Source: an uncultured virus (IMG/VR IMGVR_UViG_3300042270_000151) (lineage: Duplodnaviria > Heunggongvirae > Uroviricota > Caudoviricetes). From it: a stretch of DNA of 64,000 bases. This document shows positions 1 through 64,000 of the stretch, one piece after another; position 1 is the stretch's first letter, and each line of letters begins with the position of its first letter. The notes beneath the pieces were generated by a model. It worked only from the letters and a program-made list of their open reading frames with translations, made no database searches and was not told the DNA's origin. The stretch lies in IMG/VR virus record IMGVR_UViG_3300042270_000151, positions 1-64,000 of that record; one strand, 5' to 3'. Made by a program: the position numbers and the translations under genes.

Positions 1-10
1 GCGATCTAAG

Positions 11-307
11 ATGACGTTTGCCGTGTATAAGCCAAGGTTTACTGGACGGGAACGCATTATACTGCCGAAGGCATTCACCGAACAAAGAGCCATTCATGAC
101 GCGCATATTACTGAAGAACATGGGATCATAGATCCAACATATATGGAATATCTGGGCCGTGTAGAAATTGAAGTGCCAAAGTCTAGCGACAAGCTGTACT
201 ATTACGCCTTTGACGACCGTTCTGGTAAGGAGCCCTACGGGTGGCTACCGTGGCCGGTAAACGTTATAAAAGACCTACCTTCCATGGAATCATGGTATGA
301 ATGGTAA
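11..307 (+). CDS. hypothetical protein
   Basis: 98-aa ORF collinear with downstream genes; no motif recognised. Confidence 0.55.
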   Translation: MTFAVYKPRFTGRERIILPKAFTEQRAIHDAHITEEHGIIDPTYMEYLGRVEIEVPKSSDKLYYYAFDDRSGKEPYGWLPWPVNVIKDLPSMESWYEW

Positions 308-352
308 TATCTGCAAGAGCAAACCTTTCTAATTACAAAGGAACCTAAAACA

Positions 353-1297
353 ATGTTGAAGAACATTCTCACACAGTACACAAACAGGGGTATGGAAATA
401 GATTTAGATAAGGGGCCGCTGGAGGCGTACATGGAGGAGATAGAAAGTGTCTCCATGGAAGGTCTTCTGGAAAAGGTTAAAGACCTCTTTGATACCAGTC
501 CTAATGGTAAAGAGTTAGAGGAAGTTATCACTAAGCGCAATTATCGCAAGCTCGCTTCCATGGTAAAGGATACCTTAGGTAACGAGCGCTGGGTACGTAA
601 GCGTTTTCGGGAAAACATGGCCGAGACGGTGGCGCCAGTTAATCAGGCCTTGTTCCAGATTAATGGGAAGGTTGTTACACCCGCCACAGCCATTGACTAT
701 TTCGAGACAGTATATGTACCGTATATGTCTACCTTGCGCGGGTATGCCGAAGATATAGACGCGGCGATCAGTGAGATCATTAGTTGGGTGGAGAATATCG
801 TAACCAATACTGAAGATGAAGATAAGGTAGATGCTGCGGTAAAGAGAGCCATTGCAGATTACCAAAAACTAAAGCGGCCCATCGAGCGTGCTAAGTTACC
901 TTCCCCAGCTATGCCGGGCAACCATGTCCTTATTAAGGATGGGCGAATGCCCAAGGTCATTGTAAAACCGAAATTGGATCAACTGGCGTCGGTCCCGTCA
1001 GCCACTGTCGACGACATTGTAAAGGTGGGTAAATGGATTGCAGATACCATTACAAATGTGGACATGGAGAGTTTTGTCACCGTTATGGGTGGTGATCACA
1101 GTGATGGCTCCGAGTTCAATGAGCGGTTCCAAGAAAACTTTGAACATGCGTACGATAAGTTCTATGATGTGTTCTACCACCAAGCGCTGGACCAAGACCT
1201 TAATGGGTTTGTGGGTGGCCTATGGGACTGGTACGACCACGCCGACTACTGTATCTTCGCTATCAGATGGTGCATGCAGTCGTTAAAGGCAGATTAA
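353..1297 (+). CDS. putative virion internal head protein
   Basis: AAGGA RBS; acidic N-terminal propeptide ending in SMEG, matching the S/A/G-X-E prohead protease site of phiKZ-like head proteins. Confidence 0.65.
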   Translation: MLKNILTQYTNRGMEIDLDKGPLEAYMEEIESVSMEGLLEKVKDLFDTSPNGKELEEVITKRNYRKLASMVKDTLGNERWVRKRFRENMAETVAPVNQALFQINGKVVTPATAIDYFETVYVPYMSTLRGYAEDIDAAISEIISWVENIVTNTEDEDKVDAAVKRAIADYQKLKRPIERAKLPSPAMPGNHVLIKDGRMPKVIVKPKLDQLASVPSATVDDIVKVGKWIADTITNVDMESFVTVMGGDHSDGSEFNERFQENFEHAYDKFYDVFYHQALDQDLNGFVGGLWDWYDHADYCIFAIRWCMQSLKAD

Positions 1298-1362
1298 CTC
1301 CCCCGTTAAAGTTAAACCTTAGCTAAGGAACTTACGGTCCCACTACAAAGGAACTTAAAACA

Positions 1363-2691
1363 ATGTTGAAAAATATACTTGCACAAGCGATTGCACAGGA
1401 AAGCCTTACCGATGACGTGGAGGTTTATAGCTTCATGGATGAAGAGGATTATGACCTCTCCAGTGAAGTCATCGCGTTGGAAGAAACCGCCGATGCCTTG
1501 GACCGCATGGGGTTTGCCCTTGAAGGGTTGTCGGATCTCTACCTTAAGATGGATGCGCGTCTTAAGGATACTGAGACTCCGGTTTCTATGGAAATGGGTC
1601 AGATGTACTATGACCAGGCCACTACTCTCCTCGCTTTCTGTGACGAGGAATGGCCAATCGCTACGCCTGCCTTCGAGTCTAATGATAGTCTCTCAGCTGA
1701 CTTGCATATCGCAATGGAGGGTGTCGGCGACGCAGTTCAGCGCGTGATCAAGAAATTCGGTGCTTTCTATGAAGGGTATATAGACGCCCTAAATAAGTTT
1801 GGGGACGTCTTCTTCGCACGCCTTAATGGTATTCAGAAACGCGTCGATGCACAGCGCGCGGATTTGAGTCGCATTGGCAATACGCCTAAGAATGATACCC
1901 TCAAAATCAAGAATGGTAAACACCTCTATATCCCGGGTAAGAAGCAGGCTATCCCCACTGCTAAGGATGTGGCTGATTTCACAAAGGGTATCCTGCAGTG
2001 GAGCGATATGTCCGCCCTACGGAATGCGATGGACGTAGCTATGGAGGCGTCTAAGGATGAAGGCAATACCAACAGTCGCAATAACCGCATGGAGGCAGCA
2101 CAGAAAGCGATACTGTCTCACTATAACCTAGCGGTTACCACAGAGCCTAAAGGTATCTTCGGAGCCATGTCCAGCGCACTGTTCAATAAAGAGTTCATGG
2201 CCTCCAAGCAGGCTTTGATGGGCGGCATCCGCATCGTGGCCTCAATCGGTAAGCCCAAGGGTGACTCTACTGAGTATGGTCGTCTTTACCTATCCGATAT
2301 GAAGGCGGACTACCGTGCAAACAAACAAGCGACGAATAGCTTTGTGGCAAGTGCGCCCTCTAAAAAGGATCTGGAGGACCTTAACCGTGCTACAGGAGAT
2401 CTCATTAAAGGGATGATTAACCTGAAGCAGGAGCATAAGGCAAACATTGCAGCGATGGACAAACATAAGGCATCCTTGGATGGCTTACGTAAACTCCCCC
2501 CTCGTCAATTGGCACTGCTGTTAGCGGGTAGTTTTGTACCGAATATGGGTGCTGCAGCTTTTACATATATGCTAATGCGTCGTTGGAGCAATACCTTGAG
2601 CATAACCTCTCGTGAACTCTATCGTCATGGTGGATCAGTAGCCTCTGCATTGGTAGGGGCTAGTGGTAAAGGGATAAGTAATCTTAAGTGA
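1363..2691 (+). CDS. putative virion internal head protein (phiKZ-like paralog family)
   Basis: Acidic N-terminus with several S/A/G-X-E sites (AQES, ALEE, ALEG, AFES, AMEG) followed by a basic body. Confidence 0.7.
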   Translation: MLKNILAQAIAQESLTDDVEVYSFMDEEDYDLSSEVIALEETADALDRMGFALEGLSDLYLKMDARLKDTETPVSMEMGQMYYDQATTLLAFCDEEWPIATPAFESNDSLSADLHIAMEGVGDAVQRVIKKFGAFYEGYIDALNKFGDVFFARLNGIQKRVDAQRADLSRIGNTPKNDTLKIKNGKHLYIPGKKQAIPTAKDVADFTKGILQWSDMSALRNAMDVAMEASKDEGNTNSRNNRMEAAQKAILSHYNLAVTTEPKGIFGAMSSALFNKEFMASKQALMGGIRIVASIGKPKGDSTEYGRLYLSDMKADYRANKQATNSFVASAPSKKDLEDLNRATGDLIKGMINLKQEHKANIAAMDKHKASLDGLRKLPPRQLALLLAGSFVPNMGAAAFTYMLMRRWSNTLSITSRELYRHGGSVASALVGASGKGISNLK

Positions 2692-2703
2692 TAAACTATT
2701 TAC

Positions 2704-2733
2704 TATACTCCTCCCTCTAAGGGGAGGAGTATA
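2704..2733 (+). terminator. intrinsic terminator-like hairpin
   Basis: TATACTCCTCCC/GGGAGGAGTATA 12-bp stem just after the stop codon, followed by T-rich sequence. Confidence 0.75.
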
Positions 2734-2782
2734 TGTATTTATTTATTTTAACAGTAGTCTGTGATGATGTACTAAAAAGAGC

Positions 2783-2998
2783 CCCTTCCCAGCTACGGCT
2801 GTGGAGTGACTAGACTGAGTGAAACGAAGGATAGGAACGGAACAGGTAAGTAGATGAGGGAGGGACATTATTTACCTCAGTATAGGGTACTACCCATACT
2901 CTCTACTACTACTGTACTAATAGGTATACTGGTATAACCCTATATCCCCATTAGAGGGATATAGGGGAGTATGACTGTTAGTAGGATAGAGGGTAGTA
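2783..2998 (+). other. structured non-coding region (GA-mismatch hairpin plus long imperfect inverted repeat); candidate replication origin or ncRNA
   Basis: About 400-bp ORF-free gap with two large fold-backs (2783-2864 and 2888-2998). Confidence 0.5.
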
Positions 2999-3028
2999 TA
3001 GACTATGGAGTCGTAGTATCTACAAACC

Positions 3029-3036
3029 TATATTAC
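3029..3036 (+). promoter_or_regulatory. phiKZ-type early promoter TATATTAC
   Basis: AAACCTATATTAC upstream of the ligase; CCTATATTAC recurs five times in intergenic positions. Confidence 0.7.
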
Positions 3037-3052
3037 TGTTAGGATGACATAG

Positions 3053-4879
<1,827 letters not shown>

Positions 4880-4942
4880 CAGCGTGCCTACGGAATAAAG
4901 ACCAGGGTGACATTGCGAAGCTGGAGGCCTGGCTCCAGCACT

Positions 4943-4969
4943 AAAAGAGGATACTCCTCTTTTTTTTTC
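4943..4969 (+). terminator. intrinsic terminator
   Basis: AAAAGAGG-ATACT-CCTCTTTT followed by a T run. Confidence 0.75.
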
Positions 4970-5001
4970 TTTAGATTAACTATTCTAGATTAACGAAAAC
5001 C

Positions 5002-5009
5002 TATATTAC
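5002..5009 (+). promoter_or_regulatory. phiKZ-type early promoter TATATTAC
   Basis: AAAACCTATATTAC between a terminator and the AAGGAG RBS of ORF 5045. Confidence 0.75.
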
Positions 5010-5044
5010 CTTAGGGACTATACCTAACTCTAAGGAGAGTAAAC

Positions 5045-5431
5045 ATGTCCGAGTATTCAGATTTGAACAGTCGTTTTCATATAGAGGTAGTACATCCCGT
5101 AGATCGGGGCGGTAACAAGGATTGGTTTTGTGACCACATTAGTAAGGAAGCTCTTATTGAGCTGTCCAAAGAAAACCCTGGATTTACGGTGTCCGTGAGC
5201 CGCTGGGCCCGCTACCGTATGGTAGTGAAAGATGGGGAGGTTGTTAAAGATAACCCTAATCTGGAGGACTTCTATCTGCCACAGAGTACCGGGGACTGGC
5301 GGCAGATGTGTGAGGAGTGGGCTGCTATGTGCAGGGATACAGGCGGGCACTTCAAGGGGTCCAAGGCGATGGGGGACATAGTCGATTACGTCGTCCATAC
5401 TGCCAAAGGTAGTGAAAAGGGAGAACAGTAA
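5045..5431 (+). CDS. hypothetical early protein
   Basis: Strong RBS; TAATG stop/start overlap with the next ORF. Confidence 0.7.
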   Translation: MSEYSDLNSRFHIEVVHPVDRGGNKDWFCDHISKEALIELSKENPGFTVSVSRWARYRMVVKDGEVVKDNPNLEDFYLPQSTGDWRQMCEEWAAMCRDTGGHFKGSKAMGDIVDYVVHTAKGSEKGEQ

Positions 5432-5970
5432 TGGGTACTTACGAGATTGTGCCACGCGAGGCACTGCCGGAAGAATACCAGGAGATGATGGCGACGGAGG
5501 CCCATCACAACCACCCCATCATCCGAGACCCGCAGGGCACCCTGCGGTGGATGCCTGATCCGGAGGTAGAGGCCGCCCTGTTACCTCTGTCATTAAACGA
5601 CCTTGTTCCTCTGCTGCATGCGTTGGGGCACGGTAAGAACAGTGAAGTGTACCGACACCTGTATCGCTGCATGGGCTATTCACTCTTTGGGTATTGGGAA
5701 GTCTTCTATTGGGAGGTCAACAATCCAGCGGTTGTTGCCTATAAACCGCCAGTATCAGGCTATCTCGTGCTGAACACCCCGACCACACCGAACGATCCGG
5801 TGGAGGGCTTCTTTACTCAATCCGTGCAGCTGGCATATGAGGTTCGTAAGGGCAGTGGTACAAACTGTTTTTACAGTGACGGTACCCACTCACCCACCGC
5901 CCAGAGCTTCTGTGAACATCATAGTCACACAGAGAGCTGCTACACTGTCGACATCACCGTTAACCCTTAA
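5431..5970 (+). CDS. hypothetical protein
   Basis: Translationally coupled 179-aa ORF. Confidence 0.7.
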   Translation: MGTYEIVPREALPEEYQEMMATEAHHNHPIIRDPQGTLRWMPDPEVEAALLPLSLNDLVPLLHALGHGKNSEVYRHLYRCMGYSLFGYWEVFYWEVNNPAVVAYKPPVSGYLVLNTPTTPNDPVEGFFTQSVQLAYEVRKGSGTNCFYSDGTHSPTAQSFCEHHSHTESCYTVDITVNP

Positions 5971-5994
5971 CCGAAAGACACGTAGAGGTACGAT

Positions 5995-6267
5995 ATGCGC
6001 TTTACATTGAATCGACCCATTGAAACCAAGTGCATCAGTAGACACGATACGCCCGCCGGTACACCACCCGCCTCCGTTGCGGTGGGGGACGTCTGTCGTG
6101 TTACCGCCATAGAAATGGGCAATAGTTCCACCAACCTAACGCTGGAGGGGTATGAGGGACACTATAACAGCGTCCACTTTGATTTGGACCTGGAGCCGCT
6201 GATTACGCTCTATCAGCATATTTATTTTCTGCCGGGTAAAGGAATCTATCTCAAATCGATAGATTGA
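5995..6267 (+). CDS. hypothetical protein
   Basis: GAGG RBS; 90-aa ORF in operon. Confidence 0.65.
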   Translation: MRFTLNRPIETKCISRHDTPAGTPPASVAVGDVCRVTAIEMGNSSTNLTLEGYEGHYNSVHFDLDLEPLITLYQHIYFLPGKGIYLKSID

Positions 6268-6312
6268 TTAAAGATTGCGCAAGAATTTAGAGCGGTGTCA
6301 CTTATACAGTAG

Positions 6313-6523
6313 GATGGGCGTGATGTCTTATCTCATTCAACTTTTATCCACTTTCACCTATGTCTTTATACGTGGGTTTCAAAGCCAGAATGTAGTGGGC
6401 GGCAAATACAAAGCCGCCTTTTACTTTTCCTTCATTATGGTAATCGCTGAGGTGACGATGATTACGATGGTAGTGAAGGTAGGTTGGTGGTCAATTATAC
6501 CGATGGGTAAACGAAGGACTTAA
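6313..6523 (+). CDS. small membrane protein, possibly truncated
   Basis: Two to three hydrophobic segments; start codon uncertain. Confidence 0.5.
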
Positions 6524-6525
6524 CT

Positions 6526-7734
6526 ATGACTAGTAGCAATGCAATTGAGGTTGGCGCAGTGCTGGATAACGGAGATACTGTTTTCCATATCACGGATACG
6601 GAGTATTGGGCCGTAGCCCCTCAGTCACTGTGGAGAGAGTGTGATTGGCATGAGGGTGTGGCATACTGTCATGGGCTTGGGTATGAATTGCCCGATAGGA
6701 TGATCTTAGATGCACTTTACGACGCCCGAACTGTAGCATCTGTGCAGTCTATTGAATACGCCTGGTCCTCTACCGAGAACAATTCCTACAACGCCTGGGG
6801 CCTGTGCTTTGGCGATGGGAATTGGTACAACTACTCCAAGAGCTACAGTCGCTGGGTAGTGCCTTTCCGGAGAGGAGAAAAGACGGTGCAGCGTGAACAG
6901 GTCAAGGAACTTGTCCTGGCCAATGGCTTCAAACTGAAAACCCAGCCGCATGGATCCGAAGACCTAAACCCGTATGTGTATGAGTTTGCAGAGGCACTCA
7001 TGGCACCGCTGCAGGCTGAGGTGGAGCGATTGCGTGAAGTTGTAGCTTCAGATACGCACCTTGTATCAATTAAGCGCCTTTTTGAAGCAGAACAAGAGCG
7101 GGATCAGTTGAAGGCTGCGCTTCAGCGTTTCATGGAGCTGGATCCGCATGATCGCGACTTGCCGGATGAGCTGCGGTCAGTGCAGCATGACACACCGCAT
7201 ACAGAGGTTGTTAAGGGAATTTACTCGGTGGTAAACCTTAAAGTAGCCATCGGTCTATTGGACCACATCCACTGTAATTTGGATAGTCACACGGTGGATA
7301 AAGGCTATCCAGTAGAGCGCACCCCTGTATTGGTTGGTGGTAAAGAATCGCCCTTGGAGGACCTACCCTACCCTGTGCTTCTGATGGGAGTTCGGGACCG
7401 TAAGACCGCTAAGGTGGTTCTGTACGCAGCACCGCTACAGGCGTCTGTTTCCGAAGTGCCTCTGCGTAAGGTCGTATGTGCTGCCTGTAGAAACGGTGAC
7501 TATATGTTGGTCGGCCCACGTCACTTCTGTCCCACTATGCACGTTCAAGCAGAGGCCTACCTTAAATTAGGTTACGTGGATGATCGTAAGTGGGAACAAG
7601 GCTTCATTGATCAATGGGAAACGTACATGGATCGCCATGAGGCGTTGCTGGTGGCGCTAGCTGCTGGTCAGCCCGTTGACTTTAAACGCAATGGTGGGTC
7701 GGGCAATGAACTCTATAGTGAGGGACTTTACTAA
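6526..7734 (+). CDS. mosaic protein with an N-terminal DUF1566/C-type-lectin-like domain
   Basis: W.E...YC..LG..LP....L and WSSTE....AW...F..G.......K......V.PFRR motifs, followed by unrelated phage-type domains. Confidence 0.7.
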   Translation: MTSSNAIEVGAVLDNGDTVFHITDTEYWAVAPQSLWRECDWHEGVAYCHGLGYELPDRMILDALYDARTVASVQSIEYAWSSTENNSYNAWGLCFGDGNWYNYSKSYSRWVVPFRRGEKTVQREQVKELVLANGFKLKTQPHGSEDLNPYVYEFAEALMAPLQAEVERLREVVASDTHLVSIKRLFEAEQERDQLKAALQRFMELDPHDRDLPDELRSVQHDTPHTEVVKGIYSVVNLKVAIGLLDHIHCNLDSHTVDKGYPVERTPVLVGGKESPLEDLPYPVLLMGVRDRKTAKVVLYAAPLQASVSEVPLRKVVCAACRNGDYMLVGPRHFCPTMHVQAEAYLKLGYVDDRKWEQGFIDQWETYMDRHEALLVALAAGQPVDFKRNGGSGNELYSEGLY

Positions 7735-7853
7735 CCACGACTAAGGTGGGGTTATTTTGAGTATTAATTAATTTTAACACTGTGTTTAGATTAAATGAGC
7801 CACCTTCTAAGAGGACAATGCGATTGTTTAATCGCAGTACCGATAAAGGCTCA

Positions 7854-7889
7854 CCCTCCCTACCCTAGCCTAGGCTAGGGTAGGGAGGG
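7854..7889. repeat. perfect 36-bp palindrome
   Basis: CCCTCCCTACCCTAGCCTAGGCTAGGGTAGGGAGGG equals its own reverse complement. Confidence 0.95.
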
Positions 7890-7916
7890 CTATCCATTTT
7901 GAATGAGGATACCACT

Positions 7917-8165
7917 ATGAAACTTTTACCCCCCGTCACAATGATTGCTGGTAAGGATAGTCATGATATCCAGGCCGGAGACGCGATAACAGTCACCGAT
8001 ATCTGGTGGAGTGATCTTGGCTATGCAGTTGTAAAGGTAGATCGGTCTACCTCTCCTGATAACCCAGAGGGCATCCATCGGGCGGATGCATTTCCTATTC
8101 ATCCGGACTTTATAGAGGGTGCTCGTGCTGAGTGGTACGATACCCTTAACCCCACTAACGAATAG
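7917..8165 (+). CDS. hypothetical protein
   Basis: GAGGA RBS favours the ATG at 7917. Confidence 0.6.
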   Translation: MKLLPPVTMIAGKDSHDIQAGDAITVTDIWWSDLGYAVVKVDRSTSPDNPEGIHRADAFPIHPDFIEGARAEWYDTLNPTNE

Positions 8166-8171
8166 AGGGTC

Positions 8172-8543
8172 GTGAGTATGAGTAGTAAGCGTGACTTGCC
8201 GCCGCTCGATGAGTTGCTAGTCTTTCTAGACGGTGCCCTGGGAATTTACCAGAGAACCGCAATATCTCAGGCACTCGCACGGCAACAAACCTTTCTAAGT
8301 GTCCCAGCGCCTCCAGTATCACCCACCACCTTCTTATCCAAAGAAGACCTTAAGTTTATGCTGAAGCGCACAACGTTAAAGGGAGGGTTAATTGAAAATT
8401 TAAGCGAGGCCCTTTATCCTTTAGGCGTAACCGTAAGTCCCTTGAAAGGTGGGTACGTATTTGTAAAACCATATGGATTAAGACCAGAACCTTATCGAAT
8501 CTGGTACAATGGAGTACAGTATGTTGCAGAGCCAGCAGTTTAA
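8172..8543 (+). CDS. hypothetical protein
   Basis: 123-aa ORF in operon. Confidence 0.6.
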   Translation: MSMSSKRDLPPLDELLVFLDGALGIYQRTAISQALARQQTFLSVPAPPVSPTTFLSKEDLKFMLKRTTLKGGLIENLSEALYPLGVTVSPLKGGYVFVKPYGLRPEPYRIWYNGVQYVAEPAV

Positions 8544-9006
8544 ACAAGAACTTTACAGTGTCGGTCGTCGCGTACATGACGTGGTGCGTGAACGTAACCG
8601 TTTGGTGGAGGCGGCACTGGCACATAATGTCAGTGTGGAAGACATCGCCGATGCTCTGAAGTGTGATGTGCAGGCGGTAAAGGATATTGTAGGGTCAACT
8701 GATAATGTTACGGTTGAGACGACCTCTTTAGATAAACACCCCGACGCCCTTATTGTGGCGGTCGTACACGCGCTGAGTAAGGAGTACAGCATCTCTCAGA
8801 TAGACCTGGCTGGTATTCTGGACGTATCGCCCTTTACGGTCTCTAAGGTTCTTAAAGGGAACGATGTGCATCGTAACCTGAAACTTGGATTTGATCAAGC
8901 CGTTTCGCGTGGCGATATCGTGGTAGATAAGGACCTGGGTCAAGTAACCGGTACCGTAGTTACGAAGCGTGGACGGATAAAGTTCGATATTGCTTTATCC
9001 GTATAA
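8521..9006 (+). CDS. putative tandem helix-turn-helix DNA-binding protein
   Basis: SVEDIADALKCDVQAVKDIV and SQIDLAGILDVSPFTVSKVLKG resemble HTH motifs; GGAG RBS before 8521. Confidence 0.6.
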   Translation: MLQSQQFKQELYSVGRRVHDVVRERNRLVEAALAHNVSVEDIADALKCDVQAVKDIVGSTDNVTVETTSLDKHPDALIVAVVHALSKEYSISQIDLAGILDVSPFTVSKVLKGNDVHRNLKLGFDQAVSRGDIVVDKDLGQVTGTVVTKRGRIKFDIALSV

Positions 9007-9009
9007 GGA

Positions 9010-9045
9010 AGGGGCCATAGGGCCCCTAGCCATTTATTTTTTTCT
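9010..9045 (+). terminator. intrinsic terminator
   Basis: GGGGCC-ATAG-GGCCCC hairpin followed by a T-rich tract. Confidence 0.65.
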
Positions 9046-9088
9046 TTATAGGGTAGGAGACTATCCCATAGAGTGAGGAGAATATCTG

Positions 9089-9253
9089 ATGGATGTAAAC
9101 GAGCACACAGAGTGGCCCTTTACGAAAGACAAGGTGGGGTATTTAGCTGCCACCCAGTATCTTACTGAGGCAGGCGCAGTCTTGCCTGCCGGTACCTTAT
9201 TTGACGTTATCGAATACGCAAATGACCACTTTAATAAACATAAGGGTAAATAA
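9089..9253 (+). CDS. small hypothetical protein (54 aa, not in ORF track)
   Basis: GAGGAG RBS; MDVNEHTEWPF...KHKGK; TAATG overlap with the next ORF. Confidence 0.55.
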   Translation: MDVNEHTEWPFTKDKVGYLAATQYLTEAGAVLPAGTLFDVIEYANDHFNKHKGK

Positions 9254-9459
9254 TGCAACAGTATCCAGATCTACCCGCCGACGTTATCGAAAATGGCACC
9301 GATAAGGGTGACCGTACAGGCACAGGTACCCGCTCCGTTTACGGATACAAATGTACAATAGATGGCGGTAAAACCTGGGCATATAGCCTAACCAAGAAAT
9401 GTCGATATTGCCTACCTGTCTACAATGAGCAGGAAGTACTCGACGGACAGCCAGTTTAA
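9253..9459 (+). pseudogene. thymidylate synthase N-terminal fragment fused to unrelated sequence
   Basis: [31 protein letters not shown] matches the first 31 aa of ThyA at 10107. Confidence 0.75.
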
Positions 9460-9480
9460 AACAATGAAAAGGAAGCAGCT

Positions 9481-9963
9481 ATGTACGAAGCCACCAAAGA
9501 GATGCTGAATCAAACGCTGGCGCACGCTGAACAGCACGCCCTAAAGTTGATAGGTACCGATCGCGAACTCGATCTTCGCCACGCCATGGGCGACCCCGGT
9601 CGGTTCTTTCAAGAGCTCCGCACCTACGGCAGCCGTTTGCCCCGTCAGTCCGGTAAGTCCACGTGGGCCATGGACGTCATCGGTCGCCGCAGCGACGTGG
9701 CCTTGATTTGTCGAGATGCCACCCAGGTTCAAACCCTTCTGAGCCGAGTTGACGCATTGGACGAGGGCCACCTAATCTTTACTTGGCGACAGATCGGCAA
9801 ACTATATCGGAACGACTTGGACGAACTTCATCGTCTGTTCGATGGCGTGAGTGTGGTGATTTTTGACGACGCTGAGTATCTTCCATCCGCACATGCCCTA
9901 GTAAGGAAGTCTTTCACCCGTTGGTTGGGAGAACACAGCCCTGCCATTGCCTTTGAGCTGTGA
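9481..9963 (+). CDS. small P-loop NTPase-like protein
   Basis: LPRQSGKST Walker A-like and VVIFDD Walker B-like motifs. Confidence 0.55.
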   Translation: MYEATKEMLNQTLAHAEQHALKLIGTDRELDLRHAMGDPGRFFQELRTYGSRLPRQSGKSTWAMDVIGRRSDVALICRDATQVQTLLSRVDALDEGHLIFTWRQIGKLYRNDLDELHRLFDGVSVVIFDDAEYLPSAHALVRKSFTRWLGEHSPAIAFEL

Positions 9964-10106
9964 GGGGTTGCCATGAGTGACACTGAGGCAATGGAAATAA
10001 TAACTGTTGGGGACCTGCAACGGACCCTCGATGAATTGGACCCGACCCACGCGTTAACACCTTGCCATCCGTAATCGTAATTCAGTAAAGCTATTGAGGG
10101 CTACAC

Positions 10107-11048
10107 ATGCAGCAATATCTAAATCTGCTCCAAGATATCTTGGACAACGGCATTGATAAGGGCGACCGTACAGGTACAGGTACGCGCTCGGTCTTTGGTC
10201 GCATGCTACGCTTTGACCTGAGCGCAGGTTTCCCACTGCTTACCACCAAAAAGGTTCACCTTAAATCCATTATCCATGAACTCTTATGGTTCCTCTCCGG
10301 CGATACCAACAACAATACCCTGAAAGAGAACGGTGTACGCATTTGGGATGAATGGGCACTGGAGGATGGTCGCCTAGGACCAATCTACTCCAAGCAGTGG
10401 GTGAGCTGGGACGATACCAAAATGATTCGCCCTGAGGGGATTGCCAGGTACCTTGAGCAGGGATACACGTACCACGGCCTAGTGTTGGATGAGGTCACTG
10501 GACATCCGATAGCGGTAGTTAGACGTACCATTAATCAGATTCAAAATGTTATCGATACGTTGAAGACGAACCCTAACTCCAGACGCATTATTGTCAGTGC
10601 TTGGAATCCGGCTGACCTTCCTGATGAATCTATATCCCCTCAGGACAATGTCCGTAATGGCAAGGCTGCCCTACCGGCGTGCCATACGTTTTTTCAGTTC
10701 TACGTACAGAATGGCAAACTAAGCTGCATGATGCTGCAGCGTAGCTGTGATAGCCAACTCGGCGCGCCGTTTAATATCGCCTCCTACGCACTATTGACGA
10801 TGATGATTGCACAGCAGTGTGACCTAGAGCTGGGCGAGTACATCCATGTAACCGGTGACACACACCTGTACCAGGACCACCTCCAGGACCCCACCATTGT
10901 ACAGGAGCAACTTAGTCGGGACCCTAGACCTTTACCCAAGATGCGGTTTGCCCGTAAGCCCGATTCAATCTTCGATTATAAATACGAAGACTTTATTCTG
11001 GAAGATTACAATCCGCATCCGGCTATTAAAGCGAAGGTGTCCGTATGA
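10107..11048 (+). CDS. thyA: thymidylate synthase
   Basis: [33 protein letters not shown], catalytic ACH, QRSCD...G.PFNIASY, GDTHLY. Confidence 0.97.
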
Positions 11049-11605
11049 TTGAACTGGAAATGATTGTAGCCCATGATCTCAATCGGGCGATCGGTGTAGG
11101 TGGTGGTCTTCCCTGGCACATTCCTCAAGACCTTCAGTGGTTTAAAGACACGACCATGGGTAAGGCAATGATTATGGGTCGTAAAACATACGAGTCTATC
11201 GGTAAGCCTCTGCCTGGCCGTACGACGGTGATGATTACGTCACAAGAAGACTATCCGGTTAAAGAAGGGTTAATCATTGTCAGGTCCCTACCAGAGGCCA
11301 TCATCCGTATTTTGGATCTTGGTTTACAGCCCATAGTAGTAGGGGGCGCTCAGGTATACGCGGATGCACTTCCGTATACAAACCGTATCTACCTAACGAG
11401 AGTGAATACTGAAGTAGAGTTGGCAGATGCCTATTTCCCTGTGCTGGATGCCATGGAGTGGGAGTGTATCGATCTTTGGGGAATTGTAGAGGACGGTAAG
11501 GAAATATGTACCGTGCACGAGTGTACCCGCATCCGTAGTTGCGGTATACTGAAGGCTAACCAACACGTCGCTAAGGTTAGTGATGTGAGCTGGACATGCC
11601 TGTAA
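11045..11605 (+). CDS. folA: dihydrofolate reductase
   Basis: IG....[42 protein letters not shown] overlap with thyA. Confidence 0.95.
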
Positions 11606-11674
11606 GTTAAAAATAATCGCAGAGCGAATCATCTGGTTCACATCCATATTAGAACGCCATATAAGGATGGTCTA

Positions 11675-11944
11675 ATGAAAGCGTTCTTGCGATTTTGCCT
11701 AACGAAAGTTAGACAGTCTCCTATGCTGAAACACCGACTACTGTACTTCGTATACGGGTGTATAGGGGTAGTCACGGGTTCAGGTACCACCTGGTACTTT
11801 GACACTGTAGCTACCCCTCCTACACCCATTAACAGTGAAGAATGTACAGTCGTTGCCCCACCCGAAGAGCCTATCAGGACGATGCCCTCAGAACAGGACC
11901 GTTATCGAGCACTCTTACAGCAATATCAGTCTGGAGAACTTTAA
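11675..11944 (+). CDS. small membrane-anchored protein (candidate inner spanin)
   Basis: Basic N-terminus, one hydrophobic segment, Pro-rich tail; coupled to a lipoprotein gene. Confidence 0.5.
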   Translation: MKAFLRFCLTKVRQSPMLKHRLLYFVYGCIGVVTGSGTTWYFDTVATPPTPINSEECTVVAPPEEPIRTMPSEQDRYRALLQQYQSGEL

Positions 11945-12339
11945 TGCAGTATGTACGTGCTGCGGTATTGGTAGGGTGCAGTGTGTTATCGGGATGCATG
12001 GTTATACTACCCTCCCCTCAACCACCCGCACCGCCTCCACCGCTGGAGCTTAAACTCACCCTGATTGACCACCGATCAGGGTACGCACAAACCACCACTT
12101 ATCCCTCCATCACCACCCAGGTATTCACTGATTCCGGTCCACCTTCTGCCGATGCCTCGCCACAGAAGACGCTCTGTACGCGATTGGTTAAGGTAATTGA
12201 GCAAGATGCATTTGACATCACTCCCTATCAGACTCGTGACAGTATGTTAGAGCTGGTAGAGGCATTGCTCAAACGGACACGGCAAATTGACACCTGGCTC
12301 GAGGGAGTAAGAACAGATGGGACGTGCGAAGAAGAATAA
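11944..12339 (+). CDS. lipoprotein (candidate outer spanin)
   Basis: TAATG-coupled start gives MQYVRAAVLVGCSVLSGC with an LSGC lipobox and a poly-Pro stretch. Confidence 0.55.
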   Translation: MQYVRAAVLVGCSVLSGCMVILPSPQPPAPPPPLELKLTLIDHRSGYAQTTTYPSITTQVFTDSGPPSADASPQKTLCTRLVKVIEQDAFDITPYQTRDSMLELVEALLKRTRQIDTWLEGVRTDGTCEEE

Positions 12340-13789
12340 GCAGGACGTTACACACGAACCTGCAGGCGCAGAAGAGAGTAATGCATTATTGGCTAAAGAC
12401 GATAGCTATAGTGCGATTAAGGCAATGGAAGGAGGTAAGGTATTAACCCTTTACTGTGATGGCTCAGCGCGCCCTAACCCTGGCATGGGGGGTTTGGGTA
12501 TTTACGGTAAAGACGATGCAGGTAACGAGTTCGATATTTTTGGTCATGTTGGTGACGTCGTCACGAATAACCGCGCCGAACTACTGGCCTACATTCGGGT
12601 ACTCGAGCTGCTGTTAGCCGGTCACTGGGCAGAAGCACATGTCTACTTTGATAGTCGATATGTACTGGATGGGGCAGAGCGCCATATAAAAGGATGGCGC
12701 AAGAATGGCTGGAAGACGAAAGAAGGTAATGCCATCTCCAACATGGATATGTGGCAAACCATCGACGGCCTTCAACAGGATGTAAAGCAGCGTAAGATCA
12801 AACTCATCTACCACTGGGTAAAGGGTCACTCCGATGACCCTGGCAATGAGCGTGCTGATCAGAATGCGAACCGAGGCCGTTTAGCGGCTGAAAAGAAAAT
12901 AGAAGACCTCGTTATTCAGGTGAAGGGCACCGAGGAAACCCCTGACAGTACAGAGGGCGCTGCTAAGTCCAGTAGGCCCAAGCCCGCGTCCTATAATAAA
13001 CTCATCTCGGGTAAGCGGTTGGTGTTCACCACGAATACCCCCATGCGTACAGTCGATAACCGCCACATTTATTTGTCAGCGAACTTTGACGACCGCGGTG
13101 GGTTTAACGGTAAGCACTTTGGAACGGAAGCACCCGACAGCCTAATGTCGGTGTTAGTAACCCCGAATCCGGTTGAGCAGTTTGAAGCAATCATTGAGCA
13201 TCAAAATGCAGTAACCCCGGATGACTTTGTCCAGCCGGTCATTATGATGATGGACCGTGTCACTAAGCCCGCGATTTGGGAGCAGTTGACCGTCCACGGT
13301 AAGGCCCATTTGGACCATAAGCGACTGAACATTGTTACGGTGGAAGGAGAACCGCTAACGATTTACGTCAGACCACCCAGACGCGCATATGAAGGTGTGG
13401 ACACCTTAATGCAGCTACTGGATCAATTAGAACGCTATACCACTAACCACAGCTGTACCCGCACTGAATACCTGGACATTACTGAACACTTAGTAACCAA
13501 AGGTAAGAAAGAGTGGAAGTTGTTAAAGGAGATTAAAGGCAGCGACGCCGCCGTCACGATCCCTGTTTTACACGGCAATAAGACGATCAGTTTAACCCTC
13601 ACCTTCAATATCGACCTCCCTACCCGCAACCATTTGAATGCCGTGGGTAAAACAGTCGATCATATGAAAGTTGTGCTGGTTAAATACGGTCAACAGAACG
13701 CCGGGTTCCGATACGCGGTAATCATCGAAGCAGACGACGACCGTGCCATCTACGCAAGTCCTTTTAGTAACCTAAAGCCTACGCTTTAA
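12317..13789 (+). CDS. rnhA: ribonuclease HI with C-terminal extension
   Basis: YCDGSARPNPG, TNNRAEL, DSRYV, W..NGWKT, WVKGH, GNERAD. Confidence 0.92.
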   Translation: MGRAKKNKQDVTHEPAGAEESNALLAKDDSYSAIKAMEGGKVLTLYCDGSARPNPGMGGLGIYGKDDAGNEFDIFGHVGDVVTNNRAELLAYIRVLELLLAGHWAEAHVYFDSRYVLDGAERHIKGWRKNGWKTKEGNAISNMDMWQTIDGLQQDVKQRKIKLIYHWVKGHSDDPGNERADQNANRGRLAAEKKIEDLVIQVKGTEETPDSTEGAAKSSRPKPASYNKLISGKRLVFTTNTPMRTVDNRHIYLSANFDDRGGFNGKHFGTEAPDSLMSVLVTPNPVEQFEAIIEHQNAVTPDDFVQPVIMMMDRVTKPAIWEQLTVHGKAHLDHKRLNIVTVEGEPLTIYVRPPRRAYEGVDTLMQLLDQLERYTTNHSCTRTEYLDITEHLVTKGKKEWKLLKEIKGSDAAVTIPVLHGNKTISLTLTFNIDLPTRNHLNAVGKTVDHMKVVLVKYGQQNAGFRYAVIIEADDDRAIYASPFSNLKPTL

Positions 13790-13800
13790 TCACACTACCG

Positions 13801-14148
13801 GTGGGTCTGCTGACCCGTGTCTCCAGGGGGATTCCCTGGAGACAGCCGGTTTGTATGTCATTGAGTTGTAGGGCTACAGAGATGGTTAAGCTATATGAGC
13901 CAGACTACCGTACCTTTGATGGAATGTCCGTAGTAGAGTTAGATGAGGATGCGGTTAAAATAATAAGAGAACGGCTTAGTCTTCGGCAGGGCCCTGGGTG
14001 GGTCGATTATATTTATGTTTGTTATGGTGAGCCACACCGAGGCAAGTTCTTTAAACTAATAGAGGTATTTGAAGGATACGGTAAGGGGATGCCGATTGTA
14101 TGGCGTCGTAAGATGCGTAACAAGGTAGCCCGTTTACTTGAGATGTAG
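13801..14148 (+). CDS. hypothetical protein
   Basis: ORF filling the gap; start uncertain. Confidence 0.45.
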   Translation: MGLLTRVSRGIPWRQPVCMSLSCRATEMVKLYEPDYRTFDGMSVVELDEDAVKIIRERLSLRQGPGWVDYIYVCYGEPHRGKFFKLIEVFEGYGKGMPIVWRRKMRNKVARLLEM

Positions 14149-14151
14149 ACC

Positions 14152-14159
14152 TATATTAC
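14152..14159 (+). promoter_or_regulatory. phiKZ-type early promoter TATATTAC
   Basis: GACCTATATTAC in the intergenic gap upstream of the GGAG RBS of ORF 14195. Confidence 0.7.
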
Positions 14160-14194
14160 AGTTGTAGATATATACCCTATGATGGAGATTACAG

Positions 14195-14644
14195 ATGCTC
14201 ATTATTGTACGTGGATTACCGGGTTCGGGTAAGAGTACCCTGGCCACCGCATTAAAGCAGCGCTTTGGCTTTAAACATGTAGAGGCCGACCAGTACTTTA
14301 TAACGGAGTCGGGTGAATACGAGTATGACGGTACCCGCATTAAGGATGCCCACGCGTGGTGTCAAGAAGCCGTGCAGTCTGCCTTGGAGGAAGGTAAGTC
14401 GGTAGTGGTGTCTAATACCTTTACCCGTCTGTGGGAGATGGAAGCGTACATGGCAATGGGTCACCCCTATGCGGTGGTACAGTGCACGGGCGATTACGAT
14501 AACGTACATGGGGTTCCGGAAGACGCTATAGCCCACATGCGCGAACGCTGGGAGGATTACCCTAATGGAATCCTGGTGGGTCGGGAGATTACGCCAGATG
14601 TCGTAGATGGGGTAGTGGCCTTAGCGGAGCAGGTGTGTGCATGA
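14195..14644 (+). CDS. P-loop kinase (AAA_33 / polynucleotide-kinase-like)
   Basis: IIVRGLPGSGKST, EAD.YF, AH.WC, VVVSNTF, NVHGVP....M..RWE. Confidence 0.85.
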   Translation: MLIIVRGLPGSGKSTLATALKQRFGFKHVEADQYFITESGEYEYDGTRIKDAHAWCQEAVQSALEEGKSVVVSNTFTRLWEMEAYMAMGHPYAVVQCTGDYDNVHGVPEDAIAHMRERWEDYPNGILVGREITPDVVDGVVALAEQVCA

Positions 14645-14916
14645 CTACTGTATATCACTTTGAGCTAGAAGAGCATATGGTACCAGGCACTACGATCGTA
14701 TTCTTCTACGAGGCACCCCATTCTAGAACCCACACAATCGTCCAGAGATTTGATGACTATTGTGTAGGTACAGAACAGTATACGGGTAAGTACCGTCTGA
14801 CCTACCATCCTCGTAATGAGGAGTATAACCTTAAGATGTGTATTTTAGGGTATCTAAAACGCCAAGGCTACACTGTCAACCCTTACACCCTAAGACTTGG
14901 ATCGTTGCCAAAATAA
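14641..14916 (+). CDS. hypothetical protein
   Basis: ATGA overlap with the kinase gene. Confidence 0.6.
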   Translation: MTTVYHFELEEHMVPGTTIVFFYEAPHSRTHTIVQRFDDYCVGTEQYTGKYRLTYHPRNEEYNLKMCILGYLKRQGYTVNPYTLRLGSLPK

Positions 14917-14919
14917 GCA

Positions 14920-14967
14920 TACACTCCACCGGGATTACCCGGTGGAGTGTAGTATTCTTTTTTTTCT
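14920..14967. terminator. terminator between convergent genes
   Basis: TACACTCCACCGGG-ATTA-CCCGGTGGAGTGTA 14-bp stem followed by a T run. Confidence 0.8.
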
Positions 14968-16125
14968 TTACCCTTCTAAAGCCTTGGTAGAGGCTTTAAC
15001 GTACCGGGTATAAGTAGCGACAGAATTCAATGTTCGGTTACCATAGACGGCATACAGACTACCGATCATGTTAAGTACGTCTAGCTGGTATCGGATAAGG
15101 TTATTATAGGCGTCAAACCACTCTTTGCTTTCCCCCCTCCAGGATGCAAAACTGCCAATCTCATTTGCAGCACTAACAAGAGTATTGTATCCCTTTGTAA
15201 GTGCCCGGATGGTTTTCTCGCTATCGGCCAACTGGGTAAAGATAGGTTTCAGTGCACCAACGGCGTTAGCCACTTCCCCAGCGGTTAGAGTCGGTGTTTC
15301 TAACTCAGAGCGATCCTTGCCGGCCGTGCCTGGCATGTTTTGCGTGCCCCACTGGGTACTACCAATGTCCTTTTTATCGGCAGGCAATTCAAATATAGCA
15401 CGCCAATTACCCAGGTAATAGTCCGTTGCAACGAGCTTACCCTCGATCTTACCTTTGAAATTTGTGTCCGATTGTTTGACGGGTTTAGTATTTTTCAGAG
15501 TGGTTTTCTCAACCGCCTCTTGCGTCGAGTCACTCAGCTCCTGCAGTTCACCCACGGCGTCGCCGAGTCCGCCCTTCCTGTATCCATCGTGCAGTTTCTT
15601 CGCAGTGCTTCCGTCCACCAGTGTCTCGATAAGTTTACTGGCGGCACCGGTGTCGGGCGCCTCATCGTACAGGCGTTTAAACTCACGCGCAAGATCGGAA
15701 GGCAGCTTCTCACCAATCAGAAGTGTCCAGATTGTAGGGCCCACGGTTACAGTTTTCGGTCCGTCCTTTTTATCCTTCACCCGATCAAACTGCTTAACCG
15801 CAAGGTCAAATTCCTTACTATGCATCTTAACGTCGCTGGACAGTTTTGACAGTTTAGCCGATACGGCATCCATTGCGTCACTGATTTTGTTTTTAATCGC
15901 ATTGTAGGTCTTCTTCAACCAATCCACAATGCCTTCCATGGAAACAATTTCACCGCTTTCCAGCCCAACGCCCTTAATGATGCCGCTGGCACAGGCGCAA
16001 GCAACCGGTAGTGCTTTGGACTCGTCACCGTATGTGACTATGATATTACTTAACCCATTAGCCAGATTGAACAATTGTTCCACGGCTACACTATCGAGTG
16101 TATTTCCAGATACAGTAGGGTACAT
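14968..16125 (-). CDS. putative virion internal head protein
   Basis: GLES and SMEG protease-type sites followed by IVDWLKK, as in the head proteins at the window start. Confidence 0.65.
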   Translation of the reverse strand: MYPTVSGNTLDSVAVEQLFNLANGLSNIIVTYGDESKALPVACACASGIIKGVGLESGEIVSMEGIVDWLKKTYNAIKNKISDAMDAVSAKLSKLSSDVKMHSKEFDLAVKQFDRVKDKKDGPKTVTVGPTIWTLLIGEKLPSDLAREFKRLYDEAPDTGAASKLIETLVDGSTAKKLHDGYRKGGLGDAVGELQELSDSTQEAVEKTTLKNTKPVKQSDTNFKGKIEGKLVATDYYLGNWRAIFELPADKKDIGSTQWGTQNMPGTAGKDRSELETPTLTAGEVANAVGALKPIFTQLADSEKTIRALTKGYNTLVSAANEIGSFASWRGESKEWFDAYNNLIRYQLDVLNMIGSLYAVYGNRTLNSVATYTRYVKASTKALEG

Positions 16126-16136
16126 ATCTCTTTCCT

Positions 16137-16973
16137 TTATTTTAAGGCCTTCTCAAGGCGTTCAGCAGAATCTGAAACGGCAACCTGCACCGTTTTAGCC
16201 GTGTAGACCATCAAAGCGAAATATTCAGTTTCATTTGCAATAGAGCGAACCGTATCCGCCAGCTTACGCAGAGACTGTTTGTTACGAATCGCAGCGTCTT
16301 CGTTTTTCTGTACGTAATCGGCGTAGGCTTTAATGCGATCAGACAGCGTCTTTTCCGCTTTACGGATACGGTTAAAGTCAATGCCGTTAATGCGTTCGAT
16401 CAGCAGTTTCAACTGCTTGCCGGCTTCCAGAAAATCACTATTGGTGCGGTATAGTTTCTCAAAGGGAGCCGTCAGTGTTGTACTACGTGCTTTAATGCGT
16501 GGGTCAAAGAACGACTCGAAGGTTGCCTTCGTTGATTCAATGTCCACTGGCTTCAGATCCCGGGCGACCCACAGCTTATCCGCACTGTCGGGCTGACTCA
16601 ATAGCTCACCCATGTAGGTTGAGAGCGGCGTATACAGGCGCTCATCGATTTTATCCAACATCTCCAGTGAACGGTTCATGTGTACGATAAACGGCACCAT
16701 GTACTCCGACAGACCCACGGGATGGTAGACGGTAATCTTACTGACGACGTCGTAGGGAATCTCACCCATCAACTTCACCAGGTTACGACTAAAGGCACTG
16801 CCTGCATTGATCGGTTCCAATTTCTTCAGTATGTCACCAAAGTGACCCGAGAGTAAATTGCCTACCTCAGACAGGTAATCAAACAAATGGGTGAACCCTT
16901 CAATACCAACTGACTGGAGTTCAGCCTCAGCCTGTTGGTCTTCTAGAAGGGATACTAATAGTAAGTTGCTCAT
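16137..16973 (-). CDS. putative virion structural protein
   Basis: GIEG cleavage-type site near the N-terminus; co-oriented with the head protein gene near uvsX. Confidence 0.6.
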   Translation of the reverse strand: MSNLLLVSLLEDQQAEAELQSVGIEGFTHLFDYLSEVGNLLSGHFGDILKKLEPINAGSAFSRNLVKLMGEIPYDVVSKITVYHPVGLSEYMVPFIVHMNRSLEMLDKIDERLYTPLSTYMGELLSQPDSADKLWVARDLKPVDIESTKATFESFFDPRIKARSTTLTAPFEKLYRTNSDFLEAGKQLKLLIERINGIDFNRIRKAEKTLSDRIKAYADYVQKNEDAAIRNKQSLRKLADTVRSIANETEYFALMVYTAKTVQVAVSDSAERLEKALK

Positions 16974-17112
16974 AAAAACTCCGATCTCGGCAGAGGGTTA
17001 GGGGCGAATGCCCTAATAATCAATGGACATACGATTTAGGCAGTAACCGTACTATGTGTGTAAATTTACAATAACATGACACTGCGATCCTGTATTACAA
17101 CAGGAGAAAGCA

Positions 17113-17364
17113 ATGGGAATTAACCGAGTAGATGAAATGCGCGACAGTCTCCAGGCAAATACGGTTGGAGAGTGCAAATCTGCGCGTAGTGTGGGTATTG
17201 TCCCAAAAGCATTACGACTTGCACGTAAACCAGATGGACGTGAGACGCTCCAAGTTGCACAGCGGTATAATGATGGTGTTCACGACGGCATAATGTGGGT
17301 TGATGTGCCAGTTGTTAACGTAGGTTGGGACGACAATGAATTAGAGGAATCCGAGCATGGCTGA
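17113..17364 (+). CDS. hypothetical protein
   Basis: AGGAG RBS; 83 aa. Confidence 0.65.
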   Translation: MGINRVDEMRDSLQANTVGECKSARSVGIVPKALRLARKPDGRETLQVAQRYNDGVHDGIMWVDVPVVNVGWDDNELEESEHG

Positions 17365-17749
17365 CTTTAAAATTAAACTACGCCGTGGTACCAGTGACCA
17401 AGTCAAGCGTTTCTTGGAACATCCAGCAGGTGAAAAGATTACACTCGGGCCACCAGTGAAGACAAACTGCGTGTTAGACCTAGAACGTAACACGCTACAC
17501 ATAGTGTCAGTGGGACATCCGGATGGAGCTATTATTGTTCCAGGAACACCCATGCCGCACGTGAAGCTTGAAGAAGGGGAATTGGCGATGGGCGGGGGGA
17601 TTGATGTTCTAATTGGTGGTCGTAACGGTACTTACATGTATGAAGGTGTCGCTATCGTGGTTAGTTTTCACAAGGGTGTTACATTTGTTACGGCGATTCC
17701 CAATCAGACGTTTATGGAGTTTAACCGCGCAAAGAAATACTGCAGTTAA
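17357..17749 (+). CDS. hypothetical protein
   Basis: GAGGA RBS; overlaps the upstream stop. Confidence 0.65.
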   Translation: MADFKIKLRRGTSDQVKRFLEHPAGEKITLGPPVKTNCVLDLERNTLHIVSVGHPDGAIIVPGTPMPHVKLEEGELAMGGGIDVLIGGRNGTYMYEGVAIVVSFHKGVTFVTAIPNQTFMEFNRAKKYCS

Positions 17750-17809
17750 AACTAACCGTCCCTCTTGATGGTATAGTTTACTACAGGACACTCTGAAAGG
17801 ATTACGATA

Positions 17810-19222
17810 ATGGGATTTTTTGATTCATTGCCACAGGCTCCTAAATTACGCCCCCATCTAAACGTAGGGTCTGTGTTTGATATACCGACTGGAAACTACG
17901 TATTGGGTCAACATGGCGAGTCCATCCTCAATGCAGGGGTTTCCACGGTTAACTCCATTGCAGGACCAGGTAATACCTTTAAGTCTGAGATACTTAATTA
18001 CCTTTTCTTTACGGTCATGGCCCGTTACAGCCCCTCTCAAGGGGCCGCGTACGATACTGAAAACTCCATGACCTACAAGCGGTTGAACCGCGCCGCCAAT
18101 CGACACTGGCAGCTTAAAGACATGGACTTCTCCAGTGCTGAGGGGGCTAACAAGCTGCGCCTTACCCAGTCCGCTGATATTCTGGGTGACGACTACTTTG
18201 AGTTAATCAAAGAAGGGTCTCGTGAGCGCGCTAAGGCCAGTAAGAAGCTGGAGATCGGTACACCCTTTTATGACGATTCGGGTAAACAGATTGCTATTCT
18301 ACCACCGATGCTGGTTAATATTGACAGTCTGACTGAGTTTAAGGTGTCAGCGGTACAGGATAAGTTAGTCGACAAGAATGCAGTCGGTGAGTCTGGGGCA
18401 AACACTCAGTTCATGAAGGACGGTGCCGCTAAGACACAGCTTATCACACAGCTCCCTAACATGGGGGTACAAGGTGGTCTTTACTTCTTCCTGGTGGCTC
18501 ACATTGGCATGGGTATAGAGATGGACCCCTATGCCCCTAAGGCCCCTAAACTGACCCACTCTCGCAGTGGCACTAAGACCAAAGGTGTACCGGAGAAGTT
18601 CTCGTTCATTAACAATAACCTGTTCGAGATCTTCGATGCGAAGGTATTGTACAACTCGAGTGCAGATAAGTCTGCTCGATATCCGAAGTCAGACTCTGAC
18701 CGTATCGCCGGTACCTCGGATCTGACTGTGGTACACATGGTCAACACCCGTAACAAAAATGGCCCCTCGGGCATTAAGTTCGAGCTGGTCATTTCACAGT
18801 CTGAAGGCTTACTCCCCCATCTGACTAACTTCCATTTCCTGAAGGGTCAGAATTACGGCTTCAGCGGCAACAATACCACGTACGTACTGGATATCTATCC
18901 TGAGGTGACATTGTCCCGCACTACAATCCGTAGCAAGATCGATGAAGATCCGAAACTGTGTCGGGCATTGGAGATTGTTACACAGCTGCGTCAGATGGAG
19001 CTCTATTGGTCCGACATTGACCCTGCACTCCATGTCACACCAGACGTCCTCTATAAGGACATTAAAGAGCTCGGGTATGATTGGGATATTCTGCTAGATA
19101 CCCGCGACTACTGGGTCTTTGAATGCGATGAATCAAAAGAGAAACCTTTCCTCTCAACAATGGACCTACTCCGTATGCGGGCAGGTCAGTATGTACCCTG
19201 GTGGTACCCTAAAAAGACATAA
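17810..19222 (+). CDS. uvsX: UvsX/RecA-like recombinase (phiKZ gp152-like)
   Basis: GPGNTFKS Walker A, YDTENS, VNIDSLT Walker B, RNKNGPSG. Confidence 0.85.
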   Translation: MGFFDSLPQAPKLRPHLNVGSVFDIPTGNYVLGQHGESILNAGVSTVNSIAGPGNTFKSEILNYLFFTVMARYSPSQGAAYDTENSMTYKRLNRAANRHWQLKDMDFSSAEGANKLRLTQSADILGDDYFELIKEGSRERAKASKKLEIGTPFYDDSGKQIAILPPMLVNIDSLTEFKVSAVQDKLVDKNAVGESGANTQFMKDGAAKTQLITQLPNMGVQGGLYFFLVAHIGMGIEMDPYAPKAPKLTHSRSGTKTKGVPEKFSFINNNLFEIFDAKVLYNSSADKSARYPKSDSDRIAGTSDLTVVHMVNTRNKNGPSGIKFELVISQSEGLLPHLTNFHFLKGQNYGFSGNNTTYVLDIYPEVTLSRTTIRSKIDEDPKLCRALEIVTQLRQMELYWSDIDPALHVTPDVLYKDIKELGYDWDILLDTRDYWVFECDESKEKPFLSTMDLLRMRAGQYVPWWYPKKT

Positions 19223-19232
19223 AAGGTGACAC

Positions 19233-19568
19233 ATGTCAAATATCATCAACGGCATGCACTACGAGATTATGATTGAGGTCGATGGTGATAATGCCGAGCG
19301 GTTCTTAGAACACGTCTCGGCTAACCTCCCCAATCTAAACCGAGTACCTGCAGCTAACCAAATTCGATGGGCAACCAACTATTGGCTGGACCAACTGGCC
19401 AGCCGAGGCTACCCGGTAGATCTCACTGCCTTGGCCCTGTTACGGTGCAATACGTTACCTGAATTCATGGCTCAGTTCAAGCATTTGATCATACCCCTGA
19501 TCGTGGACTATAACCTACCGGATACCACACAGACCGTGTACCCGATGGAGCGGTACCAGTATGGGTAG
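19233..19568 (+). CDS. hypothetical protein
   Basis: AGGTG RBS; located in a core block. Confidence 0.65.
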   Translation: MSNIINGMHYEIMIEVDGDNAERFLEHVSANLPNLNRVPAANQIRWATNYWLDQLASRGYPVDLTALALLRCNTLPEFMAQFKHLIIPLIVDYNLPDTTQTVYPMERYQYG

Positions 19569-19613
19569 TGGGGTGACTGGATTCTATAGAACCCACCTAT
19601 CTAGAGGTCTAGT

Positions 19614-20288
19614 ATGGCTAACCGTAAAGCAGCAGAAGCCGCTGTAATTAAATATCTAAAGGAATTAGAGGGCGGTGACGTAAACGCAGCCCTGTACACC
19701 GCATTATTTAAATCCATGTCAGACGCTGAGTTTGAACGCTGGATTGATGCGCTGGATAGTGGACGTGAAACCATCCACCTCATTATCCCCAATGCCAATG
19801 ACATCAAACTTGACATTAACCGCACCGTTAAAGTTGGCGAAGAGTTAGGCGCAAAGTTCTTTGAACAACTCGTCTTAACTGACCCCGAGACGGGTGAGGA
19901 ATACACCACGCCATTATCGTACATGGTGCTGGATGTGGCCATGCGCCGTCAGTCACAGCACCTGATTAAGAAGCAGTCGATTCCTGAGGATGACCGGGTT
20001 GTTGACCATCTCTCTGGCCAGGTAACCGGCGACTCTAAGGGCGGGAAGATCTCACTGCCTGAGTTATTGGTGATCGAGTCTAAAGGCTTGGAAACCAGTC
20101 TACTGGAGCTGATTAAAGTACGAGGCGGTGATGATGTAGCCTTAGCCGCTATGAAGGAAGCTATTCGGGAATCCGGTACCTTTAACGTTAAAGCGATCGA
20201 AGCCTTAGGCAGCAAACCTACTGCAATTAAAACGCTACGCGCATTACTATTGTCAGTACACCTGGATAACACGATTGGGGAGCAGTAA
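19614..20288 (+). CDS. virion RNA polymerase subunit, beta C-terminal part (phiKZ gp149-like)
   Basis: GQVTGDSKGGKISLPE...GL...LLELIKVRGGD parallels the RpoB C-terminal GQR.GEME...ELLT.KSDD region. Confidence 0.8.
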   Translation: MANRKAAEAAVIKYLKELEGGDVNAALYTALFKSMSDAEFERWIDALDSGRETIHLIIPNANDIKLDINRTVKVGEELGAKFFEQLVLTDPETGEEYTTPLSYMVLDVAMRRQSQHLIKKQSIPEDDRVVDHLSGQVTGDSKGGKISLPELLVIESKGLETSLLELIKVRGGDDVALAAMKEAIRESGTFNVKAIEALGSKPTAIKTLRALLLSVHLDNTIGEQ

Positions 20289-21004
20289 TGGTTTCAGACA
20301 AGGAGTATCACACCGTCTATGCGTCTATGGATAGCCTTCTCGATACCCGCATGGGTACGGTGGCTCGCATAGATCAATCGGTAGCCGCGGATATCCTGAA
20401 AGACGACCGGTACCATAGTCGACGTACGAATGAGCTTTGGCTGCTCGATGATCGGATCAATCCGGATGCCTTTAAACGGCTGTGGAAAGACCGTGACATT
20501 GAGACCCTTAAGCTCTCCATGGCTACCCTTGTCGTACCTCTACTGTACGACATCCAGCAGCGGTATCGGAGCAAGGATGCCATTAAGCCGGATATCGTAA
20601 CCCTTAGATTGATTGTTAATACGCACCCGTATCGCCTTACGGACGAAGAGCAATCGCTTTATTGTGATATCTTACGCTCCGTCACACAGATCGACGATGT
20701 TCGCCTAACCAGTACGTCAGTCGACTGGCTCACTCCAACCACGCTTGCACAGTACAACACCTTCATCTGGCATGACCTGGATGAATGGTTCACGCTACAC
20801 GGTGAAGCTTTAACCGAAAACCCTATGCCGAAGTTGGACTTCTACGCACCGGAGATCTTACAGTGTAGCGGTGAGGTACCGCCTCAAACCTTTATCGGCA
20901 ATGCCTTTAGAATGCTCTTTGCCGAGTTGGCGGTATTTGAGTTGATGCCCCTGCGTTACTTTAGCCTTATGTTGCCTGACGATATAGAGCCCACTGACCC
21001 CTGA
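20288..21004 (+). CDS. hypothetical protein (core-block position)
   Basis: TAATG coupling; N-terminal DSLLDTR motif. Confidence 0.65.
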   Translation: MVSDKEYHTVYASMDSLLDTRMGTVARIDQSVAADILKDDRYHSRRTNELWLLDDRINPDAFKRLWKDRDIETLKLSMATLVVPLLYDIQQRYRSKDAIKPDIVTLRLIVNTHPYRLTDEEQSLYCDILRSVTQIDDVRLTSTSVDWLTPTTLAQYNTFIWHDLDEWFTLHGEALTENPMPKLDFYAPEILQCSGEVPPQTFIGNAFRMLFAELAVFELMPLRYFSLMLPDDIEPTDP

Positions 21005-21015
21005 GGGTCAGTGGG
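20990..21015. terminator. hairpin between convergent genes
   Basis: CCCACTGACCC-CTGA-GGGTCAGTGGG 11-bp stem. Confidence 0.7.
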
Positions 21016-21020
21016 ACTCA

Positions 21021-21404
21021 CTACATGCGGGTTGTATCAGTAAAGGTTTTGAAATCCAGATCAGATGGATCAGTAGCCGTTTCCCCCTCTACAAGTGTAA
21101 CGGGTGGAATGTCATCGTGCGTGAGCGTAACGTCAGGACGGTCAACCACTTCCCCTTGTAAGTAGGGGTTGGTCGTAACCTTAGCCGCAATACGGGTAAA
21201 GGCTTGCGCCATCTCACGTTCCAACTCTAGCCCTTCTGCTTCGACATTAACCCGCAGCTCATCGATACTGGTTTTAGCCAAGTCCCGTAAAACCTGTACC
21301 TGGTTTTTATCAATCTCTTCTGCTTTGCCGTTGATTAACGCTAAACGTCTTTCCTGCACAAGCCTTAACACTGATGCAGGGGTGGTGTCTAATGGACTGC
21401 TCAT
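21021..21404 (-). CDS. hypothetical protein
   Basis: 127-aa ORF ending at the convergent hairpin. Confidence 0.65.
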   Translation of the reverse strand: MSSPLDTTPASVLRLVQERRLALINGKAEEIDKNQVQVLRDLAKTSIDELRVNVEAEGLELEREMAQAFTRIAAKVTTNPYLQGEVVDRPDVTLTHDDIPPVTLVEGETATDPSDLDFKTFTDTTRM

Positions 21405-21477
21405 GGTATACCCCTAATAAAGGCAGGTGAAAGTCATACAATCATACCGTGCAGTCCAATCGTGTGAATGCAAAACC

Positions 21478-21485
21478 TATATTAC
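21478..21485 (+). promoter_or_regulatory. phiKZ-type early promoter TATATTAC
   Basis: AAAACCTATATTAC at the head of a + strand operon. Confidence 0.7.
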
Positions 21486-21535
21486 CTTGATGTATTGAGT
21501 GTACTGTGACCCTTATAGGCGCCATAGGAGGCAGA

Positions 21536-22033
21536 ATGGTCAAACAGTTACTGCATGGGTTACGACGCCTGTGCATGGAATTTACCTTATTTAAATTGGA
21601 GGATCGTAACGCCACACACTACGACAGGCTGGCAACCTACGTTACACTTTTATATAGCTTACGCCACCGTGCCTCAGACCGTGCAATATTAAGAACCCTA
21701 CAGGTTGAATCTACCATAGCCGATGTCACGGTAATGTTGGATCTAGTAGCGTCTATGCGCAGGTCACTCGAAGAGGACGGTGTACTTAATTATGTTCAAA
21801 CTGGCATCGCCCCTAAAGTAGGGGTTGCCTCGGCACACCAGTGGCTGGTGGAGTCTACTCACCGCCGGGGTATGTCAGTGGACGACTTTTTTAGTAAATA
21901 TACGGCTTCGTTGGAGGCCCTTCTTTTAGAGCTGAAGACTTTAGTGGACATACAGCCTCACTATGTAGAACGTAAGCTATCGCCCTTAGAAAGTGGTACC
22001 CGTTCACTGGTGGACTTGCTATTGTCACTTTAG
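21536..22033 (+). CDS. hypothetical protein
   Basis: AGGAGG RBS favours the ATG at 21536. Confidence 0.65.
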   Translation: MVKQLLHGLRRLCMEFTLFKLEDRNATHYDRLATYVTLLYSLRHRASDRAILRTLQVESTIADVTVMLDLVASMRRSLEEDGVLNYVQTGIAPKVGVASAHQWLVESTHRRGMSVDDFFSKYTASLEALLLELKTLVDIQPHYVERKLSPLESGTRSLVDLLLSL

Positions 22034-22036
22034 TCA

Positions 22037-22738
22037 GTGGAGACCTTTATGAAGAAAACGCGCTCATCCCCTATGCGCCCTAAGCTCAATGACCTTAGAG
22101 CCGCTTTTGCCAGGGCGAATGACATTCTGGCAAAACTCTGGGCCAAGACCCTAATGGTGGCGGGCTCTGGACCCCATGGGATAAAGCCAATCGGTGCTGA
22201 AGATTGGGACCGCTGTGTCAAGGACTGGTATGAGGAACAACTCAAGACTCGGGGACCGGATGCAAAGTCAGATATCATCTCCCTTAAAGGGAACCTGGTT
22301 AAGGCACTGTCCCGTGACAGCTTGACATGGTCTAACTTTTATCAGGGACTTCAAATTCTGACGGCAGGCCGCCGCTTTAAGGCCATACGCTTTGAGGTAC
22401 ACCTTATTCCCACGCGGGAATCAGATGAAACCCGCATCGTAGCGATCGATGTGATTAACCGCGAGACCGGTGCCGTTGAAGATCCACTGATTGCCTCCTT
22501 GCGTGAAGGGAATACCCCTACCCTTAAACCGGGTGAAACCGCTATTCCTGACACACTCTACATTGTAGAGGGGTTCGAGGATCCTCGCTTCCAATGTGTT
22601 GGCATGCGGTATACTGGATGGGAGCCTATGACAGTTCCGGCGGATTACTTCAATGGAATGTCGTTTAGCAATACGCTGGTTCAGGACAAGGATGGCATGA
22701 TCGATACGCGGTGGCAGAGACTGATGGTGAGGCAGTGA
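22037..22738 (+). CDS. hypothetical protein
   Basis: 233-aa ORF in operon; true start may be the ATG at 22049. Confidence 0.65.
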   Translation: METFMKKTRSSPMRPKLNDLRAAFARANDILAKLWAKTLMVAGSGPHGIKPIGAEDWDRCVKDWYEEQLKTRGPDAKSDIISLKGNLVKALSRDSLTWSNFYQGLQILTAGRRFKAIRFEVHLIPTRESDETRIVAIDVINRETGAVEDPLIASLREGNTPTLKPGETAIPDTLYIVEGFEDPRFQCVGMRYTGWEPMTVPADYFNGMSFSNTLVQDKDGMIDTRWQRLMVRQ

Positions 22739-22739
22739 T

Positions 22740-23033
22740 ATGGATGATGGATTTTACACCCTGTATACCCGGCTCGCCCCTAAATTGTCAGAGGGCAGTC
22801 GGGTCATTCGAGATCCCATATTGAACGTTATTGTGGATGAGGAAATGCACAGCGTACACATAGAGGCACAGGGTCGTACACTGGATATGCCGTTGAATCG
22901 CATTCTGGCCCTCCCCAGTGTAGGTGGGGAACTCTACTATACAAGCGATGTGGATCAACATGGGTTCATTGGCTGGAGCATGCCGTGTCTATTCTGCAGT
23001 TACGCACCTGAAGCCGACCCTAAGGTACACTAA
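22740..23033 (+). CDS. hypothetical protein
   Basis: GAGG RBS; adjacent to the upstream stop. Confidence 0.6.
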   Translation: MDDGFYTLYTRLAPKLSEGSRVIRDPILNVIVDEEMHSVHIEAQGRTLDMPLNRILALPSVGGELYYTSDVDQHGFIGWSMPCLFCSYAPEADPKVH

Positions 23034-23042
23034 GGAGACATT

Positions 23043-23534
23043 ATGGATGTGTTGTACGGCAACCTTGTCGACGTTGTTGAAACAAACCCACAGAACTGGA
23101 CTGAACACATTGTCGTTATACACAATGCAAACTGTCAGTGCCGCATGGGGGCAGGCGCAGCGAAAGCCATAGCCATGGCGTGGCCTGAAGTGGAAATTGC
23201 CGATCAGATGACCGGGCGAGGAGATCGTGAGAAACTTGGCCACTGGTCAATGGCCAGTGTGGAGATTGATGACTACTACATCATATCTGTACATAATCTC
23301 TATTGCCAGTATCGGTATGGTCCGGCCTATGAGCAGCACTTCGATTACGAGGCATTTACCACAGTCTGTCATCGATTGGCTGAGTATTATAAGGGAATGA
23401 ACGTTCGTTTCGTCTTCCCTTTAATCGGGACCGGTCATGCAGGTGGACGTTGGGCACGGATACGGGATACGTTGTTGGAGGTACTTAAGGACTTCCCAAT
23501 GACGTTGGTTAAGCTATCGCCCAATGCCACCTAA
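23043..23534 (+). CDS. macrodomain (ADP-ribose binding or hydrolase) protein
   Basis: GNL, IHNANC...MGAG.AKAI...WP, NLY.Q, FPLIGTG.AGG.W. Confidence 0.85.
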   Translation: MDVLYGNLVDVVETNPQNWTEHIVVIHNANCQCRMGAGAAKAIAMAWPEVEIADQMTGRGDREKLGHWSMASVEIDDYYIISVHNLYCQYRYGPAYEQHFDYEAFTTVCHRLAEYYKGMNVRFVFPLIGTGHAGGRWARIRDTLLEVLKDFPMTLVKLSPNAT

Positions 23535-23558
23535 GGCTAGGCGATAATATAGCAAATC

Positions 23559-23589
23559 AAGAGGATCAGTCAGGTCCTCTTTTTTTTTT
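23559..23589 (+). terminator. intrinsic terminator
   Basis: AAGAGGATC/GGTCCTCTT stem followed by a T run. Confidence 0.75.
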
Positions 23590-23609
23590 AACTGGATGAG
23601 GGTTTAACC

Positions 23610-24743
23610 ATGCCGGTAGCACCTAAAGAGTCGGTCTTTAAAACAGGTCCAGACGACAGTTTGCGGGTTGTTGACGTATACGGTGAGGGGGAAATCTTAA
23701 GTGCGTTTGAAGGGGCCGCTGCTGCTGCCGCTGCTGCACAGGAAGCTGCTGCAGAGGGTCAGTCCCCAGAAGAAGCTGAAAGGGCACTGAGTCAAAACTT
23801 ACAGGCATTGAAAGCTGCCCTCTCTCAGGGTGGGTTTGAACTCTTGCTCGAGAAGCTACTCTCCTTGGGCCTGTCGGTGGGACAGCTCCGCAGCTTCCTC
23901 AAGAGTCTATTCCCATTGGCGGTAGATGTCATTGAGTTCTTTAACCGCTTCCGGGGCTTGGGTGTTAATGAGATCAATGCCCTATTGACTTTCATCCAGA
24001 CTACCATGTCACCGGACGATTACCGGTCACTGAATAACAAGACGTTACCGGTACACGTCGAGTCGGTTAATCAGATTTTAGGGGCCATGGATCGCGGACA
24101 ATTAAACGGTGACGACCTGTATTTAGATGCCGGTATTACCCGGGGAGATAGTCGTCTAGAGGTACTGGAGACGCTGAGTGACTTAGGGACTCGCCACCCT
24201 CTGCCGACAAAGGTGCGCACTCTCGCAACACTGAACAGTGAAACGATCCTTAAGACCCCCTACCTAACGCCTGAGGAAATTGTTGCTGAGATTGAAGCAG
24301 CGGAGTTAACCCCTGAAGAGCAACTCTTTATTCAGACCCAGGTCGCCTTAGCGGCGGCCAACTCAGGTAACCATGCGCAGGTTGCGGCGATCATTGAGGC
24401 GATGGGTTCCCGCGCCACACCGTCATTGCGACGGGATACGGTTCGCCGCCTACTTAATAGTTATCGATTGGATCGTGCCGAGCCTAAGTCGGCCCATAGT
24501 GGCATGGCAGAAGCCTTTTACGATAACCTTAATCTAATTGATGAGGGGTGTTTAACCTATGATCGAGATGGGGAGTTGATTATCGACTATACCCTCTTTC
24601 GATATGCCTCTGACGATGCGATCAGGGTCTTTACCTCGTTTGATCCACTCAAGTCGACAGCGATCATGGCGAAAGGTCTTAGTACAGATCCTAAGTCCTT
24701 AGGGTACCTCATCCAATCCCAATATCCATCTCTGGCGGTATAA
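23610..24743 (+). CDS. hypothetical protein, possibly virion-associated
   Basis: 377 aa; GAGG RBS; AFEG site and Ala-rich stretch near the N-terminus. Confidence 0.55.
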   Translation: MPVAPKESVFKTGPDDSLRVVDVYGEGEILSAFEGAAAAAAAAQEAAAEGQSPEEAERALSQNLQALKAALSQGGFELLLEKLLSLGLSVGQLRSFLKSLFPLAVDVIEFFNRFRGLGVNEINALLTFIQTTMSPDDYRSLNNKTLPVHVESVNQILGAMDRGQLNGDDLYLDAGITRGDSRLEVLETLSDLGTRHPLPTKVRTLATLNSETILKTPYLTPEEIVAEIEAAELTPEEQLFIQTQVALAAANSGNHAQVAAIIEAMGSRATPSLRRDTVRRLLNSYRLDRAEPKSAHSGMAEAFYDNLNLIDEGCLTYDRDGELIIDYTLFRYASDDAIRVFTSFDPLKSTAIMAKGLSTDPKSLGYLIQSQYPSLAV

Positions 24744-25108
24744 TGGAGCTTTATACAGTACAGTTGGCAAAATGGCGGTTAGTTAAGGCGAAAGATATTC
24801 CTTTATTGGACATTACTCTGCGCAGCGGTAACCGTTGTTTTGCCCCTACTCCTAAATTACTCGGCGATTATAAGGCGGGTCGGATCTCAGCTGAAGAGTA
24901 CCGCACCGAGTATTACCGACTCATGCGTACGAGTTATCGGGTCAACGCTACACAATGGGACAAGCTATTGCGTCAGCCTAAGGTCGCTATCGCCTGCTAT
25001 TGTAAGGCAGGTGCGTTCTGTCATCGGTTACTGCTAAAGGAGATGATCGAGAAAGCGTGTACTGCGGAGGGCATTGCGTTTACGTATAAAGGTGAAATAG
25101 AAGACTAG
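24743..25108 (+). CDS. DUF488-like protein
   Basis: LDIT..SG...FAPT..LL, Y...Y, CYC.....CHR.LL. Confidence 0.65.
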   Translation: MELYTVQLAKWRLVKAKDIPLLDITLRSGNRCFAPTPKLLGDYKAGRISAEEYRTEYYRLMRTSYRVNATQWDKLLRQPKVAIACYCKAGAFCHRLLLKEMIEKACTAEGIAFTYKGEIED

Positions 25109-25147
25109 CCACCGGGGATTACCCCCGGTGGCTGTGTCCTTTTTTTC
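25107..25147. terminator. terminator between convergent genes
   Basis: AGCCACCGGGG-ATTAC-CCCCGGTGGCT followed by a T run. Confidence 0.8.
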
Positions 25148-25148
25148 T

Positions 25149-27230
25149 TTATCGATCGCCAGCACGATATAAAGGACCTATGACGCGGTTCGCCATAGTC
25201 TCTGTACCAGCAAAGTGCGAGGCAAAGTGTGACATGGAGAACCAGCGTTCAAAGTCGGCTATTTGGTTTCGCCAGGCTAACTTCAAACGGGGTTCAATGT
25301 AATACTGGTCATAGAGTGAGAGTCCACCTAGCACCGCCATGTAGTCCGTGAAGGGCGTATCCTCATCGATCATGGATAGCTTCAGTGCGTCCGTAGGCCC
25401 TGCCAATTCTGACACCGGTACATGTAGAATCTTAGACAGGTTCACTACTGAGAAACTCACTTCAACCGACGTCGGTAACCCATCGGCTGACCACCCCATG
25501 CTATCATCACCACGGGTAATGGAAAGACTGTCTATCATACCCAGTTTAATGACGTTACGACCCGGTGCGTACAAGCTACACAGGAACGGACTGGTGTAAG
25601 AGTTCTTACCGGTAGTACGCGGCAACGCACCTGCCAGTAGCATACACAGCGGCAGATAAATGTTCAGTAGAATCGAAAGCTTGTTCCCATAGGGCGAGGA
25701 CAGTTTAATGGTGTAGTTGGATTTGGGCAGATCCGCACTGGCGCTGTCCCAAAACTCAGGGATATCGACGTACGCCGCCCCCCCTAGGGCAGAGAGTCCC
25801 CCAAGACCGACTGAATTTAAAGCCCCTTGTACGAACGACTTTATCCCCCCTAACATACTTTCAATGCCATTGACAATGGTATTGTCCCCTATGTTACCAC
25901 CGGCCATGTTGAAGTAGGCAGATCGACCAGAGGAGCTAATCGAGTTAAGCTTATCCGCAATATCGGAGGATTTAAAGCTATTCGAAAATGACTCCGACAC
26001 TGAACCTTCATGGTCCACCGCAAAACTTACAAAGGCAGCCCCATCGGCTAGCTCCCCATCGAAGTAGTCCTTCATGGACGGGTCGTTCCATGCACGGGCA
26101 ACCTCAACACCGCCATCGGACATAGACTTCCCATTTTGCTTGTCGGGTACACTATCTGCGGCGCTGCCTTCGGTCGCATGTGCATCTACAGCTGCCTGAG
26201 GGTCATCCGCCCCGACCCCTTGACCAATGGTACCCCCTTTATAGAAGGTATTCAGATACTCCGGTAAGCTACGATGTTTACTGGGGGGATTAGGGTCAAA
26301 GTTCCCCTCAACATAACTTAACACGGCGTTATCGAAGAGCTCTTTAGGTTGACCTCGAAAACTCTTTTCCAAGGTATTTAAGGTTTTATAATGCGCATTC
26401 GCAAGGCGCTGGGCGCGAGTCGAAATTGCAAAGACGTCTATACCGCCATCGGAGGTCATGACGTCGGGTAACAACCGGTTCAGTACTTCAAACTCAGAGG
26501 CACTTAACCCATTGTTATACGTAATCTTGGTAGCGCTACCCTCACTATCCAGAGTAACGTCATCAGGTGTGGGGCCATTTATAATCCCCATATTCACACC
26601 AATACGGTTTAACAGATGGCTGACAGTAGACCAGTACATCGGCATCACAGGCTTCATGTAGTAAAACCGACTATAGGGTGTCGCGTTTACAAAGTTCCAG
26701 ATACGTTTTACAAAGTTAATGACGCTGTTGACGACCTGGAAGGGGGCCGTTAGTACATACCCCACCACTTGTCCTGCAAAGAATGTAAAGTCAGAGGCAT
26801 CCCCGGTATTGGCTAAGCGACCTACCGCCGTATCGTAAAATCGACCAAAGAAGTTGGTGAGGGAGTTATATTCGGGTACCCCAAACTGCATATGGATGAT
26901 TTGTGCATTGTCATCAATAGCCTCAGAGTAATATTCACCCATACCCCGGCTATCTGGATTGATTCCCGGTACCTTAGGGTCACAATAGCGGGTAAATTGT
27001 GGACGGGGGTTAATCGCAAAGTTACCACCCGGTGTGGTATCTGTGTATTTGAGTTCAGCAGATGAAAACCGCTGCCCTCGAGATTCGCTATCCCGTATCT
27101 TTGCACCGCCAATGCCATTCTTGGTGGTTAACCCGGGTACAAAGAAAGCTTGTCGAATCCAGTCGGCATCTGACCGTATTCCACTCTCTGGGATGGGGGT
27201 AGCCATAGCTAGACTCCTACAGTATGTCAA
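25149..27230 (-). CDS. virion baseplate/tail structural protein (phiKZ gp182-like)
   Basis: DTTPGGNFAINP.PQFTRYCD, FGVP.YNSL, IPEFWDS, SPYGN, GMIDSLSITRG; directly downstream of the tape-measure-like gene. True start is probably the ATG near 27206. Confidence 0.75.
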   Translation of the reverse strand: MTYCRSLAMATPIPESGIRSDADWIRQAFFVPGLTTKNGIGGAKIRDSESRGQRFSSAELKYTDTTPGGNFAINPRPQFTRYCDPKVPGINPDSRGMGEYYSEAIDDNAQIIHMQFGVPEYNSLTNFFGRFYDTAVGRLANTGDASDFTFFAGQVVGYVLTAPFQVVNSVINFVKRIWNFVNATPYSRFYYMKPVMPMYWSTVSHLLNRIGVNMGIINGPTPDDVTLDSEGSATKITYNNGLSASEFEVLNRLLPDVMTSDGGIDVFAISTRAQRLANAHYKTLNTLEKSFRGQPKELFDNAVLSYVEGNFDPNPPSKHRSLPEYLNTFYKGGTIGQGVGADDPQAAVDAHATEGSAADSVPDKQNGKSMSDGGVEVARAWNDPSMKDYFDGELADGAAFVSFAVDHEGSVSESFSNSFKSSDIADKLNSISSSGRSAYFNMAGGNIGDNTIVNGIESMLGGIKSFVQGALNSVGLGGLSALGGAAYVDIPEFWDSASADLPKSNYTIKLSSPYGNKLSILLNIYLPLCMLLAGALPRTTGKNSYTSPFLCSLYAPGRNVIKLGMIDSLSITRGDDSMGWSADGLPTSVEVSFSVVNLSKILHVPVSELAGPTDALKLSMIDEDTPFTDYMAVLGGLSLYDQYYIEPRLKLAWRNQIADFERWFSMSHFASHFAGTETMANRVIGPLYRAGDR

Positions 27231-27256
27231 AAGAAAGAAGGGGGCTAGGCCCCCTT
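27231..27256 (-). terminator. intrinsic terminator
   Basis: AAGGGGGC/GCCCCCTT stem with a U-rich tail on the minus strand. Confidence 0.6.
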
Positions 27257-27258
27257 AC

Positions 27259-30200
27259 TTATGAATAGTCAAATCCAACGACACCGTTATATCCCGATCC
27301 TTGGGAATCCCCTTTACGCCGTCCAACAGGCGTATTAGGTTTAGTGCCTTTAGGCTGACTGGGTTCTCCTGCAGATACGTTCACCTGAGGAGGTTGCTGG
27401 TTTTCAATAGCGGCAATGAGTCGGTCCATCTTCGCATTGGTTTCTTCTTGGGTCATGACCTGACGTTCACGTAGACGTTGTGCTTCAGAGGCATGCTTCG
27501 TTTGCTCGCCAACTAAACGCTCCACGTCCACACCGGCAGCGCCTGCCCCTACATCCGGCAGGTTAGCCGTACCGCCTGTCTGAGCCGTTAGGGTACCGTC
27601 TACTCCACTGGGCCCTACCTTAGGACTAACAGGCAATGCGCTCGCTACAGGGTCGTTGTTAGCCGTTGCATTAACACTGGGGTCATCGTCGGAGATACCT
27701 GCGTCCGCCAATACAGGCTTCTTCAGGGTAGTCGATGCGATGGTATCAACGCCCTCCAAGGAGAAGTCTTGATCCCCAATATCATCACCCTTCTCAGCTT
27801 CCTTGACCTCCTTCTCTTGCTGAGCCAGCATTTCCCGTGCCGGACCAATAAACTTCATTGGATCCGCCGTGGGTGAGCGCTGTGCATGGCCTTCTCTCAC
27901 CTCAAAGTGCAAGTGAGGACCGGTAGAGACACCCGTTGACCCTACATACCCAATTATCTGGCCCTGCTTCACAACAGCGCCAGCCCCTGTCCCTGCCGCA
28001 AACCGACTCAAGTGAGCGTAGCGCGTAGCGCGACCATCAGGGTGGTTAATGTAGATAACGTTGCCGTAACTACTGCTGCGGTACTGACGAGAGATAGTGC
28101 CATCCATTGCCGCGTACACCGGCGTACCAGTAGGTGCAGCAATGTCGATCCCCCCATGACCGTGCATCTCCTTTCGAGTTGGATGCATGCGGCGACCGTA
28201 CGCAGAGCTAATACGTCCCTGTGCAGGCATGAGCATGCTGCCATCTCCAGATGGTTTCATGTTACTGGGTGCATCCGGTACACCTGCAGGCATATTGCCA
28301 TCCGCATCCGGTGCATCGCCATTAGAGGCACTACCCATCTCTGAGCGGCCCATGCCATTGGCGGTTTCCACTGGACTGTTGTTACCCGCCTTGGACTTAG
28401 CCTCCTCACTGCGCTGTTTGCTAATAGCCTGTTGCGTTTCCTTCGCCTGCGAAATGGCCTCTGTAGCTTTATCGTTCGCCTTCACCTCAGGTGGCATGAA
28501 GGACTGATTGTTGTTGATCCGACCCGTCGCTAATGTATCCAGCAGACGTTTCGTATACACGGCAATCACTTCCCTGAGCGACTCTACGACTACACCGTAC
28601 ATGGGGCTATCCGTGATCGCATAGGGGTCCTTCCCAGACGCAATGTCATTCGCAGTGAATTGAACACGGTTTACATATTCAATTTTCATCTCTACGGACA
28701 TGCGCTTATCGATCTCCTCAAGCTCCAGAATCTCATCCAGCAGTTTAAGGGTTTGGAGGTGTGTAAGGAGTACCGGAGTAAAGCGTTTAGCAAACCACGT
28801 GGTCCAGGCTTTGGCATTCGCCTCATTGGTAAAGGACAGTCCCATCGACTCGGCCATCTGCTTAAAGAAATACTCGGGATCTTCCGTTATCTCTGCACGC
28901 TTGCCTACCCAGGTGACCGCATCCAGTGCAAGTAACTCCAACTCACGCACCCGTTTTACAAAGGTACGGTCCTTGAGGTTTACACCGTACTGCAAGAGCC
29001 TCAGTCCCTCAATAGGCTCCACCTCCGTATCCTTACGCAAGGCTTCTACTGCTTTGCCACCTAAGTACATAACCGCACCGGCACCCGGTATCGCCTTCGC
29101 GATTGCAGGCGCTGCTTTGGTTAGTGCATCTCCCAGTGCACCCACAACCCCCTTCTCACGGACAGTCTCAATCGCGGCACTGACGCCTGCCTTTATTCCC
29201 TCAGCCTTTTCCGCTACCTTGCCCCAGATACTGGCCAGAAGACCACGCTTCATCTCACCACTGGCACCAGCCACCTCAGGGGTTTCCACCTCTTCAGCTT
29301 TGGCGAGTAACTCAATGTACGCGTAGATGTCTTCTTTGCTAGCGATGGATTTCTCGCCCCCATAGGGACTATTCATGACCTCATAGGGATGGGTATGGAG
29401 CCCTGGTGGTATCTGTTCCATCTTCACGCGCTTCAAGAAGAGCGCACGGGTTTCACCGTCCATCTCATCCAGACGTGCATCCGAGTCCAGTAGACGATCA
29501 TCACCTGTGGCGGCATGTAGAGAATGGATATAACGGGTGAAGGCGGGGGCAAATCGATCGGTTAACCACTGTATCCATACTAGCTGACTATTCCGGTCCT
29601 TCGGGTCACGGTTAAAGCTCGCTGCGACTTCCTTATAGAGCTTAAACCGATCAACCTTCAACTCGCCACTGCTGCGTATAGACGCAGTGTCTTTCCCTAA
29701 CTTACGCTCCAACGCCATAACGGCTTTAATCGCCTCCGGGTTGGCATCCTTACCCAGACCGTACATCATCATCCGCAACAATGTCCACTTAGCATTTGGT
29801 GCCAGTTTACCGCTAGTTTGAGTTTCCTCTTCTTCATCCTTTTTAAAGAAACCCCCAATGAACGGTATGGATCCCGCCACCGCAGTAATACCTGCCTTAG
29901 CGGCACCGAGTACGCCTTTCTCACGTACCGTATCAGCAACCGTACTGACCGCACTATGGACACCGCTGGCGACCCTACCCATCAACGCAACACCAGGTAC
30001 TACCTTAGCAACGGCACCGTAGACTTTCTTAGCTCCTTCAACTAAGGTACTGAAGGTACCTTTAGAGTCAACCTCCACGTCTTCCACGTTACCCGCTTCA
30101 GCCGCCTTCAGTAGCACCTCGGTGTACTCTGAGATCTCCTCAACCATGTTGCGTACTTCATGGCCTTTAAAGGGTGAGGCTACCCACTCGTACGGATTGA

Positions 30201-33200
30201 AGCCATTGGCGACATCGTCAGCGGTAATCTGAACACGCTTAATATAGTCCGCATGGTACTTAGGGTCCAACTCATCGTCTACATCCGTGACATCCACATC
30301 CTCATCAATCTTTTTCAAGACGGTCAGGTGTGTTAAGAGTATAGGACCAAAGCGTTTCACAAACCAAGTCTGCCACTCCGTAGCATCATTCATGTTGTTG
30401 AGGTCCATCCCCATGTCTTCACCGAACTCATGGAAATATTCAACTTGGTCACCTTTAAAGGTAGCCCGCATCCCTTCCCAGCTGATGTCGTCAATGAACT
30501 CACGCTCAATACGACGGACATGTGCGATGAACTCTTGATCAGTTGTGTCAATGCCGTACTGCATGAAGCGCAAGGCTTCCAATGGTTCTAGTGAGGCATT
30601 GTCCCTGAAATGGCTCCAGAGTTTATACCCACCATAGGCTGCAGCGCCTACCGCGACTGCACCTCCAATAATCAATCCTACAGGCGCTGCCGCAATGGCA
30701 CCGCCAATCGCAGCGGCACCAGATGCAAGCTTAGCTCCACCTGCGAGTACGGCAGCACCCACCTTAGACGACGCTAGTAATGGCGCAGCCGCAAGTGCAC
30801 CGCGTTTAAGCAGCCCACCTGCACCCTTAGCCCCTCGTTTTAGTAGGTTCCAAGACTTACCAAGTAAACCTGGTTTCCTACCCCCCGGAGGCGTACCTCT
30901 GGCGTTACCTAAGGCATCTACACCGTCCAGTACGTCACCGGCTGTACTGGCGGCGGACTTAATGCCCATCGCTATCATGAGTTTATCACCCAGCGCACCA
31001 ATGCCGCTCATGAACAGTCCACCGAGCGAACCAATGATGTCCATAAGCCAAGAGTTCTTTTCTTCCTTCTCTTCTTTCTTTTCCTCTTCCTTAACCTTGA
31101 CTTCTTCAGGGGTTAACTGAGATCGCTGATCTCGCCAGCTCCCTGCACGGTGACCTTCTTCGTCGTCTTCCTTACCGACTTCACGGGCGAAGTTATCGGT
31201 GACTTTAGCAACTGTATCCTTCAAACCACTAACATTATCATCGTTAGCGAGAATGTCGTCATAGCTGTCTCGGATAATGTCAGTACCGGAACTAGACCAA
31301 CTCTCGCCCGTCAGATGGCGGTAGATACCCTGTTGAACGTTTAACTGTTCAATCAACACCGGCAGTAGTTTACGACTACCAATGTCCATCTGGTTACCGG
31401 TCAGTGCCTGTCGGACAGACTCCCCTACCTCAGAGAGTTTAGCCGTGAGCTCTTCCATGGATCCTACGTTTAACGCATCCATGTTTAGATCGGGTATGCG
31501 GGCTTTAAGTTCATCCAAATCCATGGACTTTAACATATCAGGGGTAAGGTTCTGATCCTTCAGCTTCTGCCAGAGTGACAAGGTTTCACGTTCACTGGGG
31601 TCCAGCTCAGGGGCACCGCCCCCTTGCATCTCCCGAAACATCGCCATCATCTCTTCACGCGACATGCCACCGCCACCGGCTAGGCGTCGACCGCCTTCCT
31701 TAGCAACACCCCAGATACCACCCGCTATACCGGCGGTAGCTTTGCCGACACCCTTCAGGTATTGACCGTACAGCTTAGCGCCTTTCCCTAGCAATTTACC
31801 GCCTAGTTCAAGGCCACGCCCCGCCAGGCCACCCAGTAACCCACTGAGTCCCTTAGCCTCAATGCTAATGCCCCACCGGTCAACGAGTCCCGTCTCAATA
31901 TCGTCCAAGGAAATAACGATGTTCCCCTTAGAGTCTAAGACTTCGCCGTCAATTTGCCCTTGGTGTGTGATGACTTTCTGACTCCGACTGGAGATGTAGC
32001 CGCCATTGCGCATGAGCAGTGCACGCATACGCGGTGTGCCTTCACCCTTTACATAGACATCTTTAACCCCGTCGAAGCGATCCTTCACCTTCTGCACTAC
32101 AGCCATGGGTGCCTTTAGTACAGCGCCCATAAGTGCAAACTGTGCGCCGTAAATGCTACCCAGTCCCCGCATCAATCCCTTACCGGCTTCTATTAAGGTA
32201 TTGCCGAAGCGGTCCTCAATCCCTAAGTCATAGTCTTCCTGGGTGAGTACAAAATTGCCATCCAGATCTACCACGGGGCCCTGAATGTCCTCCATAGTAG
32301 CGATGGGGGCTTTGGTTTCAGCATCGAAGTACCAGCCGTTACGCAGTCCTTTTGCGGAGATAACAACGCCCGGCTTCCCTTTAACGTAGATATCCCGTAC
32401 ACCGGTTGCACCTGTACGCTTCAGTACCCGATTCCCCACGTCCAAAGCAACATCTTTAGCCGTCTGGACGGTCTTCAAAGACGTACGACCTAACCAACTG
32501 TAGTAGCTACCCAGCATCCCTACTAAGCTACCTGCACCAGAGCGCAGTTTGCCCAGTAACCCAGACCCCATCTCTTCCACCGATACAGTGTCGCCACCCT
32601 CACCCCCACGACCTGCATTTTCAGCAACGGCCTGTAAGAGTACATGGTTGGTTTCAAAATTGCCATTGATGGCGTCTAAGATGGCGTCTAAACGCTCATG
32701 AGTAGGTGAGGCGTCCAATGTACCCTGGGGTGCCTCAGAGCGCAAATCTACAGCGATAGGTATACCGTCATAGGTTGAGGTCAGCGTGGTGAACTGACTG
32801 AACAATTCTTCCACCAACAATTTACGCTGTGGCGTGAAGTCATCCCAATTCACTGTACTAGTGGTGTTGTAGTTAACCGTGTTACTAAAGGTACCGGTCT
32901 CGCCCGCCTTATTAGTAATAGCGTCTAACCTACCATAGGTACCCTCAAAGCCCTCTGAGAGTGTACTGGCTATTGTATCTAACCGCTCGTGGGTACCGAT
33001 GTCGGCTGCATCAAACTGAATGCCCTCTATCGCCGTTAGCGTGCCACTATTACCGCTAGTAATAGCGTCTAGGATAAGATCCAAATACTCGTGCGTGAGC
33101 GTGTCACCCACTATAGGCGCTGTATCTGGACCTGGTGCAGGTAATGGACTGGGGTCGGCTGACGGTGCAGGCCCCTCTCCCCCTTCCCCTGGTCTAAGTC

Positions 33201-35460
33201 TTCCGTCGATGTAGGCTCTAACCTTCTCCGCATTAACCTTACCGGTTTTGGGATCTACTATACCCAAGCGGTACAGCGTCTCCTTATCCGCAACCTTGTT
33301 TGTATCCGCCAGTCCTTGGTTAACGTCCCGTGTCATCGCGGTAATACGGTCATAAAGTCTGGAGAGCTTGATCTTATTCTCAGAGTCGAAGTTAATATCC
33401 TCCGAGTCTAAGAACGTTTCCAATGCTGCGGTTAGTCCTTCATCCTCACCGGCCACTGAAGTTTTACGCAAATTGTTCAGTGAGAGTGTACTACCATCAT
33501 CCCTTAACTGGAGGATTCTTCTATTCAGCGCGGCCTTAACGTCATCGTCAAGGTTTTCACCCCCTAACAACTTCGTAACAGCATCTGCATCATTTAACCG
33601 GTTATCTACATTGCGCTGATCAAATAGTCGGCTGGCAACAATGTTATCCTGAGTCGATTGACTGACAAACTGTTCCCGTTCAGTTGAGTAGGTAATCCGC
33701 TCCGCTGATTCCCCTGTGGCAACTGTTGTTACTTGTTGGAGGATACGGGAGAGATAGCCTGGTATAATCTCAATGATTGAACGACGGGTAAGCAGATCAA
33801 AGCCAACGGCATTAGCTGCATCAGCATGCAGGTTTGAATTAACGCTGAAGGACTCCTTGAACGTAGGCGCCAGTTCTCGTATGAAGTCTTCCACGGCTTG
33901 TACGCCGCCAGATTCCAGTAATCGCTGTAGGGTTTCATTCTCTACCTCCACGTTATCGAATACACTGCGCCCCGAACGGGCCCAGTCGTTTGCCACCTTA
34001 GGGGCATTCTCTATCAAGTACTGCATGGTGTCAGCGCCCCGTAGGAAGCGACCACGCTCTACCGTTTCACTGGCATTCAGTACGCGTTTAAACTGCGCAT
34101 TGATTTTACGTTTGCGTCCACCGAAGAGACCTGAACTGGTGCTGATCGTTTCCGCAATCTCTTCACCGACCCGCTTATCCTCATAACTCTCTTTATCCGT
34201 CAAAGCCTGTAGATCCAAAGGCTCACCGGAAGCCTCATATTGCTGAATGCGGGCCTCTAGTGCTTTAGCCGCACGAGAAGAGAGTCGGTTATCGGGATCC
34301 AGTAGTTTTATTAGACGACTACGCTCCTGGTACTTATTGCGTGTAACGAGACGGTCACCCGCTAACCTAGCACCATATTTAAAGGCTGCGGACGTACCCA
34401 TGGCACCTAACTGCTCGCCAGCCATCCGGGCACGGTCAATACCTGCCTCATCCATGGTCTCACCCATCTCCGACATCTGTTCGTACATGTCGGCACCCAT
34501 GAGGACACCATCTTTAAGATCACGGGCTGCGCCTGTAATCTTCTTGAAGGCACGTTCTCGAAACTCAGAGGTGTAGTTCGCAACAAAGTCATGCACACTG
34601 CCTTGCACCCGACCAATGAGCTGATTGGTCGCAACCTGACCGTATTGCTCGGAGAGCCGTAACTTAACCGCCTCGGGTAGACCGGTGTTCTTAACCACCG
34701 CTTTGAGTTCGTGTAAGTTCTGATCCGCCATCGCTTTTGTAACCGTTAACAGGTCACGGGCTGCGAAATACTGACGGTGCTGCAGTTCCAGACTCTTACG
34801 TTGGTAGTCAAAGAGTACCGATTCTTGATACCCTACCAGTTTACTGATACCTTCACTGATAGAGGTAAGCTGATTGTACTGACGGTCGCCCTGCTCAATC
34901 GCAATTTTACGGTCAACAGAACGCTGCTTATCTTCCAGTGTCAGGTTAGCCTCTGTTGCGGCTGTCTGGGCAGTCGCTTCACGGTACTTATCAAAGATAG
35001 AGCCCAGGCTACCGGCTATCGCAGACTCATTGGGGTCTACGTACTGCCTCGCCTCTTCGGCCTCACCACCCAGCTTCTTAACCGTATCCGCCAGCCATTT
35101 AGGTAGATATTTATCCGCCTTTTCCTGGCTTTTACGGAGCATTTTCTGAGCCGCTTTGACCGCAGGCTCAAGTTCTTTGGCTGCCGCATCATATAGATCC
35201 TGGCCTAAGGACAGCGCGTCATCCGCGGCATCAATGGCCATGCTATAGCCTTCCGGCAGTGCATTCTCTTTAATTGCACGGGCTGCGGTACGGGCTGTAC
35301 TGGTACGTAATACTGATTTGAGTGCCCCGTCCGCCACACGCGTGGCGGGCGTGCGGTTATCTGCTGCCGCACTGTCGTCTGGCATTATGTCGATGTCAGG
35401 TACATCGAGATCGTCCAAGGCATCGATGTCAAAATCAACATCATCGTCATACTTGGCCAT
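27259..35460 (-). CDS. tail tape-measure-like protein with C-terminal M23 peptidase (phiKZ gp181 position)
   Basis: 2733 aa; YQRKSLELQ.R, VKNTGLPE, SI.EIIPGYL motifs; Gly/Ala hydrophobic segments; HGGIDIA, YAHLS, GVSTGPHLHFEVR. Confidence 0.85.
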   Translation of the reverse strand: MAKYDDDVDFDIDALDDLDVPDIDIMPDDSAAADNRTPATRVADGALKSVLRTSTARTAARAIKENALPEGYSMAIDAADDALSLGQDLYDAAAKELEPAVKAAQKMLRKSQEKADKYLPKWLADTVKKLGGEAEEARQYVDPNESAIAGSLGSIFDKYREATAQTAATEANLTLEDKQRSVDRKIAIEQGDRQYNQLTSISEGISKLVGYQESVLFDYQRKSLELQHRQYFAARDLLTVTKAMADQNLHELKAVVKNTGLPEAVKLRLSEQYGQVATNQLIGRVQGSVHDFVANYTSEFRERAFKKITGAARDLKDGVLMGADMYEQMSEMGETMDEAGIDRARMAGEQLGAMGTSAAFKYGARLAGDRLVTRNKYQERSRLIKLLDPDNRLSSRAAKALEARIQQYEASGEPLDLQALTDKESYEDKRVGEEIAETISTSSGLFGGRKRKINAQFKRVLNASETVERGRFLRGADTMQYLIENAPKVANDWARSGRSVFDNVEVENETLQRLLESGGVQAVEDFIRELAPTFKESFSVNSNLHADAANAVGFDLLTRRSIIEIIPGYLSRILQQVTTVATGESAERITYSTEREQFVSQSTQDNIVASRLFDQRNVDNRLNDADAVTKLLGGENLDDDVKAALNRRILQLRDDGSTLSLNNLRKTSVAGEDEGLTAALETFLDSEDINFDSENKIKLSRLYDRITAMTRDVNQGLADTNKVADKETLYRLGIVDPKTGKVNAEKVRAYIDGRLRPGEGGEGPAPSADPSPLPAPGPDTAPIVGDTLTHEYLDLILDAITSGNSGTLTAIEGIQFDAADIGTHERLDTIASTLSEGFEGTYGRLDAITNKAGETGTFSNTVNYNTTSTVNWDDFTPQRKLLVEELFSQFTTLTSTYDGIPIAVDLRSEAPQGTLDASPTHERLDAILDAINGNFETNHVLLQAVAENAGRGGEGGDTVSVEEMGSGLLGKLRSGAGSLVGMLGSYYSWLGRTSLKTVQTAKDVALDVGNRVLKRTGATGVRDIYVKGKPGVVISAKGLRNGWYFDAETKAPIATMEDIQGPVVDLDGNFVLTQEDYDLGIEDRFGNTLIEAGKGLMRGLGSIYGAQFALMGAVLKAPMAVVQKVKDRFDGVKDVYVKGEGTPRMRALLMRNGGYISSRSQKVITHQGQIDGEVLDSKGNIVISLDDIETGLVDRWGISIEAKGLSGLLGGLAGRGLELGGKLLGKGAKLYGQYLKGVGKATAGIAGGIWGVAKEGGRRLAGGGGMSREEMMAMFREMQGGGAPELDPSERETLSLWQKLKDQNLTPDMLKSMDLDELKARIPDLNMDALNVGSMEELTAKLSEVGESVRQALTGNQMDIGSRKLLPVLIEQLNVQQGIYRHLTGESWSSSGTDIIRDSYDDILANDDNVSGLKDTVAKVTDNFAREVGKEDDEEGHRAGSWRDQRSQLTPEEVKVKEEEKKEEKEEKNSWLMDIIGSLGGLFMSGIGALGDKLMIAMGIKSAASTAGDVLDGVDALGNARGTPPGGRKPGLLGKSWNLLKRGAKGAGGLLKRGALAAAPLLASSKVGAAVLAGGAKLASGAAAIGGAIAAAPVGLIIGGAVAVGAAAYGGYKLWSHFRDNASLEPLEALRFMQYGIDTTDQEFIAHVRRIEREFIDDISWEGMRATFKGDQVEYFHEFGEDMGMDLNNMNDATEWQTWFVKRFGPILLTHLTVLKKIDEDVDVTDVDDELDPKYHADYIKRVQITADDVANGFNPYEWVASPFKGHEVRNMVEEISEYTEVLLKAAEAGNVEDVEVDSKGTFSTLVEGAKKVYGAVAKVVPGVALMGRVASGVHSAVSTVADTVREKGVLGAAKAGITAVAGSIPFIGGFFKKDEEEETQTSGKLAPNAKWTLLRMMMYGLGKDANPEAIKAVMALERKLGKDTASIRSSGELKVDRFKLYKEVAASFNRDPKDRNSQLVWIQWLTDRFAPAFTRYIHSLHAATGDDRLLDSDARLDEMDGETRALFLKRVKMEQIPPGLHTHPYEVMNSPYGGEKSIASKEDIYAYIELLAKAEEVETPEVAGASGEMKRGLLASIWGKVAEKAEGIKAGVSAAIETVREKGVVGALGDALTKAAPAIAKAIPGAGAVMYLGGKAVEALRKDTEVEPIEGLRLLQYGVNLKDRTFVKRVRELELLALDAVTWVGKRAEITEDPEYFFKQMAESMGLSFTNEANAKAWTTWFAKRFTPVLLTHLQTLKLLDEILELEEIDKRMSVEMKIEYVNRVQFTANDIASGKDPYAITDSPMYGVVVESLREVIAVYTKRLLDTLATGRINNNQSFMPPEVKANDKATEAISQAKETQQAISKQRSEEAKSKAGNNSPVETANGMGRSEMGSASNGDAPDADGNMPAGVPDAPSNMKPSGDGSMLMPAQGRISSAYGRRMHPTRKEMHGHGGIDIAAPTGTPVYAAMDGTISRQYRSSSYGNVIYINHPDGRATRYAHLSRFAAGTGAGAVVKQGQIIGYVGSTGVSTGPHLHFEVREGHAQRSPTADPMKFIGPAREMLAQQEKEVKEAEKGDDIGDQDFSLEGVDTIASTTLKKPVLADAGISDDDPSVNATANNDPVASALPVSPKVGPSGVDGTLTAQTGGTANLPDVGAGAAGVDVERLVGEQTKHASEAQRLRERQVMTQEETNAKMDRLIAAIENQQPPQVNVSAGEPSQPKGTKPNTPVGRRKGDSQGSGYNGVVGFDYS

Positions 35461-35573
35461 AGAGTACCTCCTTTTAGGTCACTGACCACTTGTCAGATGA
35501 TTCAACCGCTGTCCACTATAGTGGTTTATTGACTTAGGGAATGATTTGATTCACCTCACATAGGGACCTCCGT

Positions 35574-37040
35574 ATGTCCAATAGAAGTAAACCTTTCAAC
35601 ATTGCCCTGCTAGAAAATCGTCTCCAACGCATTGCGGGTCTCTTACCCGTTAAGTCATTAGAGATGTTTGTGCAGGGTCGAGAGTTCCATCCTACAGGAC
35701 TCTACTCTGATCTAATCTTTGGCCCTGTCGGTAGTGATAGCCGTATGACCCGCCATGGGTATATTAACTTACGGACTCAAGTTCTCCACCCTAAGGTCTT
35801 TGAAGACATCACCCGGTTAAAGAGCCTGTATAAAGACATTATGCAAGGCCGTGCCTATGCGATCTGGGACGCTGAGCTAAAAGACTTCGTACGGTCAGAC
35901 GTACTCGAAGGTGAAACTGGCTATGCCTTCTTCATGAAGCACTTTAAAGAGATCGAGATTCCCCGCACGAAGTCCTATCGTCGTGATATCGTCATTGACC
36001 TCATTAATAAGTACAGAGACAGGTCTGTCCTTAACTTTTTAATCGTCATGCCTGCAGGCCTTCGGGATCTGGACATTGATGAGCAAGATCGTCCGGTTGA
36101 GCAGGAGATCAATAAACTCTACCGTAAGGTGATTGCCGCTACCAACGGAATTTCAGAAGCCCTCGCCTTTAAGAACGACCCCGTGCTCAATGCGACGCGC
36201 TGGTCTATCCAATCCTCCGTTCAGCAGATTTGGACGATTATCATGGGGATGTTAGGTGGTAAACAGGGCTTCCTACAGTCTAAATGGGGATCTCGTCGAG
36301 TTGCCTTTGCTACAGCCAACGTAATTTCGGCTATGGATCCAGCGGGTTCAGATTTGGACGGACCGCGTAGCTTTGACCTGACGACGACACAGGTGGGAAT
36401 CTATCAGTTCATTAAAGGCACCGAACCGGTTATGACCGGCTTTCAAATGCCTAATGGCATTGCACGGAACCTGATTGCAGAGGCCGATTATGAGCCCTAC
36501 CTCATTGACCCTAAAACCCTTACCTCTCACCGGGTGAAGTTAGATGAGTCGGAGCGTGTGAGTTGGGCTACAGAGGCCGGTCGAGCTAAGCTAATTAAAG
36601 CCTTCAGTGAGGTCGAACGCCGTCATCGACCCATTATGGTAAGCGACCATTACCTTAAACTCGTCTATCAGGATGAGAAAGGCTTCAAGCTATTGGACTC
36701 AATCGCTGAGTTACCCGAGGATAAGGATGCCTCTACAGTACGTCCTCTAACCTGGGCGGAGTATTTCTACATTGAGGCCCAGCAGTACGTACATCGCGTG
36801 CGCTGCTACATTACCCGATACCCAGTTACAGGTCAGGGTTCTACGTATCCCTCTACGGTGTACTTGCGCTCTACCGTAACCTCACACATTCTACACACTT
36901 ATAATGAAAGTTGGGAGTTGGAATCAGAAGGACAGGTGTACCCTGAGTTTCCAAACACTGTCGGTAAAAGCGAGTTTATCTCAACTACGATCGTAAGTCC
37001 ATTTGCGTTAGTCGGCCTTGGGGCTGACTACGATGGCGAT
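35574..37040 (+). CDS. virion RNA polymerase beta-prime subunit (phiKZ gp180-like), exon 1
   Basis: GLYS..IFG, PAGLRD, KQGF...KW, TRYP and catalytic GADYDGD at the exon end. Confidence 0.9.
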
Positions 37041-37090
37041 AAAAAGTTATAACCATCATATTGTATAAGTAAACTACAATATGGTGTAAT

Positions 37091-38335
37091 ATGTTTTACA
37101 AGTATAAGGACATAGAAGGTTTTGTAGAAGTACGCGGGCCCAACAATAACCGTGTATATGTGAATAAAGAAGGTTTGGTTCTAGATGCGAACGGGACTAA
37201 GCTAGATAAACGACTAGATGGCTCGGGTAACTCTATTGTCGATATTGATTTAGGTTACGGGACATCAGAGACACTTGTGGCAAAACTCGTTATTCTGGCT
37301 TTTAAACGTCCAGTAGATGACGTTATACCTGCAATTGTGCCCTTTAGCACAATTGGTGATAACGGCAATCTACACCCGAGTAACCTAGGATATAGGTTTA
37401 AAGATGGACCTATCGAGTCTAAAAGGTTTCCAGGATTTTACCACGTACCTATGGTTACCCGATACGTTATAAATAAGGACGGTGACCTGTTAAACAGTAT
37501 TACCGGACGACCCATTAAATGGGTCCAGGACATGCAGCTGGCTAATAAATGGCGAAATACCACTGGCGGCTATTGGTGCTGCGTCCTAGCAGGTGACGGT
37601 GGCAGTACTAGGGTTAAACGCCATCGAGCACTAGCGTATACCTTTCTTAATTACCCCGATAACGTGGACAAGTTAGACGTAAACCACATAGACGGCGTAC
37701 CCGGTAACGACAACCTTTCGAACTTAGAATTCTGTACCAGGTCAGAAAACTGTAGACATGCTACAGATAAAGGTCTAAGGGTGCAAGCTAAGCAGATAGT
37801 CATAGAGAACGTAGTCACTGGAGAGCAATTGAGATTTCCTAGCATGCACCGGTGTGCAGAGTACCTAGGTCTATACAGTGGCGAGACTGTCCGTTGGCGG
37901 ATAAACCAGGGCAAGGGTAAGGTGTATGACGGTTATAGATTTTGGATTGATGGGGTTGACCAAGGCGACGGATCCGTGTACGGCGTGCATTTGGAGTCAA
38001 ACGTTCCGTATAAGTGGCCTACAGTCGCGGACGCTAGTGCGGACACCGCCGCACCAACAAAGTCAATAATGCGGGCAACCAGAAGATCCAAGCCAAAACC
38101 TATAAATGGCTTTATTTTTAGCCTAGTCCCAATAACCGATCTAAATGTCGAAAAATGCCCATCTGTTAAACAGGTTGTGGTTTCAAATCGTAATGATGAG
38201 TCGGTTGTATTTAAAGGCTCTATGCGCGCGGCGTGTAATTATCTAAATACCACGGCTAGGGCTAGGATAACCAAAGAGCTAAACGAGTTGGGTCGTGTAG
38301 AATTTGGTCCTTATACTGTAACATATAAACTATAA
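37091..38335 (+). CDS. intron-encoded HNH homing endonuclease
   Basis: HRALA..F......LDVNHIDGVPGND.LSNLEFCTRSENCRHA, plus C-terminal NUMOD/IENR-like repeats. Confidence 0.9.
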   Translation: MFYKYKDIEGFVEVRGPNNNRVYVNKEGLVLDANGTKLDKRLDGSGNSIVDIDLGYGTSETLVAKLVILAFKRPVDDVIPAIVPFSTIGDNGNLHPSNLGYRFKDGPIESKRFPGFYHVPMVTRYVINKDGDLLNSITGRPIKWVQDMQLANKWRNTTGGYWCCVLAGDGGSTRVKRHRALAYTFLNYPDNVDKLDVNHIDGVPGNDNLSNLEFCTRSENCRHATDKGLRVQAKQIVIENVVTGEQLRFPSMHRCAEYLGLYSGETVRWRINQGKGKVYDGYRFWIDGVDQGDGSVYGVHLESNVPYKWPTVADASADTAAPTKSIMRATRRSKPKPINGFIFSLVPITDLNVEKCPSVKQVVVSNRNDESVVFKGSMRAACNYLNTTARARITKELNELGRVEFGPYTVTYKL

Positions 38336-38740
38336 CTATTGTCCAGCTGGGCGGTAACGCTCAGTCTGATCTCACCTTAATTGCTGGGAACCCCTAAAGC
38401 CTGTCTAGCAACAACATAGACCGAAAGGTCAAATGTGAGTGCGAGCGAAAGCTAGAGAAAATAGACAGGATTCGGTATGGTGATCGTAAGCCTAACCCGA
38501 TAAAGAATGGGCAATCAGCAGCGAAGCTTCTACGGATTGCTGTGAAGCAAGCTAGGAAGAACGTTCAACGACCATCCGGTAGCGCGGAGTAGGGCCCAAG
38601 CGGGCGGGTATATCCCTTAAATCGAAATAGGTGACCCCTCTAGACAACGGAGGGTGAAGATATGGTCTAGTATCCTAGGGAAAGCCTAGGGCGGCACGTA
38701 AGGGTGCGGGTTTGGCGTAGCGTCCAAACTGAATGAAACG
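38336..38740 (+). ncRNA. group I ribozyme core
   Basis: P AATTGCTGGGAA (38379), Q AATCAGCAG (38513), R GTTCAACGACCA (38563), S AAGATATGGTC (38657); P3 TCACCT/AGGTGA; P7 GACCA/TGGTC; P9 CCTAGG-GAAAG-CCTAGG. Confidence 0.9.
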
Positions 38741-38902
38741 AGAGTTTCCACACATTTTGTGTTTGCAGAGGATGCGGTGGCTGAAATTGACGCTAAGCTT
38801 AACTCAGTTGAGAACTACGTCGATGCCTCTGGGTCTTTAGCGAACGGATCAAACATAGAAACCATTGAACGCGTATTGCGTAGCTTCACTGGATTTAAGT
38901 AA
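38741..38902 (+). CDS. virion RNA polymerase beta-prime subunit, exon 2 (53 aa; spliced product 542 aa)
   Basis: RVSTHFVFAEDAVAEID...SFTGFK stop, in frame with exon 1; stop overlaps the RBS of the next gene. Confidence 0.82.
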   Translation, partial: RVSTHFVFAEDAVAEIDAKLNSVENYVDASGSLANGSNIETIERVLRSFTGFK

Positions 38903-38911
38903 GGAGTTACT

Positions 38912-41796
38912 ATGGTTCGGTATATCGAGTTTAAACGGAGCCTATGTGCCCGTACAGTCACCCAGCTCATGTCGCCCACCATCGCCGATACAAATACCAT
39001 CGCACTGCCCTATCACAGTGTTCTACACTTTATCGATGGGCCTGAGACGGGGATTCCATCTACCCATCCATTGATTGTAGGTACTGGACGGGTCTTTGTA
39101 CATCACGTAGAGGACCTGGTAGCCACAGCGGGTAATCCCCGTAAGAAGGCAGTGCCGCTGGAAGCCAGTAAACGGCAATATTTTAAACAGGCACAGGCGC
39201 CGATTACACGCAGTCGGGATTTAGATCGCAGTCTAAGTTACATGAAAGCCGCAGTCGCCTTTGATTATTCACTGGTTGAGGGTCAATACCTTTACCCCGT
39301 CAGCCGTACGGTTGAGATGGATAAGCTCAGCAACCGACTCTCGACCCTCTATGCACAGCTGTCAGTCGGTACTGAAGAAACCGTACACATTGTACCCCTG
39401 GCGCTGCCTGAGATGGTACCTACTCTGTCCGAACTCAATCAGTTGCCGAACCCTATTCCGATCTCCCGACACGAAAGATGGATGGACCTGAGTCGTCTCT
39501 TCATCCGTGAACTCTGGTTGGCCGTAGAGGACCCTGAACATCCACTACATGCCCTTAACCATGACGTTATGGTTGCCTGGATTGAATCGGGTAAGGTCTC
39601 TTTCTTACACATCAATGACTTTCTAACTTGGGGATTGGAGTCACCTAAAGAAGTTCGCAAATACCTGCTTTCTTCATTAGCCCGTATATTGGAAACCCGT
39701 ACGGTTACGGATACCGCAGAGAGTGTACCCGAGCGGGAACTGTCTGAAGAAGAGGTACTGGAAGCGGATGAGTCGCCTGCTGAATCCATTCTAGAGGTGA
39801 CCTCAGGACTGTATCCAGGTAGTGTTGAGGTTATCGGGGAAGACCACGTTAACCGTCAGGTTGAAGGGCTGGGTAGTAATGGCATGCTCAGTGCCGCTGA
39901 GCAGCGTCGTTTAAGTGAACTGGCTGTTCGATACAAGTCATTGCCCAATCCAGTGGGTGAGGGTACATTGGAAAACCTGATTACCTCTAAACCCGAAGCT
40001 GTTAAAATAGATTCCCGTAAAGAGAACTTACCTGAACGCCCCGCTGTCCTGGATAAGTCCATGTTGCGTTCTACGCTAAAGGACTTTGATCGCCGCTATG
40101 TCCAAGAGCTATTAGAGGCAGATGTCGCAGCTGCCGTGGTCTCGATTCAGAACGCCGGCGTTCTGGTTAAAGACTATGCGATTGAGGAGCGCAGCGATGC
40201 CCTTAACCACTATAAGGTCTATACCGTAGATTTAGTACCGATCGCCGGTAAGCCATCTAAGCTTACCTTTAAATTGCCAGTTGTAAATGAAGAGGGTATT
40301 TATACGGTTGCGGGTGTACAGTACAAACTGGACCACCAGAAGTTTGACCTACCCATTCGAAAGGTCGCCCCAGATAAAGTATCCCTGGCCTCGTACTTCG
40401 GTAAAATCTTCGTAACCCGTAATCCCAAAGCGGTTAACAACTACAGTCGCTGGCTGCTCAGTAAGATTACCAAAGCGGCCATGGATGTAAACGACACAAC
40501 CGTAACCGACATCGTTTATACCACTAAGCCCCTTCCACAAGAACGCCTTCCACGCCCCTTTACAGCCGTCGCCCGCGAAGTCGCCGAGTTTACCAGTGGA
40601 GACTACCGTTTTCGATTTACGGTGGGTGATTGGGTTGAGGTCTATGGGGAGACCCTTACGGTTAAAGCGGTACAGGCTAACCTAACCCCCTGTGGTCAAC
40701 CTACAAACCGTAGAAAGGCCATGCTCGCCATGTCCATGGATGGAATTCTCCATCTCGTTACCGATACCGCTATAGAGTCTATAGGCTCGCTTGTCGCTGT
40801 CGTTAATCCTGCATGGGGAGACGGACCTATCGAGTTTGCGGATATTAATGTCTACGGTAAAGCGGTACCTGTTGCTTTGGCCTTAGGCTACCTCATGGGG
40901 CTGGATAAGGTAATCGCTGCACTGAAGATCCCCCATCGTTGGATTGATAAAACTACCCGTCCTGCGATGGAGCCCTACGAAGAACGTATTCGATTCCAAG
41001 ATGAGTCGCTGATTATCGATACCCGTCATGCTCAGGGTGCCATGGTACTCAGTGGTCTACGGGCGGTAAAAGGGATCACCAGTACCCTACCTGCGTCGGA
41101 CTTTAACCGCAAGGGTGTCTACGGCGAGGTCCTAGCGTCTATGGGGATTGGTCGTCACATTCTACGTGAGCTTGACCTCATGTTGGATATGTTCATTGAC
41201 CCCATTACCTTAGAGTTGCTTACTGAGATGGGGGAGCCAACCGAATTCATCCCCCTTATTCTACGGGCCGCTGAGCTGCTAACCACCGATGAACATACCG
41301 AGGAAATGGACAGTTCTCAAATGCGCATTCGTGGGTATGAGCGTTTCTCAGGTTTTGTATATAACCAACTCGTACAAGCGGTACGGGAACAGCGCGCTGC
41401 CGGTCACCCTGGCAGCGCACAGGTCTCCTTACGTCCGAATGCCGTGTGGGACGATATTCTCAAAGACCCAGCAACCATGTTGGTTGAAGAGTCTAACCCG
41501 ATCCATAACCTAAAGGAAAAGGAGAGTGTCACCTACACTGGCCAGGGTGGTCGATCTGCAAAGACCATGGTGAAGCGTACCCGTATCTTCCATCCGAACG
41601 ACATGGGAACTATCTCTGAAACAACACCAGACAGTGCGAAGGTTGCAATCCGTACCTACATGACCCCCAATGCGAAGGTTAACTCACTAAGGGGAACAAC
41701 CGATCGCTTTGATTTTGATAAAGATGGTACCAGTAGTCTGATCTCTACAACTGGTTTACTAGGTCCAGGTTCGGACCTAATGGACCCAAAGCGCGT
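38912..41796 (+). CDS. virion RNA polymerase beta subunit (phiKZ gp178-like), exon 1
   Basis: DLPIRK, L.SYFGK, R.RGYERF, NPI..LKEKE..TY.G.GGRS, G.ISE.TPDS.KV, DPKR. Confidence 0.9.
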
Positions 41797-41859
41797 ACGA
41801 TAGGTTAAATTGTCACTATGACTGTGTATGGTATGTATTAACAACATGAGTCATGGACA

Positions 41860-43035
41860 ATGGAAACCGAATTTAAAGTCTTAAAAGAATATCCAAATTT
41901 CCGCATTTATCCGGATGGCAGGGTCTACGACGTGGCTAGGGGAAAGTTTAGAACCCCAGTAACGTCACGTGGATACGAGTCAGTTTCGGGGATTAAAGTT
42001 CACAAATTAGTCGCGCTGGCATTTGTGGACAATCCTGATCCTACTACCAAGACACAAGTTAACCACATTGATGGCGTGAAGTCAAATAACCACTACACAA
42101 ATTTAGAATGGTGTAGTGGATCTGAGAACCGACAACATGCCATTGACACCGGTTTAACTCCCCATGGCCAGGAAACAAAGGTAACGTTCCCCGACGGCAC
42201 TGTAAAGATATACCCCACTAGAGTCTCAGCGTCCAAAGCGATTGGCATTCACCCCAGTACAATGGCTAGAGGTGTCAGAAAAACGAACCCTTGGAACCAC
42301 AACGGTACCCTTGTTGAGGTTGCCGACTTAGGTAAGAAGCCTACAACGGCTGTACTCTGGAGAAACCTAAGAACAGGTGAAGAGGGGCGGTTCAATAAAG
42401 TCGTTGACGCTGCCGCTGCAACAGGTCTTTCTGTTTTCACCATCCAGCAACGCTTAGCTGCGCCACTAGAGCTTTTATTTAAAGATGGCCTTCAGTTCAG
42501 GCGAGAGCGTGAATTTGTTGGATGGGTAGACGTCTCTGCACACCTCGGCATTTATGAGAGGGAGAGTTGGCGGAAAGCTAAAGTCGGTGAGGTTAAGCTT
42601 GCAGTGAGTAGAGGCGAACATCCGGTATACCATGGCAATGAAGTGCTAGTAAAATGGCTATGCACGGGTGAAGTAGTGGAGTACTCGAGTCAGAATGCCG
42701 CCGCTGAGGCGTTAGAGGTGACTTCTGGTACGATGACAACACACTTATCCAAAGGTGACAAGCAGCCAGTTTTTAAACTTGGTGACCGCTACGCTCTGGT
42801 TAAACGAAAGTCTGACCCTAACCCATGGCGCACTGTAGACGACCCCTTCGTAGATTGGGCTAAGCGGATGCGAGGTCGACCATTTCTGGTGACTGCCGTG
42901 GATACTGGGAAGCAGAGATACTTTGCGTGTATGGGTGACTGTGTTAGGGAGCTAGGCATCAGTTACAATGATGTACGTCGTGGGCTTAAGCATCCAAATG
43001 TGGAATATTACGGATATTACTTTAAAGAACTTTAG
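41860..43035 (+). CDS. intron-encoded HNH homing endonuclease
   Basis: VHKLVALAFVDNP.....VNHIDGVKSNNHYTNLEWCSGSEN.QHA, plus repeated small DNA-binding modules. Confidence 0.92.
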   Translation: METEFKVLKEYPNFRIYPDGRVYDVARGKFRTPVTSRGYESVSGIKVHKLVALAFVDNPDPTTKTQVNHIDGVKSNNHYTNLEWCSGSENRQHAIDTGLTPHGQETKVTFPDGTVKIYPTRVSASKAIGIHPSTMARGVRKTNPWNHNGTLVEVADLGKKPTTAVLWRNLRTGEEGRFNKVVDAAAATGLSVFTIQQRLAAPLELLFKDGLQFRREREFVGWVDVSAHLGIYERESWRKAKVGEVKLAVSRGEHPVYHGNEVLVKWLCTGEVVEYSSQNAAAEALEVTSGTMTTHLSKGDKQPVFKLGDRYALVKRKSDPNPWRTVDDPFVDWAKRMRGRPFLVTAVDTGKQRYFACMGDCVRELGISYNDVRRGLKHPNVEYYGYYFKEL

Positions 43036-43409
43036 TGCGCCCCAGTAACAGAAGGTACTGGGTACGACGTCTAATTGCGGGAAAGCCCTTTGAGCGTTAA
43101 CTACCAACCCATGCTGGAAACAGTGACCGGTGTATATTACACCCCATGGGGGCGAAGCTAACCACTTCGATACGGTAAAAAGGTTAACGTGTGGGGTAAC
43201 CGACGCAGCGAAGTCCCTAAGGCTATGGCTAAGGGATGAGTTCAACGACTAACCGAGTTGCTTCGGTGTAGGGCCACAAGTCAGTGGTGGCTCCAAACGG
43301 CGTCCGTCCTTAAGAGTAAGGGCGAAGATATAGTCTGCTCCCTGGGGAAAGCCCAGGGCGGGTGTCTGAGCACACCGGCTACAGAGTCGCGACTGTAGTG
43401 GACAGAAGG
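43035..43409 (+). ncRNA. group I ribozyme core
   Basis: P AATTGCGGGAA (43073), R GTTCAACGACTA (43240), S AAGATATAGTC (43325); P2 CCCAGTA/TACTGGG; P3 GACGTC/GGCGTC; P7 GACTA/TAGTC; P9 CCCTGGG/CCCAGGG. Confidence 0.92.
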
Positions 43410-44517
43410 AAACTTGGGATCAGTACAGCAATCGTCTATGGTATCGGCGAAAGATGCCACGCTTACGCCTGTGCGCACCGGGTATGAGCAGGTCATTGCT
43501 GATCGTTGTGGGGATAACTTTGCGTATATTGCCAGTAAACCTGGTAAGGTCAGTAAGGTGAGTCGTGACTCTATAACGGTTCAATATGAGGACGGCGAGA
43601 CGGTTACCCTGCCCTTGGGTATCCGACACGGTAAAGCCGCGGGTGCTGTCCTACCTCATGATATTGTAACGGACTTACAGGAAGGGGATAGTGTAGCAGA
43701 AGGGTACGCGGTTACGTGGAATACACATTACTTCCAACGGGACCGGTTAAATCCAAACGGAGTCTCGATGAAGGGTGGGGTAATGGCGAAGGTAGCCTTT
43801 ATGGAGAATGCGGATACCTTGGAGGATGGGTGTGCAATTTCCCCTGCACTTTCACAACGTCTGTCCACACCTATCAGTAAAATGAAGACGGTATTGGTGC
43901 GTTTCGATCAGGCTGTCTCTAACATTGTGGGTGTCGGAGAAGAGGTTGACCTAGACGTACCGCTGTGTGTGATCGAGGAGGCTGAGTTAGCCACACTCAG
44001 TCAAGGGGACGATGCACTGCTAGGACTGTCTAAACTTGCAAACCAAACACCTAAGGCCGGGTTTGTTGGTAAGGTGACGCGTCGTGAGGTGGTGTATTTT
44101 GGAAACCCTGACGACATGCATCCGAGTTTAGCTGAGATTGTGAAGGCGGATACACGTCAGCGTAAGCGAGAGGTTAGCTATAAAGGGAGCTTACCGGCTG
44201 CAACCGGTGAAGTAAACGAGCCTACCTTTGTCGGGGGTCAGAAGCTAACGCCTAATACCTTGGCCATTACGTTCTACATGGACCATGACATTACCGCAGC
44301 GGTAGGGGATAAAGCGGTATTCGATAACGCGCTGAAAACCATCGTAGGTCGTGTCATGGAGGGACGTAATGAGACCGCCTCGGGTGAGCCGTTAGACGCA
44401 ATCTTTGGGTATCAGAGCGTAGCAAACCGCATACTCTATAGCTGCACCATTGTAGGGACCACGAACAAAGCGTTACGGGCACTGAACCGACATGTAGTGG
44501 ACGTGTATCGTAAATAA
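43410..44517 (+). CDS. virion RNA polymerase beta subunit, exon 2 (spliced product 1330 aa)
   Basis: PVRTGYE, TLEDG..IS, VGDK......LK, DAIF - RpoB-type motifs. Confidence 0.88.
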
Positions 44518-44621
44518 GGTAGAGGGGCAGTAGGGGATAACTGGAATGAATCGTTTGAGGCCTATTGCTCCTTCTCCCGCTGGAGAATCCGGATTCTAAA
44601 ACGTATCGAGGAGATACATCG

Positions 44622-44834
44622 ATGAAGATTATTGATACCATGCAAGCGCCTTCAACGGCGCAGCGTGAAGAGACGCGACTCACCTTGGCCAATGCGCAGG
44701 CCCTGGGTAGTCGTGCAATTGAAAACCTGATCGGGGATGAGCTTGCGCGTGTCCCTGAGGTGGATGTGGATACTTACCTGCTCGCAGCGCTGGCGGATGA
44801 GTTGGAAAAATCAGCTCTGCAAAAAGGAGCCTAA
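44622..44834 (+). CDS. hypothetical protein
   Basis: GAGGAG RBS before the ATG at 44622. Confidence 0.65.
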   Translation: MKIIDTMQAPSTAQREETRLTLANAQALGSRAIENLIGDELARVPEVDVDTYLLAALADELEKSALQKGA

Positions 44835-44836
44835 TC

Positions 44837-46315
44837 ATGCTGCGTACTAAAGATGTATTACACGTTCGTCCTCTGGTTGATGGTCAGATGTACCGAGGCT
44901 GTCCGCTGACAGCGATTCCGGGTACCCCCTTGGCGGAAATGAACAATGCCGCTCGCCTGCACTTTATTACTGAGTCTGACGTAGAGGTTTCTACTGATGG
45001 TGACGTTACCGAGCTGCAGCCACTGGAAAGCCGTTTGATTGCACAGAGTCAAGCCCCAGATGCCAATGGGGTTGAGGTACACACAGGCTTCATGGTTGAG
45101 ACCGCTAAGTATGTATCCGATCGTGTATCGGCCAGCCTGAACTTTGCCCGCAACACCATTAACCCGGCTGTGGCAGAGATCATTGAAAAAGCAGAAGCGG
45201 CTGCCCGTGATGCCCTGGAAGGTCAGGTAGGGGACCCAGCCATTGAGATGGTTGAGTTGCCGGATGTCTTTACAACAGGCTTTCTGGAAAGCATGGTATC
45301 CCGCCACCGTACAAAGGTAAATGATGACGTACCTTTGACGTACCGTTTGGCAGAGAAGCTAACCAAAGACCTGACATTGGAAGAAGCCGAAGCAACGATC
45401 AAGACCGGTTCCGGTGCCTTTGACGATCTGGTTGCGGCCCACATTGAAGCTCAGGGTATGCCCGCTGAGCTGATGGATGGCACATGCCTGACTGACATGG
45501 TGTCCTTTAACCGGGTAAATGGTGATTGTCCCTTTACCTACACCAATGCACTGTTCGCCTACCTGTTCTTGGTCGGTGTGAAGTCGGGCCGTTCGGGTTC
45601 AAACGGTGAAGGTACACTGACTGCGGATGAGCGTAATCAGGTTGCCTACGCAATCAATTACTTCGGGTACGTATTGAACCTTCAGCTGACAACGGTTGCC
45701 GGTATGATCGCCGATAACGTACTGCTGGTACAGGCACCCGATGCAGGCCGTAACCCGACGGAGGCCACACGGTACCTGGTGAACGCAGTAACCTACCGCC
45801 GTTGGTTGGAAGAGCAGGGCGGTACACCGGAAGCCTTCCTAGGCTGGGCGTATGTAAACCGCAATAACTACGCCTCTACCGGTGCAAACCAGTCGCTCTA
45901 CAACGCACCTCAGCAGTTTGAGCAGTACTACATGCGCAGCCGTCGCACCGATATGGCAACCGGTCGCATTAAGGCCACAGCCGCTATTAACCGTACGGTC
46001 CGCAGTCAGGTCACCGCATTGATTCGTGAGACCTTTGCGGATGATGAACAGACCCGCCGTGCTGCGATTGAGCGCACCATGTCAATGCTGGATAAGGGTG
46101 AGTACACCCACACCATGCAACTGGACATGTATGTACTGAAGGCGGTGTGCTGTGGACTGGGCCGTGAGAACTCCGATGCGTACCTGATTCTAACCACCAT
46201 GCGCAGTTTGATGGCGGATGACGATCAGCTTACCCCTAAGGCGGCTGCACTCTGTGCCGCAACCCGTCTGGTTGCACGCTGGATTGTCCAGCAGATGGCG
46301 AAGGCCACCGTATAA
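44837..46315 (+). CDS. hypothetical protein in the head-protease cluster
   Basis: AAGGAG RBS; 492 aa; between the RNAP gene and the protease. Confidence 0.7.
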   Translation: MLRTKDVLHVRPLVDGQMYRGCPLTAIPGTPLAEMNNAARLHFITESDVEVSTDGDVTELQPLESRLIAQSQAPDANGVEVHTGFMVETAKYVSDRVSASLNFARNTINPAVAEIIEKAEAAARDALEGQVGDPAIEMVELPDVFTTGFLESMVSRHRTKVNDDVPLTYRLAEKLTKDLTLEEAEATIKTGSGAFDDLVAAHIEAQGMPAELMDGTCLTDMVSFNRVNGDCPFTYTNALFAYLFLVGVKSGRSGSNGEGTLTADERNQVAYAINYFGYVLNLQLTTVAGMIADNVLLVQAPDAGRNPTEATRYLVNAVTYRRWLEEQGGTPEAFLGWAYVNRNNYASTGANQSLYNAPQQFEQYYMRSRRTDMATGRIKATAAINRTVRSQVTALIRETFADDEQTRRAAIERTMSMLDKGEYTHTMQLDMYVLKAVCCGLGRENSDAYLILTTMRSLMADDDQLTPKAAALCAATRLVARWIVQQMAKATV

Positions 46316-46328
46316 AAAAGGAGTCGCT

Positions 46329-47048
46329 ATGAATGTCTCGCAACTAAAACGAGATGCTGCGCGTGTCCATAGTGCTCTGGATGAGGTAGGGGGGCGCCTT
46401 GTGGCTAAGCAGGCGCTATCCATCCATATCCCACGTACCTATGCCAGTGGTCAGCTAGGGTCAATTGAGACAGCCGTTCGCTGTGTGGGGTTCTTTGCGG
46501 TGGTCGTGGACGGGTACTATGCGGTTTCAAACGTCTGTGCGATTGTGACCTTAGTGCCCAGTGAAATCAATGTGGTTAAGATCGAGGAAGAGGATTACTT
46601 GATCTTAAAGTTTAATGTAGGCGATACAATAATGCCGTCATTAGACTTAGTGCGCACCGCACCTTTGGTCTTCAACATCTACGATGAGATTGTTGCAAAG
46701 GGTAAAACGCCCTGGTACTTGGACTATGTGGATTTGGGATCGCTCTTTGATACTGCCCAGCACCATGCCAACATGAACCTGAACGCCGACCGTGCCATCT
46801 TAGAGATGATCGCAGCCGCACGGGCCCGTAATCCGGACGATCGCACCAAGTATTACCGTAACATCATTCAAAAGGACTCAGATCTTGGGACCTATAAACC
46901 TGACATGATTCCACTGCGCTCCGTAGCCTTTGGTGCCACCTCGACCACCTCAAAGCTATTGGGCTCTTACCTGAATGAAGGCCTCACCAGTGCCCTGGTG
47001 AACCCCACTGAACGGTTAGAGAAAGTGGAAGAACTGTTGCTGAGTTAA
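46329..47048 (+). CDS. hypothetical protein (core-block position)
   Basis: AAGGAG RBS before the ATG at 46329; GK.PWYL.Y.D and SKL.GSY..EG...AL motifs. Confidence 0.7.
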   Translation: MNVSQLKRDAARVHSALDEVGGRLVAKQALSIHIPRTYASGQLGSIETAVRCVGFFAVVVDGYYAVSNVCAIVTLVPSEINVVKIEEEDYLILKFNVGDTIMPSLDLVRTAPLVFNIYDEIVAKGKTPWYLDYVDLGSLFDTAQHHANMNLNADRAILEMIAAARARNPDDRTKYYRNIIQKDSDLGTYKPDMIPLRSVAFGATSTTSKLLGSYLNEGLTSALVNPTERLEKVEELLLS

Positions 47049-47061
47049 AGGAGTCACTCTC

Positions 47062-47814
47062 ATGGGTGATAGTGTAAAGTACAGCTGTGCGATTATCGCA
47101 GGGGATAAGAAGCGACAGCTAAAGCGTGACGACCATGGGTACTTCGAACATACCCTGGGCGCATTTAATGTGTACAACAGTGCGGGTAAGTATTATCCGC
47201 TACTGGATAGCGTTAAAAAGATGTTCGACGTAGGCGGTACCCTGCGCCGTCGTTTGGACAACGGACAATGTCGAGGGGAGTTTGAACATCCTGCCCCTCA
47301 ACCGGGTCAATCCCTTACTGATTTCATTCAACGAGTCGTGACCATTAAAGCCGATCGGGTGTCACATCATATCGCTTCAGTACGACTGGAAGAATCTAAG
47401 GATGAACAGGGGCGCCCAGTGGTACTCTGTATTGGCCGTGTAAAGCCTTCTGGTCCCTACGGGAATGTACTGAACGAATCCCTGACCAATCCAGAAGAGA
47501 ATGTCGCCTTCTCGATTCGCTCGTTGACGAATGAGCGCATGGGGCCGGGTCGACGGGAACTCCATGTCACGAACATTGTGACCTGGGACTACGTCAATGA
47601 ACCGGGCATCAGTTTGGCGAATAAGTACCAGACCCCGACCTTGGAATCCATTGATACAGACATTCTCATTCCTCGAACCGAGATGGTTAAGGCGCGTGAT
47701 ATGGCCGGAGTCGGTATGGAAGATTGTCGTGAGGGCATCAGCCGGGTCCTGACGGAATTGGGGTGGGAAACCGTACAGACCGTCAACGCCGATAGCAACT
47801 GGTTTAAGTGGTAA
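47062..47814 (+). CDS. prohead protease (phiKZ gp175-like)
   Basis: GEFEHP, VSHH, PSGPYG, FSIRS, TWDYVNEPGI; C-terminal TLES and GMED self-cleavage-type sites. Confidence 0.88.
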   Translation: MGDSVKYSCAIIAGDKKRQLKRDDHGYFEHTLGAFNVYNSAGKYYPLLDSVKKMFDVGGTLRRRLDNGQCRGEFEHPAPQPGQSLTDFIQRVVTIKADRVSHHIASVRLEESKDEQGRPVVLCIGRVKPSGPYGNVLNESLTNPEENVAFSIRSLTNERMGPGRRELHVTNIVTWDYVNEPGISLANKYQTPTLESIDTDILIPRTEMVKARDMAGVGMEDCREGISRVLTELGWETVQTVNADSNWFKW

Positions 47815-47865
47815 TACGCGCCTATCCTATGCCGTTCTAGGCAACTCAGACGCGAGGAGGCCAAC

Positions 47866-48156
47866 ATGGAATCGATGGTTCTTGCGATTTCAATCGTGGC
47901 GAGTCTGGTCGTATGGTTTGCACTGCGGGCATGGGTAAACGATAACCACCCCCTGCTCATTGAGTTGACATATCGCCTTTATGGGTTACGACCATTATCC
48001 CGTCGCAACACGTATCTGTCGATTCGGCGCAATTCGTTTGTGTCTAAAGACGAGGTACACCGGGCTGAAGAAACTGTACACAAGGTTGTACACTATTTGG
48101 CCATCCCTGTTGTCTCAGTCCTGCCGGTCATTGTGGGTCTCTGTATTCACCTTTAA
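47866..48156 (+). CDS. small membrane protein
   Basis: GAGGAGG RBS; two hydrophobic segments. Confidence 0.65.
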   Translation: MESMVLAISIVASLVVWFALRAWVNDNHPLLIELTYRLYGLRPLSRRNTYLSIRRNSFVSKDEVHRAEETVHKVVHYLAIPVVSVLPVIVGLCIHL

Positions 48157-48176
48157 CCGCTAGCACTAGCAACGCC

Positions 48177-48200
48177 CCCCACTCCCTTCGGGGAGTGGGG
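48177..48200 (+). terminator. UUCG-capped hairpin, probable terminator
   Basis: CCCCACTCCC-TTCG-GGGAGTGGGG. Confidence 0.7.
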
Positions 48201-48266
48201 ACCCTATGCTCGAATTTAATTATATTGCCCCCTTCAATGATCTAACTATAGTAAAGGACACTAACC

Positions 48267-48638
48267 ATGCACGACGATACACTTATTATCTCCCAAGGTC
48301 GTCCGGTCGGGCGTACCGATGAGACACAGACTGACAATCGACCCGTTTACCCCAATGGGCACTCACAGGGACTCACTAAACAGGAATATTTTTGTTTGGA
48401 GCTTTTGATACCTGAATCGGGTAACCCGGTATTGGACCGTTTGATCCGTAAGAAGCTTGAAGGTGATACGAAAGGCTCAGCCGCGGGTCTGAGGTCCATG
48501 ATGAAGGATCGAGAGGAAGCTCTCTGTATGGCGTATGCCAAGAAAGAGTCTCCTGTAGAAGGCGATACGTTTACGCATAATTGGGTTACTCTCTACTATA
48601 AACAGGGTCGCTGGCATATTCTTGAGCAGGTCGACTAA
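48267..48638 (+). CDS. hypothetical protein
   Basis: AAGGA RBS; GLTK.EYF motif. Confidence 0.65.
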   Translation: MHDDTLIISQGRPVGRTDETQTDNRPVYPNGHSQGLTKQEYFCLELLIPESGNPVLDRLIRKKLEGDTKGSAAGLRSMMKDREEALCMAYAKKESPVEGDTFTHNWVTLYYKQGRWHILEQVD

Positions 48639-48668
48639 ACCATATATCTACCATAATAGGAAGCAGGA

Positions 48669-51125
48669 ATGCGCATTACACGGCTGGTCTTACATGGATA
48701 CCGTAACTTAGCCCTATCCATGATTAAGGAAATTGATGTACAGCTTGACTCACTCTTGCAGCTTATACTCGGTACGAATGGGTCAGGTAAAAGTAGTCTT
48801 CTTAGGCAGCTTAACCCGATGCCAATTTCACCGGGTGACTTTACCAAAGAGGGCTATAAAGAGATCCATATCGAGCACCAGGGTAAGCAGTATATCGGTA
48901 TCTCCAAAATACACGGTCGCAGTGCGAAGCATACTTTTATCTGTGACGGTCAGTCCCTGTGTGAAGATGCAGTGGCTCCTGTCTATAAGGAACACATGGA
49001 ACGGGAACTGAATTACACGGCTGAACTACAGAAACTGCTTCTTCAGGAAACCCACTTTACACAGATGGGCCCTGCACAGCGCCAGGACGTCCTCATGTCG
49101 ATTTCTCATCTAGACCTGACGTATGCCCTAGGTCTGTACGATCGCCTGCGTACGGGGCAGAGAGACACCACTGGCGCCATTAAACATCTAGAGACCAAAA
49201 TCGAGTCGCTCCATCGGGAGCTCGGACTGATTGAGGATCGCGAATTGGCCGCGCAGCGCTATAACGTGTTAGAGCAAGCGATCTTCGCCCTGCGTCCTCA
49301 TTCTTTAAATGAGAAAGTGGATATGTCCCGGTACAGTGAGCGTGTATTGAGGGTACGGGATGAGCTGTTGGCGTATATTCAACAGGCGAAGGATGTTAAA
49401 TCCGTATCCACGAATGGACTTCGTAGCTATGGCGCTGCACTGGAAAGACGGGCCGGACTTACCGAACAGTACCATCAGTTAGAGGGTGAAGCACGTTCTG
49501 TACTGGTGCAGCTGGATGAGCTAAACAAGCACAAGGCGATGGTGGAGAATACCGATGCGGGTACCGACCGTCTTCGGCGTGAGCTTAATGAGATTGAAGC
49601 CTCACTAGAGAAAATGGGAACACCCAAAGCCTTAGACGTAAGTGTAGAGCTTATCCGACCAATGCACTACGTCTCTAAGGCACTCTATGAAATTGCGATC
49701 GACTATCCCGACCAATATCAGCCATGCGATCGCGCTACCTTACTTACGCAACAGGATACCTGTCGTGCACTGGCGACCGACCACTTAAAAGCGAATGAGC
49801 AGCTTAAGGTAGAACAGGAACGTTTGATACACGCAGAGCACCATCGTTCAGGCGCACTGACCTGTCCAAATTGCAGTACAAAGGTGTATCCGGCACGGGC
49901 ATTAGATGATGCTGGGTTCAGTGTATTGGTCGATGCCGTAGAAGCCTTGGGTAGGCGTGCGGAGACCCTCTCTATGCAGCTTACTGAGCAGGAATCCATA
50001 TTGACCGGTTACCGTAACTACGTGCAGGTCGTTAACCGTATTAAACGGGTACTGGATGCAGAGCCTGCAGTAATGGAATATCTCCAAACACTGGGGTACG
50101 TGTCATTGGTGGATATTGAGGCTGACCTACGTACCGTGGTAGATCGCTTGGACCGTGATCGTCGTACGCTAGAGGTACAAGCTAATTATCAGACACTGAT
50201 TAAACGTAAGCTCGATATTGAGGGGACCCTTAAAACGATTGAGGATGCGGGTCGAATGGATGTACAGGGACAAGCCACTGCTCTAGAAGCGCGGTATGAG
50301 GATATCCTCAAATTACAACGCACCTTACAGGTAGAGCTCAATGACACTAAATCCCTGATTACGGTATTCGAAACCCTCACAGCGTTACACACGGAGATTG
50401 AAGCCGCAGTCGGAGAGGCGGGAGAAGCCTTTGCGGATTATGGCAATGCCATTGGTTACCAGGGTGTGGAGGAGCAACTTAAAACACTAGAGGCTGAACT
50501 GTATGGCATATCGGAACGGGTAAATAAAGCCAAACATTTAGAGGACCATATCGGTCGTCTCGAGGGGGATGTAAAGGAACTCAGGGGTAAACGAGAAGCC
50601 TATAGTCTACTACTGAACGAACTTTCACCTAAGGATGGCTTTATTGCCGAGCAGATGCAAGGCTTCATCAATGACTTTGTCTCCCAAATGAATCGAGTGA
50701 TCGGTGCAATCTGGGAGTATGATCTGTCGGTCTTGCCCTGTGGCATAGAAAAGGGGAAACTGGACTATAAGTTTCCTGTCCGTGTCGAGGACGAAGTTGT
50801 GCCGGATATAGGGTTAACCTCAAAGGGACAACAAGAGGTAATTAACTTTGCCTTTACAGTCGTTCTACTGGCTTATAAAGGGTTGAACCAATATCCTTTA
50901 TTTCTGGATGAGGTCGGTGCAGCGTTTGACCACACCCACCGAGGTCGGTTTATGCAGTATGTTAAGCATATGCTAGATACCCGTCAATGTGAGCAACTCT
51001 TCATGGTGAATCACTTCTCCTCCGAATACGGTGGATTGGCCAATGCCGATACCTTGGTTCTATCGCCCCAAAACATCGTAGTACCTAGAGACTATAACAA
51101 CCACGCCACCCTTCGTTATTATTGA
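48669..51125 (+). CDS. sbcC: SbcC/Rad50-like SMC ATPase
   Basis: GTNGSGKSS Walker A, coiled coils, CPNC zinc hook, TSKGQ signature, FLDE Walker B, FMVNH. Confidence 0.9.
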   Translation: MRITRLVLHGYRNLALSMIKEIDVQLDSLLQLILGTNGSGKSSLLRQLNPMPISPGDFTKEGYKEIHIEHQGKQYIGISKIHGRSAKHTFICDGQSLCEDAVAPVYKEHMERELNYTAELQKLLLQETHFTQMGPAQRQDVLMSISHLDLTYALGLYDRLRTGQRDTTGAIKHLETKIESLHRELGLIEDRELAAQRYNVLEQAIFALRPHSLNEKVDMSRYSERVLRVRDELLAYIQQAKDVKSVSTNGLRSYGAALERRAGLTEQYHQLEGEARSVLVQLDELNKHKAMVENTDAGTDRLRRELNEIEASLEKMGTPKALDVSVELIRPMHYVSKALYEIAIDYPDQYQPCDRATLLTQQDTCRALATDHLKANEQLKVEQERLIHAEHHRSGALTCPNCSTKVYPARALDDAGFSVLVDAVEALGRRAETLSMQLTEQESILTGYRNYVQVVNRIKRVLDAEPAVMEYLQTLGYVSLVDIEADLRTVVDRLDRDRRTLEVQANYQTLIKRKLDIEGTLKTIEDAGRMDVQGQATALEARYEDILKLQRTLQVELNDTKSLITVFETLTALHTEIEAAVGEAGEAFADYGNAIGYQGVEEQLKTLEAELYGISERVNKAKHLEDHIGRLEGDVKELRGKREAYSLLLNELSPKDGFIAEQMQGFINDFVSQMNRVIGAIWEYDLSVLPCGIEKGKLDYKFPVRVEDEVVPDIGLTSKGQQEVINFAFTVVLLAYKGLNQYPLFLDEVGAAFDHTHRGRFMQYVKHMLDTRQCEQLFMVNHFSSEYGGLANADTLVLSPQNIVVPRDYNNHATLRYY

Positions 51126-51132
51126 GGTTCAT

Positions 51133-51648
51133 ATGAACGCAATCGAAACCACAGCTGCTATGCAGCTGCTTGTCTACTTTAATGTTATTGGTTGGGGCCT
51201 TGCGTATATCTACGCCCCTAAAGATGTAAGTCATCCTGGTATAAAGCCCCACATGGGACTATTGTTAACCAACGTATTGGTTAATTCCTTTTTCCTATCA
51301 ATGGCCATGCTCTTTATACCCGGCATTACCCATCCCGTCTACGTCATTGCAATGTCAGTACTGGTAGTGGTCAACCCGTATTTTGTATTGTCCATTGGGG
51401 AGCGTGAGCCTATTAAAGATACGGTAAAGGGTCGACTATATGAGTATTTGATTGTAAGCCTCTTTACAATCACGATGTTACCCACCCTTTCCTTTCTAGC
51501 AAAGGACTTCAGCTACTATTGGCCGCTCATGATTTTGCAGCTTGGATGTTTAGCATCAATTGTTGTAACAGGTGCCCCTGCTTTAATACACCAGCAGCAG
51601 CGCTTCCTTTTACGGCACCGTAAATCACCGGGAGCCCACCATGATTAA
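51133..51648 (+). CDS. multi-pass membrane protein
   Basis: About five hydrophobic segments; GAGG RBS. Confidence 0.7.
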   Translation: MNAIETTAAMQLLVYFNVIGWGLAYIYAPKDVSHPGIKPHMGLLLTNVLVNSFFLSMAMLFIPGITHPVYVIAMSVLVVVNPYFVLSIGEREPIKDTVKGRLYEYLIVSLFTITMLPTLSFLAKDFSYYWPLMILQLGCLASIVVTGAPALIHQQQRFLLRHRKSPGAHHD

Positions 51649-52108
51649 ACGCAATGACGTCGACGTTGACCTCAACCAGGTGACCGAGGTACTGACGGAG
51701 ATATTAGAGGCTGCGTTTGCAGCCCGGACCACACTTCGTAAACTCAATGCCACACCCCTACAGACACATGTCCGTAACCTCTACGCCCTGGCGGCCGGTA
51801 CACCCTCCCTCCTCGCGATCCTAGGGGATGAGGTACTCTATGGCCGTTTCTTATCGGGACTAACCGACGAGACTATCCAAGACCTTAGATTGCTTTATGG
51901 GCGACTGACTGTCAGGGTTGGTAGTAAAGGTTTACAGGCGATCACAGAGCAATTTGCAGAGGCTTCCGTAGTCCACTACACCAATCCAGGGCCTACCCTC
52001 AGTCGCCAAATCCTGGAAGAGTTAAAGGCCGCCCCGTATCTGTTGGTACTGCTACTACTGGAGCACCTGACCCTTGCTCAAGTGCGCCGTGCCGGTTGCC
52101 TATCGTAA
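51641..52108 (+). CDS. hypothetical protein
   Basis: GGAG RBS; overlaps the upstream stop. Confidence 0.65.
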   Translation: MIKRNDVDVDLNQVTEVLTEILEAAFAARTTLRKLNATPLQTHVRNLYALAAGTPSLLAILGDEVLYGRFLSGLTDETIQDLRLLYGRLTVRVGSKGLQAITEQFAEASVVHYTNPGPTLSRQILEELKAAPYLLVLLLLEHLTLAQVRRAGCLS

Positions 52109-52127
52109 TTCAATAATAGTTCACCCC

Positions 52128-52135
52128 TATATTAC
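52128..52135 (+). promoter_or_regulatory. phiKZ-type early promoter TATATTAC
   Basis: CCCCTATATTAC in the intergenic gap upstream of ORF 52195. Confidence 0.7.
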
Positions 52136-52194
52136 TTAGGGGAGTACAGTGCACTATACTCTTTACATCACATGACATTTAATGGAGATTAACG

Positions 52195-52596
52195 ATGTCT
52201 AACGATACCATCAAGAACCTGACCGCAGCATTGACAGAACTGACTACCGTTACTGACGGTAGTGTTGAACTCGATGAAGGGGCATTTTGGTCAAACGCCC
52301 CTGAAGCAGTTACCCCTGAAACGGTGACTGCCGTACGGCAGTACGAATCGGACTATATTGTCTCCAGTGCCAAGGCACTGGGTACAGCAACGGAGACGTA
52401 CCTGAAAGATAATCCGGATGCGGATCTGATCTCCGGTACCTTCCATATGGGCCCTGGAGTGGAGGTCAACCACTCCATCCATAAGAACGCCGAAGACGGC
52501 GAGTGGAGTATGGTCTCTGGCGTCGAACGTACCCTGACCGGTGAGGAGCTCCTCTCTGGAGCCCAGGCCGAAATAAGCCGTATGTTGGTAGGCTAA
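52195..52596 (+). CDS. hypothetical acidic protein
   Basis: GGAG RBS; flanked by a promoter motif and a hairpin. Confidence 0.7.
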   Translation: MSNDTIKNLTAALTELTTVTDGSVELDEGAFWSNAPEAVTPETVTAVRQYESDYIVSSAKALGTATETYLKDNPDADLISGTFHMGPGVEVNHSIHKNAEDGEWSMVSGVERTLTGEELLSGAQAEISRMLVG

Positions 52597-52604
52597 TTAG
52601 AATG

Positions 52605-52630
52605 CCCTGGCTTCCTTCTGGGAGCCAGGG
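52605..52630 (+). terminator. hairpin, probable terminator
   Basis: CCCTGGCTTCC-TTCT-GGGAGCCAGGG just after the stop. Confidence 0.65.
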
Positions 52631-52682
52631 TATCTATGCTTGATTTAGACTTAGTAACCTTTTATATTTTTGGAGATACACT

Positions 52683-53078
52683 ATGACTATTTTTGTAGGC
52701 AACATCAGTGATTTAGTAAACGGGATTGTCGAAGATCGGGGTACCATAACAGTACCCTACGATCTTCTGAAGAATTGGTTTTGCGATAACGTTCCGGTAG
52801 AGGGAAATGTATTCGATACTCCCCCCGATTTGGTGATCAGAAACCCCATGGGCCATGTTAGCCAATGGCCCAATGCCCCTTATCCACAAGCAACTATGGG
52901 GGGCATTATCACATCCATTGGTTTTGTATGGGCCAAGGCCAATGTATTTGTATCTATAGAGATTAATAACGCTGCCCTACAGCCTAACCAAGCCCACTAC
53001 CATATGCCGCCCTATGGCGACCTTAACCAGGCACTGACCCGCATTATTGGGAGCTCTAATGGGGCAGGCTGGGCATGA
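52683..53078 (+). CDS. hypothetical protein
   Basis: GGAG RBS; 131 aa. Confidence 0.65.
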   Translation: MTIFVGNISDLVNGIVEDRGTITVPYDLLKNWFCDNVPVEGNVFDTPPDLVIRNPMGHVSQWPNAPYPQATMGGIITSIGFVWAKANVFVSIEINNAALQPNQAHYHMPPYGDLNQALTRIIGSSNGAGWA

Positions 53079-53227
53079 TGTGTAGCGATGATGAGGATAT
53101 TTTTACCCTGCGTAAGGGGTGTTTCCTATTTGATGCGGAGGATGAAATGGAAGACGAAGATGAGCTCGATGTCGAAGCTCAAGACGAAGACATAGCCTAT
53201 TACAACAATGGGCCCGATGACGATTGA
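53075..53227 (+). CDS. very acidic 50-aa protein (not in ORF track)
   Basis: ATGA overlap with the upstream stop; ends just before a terminator; 21 of 50 residues are D or E. Confidence 0.55.
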   Translation: MMCSDDEDIFTLRKGCFLFDAEDEMEDEDELDVEAQDEDIAYYNNGPDDD

Positions 53228-53233
53228 TTTAAC

Positions 53234-53272
53234 CCACCCGCCTTCGGGCGGGTGGATATGATTCTTTTTTTT
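53234..53272 (+). terminator. intrinsic terminator
   Basis: CCACCCGCC-TTCG-GGCGGGTGG followed by a T run. Confidence 0.8.
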
Positions 53273-53320
53273 CTTTAGATCCTCTGTACCTAACCACAGG
53301 GTTTGTAAAGAGGATTCACT

Positions 53321-53704
53321 ATGTATGAGTATAGGGCACGAGTCACCCGAGTGGTGGATGGAGATAGCTTTTGGGCTGAAGTAGATTGTGGCTTCTCCAT
53401 TACCATTACCCACAGTTTCAGATTGAATGGGGTAGACACCCCTGAAACCTATCGCCCTTCGTGTGAGGCTGAGCGGGTACATGGGAAAGAAGCGACCGAT
53501 TTCGTACGCAGTTTAATTGAAGGTAAGGAGGTTATCTTAGTAACCCATAAGCTAGGGGTCTACGGTCGGTATGTAGCGGATCTTTACCTCATGACGCCAG
53601 AGGGTACCCGTGAAGATTCACTGGCTGACCTACTTATTCAAAATGGACTGGAGAAATTAAAGGAATACCCCCTTGACAGTGAGGGTGACACTATAACTGG
53701 ATGA
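53321..53704 (+). CDS. thermonuclease (SNase-fold) family protein
   Basis: RVVDGDS, RL.GVDTPE, YGRYVA, L...GL. Confidence 0.88.
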   Translation: MYEYRARVTRVVDGDSFWAEVDCGFSITITHSFRLNGVDTPETYRPSCEAERVHGKEATDFVRSLIEGKEVILVTHKLGVYGRYVADLYLMTPEGTREDSLADLLIQNGLEKLKEYPLDSEGDTITG

Positions 53705-53711
53705 CAGCATA

Positions 53712-53741
53712 AATCCCCATGGGCCGAAGCCCATGGGGATT
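53712..53741. terminator. terminator between convergent genes
   Basis: AATCCCCATGGGC-CGAA-GCCCATGGGGATT (UUCG loop on the minus strand). Confidence 0.8.
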
Positions 53742-53750
53742 GTACTATGC

Positions 53751-54617
53751 TTATCCCTGAGACGCAGCGGCGTCGGCAACTTGCTCAACCTTGGTTTTGT
53801 AGCTTTCAGAGTCGACATTAACGTCGGCTGAAATCTCTTCATACGCAGCAGGCAGTGCCGCCGGCTGGAAGCCAGTCTTGTTCAGCTCATCCAGGTAGGT
53901 CTGAGCCAGACGGATAACTTCTTTACCGATCTGAGTGGTTGCAGTGAACTCGATGGTCTGTTCAACCGTTTCGTTCGCTTCACCAATGACACGAGAACCT
54001 TCGTTGGTACCAGAAGACTTCGGCATCATGTTGGTGCACAGCCACGCATTGGTGATGCGCTTCAGGTCACGAGACGGTTCAATGAACAGCACGGTCATTG
54101 AGATCGCATCCGGCAAGAACTCCGGATAACCCGCTTCCTGATAGGCTGTTTTATTTACCAGACCCGGATGCATGGTTTCAGGATCCGCCAACAACTCGAC
54201 AATCCAATCATTGAAGAAGTTGTAAACCGCCATACCCTCTTTCTCAGGCCATACAAAGGACGGCACTGAACGAGCACGGTTTACGTTGGTCATGGTCTCA
54301 TGGAACTCACCGGCATTAGAGACGCGGTGCTCACCATATTCCACTTCCAGTGTACTGGTCAGACCCGTAATGGAGGTGGCCATCAGTTCAACCAGAGCCT
54401 TCAGGATCTTGATGCGGTCAGCACCATTATCCATGTACGTCATGTGACCAGGGGCCTCAATCAGTACCGGGATCAGCTTCTGTTTAACGTAGGTGGCACT
54501 GGACATCCAGTTACGGGGATCCGACATGGCGCCCTGTTGGCCGCCGACGGCGCCGTTCAAGGCACGTGTGCGACCAGCCGACAGGGAATGGTCTTCGGCT
54601 ACAAGAATGTTACTCAT
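53751..54617 (-). CDS. tail tube protein (phiKZ gp30-like)
   Basis: Follows the sheath gene; ITGL.STL, LFIEP, AWLCTNMMP motifs. Confidence 0.8.
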   Translation of the reverse strand: MSNILVAEDHSLSAGRTRALNGAVGGQQGAMSDPRNWMSSATYVKQKLIPVLIEAPGHMTYMDNGADRIKILKALVELMATSITGLTSTLEVEYGEHRVSNAGEFHETMTNVNRARSVPSFVWPEKEGMAVYNFFNDWIVELLADPETMHPGLVNKTAYQEAGYPEFLPDAISMTVLFIEPSRDLKRITNAWLCTNMMPKSSGTNEGSRVIGEANETVEQTIEFTATTQIGKEVIRLAQTYLDELNKTGFQPAALPAAYEEISADVNVDSESYKTKVEQVADAAASQG

Positions 54618-54629
54618 TGTTTATCCCCT

Positions 54630-56669
54630 TTAGTCCAAATCGCTGCTGCGGCGAGTGATGACGTTAATAATACCCACAGTACGCATGTTGTTAGCGTAAA
54701 CCGCTACGTCCATGGTCCACGAGTATCCGCGTGCCTCATCCGCTTCAGTGAAGTAGGTGTTCGGTACAATGGTAACACGGTTGTCGTAGCGACCTTCTAC
54801 CAGGGTCAGAAGTTCACGGTTACAGCGTTCGATGAACTGCTCATTGGTATAGGTGGTGTTACCGGTCATACGGCGCCAGACTTCTTCGGACTGCTTCACA
54901 ACATCGACTGCGATGAGCATGTTGATGTCAGAGTTCAGTACAGAGGTATCGTCGTCGTAGATAGTCTGCAGAGCCGGATAGAAGAGGCTCTGACGGTCGG
55001 CAAACTGTACCCAGTTCAGGCCCAGTTCCCAATCGCGCGAGCGTACGATCTCAGGCTTCCACGGATGGTTGATTTCAGACATGGTTTCTACGCGGTTTGC
55101 CGGAGCAACGTCATACGCGAAACGGGTCTTATAACGACCTTCACCTGCACCCATGTACTTGGCACGCTTCTCGATCAGATCGTGAATCAACGGTACCTTG
55201 TACTTGTAGTTGCTGTACTGTTTGCGACCTACATGGCCAATACAAACCATGCGACATACCGGAGTACCGTGGATGGTGGATTCCGGGATGAGGCGTGCAT
55301 AGGCGCGCAGTGCTGTCATAACAGACGTCTCTTCCGAGATACTGTTCGGACGGTTTAGAACGTCCTGAGTACAGATACCGACAGAAATGTCTTTACGGTA
55401 CGCCAGTACGTTGATAATGGCTTTCTTGGTTTCCAGCGTAAAGCCAGTATCATAGACCACGCTCAACGGGTAACGGGCAGAGTCCAGCAGCGGGTAATCA
55501 ATGTTTTCCCAGTTGTTCAAACATTCTTCCCGTACCAGCTCATCCAGTACCGCTTCATTTACATCACCGTCAGAACCGCCCTGTCCATAATGAACAGTGG
55601 AGGAGGACATGGTAGCGGACGATGCATCCAGTACAAAGCTGTAATGGTCGTTACCGTTGTAATCCAGGCAGTTGAAGATGTTCAGCTGATGCTTGTCAAC
55701 GACAGGGCCACCGGCAGCAACTTCTTTCTCAAACAGCATCTCCAGGATCTCTTCGATGTTCTCCTGGTAGATGTGCATGTCCTGAACCGGACCGTGTTTG
55801 GGAATAAAACCAGAGGTCGGCTCAATGTTCTCGTAGTCGGACTTAATGCGACCGATTGCCAGTTCTTGATCCGTCTTCGGGTTTACCACGCCTTCTTTCA
55901 ACGTAAAGTCAACGAAGGGTTCAGCGTTCATGCTGTAGGTGGTACGCGGCAGAGAGAACGCATCGTCACGCTCGACCCACTGGGCGCGGTAAATCATGGC
56001 ACGCTCAGACTCAACCAAAGACAGGTCAGCCGGATCGCTGGTAGCCGGGCCCGGGAAGGAGAAACGGATACCGATGTTGTTACCGTATTCACCGTAGTAC
56101 ATGCCAAAGGCGAAGATCGGGAAACGCTGTGCGGTTTCACCTGCACGACCCGCCAAAGTACCGTTGGTTTTAAATTCACCGCGCAGGTTGTTGATGTCCG
56201 ATACCGGCTCAACCACCCAACGCATCTTGTAACCGTCTACGGTGACACTACCGTCAATCAGCTTAACGCCAGACGGATCACGGATCACTTCACCATCCGG
56301 ATCACGCTGGTACTGAGGAACGTCATCGGCGACCAGTTCCAGGAAGAACACCATACCTGCACGGGCAGCATTGTCTGCCAGTACACGCTTAATGAAGACC
56401 GCATTACCCGCACCATTACAGGTGGTGACACCCATAGTCTGGTGAGAGAAGTACTTAGACCGCTCTTCAAACGACTTACGGCCGTACATTTCCAGCATGT
56501 CACCGCCAGATACCAACTGAGGATCAATAGGTCCACGCTGGGTCTGGATATAGAAGAGAGGGAGGTGCTGGGGAATCTGTTCCCGGATAACGGGTAAGGC
56601 GCGACCCGATTCGTCCCGAATACCTGTGAGAATCGGACGAGGGGATGCGTTCTTAATCATTGTAGCCAT
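54630..56669 (-). CDS. tail sheath protein (phiKZ gp29-like)
   Basis: NASP.....GIRD.S, PQHLP, GGSDG, YDTGF, PES..HGTPVCR, PALQT.Y.DDTSVL; 679 aa. Confidence 0.85.
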   Translation of the reverse strand: MATMIKNASPRPILTGIRDESGRALPVIREQIPQHLPLFYIQTQRGPIDPQLVSGGDMLEMYGRKSFEERSKYFSHQTMGVTTCNGAGNAVFIKRVLADNAARAGMVFFLELVADDVPQYQRDPDGEVIRDPSGVKLIDGSVTVDGYKMRWVVEPVSDINNLRGEFKTNGTLAGRAGETAQRFPIFAFGMYYGEYGNNIGIRFSFPGPATSDPADLSLVESERAMIYRAQWVERDDAFSLPRTTYSMNAEPFVDFTLKEGVVNPKTDQELAIGRIKSDYENIEPTSGFIPKHGPVQDMHIYQENIEEILEMLFEKEVAAGGPVVDKHQLNIFNCLDYNGNDHYSFVLDASSATMSSSTVHYGQGGSDGDVNEAVLDELVREECLNNWENIDYPLLDSARYPLSVVYDTGFTLETKKAIINVLAYRKDISVGICTQDVLNRPNSISEETSVMTALRAYARLIPESTIHGTPVCRMVCIGHVGRKQYSNYKYKVPLIHDLIEKRAKYMGAGEGRYKTRFAYDVAPANRVETMSEINHPWKPEIVRSRDWELGLNWVQFADRQSLFYPALQTIYDDDTSVLNSDINMLIAVDVVKQSEEVWRRMTGNTTYTNEQFIERCNRELLTLVEGRYDNRVTIVPNTYFTEADEARGYSWTMDVAVYANNMRTVGIINVITRRSSDLD

Positions 56670-57012
56670 TGGAGGTTACCTCCCAAAATGCTAGGTTTAT
56701 GTATGCGCATATTTTTAACCTTTTAACTTTGCAAAGTTATGAGTGGCATGGACTCCACATGACACGCCATATACCTAAATACAAGGCAGAGTACACATAG
56801 AATCCAGTCCCAACGACACCCTGCGGCGAGTGATCAATTCACCGACATAAGTGAGATACGTAATGCGAGCGGGATGCCCATTAACCACAGGCAAGCCAGT
56901 GGAATCGTATGTTCAATAAAGCCAAAGGCGAATAGTAAGAATTGGCTCTATATACTGCTACGATAATTTTTAACAGGCCTATACGATTTAACCGATAACA
57001 GGAGTACCCGCC

Positions 57013-57942
57013 ATGGGACCATACGGCACTACAATTGGACGTCAGTTTGCAGGGCGCATCCAGCAGATTAAACAAGGCATTGATGAGCAGTTGGCCTTGG
57101 GGGGAGAGGGGCAACTCAAGCCTGTATCGAAACACATTTATATCACCACGGCTGAGAACGAAAAATTGGACCACTGGAGCCATCCGATCTTTCACGATGG
57201 TAAGGTGTTCCTGGATGGTCGTCCTTTCTATAACAAAGCCGGTGGCATTCGCAACATGCCAGAGTACCGTAACCTCGTGCAGCGGGGATACCTTGAGTAC
57301 CTCTGGCAGTCAAATCCCGATGCCTATGACGCCGTGATGCGTCCTACAGCGTTAGTATTCAGCCAGTGGATCTCTAATGGCTTAGCCAGCCGCTTTGCCA
57401 TGCCAGCGACCGACGGCGCCACCATCCGCATTCTTGCAGCGGTTTACTATCTGGCACTCTACCTAGAGGCCAGTGGTCATAAGGCGCGTAAAGATTACCG
57501 TGTCGACCCTGAAGAACTCACCGCGATGGCAATTCGACTGTTGGGTGCACGCGGTGGCTGGGTACCGCCACAGATGGTCATGGATACCTTAGAGAATGCA
57601 GAGGTACAGGAGTGGTTGAAAGAACGGCCTGCTAACCTAGAGGGTTTGTGTTTAGCTATCCGACAGAGCGTTACCACCCACATGGGTCAGTTTAACTCCA
57701 ATACCCTTATTCAGTTAATGGGCAGTGGGAGCTGGATTGGTCATGAGGCCGTAGGTCTATCCGTTATGGCACTGGAGTACCCACCGGTATTCTCACAGAT
57801 GGTAGCCCTGGCGGAAACCACGAACATGTACAAATCTAAAACTCGCATCGGGCGTACCTGTGCTTCAATGCAGCGCACCGCTAACTTGAAGGCAGTCGTG
57901 TCCTTTTTAGGGGATATTGAAGATGCCGACGAATCAGTTTGA
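57013..57942 (+). CDS. virion structural protein (phiKZ gp28 position)
   Basis: AGGAG RBS; HP, D.RP and ALEYPP motifs; divergent from the sheath gene. Confidence 0.7.
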   Translation: MGPYGTTIGRQFAGRIQQIKQGIDEQLALGGEGQLKPVSKHIYITTAENEKLDHWSHPIFHDGKVFLDGRPFYNKAGGIRNMPEYRNLVQRGYLEYLWQSNPDAYDAVMRPTALVFSQWISNGLASRFAMPATDGATIRILAAVYYLALYLEASGHKARKDYRVDPEELTAMAIRLLGARGGWVPPQMVMDTLENAEVQEWLKERPANLEGLCLAIRQSVTTHMGQFNSNTLIQLMGSGSWIGHEAVGLSVMALEYPPVFSQMVALAETTNMYKSKTRIGRTCASMQRTANLKAVVSFLGDIEDADESV

Positions 57943-60487
57943 GCAGGACCTTATTAAGGCCGCTGCAGAAGAAATGTGGTTTGACCCACACGATGACCGA
58001 CACTTCACCATCGTACCCGCACGGTTTAACCGCCTGCGGGGCGATCGTGTACGCATTAATCTAGGCTATACCGACCACTATTTACCGGATAGTACAAACC
58101 GCTACGTGGTCTATGGCTTTGGACAACAAAGCAGTGCCTTTCTGGGGCTAGAGTACAGTCGCTTGGAAATGCTACGCTGGATTCGTCTGGACGAGGTGGC
58201 CCGGGATAATGAAATGGTGGTCAACGTCCATATCGCACAGCGACAACTCCCCTTGTCCAGCATCTATATTCGTCGTAATGAACGCATGCAGCTAACCCTA
58301 GCGGTTAACGCGCAGATAAATGAGATACTGCTGGAAACGGAGCAGCCTCTTTATCTGCGAGTCTTTTCAAATGACTGGCTACAGGAACAGGGACAGCATC
58401 TAGATACGCCCATTAACTATGTGGGCGGACAGCTAAACGTGGTGGATGACGCAGGTCCCATTATTACGCGATGGCGGCTAGAGGAAGAAGGTCATAAGCT
58501 CTTATTCCATAATGGCTACTATGTTAACGACATCAGTGTCAGTGAACTGCAGGCGGGCGATACGTTAGCCGTGCATGTGGATAAGTCTGGGATGGGGTAT
58601 CTGGATTTACCCATCAACGACCTAATGCATTACTATTCTGAACTCGATCAGGTCAATAAGTGGCTGGTGTCTTTAAACTTGGATGACCCTGAGCAAGCGG
58701 TACCGGCCGATGAGCTCGATATTTATCTCGTAGGGCGCCAGGCGAATGTAGGGAGTTATCCTCGTTATAAGGGTATCTTCTTTAGTCGCATTCAAGATGC
58801 TGATATCCGACAGCTTACCCATCAAGATTTTGGGGTAGATAGTCGTCGGGTCGAGGCCTTGATTCAGGAGCATTGGGACACGTTGCCGTTGGTAGAGCCT
58901 TTCTTCAGAATCTTCTTCCGTAAGACCACCGATGCGGTAAAGCGGTTCCCTCAGGTCGATGGCCAGCATACACTGGACCTCTATCGGGTGGATGAGACAT
59001 ACCGTCGCAGTCTAATGGTGGGGACGACGAGTACCTTTACAGGCTGGCAGCCCACCCAGTTGGAACAGTCTGCCTACATGCAGTGGCAGAACGGCATTGC
59101 TGGATCCCTTTCACTGGATACGCTTGCAGGCCTCTATAGCTACGATGAGGTGAACCGCCGTGTATTGGAGGGACATTATCCCGAGTCTCACTTTGTATGG
59201 AATGCAAGCTCAAATAAATGGAATTACCGCTTGCCCTGGATAGCCACCATCGGCTGTATGGTCTTGGGATATGATGTAAACGGTGTTCTGATTGAAGTCG
59301 TGCAGGTACCCGAAGGTAATTACGGTAGTAGCGTTCAGTTAAGCGAAGTGGTTAAACGGGTACGGTGTATTCCTGGGGATGGACGTGAAACCGGCGATGG
59401 GATGGATCGGGATACTGATTACATTACTCAGGCGGATTGGTTTGGGGATCAGTATTATTGGCGTTCAGTACCGAGTGAGGAATGGCACCCGGCCTACCTG
59501 GATACCGACTATAGCGTGGATCAGTCCACAGGTACCTTAACGTGGCTGGATCATCATAAGAACGATGAGCGGATGCGTCGCTCAATCCGTGACAGTATTT
59601 ACCGTGACCTGTCGGTAGACCCTGAACTCCTTTACCACCCATTCTCGATCTATGTCGATGAAGGTCCAGCCACACTGTTACGTCTTTCACATCTAGAAAT
59701 CTATCTGGATGGACGGCGTTTAGTAGAGGGCATTGACTTTAAAGTAGACTACCCCAACATTCAGCTCTACGCTAAGGAATACCACCTAGGACATTTAAAC
59801 GATCGTGTACGGGTACAGGTCTTTCATTACGGTCTACCCGATCAAACCGATTATTGGTCCGAGTCAGGGTTTGTCCGTAACCGTAGAATGGTGGACGGGC
59901 AGTCGACTCGCTTCAGTGATCTTCGTTTCCATACCCTCGTGGTGGACGGTACACTCTCGTCAGTGGATGAGTGGGATTTAGCGGAGCGTCCAGATCAGGT
60001 CATTGCCCCTTCAATCCGTGAAGGAGGACTCTACTACCGAGAGACACCGGTACGGACCCTGTCAGAGTGGGCACTGGTACGCTACGGGCTAGACCAAACG
60101 TCAGAGTCAGACGCCAGTCGTTTGCTTTATCCCATCTTGGAGCGACCCTACACAGAGGTGCCGGTCTTTATTACACATGCCCACGCGATCCACAGTCCTT
60201 TCGTATACCGTACGGTACAGCGTATTCGTGATAAAGTAATCGACGTAGCGCGCATCGGACTGAGTCGTGGGGGCGCCGTTGTGGCCATGCATGAGTACTT
60301 AGGTGAGCTTGAGAGTGATGTTCTATCAGAAGACCTGGAATGGAACATGATCGACGTCCATCCCTGTCCTGCGAATGAGCAGATACAGGTAACGGAAGAT
60401 GAGTTCATGTTCTTACGGATACTGAATGAACTATATTTCCACAAGCGGCTGGTCTTTAATACCTACTTCAATGTAGTAAAAGCATAA
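57923..60487 (+). CDS. virion baseplate-region structural protein (phiKZ gp27 position)
   Basis: About 854 aa; W..P..D, NGY, RQLTH.D, LDGR.LVEGIDF motifs. Confidence 0.7.
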   Translation: MPTNQFEQDLIKAAAEEMWFDPHDDRHFTIVPARFNRLRGDRVRINLGYTDHYLPDSTNRYVVYGFGQQSSAFLGLEYSRLEMLRWIRLDEVARDNEMVVNVHIAQRQLPLSSIYIRRNERMQLTLAVNAQINEILLETEQPLYLRVFSNDWLQEQGQHLDTPINYVGGQLNVVDDAGPIITRWRLEEEGHKLLFHNGYYVNDISVSELQAGDTLAVHVDKSGMGYLDLPINDLMHYYSELDQVNKWLVSLNLDDPEQAVPADELDIYLVGRQANVGSYPRYKGIFFSRIQDADIRQLTHQDFGVDSRRVEALIQEHWDTLPLVEPFFRIFFRKTTDAVKRFPQVDGQHTLDLYRVDETYRRSLMVGTTSTFTGWQPTQLEQSAYMQWQNGIAGSLSLDTLAGLYSYDEVNRRVLEGHYPESHFVWNASSNKWNYRLPWIATIGCMVLGYDVNGVLIEVVQVPEGNYGSSVQLSEVVKRVRCIPGDGRETGDGMDRDTDYITQADWFGDQYYWRSVPSEEWHPAYLDTDYSVDQSTGTLTWLDHHKNDERMRRSIRDSIYRDLSVDPELLYHPFSIYVDEGPATLLRLSHLEIYLDGRRLVEGIDFKVDYPNIQLYAKEYHLGHLNDRVRVQVFHYGLPDQTDYWSESGFVRNRRMVDGQSTRFSDLRFHTLVVDGTLSSVDEWDLAERPDQVIAPSIREGGLYYRETPVRTLSEWALVRYGLDQTSESDASRLLYPILERPYTEVPVFITHAHAIHSPFVYRTVQRIRDKVIDVARIGLSRGGAVVAMHEYLGELESDVLSEDLEWNMIDVHPCPANEQIQVTEDEFMFLRILNELYFHKRLVFNTYFNVVKA

Positions 60488-60496
60488 GGTGACAGT

Positions 60497-62164
60497 ATGT
60501 CAGTTGTATACAGACGGGACCCTGAACGAGGGTTTCGCGTATGGACCTTGCGAGAGGTGTATACGGGTGAAAACATTGACACGTCCGATACGCTATATGT
60601 CCCTAACGTAGGGGACATTGTATTTGACGGGTTTGACCTTTTCTATCGAGTGGATGCGGTGGATGCGGTAACCGCAATTCCTACCCTGGTACCCTTTAAC
60701 CCGGCCGCTCGGTTTGAGAATGAAATCAAAGATCCCGATAACCTGCACGAAGGGCTTAAACTTTACCAGCCCCATATTGCAACCCGCATCTTTATTGATA
60801 AGATGACCAAACCCTTTACCCTGTCCATTGATAGTCGGTATCGGGTATACGGTAGTGAAGCGACTCAGATGAAACTCTATCTGGGTACCGATACCTCGCC
60901 AGAGGGCACGGTTATCTCTCAATCCGTTGACAGTCGGGGTGCGGTTATTTCAGAGTCTGTAGACCTTGTACCTTTGTTTCAGGGTAACGCTACGCTCAAA
61001 CGCCCAGCCCGTTGCCATACCAGCCAGGATCTACAGGACGGTGAGATTGTCACCGCGATTATCTACAATGCCGCAGGTCGAGCCTGTGGGGAGCATAGTT
61101 TCATTGTACGCAATGCAAACATGATTGCAGGTCCTACTGCCTCTAACGTCTATGTAGAGGACGTAGAGCTTATTTCCCACCTGCTCTCTGACCATGACCC
61201 GCTACTGATTGAGAATCAACTTAACGTACCCTTTAACACGTCCATGTTGACCTGTCGTGTTCACTATAGCGATGGGAACTACCAGGACCATGCGATTGAC
61301 GGGGTGCGGGTAAAGCTCCATGGGTTAAGTAACTTTAACACCAGTTTGTTAGGGCCTACAACCCACGTAGTGTTAACCTACTATCCGAGTGCACAGGAAC
61401 AATCGATTAACCTGTCGGGCACACCTACGCCCTCGATCAGTAAAACCTATAAACTGGCGAACGTACCTACCAGCCAGAGTTTTGCGTTTAAACTGTACGT
61501 TATTCCGTATTGGACTGGAACCCAATACGAACTGCGTGTGCGGTTAACGGACGTGGAATATACACTGAACCTAGATGTGACCGAACACGTTACGGTCAAA
61601 CAAAGTAACGGTTGGGATTTTAACGGACTCTCATTTGGCATTACACAGATCCTTAACCTTACACTGGACTTGGATGCTGTAATGCCGGGCGCATACCCTG
61701 GGCACATCCATACACAACAGGTGACGCTGACTCTGAACCCGCCCAACGCCACTGAGGTGGATAACTGGATCATTGACTATCTGGGGGACGGGTATACGCA
61801 GTTTGGACATGATGTCTACGCGGTGGCCAGTTCACTGGATGAGAAGCCGTTCAACATTAGCTGTAACCAGGTGGTGGTCTACGATTGGCTATCTGTGCTC
61901 TATAGTAGTATGGATCCAATTTACGACCCACAGCTACTGGATGCCGCCCCCACGCCAACCCATTTCCGTTTAGAGAATGGTGGGGACAAAGGTGACTGGG
62001 AAATTGGCACTTACTCCGTAGACGACTGGAATCAAACGTTCCGCTTGGGAGTGGACCGCGAATGGGACCGTGCGTGGCCACTGAACATCGTCTGGTTGGT
62101 TATTGCGAACGGCCGTGAAAAGGTAGTGGGGATTACGCCACTGTCTATCGAAAACGACATTTAA
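60497..62164 (+). CDS. virion structural protein (phiKZ gp26 position)
   Basis: W...E.Y.G.......YVPNVGD, V.YSDG, KLYV.P.W, P.PTHF; precedes the terminase. Confidence 0.7.
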   Translation: MSVVYRRDPERGFRVWTLREVYTGENIDTSDTLYVPNVGDIVFDGFDLFYRVDAVDAVTAIPTLVPFNPAARFENEIKDPDNLHEGLKLYQPHIATRIFIDKMTKPFTLSIDSRYRVYGSEATQMKLYLGTDTSPEGTVISQSVDSRGAVISESVDLVPLFQGNATLKRPARCHTSQDLQDGEIVTAIIYNAAGRACGEHSFIVRNANMIAGPTASNVYVEDVELISHLLSDHDPLLIENQLNVPFNTSMLTCRVHYSDGNYQDHAIDGVRVKLHGLSNFNTSLLGPTTHVVLTYYPSAQEQSINLSGTPTPSISKTYKLANVPTSQSFAFKLYVIPYWTGTQYELRVRLTDVEYTLNLDVTEHVTVKQSNGWDFNGLSFGITQILNLTLDLDAVMPGAYPGHIHTQQVTLTLNPPNATEVDNWIIDYLGDGYTQFGHDVYAVASSLDEKPFNISCNQVVVYDWLSVLYSSMDPIYDPQLLDAAPTPTHFRLENGGDKGDWEIGTYSVDDWNQTFRLGVDREWDRAWPLNIVWLVIANGREKVVGITPLSIENDI

Positions 62165-62168
62165 CACC

Positions 62169-62205
62169 ATACTCTCCCTATCCCCACTGGGGATAGGGAG
62201 AGTAT
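62169..62205 (+). terminator. 17-bp hairpin, probable terminator
   Basis: ATACTCTCCCTATCCCC-ACT-GGGGATAGGGAGAGTAT. Confidence 0.75.
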
Positions 62206-62265
62206 CTTTAAAAGGTACCGTGCGATTGAATCTATTAGTTAACTTTACCTTTAAGGATATTCGGT

Positions 62266-64000
62266 ATGATTTTGTTCAAATCTGATTGGAACCGATACGG
62301 TACCGCCATTGCAGATACTCGCACGACAAACGAGTCCTTCTTACGTCTAGCAGCGGTCTACCGTGAGATGGGGGTTGAGAACCATGCGTTTCACCTATCG
62401 TTGTTAAATCCCGCACTGCAAGGCATAAATCCCCATGACCCTAATTTGGATTTTGAAACGAAGGTCGCGATTGCCACTGAATGTCAGTGGAACCCTTGGT
62501 ACGTTGTACGTGAGGTAATTCGCTTGCCGCCACAGGGTGGTCCTGCCCCTATACCCTTTAAGGCTAATCGCGGCAATATCTCCATGATGTGGTGCTTCTT
62601 CAACCACATCGATTATGCACTCATTCAACCGCGTCAGACCGGTAAATCGGCATCCACAGATGTACTCATGGTCATTATCCTGGCCATGATGGCGTGGAGT
62701 ACCAAAGTACAGCTTATTACCAAGGACCATCCCCTACGTCGACAGAACGTCGCCCGTATAAAGGCCATACGCGATCAATTGCCGAATTACCTTAATCCGA
62801 CAACCCGTAACGATGCGGATAACACCGAAATCATTACCATGGTTGAGCGCTCCAATGAATACCTCACCGCAGTGGGACAGAAGTCGCGTGAGGGGGCGGA
62901 TAACCTGGGTCGTGGTTTGACGGCGGCTATACTCCAAGCGGACGAGCTACCCTACATCCCGAACATCCACATCTCCTTGCCGGTTGCACTGGCGGCGGCT
63001 ACAGCGGCGCGTGAGAATGCGAAGATGGCACGAGGACTCTATGGGAACATCTTTACCACGACAGCGGGTCGTAAGGATACGAAAGAAGGACGTTTTGCTT
63101 ATAACCTTGTACATAATGGCATGTACTGGAATGAATGCCTGTACGACTGTGTGAACATTGAGGATCTAGTGCGGGTTATTAAAGCTAACTCTACCTCAAA
63201 CAGTCCCATGATTAACGGTACCTTTAGTCACCGTCAGTTGGGTAAAACGGACGAGTGGTTACGAGAAGCGATCGATAACGCCCGTGCATCTGAAGACTTG
63301 GCAAACCGTGACTTCTTCAATATCTGGACCAGTGGTACGGAGAGTTCGCCTCTCTCTATACAGTTAAACCAAGCCATCGCCTTATCTGAGATGGATCCGC
63401 TTTATATTGAGCGTAGTAGTAACAACTACATACTTCGGTGGTACCACCCACATGCGGACATTACACGGGTGATGGAGAGCCATTGGCACATCTTATCACT
63501 GGATAGCTCGAACGCCGTAGGGCGCGATAGCAATGGACTTGCGGTACTCGATAGTCGTGACCTTTCGATTACCGCAGCCTCCGATATTTCAGAGGCTAAC
63601 CTGTACCGTTATGCAGAATGGTTATTACAGCTCATGGTGCGGTTCCCAAAAACCATCCTGATGATCGAGAACAAATCCTCAGCACAGGGCATCTTGGACT
63701 ATTTGATTGCGAAACTACCGACGTACGGTGTTGACCCCTTCCGTCGCATTTACAATCGATTGATTGACAATAAGGCTGAGTACCCCGAAGACTACAAGGA
63801 GCTGTGTCGTCCCTTGAGTCAGCGTAAGGAGGAGTTCTACTTACGACATAAAGGTAAGTTTGGCTTTATGACCACGGGTAACCGCAGGGCGTTTCTGTAC
63901 GATACAGTCCTCCAGCAAGCGGCGAAGACCACCGCACATAAAGTGCGAGACCGCACCCTGTCCTCTGAGATACGGGGATTGGTTACCCGCAATGGGCGGG
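62266..64000 (+). CDS. terminase large subunit, 5' part (runs off the window; not in ORF track)
   Basis: MILFKSDW..., EC..NPWY..RE, FKANRGN, QPRQTGKS Walker A, GRGLT, ADE Walker B, TTTAG; I saw no in-frame stop before the window end. Confidence 0.9.
   Translation, partial: MILFKSDWNRYGTAIADTRTTNESFLRLAAVYREMGVENHAFHLSLLNPALQGINPHDPNLDFETKVAIATECQWNPWYVVREVIRLPPQGGPAPIPFKANRGNISMMWCFFNHIDYALIQPRQTGKSASTDVLMVIILAMMAWSTKVQLITKDHPLRRQNVARIKAIRDQLPNYLNPTTRNDADNTEIITMVERSNEYLTAVGQKSREGADNLGRGLTAAILQADELPYIPNIHISLPVALAAATAARENAKMARGLYGNIFTTTAGRKDTKEGRFAYNLVHNGMYWNECLYDCVNIEDLVRVIKANSTSNSPMINGTFSHRQLGKTDEWLREAIDNARASEDLANRDFFNIWTSGTESSPLSIQLNQAIALSEMDPLYIERSSNNYILRWYHPHADITRVMESHWHILSLDSSNAVGRDSNGLAVLDSRDLSITAASDISEANLYRYAEWLLQLMVRFPKTILMIENKSSAQGILDYLIAKLPTYGVDPFRRIYNRLIDNKAEYPEDYKELCRPLSQRKEEFYLRHKGKFGFMTTGNRRAFLYDTVLQQAAKTTAHKVRDRTLSSEIRGLVTRNGR

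Follow-up and report, generated by a model that had tools for sequence, protein, structure and literature searches.

Background

Known structured RNAs carry one or two tandem G-A loops, as local motifs. Among DNAs, the mini-hairpins of single-stranded DNA phages or plasmids (e.g. that of the phage G4 complementary-strand origin) are 7-10 nt long and are recognized by primase; the stable versions typically possess G-N-A loops closed by C-G and tandem GA in a Y-GA-R context, R-GA-Y and Y-GA-Y not being among the contexts favoured by sheared GA pairs in DNA. Sponge RNAs of the CsrB/RsmY/RsmZ type present GGA in hairpin loops or single strands, and hairpin promoters of the N4 type have a 5-7-bp stem and a 3-nt loop, which are read by a single-subunit virion RNA polymerase (RNAP). 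To our knowledge, almost nothing is known of the small RNAs of phiKZ-like nucleus-forming phages. The available text of a dRNA-seq study of phiKZ mentions one predicted, unconfirmed sRNA of 75 nt (PMC8244752). As to tandem mismatches in RNA, PMC2724281 counts 5'GA/3'AG among the four whose free energy is favourable; the commonest class there is that of all-purine mismatches, which account for 47% of those in known RNA structures.

The element described here comes from an uncultured phiKZ-like jumbo phage and is built of the same kind of steps, each of them a classic 2x2 GA/AG or 3x3 GGA/GGA loop, but it strings three or four of them in series at intervals of 2-3 base pairs, which leaves about 40% of its central rod non-Watson-Crick. 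Within a limited search, Rfam and the literature yielded no description of such a periodic design, in agreement with a preliminary description of this DNA, which knew of none in phiKZ-like phages. The analysis establishes the element's fold and strand asymmetry, its occurrence beyond chance expectation, its paralogy, its conservation above the local background and the covariation of its paired blocks around persistent purine steps.

The locus and its genomic context

The record studied is the 132-kb phage record G000 (IMGVR_UViG_3300042270_000151), and the window, i.e. the whole stretch of DNA that was analysed, comprises its positions 1 to 64,000 (Table 1). The phiKZ-like affinity assumed in the preliminary description is borne out by the PF12699 domain of the gene upstream of the element, and by the split multisubunit RNAP beta genes and the phiKZ-type tail sheath encoded in the window. 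No DNA match to the locus or to its second copy (see below) was found in cultured phages; the best protein identities there are at most 37% for the ligase and 41% for the tail sheath, and the internal head protein found no match among them. Since relatives of the ligase are lacking between the gene's own cluster and 41% identity, a comparison of synteny beyond the species failed, and in G001, the nearest other species examined in full (69% tail-sheath identity), the neighbouring genes of the locus are not conserved.

Besides the adjoining ligase gene, a thymidylate synthase, an RNase H and a UvsX-like gene lie within 15 kb of the element. It points in the direction of its flanking genes, and each of the four phage loci read has it 3' of an upstream gene whose orientation it shares. 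The motif before the ligase gene is one of the CCTATATTAC sites of the record, all of which are on the + strand; according to PMC7598289, the early promoters of jumbo phages are conserved AT-rich motifs of about 10 nt near -10. TGTACTAA-type motifs were ruled out as a general promoter motif for the 132-kb genome. Contig pieces with different flanks also map to the 79-nt repeat that precedes the motif.

Table 1. Features at and around the GA-step hairpin (positions in the window)
Feature	Positions	Strand	Evidence or remark
Upstream gene, phiKZ-type internal head protein (presumably late)	1363..2691	+	PF12699 phiKZ_IP, E 1.2e-17; phrog_2497 internal head protein
Intrinsic-terminator-like hairpin of the upstream gene, then T-rich run	2704..2733	+	13-pair stem and TGTATTTATT tail; terminator scan
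Conserved 5' flank (CTGTGATGAT-GTACTAAAAAG-AG)	2759..2782	+	May be a promoter/5' leader, or may pair with 2865-2871 as the 5' side of a closing helix
Whole hairpin (C-rich/G-rich stem outermost, then CTAC/GTAG, then the GA-step rod)	2783..2864	+	Minimum-energy and centroid RNA fold
GA-step rod	2799..2845	+	Block parse; steps retained and blocks covarying in homologues
Possible competing 5' hairpin CCCAGC-[UACG]-GCUGUGG	2788..2804	+	Local fold, -9.7 kcal/mol
U-rich tail (ACATTATTTACC), end of the conserved block	2865..2876	+	Polymorphisms resume at 2877 and 2886
79-nt repeat common to the second locus (130078-130156), with hairpin CCCTATATCCCC...GGGATATAGGGG	2888..2966	+	92.4% identity over 79 nt
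Motif AAACCTATATTACT ahead of the ligase gene, resembling an early promoter	3024..3037	+	12 CCTATATTAC sites in the 132-kb record
Downstream gene, NAD-dependent DNA ligase	3089..4879	+	PF01653 (E 4.9e-71), PF03120, PF12826; phrog_3869

Fold and strand asymmetry

The rod reads CTGT-GGA-GT-GA-CTA-GA-CT-GA-GT-[GAA]-AC-GA-AG-GA-TAG-GA-AC-GGA-ACAG, i.e. Watson-Crick blocks split by GA/GA or GGA/GGA, and its stem is extended outwards by CTAC (2793-2796) paired with GTAG (2850-2853) and by CCCCTTCCC paired with GGGAGGG; the parse set out in the preliminary description was thus recovered exactly from the sequence. Folded as RNA with ViennaRNA, the + strand attains -31.3 kcal/mol, against -17.1 +/- 2.8 for shuffled sequences (z -5.13; 0/200 shuffles as good), and both the minimum-energy and the centroid structure are exactly the parsed fold. 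The reverse strand as RNA reaches -15.7 (z -1.55; 12/200 shuffles as good), which indicates that the strand asymmetry is real and upholds the earlier claim of a fold on the + strand only. As had also been anticipated, ordinary inverted-repeat searching misses the rod, which a seed-based finder run on 2740-2900 did not report. An alternative pairing of 2810-2824 with 2871-2885, returned by the inverted-repeat finder, was set aside: copy 2 has no counterpart of it, and its 3' strand includes the polymorphic position 2877, with 2886, also polymorphic, just beyond.

A purpose-written search for hairpins whose blocks, each no shorter than 2 bp, alternate with GA/GA or GGA/GGA was applied to the 132-kb genome on both strands. 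Only two hairpins with at least three steps were recovered, namely the one described above (copy 1, four steps) and a paralogue (three steps). In 10 random genomes of equal size, generated by a first-order Markov model, no hairpin with at least three steps occurred, and a 2-step hairpin turned up in one of the ten.

A second copy, conservation and covariation

The paralogue, copy 2 (G000:129918-129954), reads CTGT-GGA-GT-GA-AT-GA-AC-[GTA]-GT-GA-AT-GA-AC-GGA-ACAG. It has the base of the rod in common with copy 1 (CTGT-GGA-GT-GA...GA-AC-GGA-ACAG) but differs in the inner blocks, its rod being 10 nt shorter, and it folds at -27.9 kcal/mol (z -3.6; 0/200 shuffles as good). The two copies further share ATGTACTAAAAAG in the 5' flank, which is identical in both, the C-rich/G-rich outer stem and a pyrimidine-rich tail, together with a context of upstream terminator, 79-nt repeat and downstream CCTATATTAC motif. 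A 195.5-kb contig of the same species possesses exactly these two copies, and there are two per genome of about 199 kb, both on one strand.

Between the record and the same-species contig the flanking DNA is 94.5% identical over 3,979 nt, and the 397-nt spacer shows only 4 differences. Contigs of four other runs, which diverge by up to about 7%, have a single listed difference in 2759-2876, 2842 A>G, which turns a U-A pair into U-G, and carry substitutions and indels in the spacer on either side. The 5' flank shows no listed polymorphism from 2759 onward, positions 2754, 2757 and 2758 being variable. Part of the conservation of the element could reflect recombination history, since some coding patches also show low divergence between both genomes. 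In one run the contig depth reaches about 600-fold. None of the 24 listed sequencing runs that contain the stretch is an RNA run.

Two further versions, L092 and L097, were found in other metagenomes with a pattern that fixes only the rod base. In L092 the block AT/AT has become CT/AG, a compensatory change from A-T to C-G, and the distal GA/GA step is kept; in L097 the distal GA/GA has become GGA/GGA on both strands, the loop GTA has become GGA, and the rod length differs by 2 nt. Both have the 5' flank, the sequence CCGCAGC, the G-rich arm and the tail in common with copy 2. In a seven-row alignment 56 of 56 cells pair, six of the eight counted pairs being fixed by the search pattern; the two pairs outside the pattern both covary (CG 4, GC 2, AU 1; UA 5, CG 2), and in control alignments with the 3' partner slid by 1-3 columns only 31-54% of the cells pair. 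The check proposed in the preliminary description, whether paired blocks covary around persistent GA steps in related phages, thus gave an outcome that does not refute its reading, in a small sample of four independent phage versions.

G001 has no GA-step hairpin even in a relaxed purine-step scan, G002 and G003 (50% tail-sheath identity) lack the core pattern, and a BLAST search of the 118-nt unit against five related records found no match. A pattern of the exact copy-1 geometry hit six loci in viral contigs, one of them the close relative and five of them coding repeats, and among the matches listed for a generic pattern of the copy-2 geometry, 0 of 119 form the hairpin. The earlier, general suggestion of a selected, strand-specific single-stranded element is supported, in that the element is duplicated, conserved above its surroundings and covarying in its blocks; that suggestion did not choose between RNA and single-stranded DNA, and none of the several functions it named could be shown.

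Comparison with known classes of RNA and DNA

In Rfam 15 the element matches SNORD62 best, but at 23.8 bits (E 0.11) it stays below that family's gathering threshold of 39, and copy 2, L092, L093, L097 and L098 gave nothing better. ARAGORN found 0 tRNA or tmRNA genes in the whole window. A kink-turn of the box C/D-like, L7Ae-binding kind would need a bulge of three nucleotides in one strand and, next to it, tandem sheared G-A, A-G pairs; it is absent, all GA steps being symmetric 2x2 or 3x3 without a bulge, and the C/D-type Rfam hit is the subthreshold one given above. A hairpin promoter was one of the options raised initially, but the N4 kind finds no support: the stem is 82 nt long and the RNAP genes in the window are of the multisubunit beta type. 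In its density of GGA (5 in the 82 nt of copy 1, about 10 in about 75 nt of L097) the element resembles the CsrB/RsmY/RsmZ sponges, but here GGA lies inside the rod and Rfam offers no match; moreover, the steps of copy 2 are mostly UGA, so that GA rather than GGA is the constant feature. For L093, a position upstream of an IS110-type transposase, which we had presumed from an N-terminal motif, was rejected when Pfam and PDB sequence searches of 55-159-aa fragments found nothing.

One Acetobacteraceae genome contains a repeat of about 110 nt with terminal inverted repeats (CTAGAGCAT...ATGCTCTAG), of which a GA hairpin forms the 3' half; 15 copies match the core pattern, and the 5' half is present in 40 or more copies. 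Like the phage rod, this hairpin has the base CTGT-G(G/C)A-GT-GA...GA-AC-GGA-ACA(G/T) and a conserved tandem GA step, and like the phage element the repeat is non-coding, intergenic, strand-asymmetric and absent from Rfam. It differs in being multi-copy, in its terminal inverted repeats, in having one GA step and a mostly GCA/GGA loop, and in possessing a second, unrelated hairpin, whereas in the phage there are two copies of three or four steps each, in which terminal inverted repeats were not recognized and whose outer stem and flanks are different. The relationship between the two modules may be one of homology or of convergence.

Proposed function and alternative explanations

The explanation that we favour, tentatively, starts from a conserved non-coding unit of about 118 nt (2759-2876) with the hairpin at its core, present in two paralogous copies per genome in an uncultured phiKZ-like jumbo-phage lineage; this unit would specify a stand-alone structured small RNA of about 100-120 nt. 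Such an RNA would be transcribed rightward from the conserved 5' flank and end at the U-rich tail, and would sit between the terminator of the late operon and an early promoter. Nearly the whole of it would be a single rod of Watson-Crick blocks, 2-4 bp long, between which 5'GA/3'AG or GGA/GGA steps are set. These purine steps are predicted to keep the rod thermodynamically stable as RNA and to confine folding to one strand, so that the duplex DNA would not be a palindrome. They would also render the helix irregular and periodically distorted, making it a poor substrate for enzymes of regular dsRNA and giving it a distinctive surface for proteins. The most likely job of this RNA would be that of a stable protein-binding scaffold or decoy made during infection.

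The context leans towards RNA rather than single-stranded DNA on account of the upstream terminator, the conserved 5' flank, the U-rich tail and the gene orientation, and also on account of the U-A to U-G change and of a competing hairpin, itself conserved, whose loops are UNCG or GNRA; the G-N-A triloops at the apex suit DNA mini-hairpins equally well. The 5' flank would be the place for a promoter of the RNA's own and the tail for its terminator. It counts against the explanation that no promoter could be recognized: a sigma-70 scan for -35/-10 hexamers 16-18 nt apart called none upstream of either copy. Extended -10 look-alikes are found (TGgTATAAT in copy 2, TGtGATGAT in copy 1) with TTnACA only 9 nt upstream, but this TTnACA-N9-TATAAT spacing is wrong for sigma-70, and the late TATG motif of phiKZ (PMC7598289) is absent. 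The explanation is further weakened by the tail, which is no canonical U-tract, by the small comparative sample, and by the results for G001, which has no such hairpin, and for G002 and G003, which lack the core pattern. The fold of 2752-2882 contains the closing helix between the flank and the tail region, and the 5' ATGATGT and 3' ACATTAT at the ends of the conserved block, which are able to pair, are read as such a closing helix rather than as terminal inverted repeats. When the 132 kb were searched for antisense targets of the conserved 5' 13-mer, only complement matches with 2 mismatches were obtained beyond both elements, and no phage target for the conserved 5' stretch was found.

Many of these features could alternatively belong to a cis-acting RNA, such as a second, oversized terminator, a 3'-end stabilizer or an insulator catching read-through from the late operon before the early promoter, in which the GA steps would permit a long stable stem that is neither regular dsRNA nor a DNA palindrome. 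We consider this rather unlikely. Both copies do lie between a terminator-like hairpin and an early-promoter-like CCTATATTAC motif, and the unit shares with Rho-independent and sRNA terminators a G+C-rich outer stem, a pyrimidine- or U-rich tail (which also follows the hairpins of L092 and L097), an upstream A-rich run able to pair with the downstream U-rich run, and a location at the end of a transcription unit. Its C-rich 5' arm, G-rich 3' arm and AU-rich tail resemble the other terminator-like hairpins of the phage, and in L092 the upstream ORF reaches the unit without a separate terminator. However, the stem is about four times longer than that of a Rho-independent terminator and is interrupted by purine steps, a canonical terminator lies 50 nt upstream of it, and a good terminator-like hairpin already precedes the unit in three of the four phage loci read (copy 1, copy 2 and L097). 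A scan for a short G+C-rich stem-loop directly before at least 5 T in 8 lists only the hairpin of the upstream gene, the tail of the rod failing this U-tract rule. Further, the 24 nt 5' of the stem are conserved like the stem itself, which would be needless for a plain terminator, and the element is present at only 2 of the 12 CCTATATTAC sites.

It is also doubtful that the element is a + strand signal in single-stranded DNA, i.e. a hairpin extruded on the non-template strand or the lagging-strand template, which might mark a replication start (priming site or R-loop origin) or a site of nicking or recombination. Such a role would accord with the two same-strand copies per genome, with the replication and repair genes adjoining copy 1, and with the recurrence of a very similar module in a bacterial dispersed repeat with terminal inverted repeats, an element type that moves as DNA. 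The likeness to DNA mini-hairpins lies in the C-G-closed triloops (C(GTA)G in copy 2 and L092, C(GGA)G in L097), in the sheared-type GA steps, which in copy 2 include the Y-GA-R context, and in the action on one strand; but here the rod measures 82 nt and belongs to a dsDNA jumbo phage, the loop of copy 1 is closed by U/A (U(GAA)A), and several of the copy-1 steps have R-GA-Y or Y-GA-Y as their context. Under DNA parameters the parsed fold of copy 1 gives -9.0 and barely beats shuffles (z -1.89; 9/200 as good), with the qualification that these parameters may undervalue GA pairs. The sole natural change in the stem yields T-G, which RNA would accommodate as a wobble pair but which is mismatched in DNA. 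Cumulative GC skew, a weak indicator in a phage, has no turning point at either copy and follows gene orientation only, and the neighbours of copy 2 are an HNH endonuclease and unknown genes rather than genes of replication.

To return to the small RNA, a wider version of that explanation, which we regard as unlikely, would have the rod found a class of 'periodic purine-mismatch' RNAs that extends over jumbo phages and bacterial dispersed repeats, is read by one common host factor and in the phage takes the form of a two-state RNA. Here the conserved 5' hairpin (CC(G)CAGC-loop-GCUGUGG; loops UACG, GAGA, CUA) would form first, co-transcriptionally, and compete with the rod base, and rod formation and protein capture would thereby be switched, candidate partners being a host RNA-binding regulator or a viral-RNA defence sensor. 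Equivalents of this hairpin (CCGCAGC-loop-GCUGUGG) occur with the loop CUA in copy 2 and L092 and GAGA in L097; it would possibly sequester the 5' strand of the rod base, and its stem shows no covariation.

The unit might instead be a mobile hairpin repeat of MITE or REP kind, selfish or domesticated, which came from a host and has no dedicated phage function beyond, e.g., the stabilization of RNA ends. The recurrence of 22 bases of the rod base in the Acetobacteraceae repeat hairpin speaks for such an origin, as do a related hairpin in another GC-rich contig, a gene neighbourhood that differs in each phage, and the absence of the element from G001. We nevertheless hold it to be quite improbable: instead of many dispersed copies there are two in the 132-kb record and two in the 195.5-kb same-species contig, stable between strains, no terminal inverted repeats or target duplications were recognized around the phage unit, and conservation is strong relative to the adjacent spacer. 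In addition, the left GGA is mostly GCA or GCC in the bacterial family, so that the 22-base identity is to a minority variant and may be convergence.

Finally, it is scarcely credible that the hairpin is a chance structure, a view at odds with the results for shuffled sequences and random genomes, or that it merely shadows a small protein gene on the - strand, for although an ATG-started 41-codon ORF (2743-2868) overlaps it there, the rod length differences of 10 nt in the paralogue and 2 nt in L097 break any reading frame, and the observed changes are pair-preserving and not codon-like.

Significance

For a group of phages in which small RNAs have hardly been described, the element provides a concrete candidate, namely a conserved, duplicated and covarying non-coding unit with an unusual building rule. 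Spaced G-A steps offer a way of making a long, stable helix on one strand that is neither a DNA palindrome nor regular dsRNA, and folds of this kind are missed by inverted-repeat finders. Should the element be only an elaborate terminator or a captured repeat, its interest would be modest; if, on the other hand, the phage rod and the bacterial repeat module share one factor, phage non-coding RNAs would be linked to the poorly understood hairpin repeats of bacteria.

The GA-step rod and its setting

The 132,191-bp IMG/VR virus record holding the window (G000; estimated 47% complete) encodes, within the window, split multisubunit RNAP beta genes and a phiKZ-type tail sheath, and its closest cultured relatives are far off, with at most 41% identity in the tail sheath and 37% in the ligase. 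The hairpin lies in a spacer between the genes for a phiKZ-type internal head protein and an NAD-dependent DNA ligase. Its core, the GA-step rod, reads CTGT-GGA-GT-GA-CTA-GA-CT-GA-GT-[GAA]-AC-GA-AG-GA-TAG-GA-AC-GGA-ACAG, exactly as parsed block by block in the preliminary description, and is lengthened by the outer stems CTAC/GTAG and CCCCTTCCC/GGGAGGG.

Folded as RNA, the plus strand reaches -31.3 kcal/mol (z -5.13; 0 of 200 shuffles as good), with the originally proposed fold as both the minimum-energy and the centroid structure, whereas the minus strand reaches -15.7 kcal/mol (z -1.55; 12 of 200 as good), which bears out the earlier claim of a fold confined to the plus strand. DNA parameters, which possibly undervalue G-A pairs, give the plus strand -9.0 kcal/mol (z -1.89; 9 of 200 as good). 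A seed-based inverted-repeat search left the rod unreported, as had been predicted. A custom descriptor for hairpins whose blocks, each 2 bp or longer, alternate with GA/GA or GGA/GGA was run over the 132 kb in both orientations and recovered exactly two hairpins with three or more steps; in ten first-order Markov random genomes it recovered none, and a single 2-step case. As a separate observation, 15 nt of the 5' arm of the rod (2810-2824) are 80% complementary to sequence just past the tail (2871-2885), an alternative pairing that is not conserved in copy 2.

Positions of the features discussed (window coordinates unless G000 is named)
Feature	Position	Strand	Remarks
phiKZ-type internal head protein gene, upstream of spacer	1363-2691	+	PF12699, E 1.2e-17
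Spacer, 397 nt	2692-3088		
Hairpin with outer stems	2783-2864	+	
GA-step rod, copy 1	2799-2845	+	
79-nt repeat, copy 1 locus	2888-2966		
NAD-dependent DNA ligase gene, downstream of spacer	3089-4879	+	
CCTATATTAC sites	3029, 5002, 14152, 21478, 52128, and seven more in G000	+	
Second paralogous GA-step unit, 3-step rod	G000:C1:129876-129990 (L112:5876-5990)		outside window
GA-step rod, copy 2	G000 129918-129954		
79-nt repeat, copy 2 locus	G000 130078-130156		

Elsewhere in the window, two HNH endonuclease ORFs (37091-38335 and 41860-43035) interrupt the RNAP beta-type genes of 35574-44517 and the match to phrog_3148 is divided (38912-41803 and 43414-44517), together suggesting homing-endonuclease or intron-type insertions. 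A leader ACAAAGGAAC(C/T)TAAAACA directly precedes the ATG of two successive structural genes (340-352 and 1350-1362), and may represent a conserved late 5' UTR or ribosome-binding context.

A second copy with a shared layout

Copy 2 was detected by a short-word BLAST search of the spacer against its own genome, which returned two matches near 130 kb, the 13-mer ATGTACTAAAAAG and a 79-nt repeat that is 92% identical between the loci. For its rod, CTGT-GGA-GT-GA-AT-GA-AC-[GTA]-GT-GA-AT-GA-AC-GGA-ACAG, the computed fold has an energy of -27.9 kcal/mol (z -3.6), matched by none of 200 shuffles. The gene neighborhood differs from that of copy 1, since an RNAP beta-like gene, a 609-aa HNH endonuclease and a 117-aa ORF lie upstream and three small ORFs without assigned function lie downstream. 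Both loci follow one plan. The upstream gene has an intrinsic-terminator-like hairpin, after which come TTTT(A/C)ACA-N9-(G/T)AT(G/A)AT-GTACTAAAAAG and the rod with its C-rich/G-rich outer stem; a pyrimidine-rich tail and then the 79-nt repeat follow, and a CCTATATTAC motif precedes the next gene. Within the 79-nt repeat lie TACTAATAGGTATACTGGTATAA and a hairpin, CCCTATATCCCC...GGGATATAGGGG, with a 5' arm similar to the promoter-like CCTATATTAC.

The CCTATATTAC motif is found at 12 sites in the record, solely on the plus strand and mostly 40-70 nt ahead of start codons. It agrees with the jumbo-phage early promoters described in PMC7598289 as conserved AT-rich motifs of roughly 10 nt near -10, and is probably the early (virion RNAP) promoter consensus of this phage. 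For the rod unit itself no promoter was identified at either copy: the -35/-10 spacing is wrong for sigma-70, and the late TATG motif of phiKZ, as given in the same paper, is absent.

Conservation in close and distant phage relatives

A 195.5-kb IMG/VR contig of the same species has exactly two copies of the unit, and an 83.7-kb contig has copy 2. Compared with the same-species contig the flanks are 94.5% identical over 3,979 nt and the 397-nt spacer shows 4 differences, the sole one in the hairpin being 2842 A>G, by which a U-A pair becomes U-G; given that some coding stretches are equally invariant, this is weak evidence by itself. Contigs from four further runs, up to ~7% divergent, were aligned to 2600-3200. 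Among the matches listed, 2842 A>G is again the sole difference within 2759-2876, with 7 substitutions and 2-3 indels in 2692-2758 and many more differences in 2877-3088, a pattern that marks out a conserved unit of ~118 nt consisting of the stem with 24 nt on its 5' and 12 nt on its 3' side.

Among more distant phages, no ligase relative turned up above 41% identity outside the gene's own cluster, and tail-sheath relatives were found at 50-70%. The closest full record, G001 (tail sheath 69%, 202 kb), has neither a BLAST match to the unit nor a GA-step hairpin, and a relaxed purine-step descriptor yielded no convincing analogue in it; the core pattern is absent from two records at 50% (G002 and G003). 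G001 (IMG/VR 3300048591_000242) does have a 640-nt spacer of similar general type at 19860-20495, lacking the rod, with several C-rich/G-rich hairpins, AAACCTATATTAC, and a CTAAAAAGAGC motif within a small hairpin.

Metagenome contigs were scanned with the rod base only (CTGTGGAGTGA-N5-35-GAACGGARCAG). Six loci matched, of which three (L094-L096) were rejected as chance matches without a hairpin. Two others, L092 and L097, have in common with copy 2 the 5' flank, CCGCAGC, the G-rich arm and the tail, and are therefore homologues of it. L092 is a copy-2-like unit with different flanks, in which the distal GA/GA step persists and the AT/AT block has given way to CT/AG. L097, on an 81,159-bp contig which we infer to be that encoding the tail sheath P0132 (62% identical), has the rod CTGT-GGA-GT-GA-CT-GGA-AC-[GGA]-GT-GGA-AG-GA-AC-GGA-ACAG, in which GGA has replaced GA at the distal step on both strands simultaneously.

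In a 7-row alignment, a small sample in which the search pattern imposes six of the eight pairs, pairing is seen in 56 of 56 cells, as against 31-54% when the 3' partner is shifted by 1-3 columns. The two pairs outside the pattern both covary (CG in four rows, GC in two and AU in one; UA in five and CG in two) while the purine steps persist, an outcome that does not refute the original proposal of paired blocks covarying around fixed GA steps.

A bacterial look-alike

Similar hairpins were found in GC-rich DNA by the metagenome-contig scan (L093; JAESFN010001164.1, minus strand) and in an Acetobacteraceae MAG (G006; OZ255620.1) by a species-genome scan (L098). Their base is identical to that of the rod, they have a GC/GC block and loops GCA or GAAT, and each has an outer stem of its own (12 and 5 bp, respectively), with the GA module of L093 placed inside the 12-bp stem. 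About 170-200 nt downstream of L093 lies the start of an ORF (…GIDVSKDTLDV…) with some likeness to transposases of the IS110 type, but the truncated piece found no support for this in Pfam or in a PDB sequence search.

The core pattern occurs 15 times in the MAG (8 forward, 7 reverse; 0 for the reversed-pattern control) as the 3' hairpin of a dispersed two-hairpin repeat of ~110 nt with terminal inverted repeats CTAGAGCAT...ATGCTCTAG (e.g. L107:1400-1540). The 5' half has at least 40 copies and the GA-module 3' hairpin at least 15. Among 26 loci anchored on the 5' half, and hence read without bias toward the GA module, 24 have the hairpin, and the tandem GA step is kept in every one of them; GCA or GCC mostly stands in place of the left GGA, giving a C-G pair flanked by two G-A mismatches. 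Matches in 80 other genomes sampled from the family are mostly at chance level. The 22-base identity with the phage involves a minority variant of this multi-copy family, encountered in a search space of ~10^12 bases. The phage rod and the bacterial repeat have module and design in common, with convergence and common descent equally likely.

RNA or DNA, and possible functions

The evidence shows the selected, strand-specific folded element posited at the outset. Several features favor an RNA: the element is co-oriented with the genes, is placed 3' of a terminator and ahead of a U-rich tail, has a conserved 5' flank, and its sole natural stem change produces U-G. Moreover, its all-purine 5'GA/3'AG steps are of the kind reported in PMC2724281 as favorable in RNA and as the commonest class of tandem mismatch in known RNAs. 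All four phage versions also contain a candidate competing 5' hairpin, CC(G)CAGC-loop-GCUGUGG (local energy -9.7 to -10.9 kcal/mol), with loops UACG, GAGA or CUA, of which the first two are RNA-typical; it would tie up the 5' strand at the base of the rod, but as its stem is invariant it is unproven. Our tentative preference is for a stand-alone structured small RNA, its rod putatively a protein-binding scaffold or decoy. In every RNA reading the purine steps would plausibly act alike, conferring stability without a DNA palindrome or regular dsRNA; an SbcC-like gene noted within the window may be cited beside this palindrome-avoidance rationale.

An RNA acting in cis, as a 3'-end, terminator or insulator element, is unlikely. 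Equally doubtful is a single-stranded DNA signal. In its favor, three of the four versions have a G-N-A triloop with a closing C-G pair, the Y-GA-R contexts of copy 2 are compatible with sheared DNA pairs, and the bacterial look-alike bears the marks of a DNA-mobile element; GC skew gives no origin signal at either copy. The 24 sequencing runs listed as containing the locus include no RNA run. A domesticated mobile repeat appears improbable, and a chance hairpin or minus-strand ORF is scarcely credible.

Tandem G-A loops, terminator hairpins and hairpin repeats are each already known separately. What is new is a rod of periodically spaced purine steps, with twin copies in a phiKZ-like lineage, that is absent from Rfam, which likewise has no family for the Acetobacteraceae repeat; the sources covered by a limited literature search contained no description of a periodic purine-step rod. 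For a group of phages with almost uncharted small RNAs, the rod offers a clean candidate non-coding RNA that lends itself to testing, its significance being moderated by the uncultured state of the phage and the few homologues.
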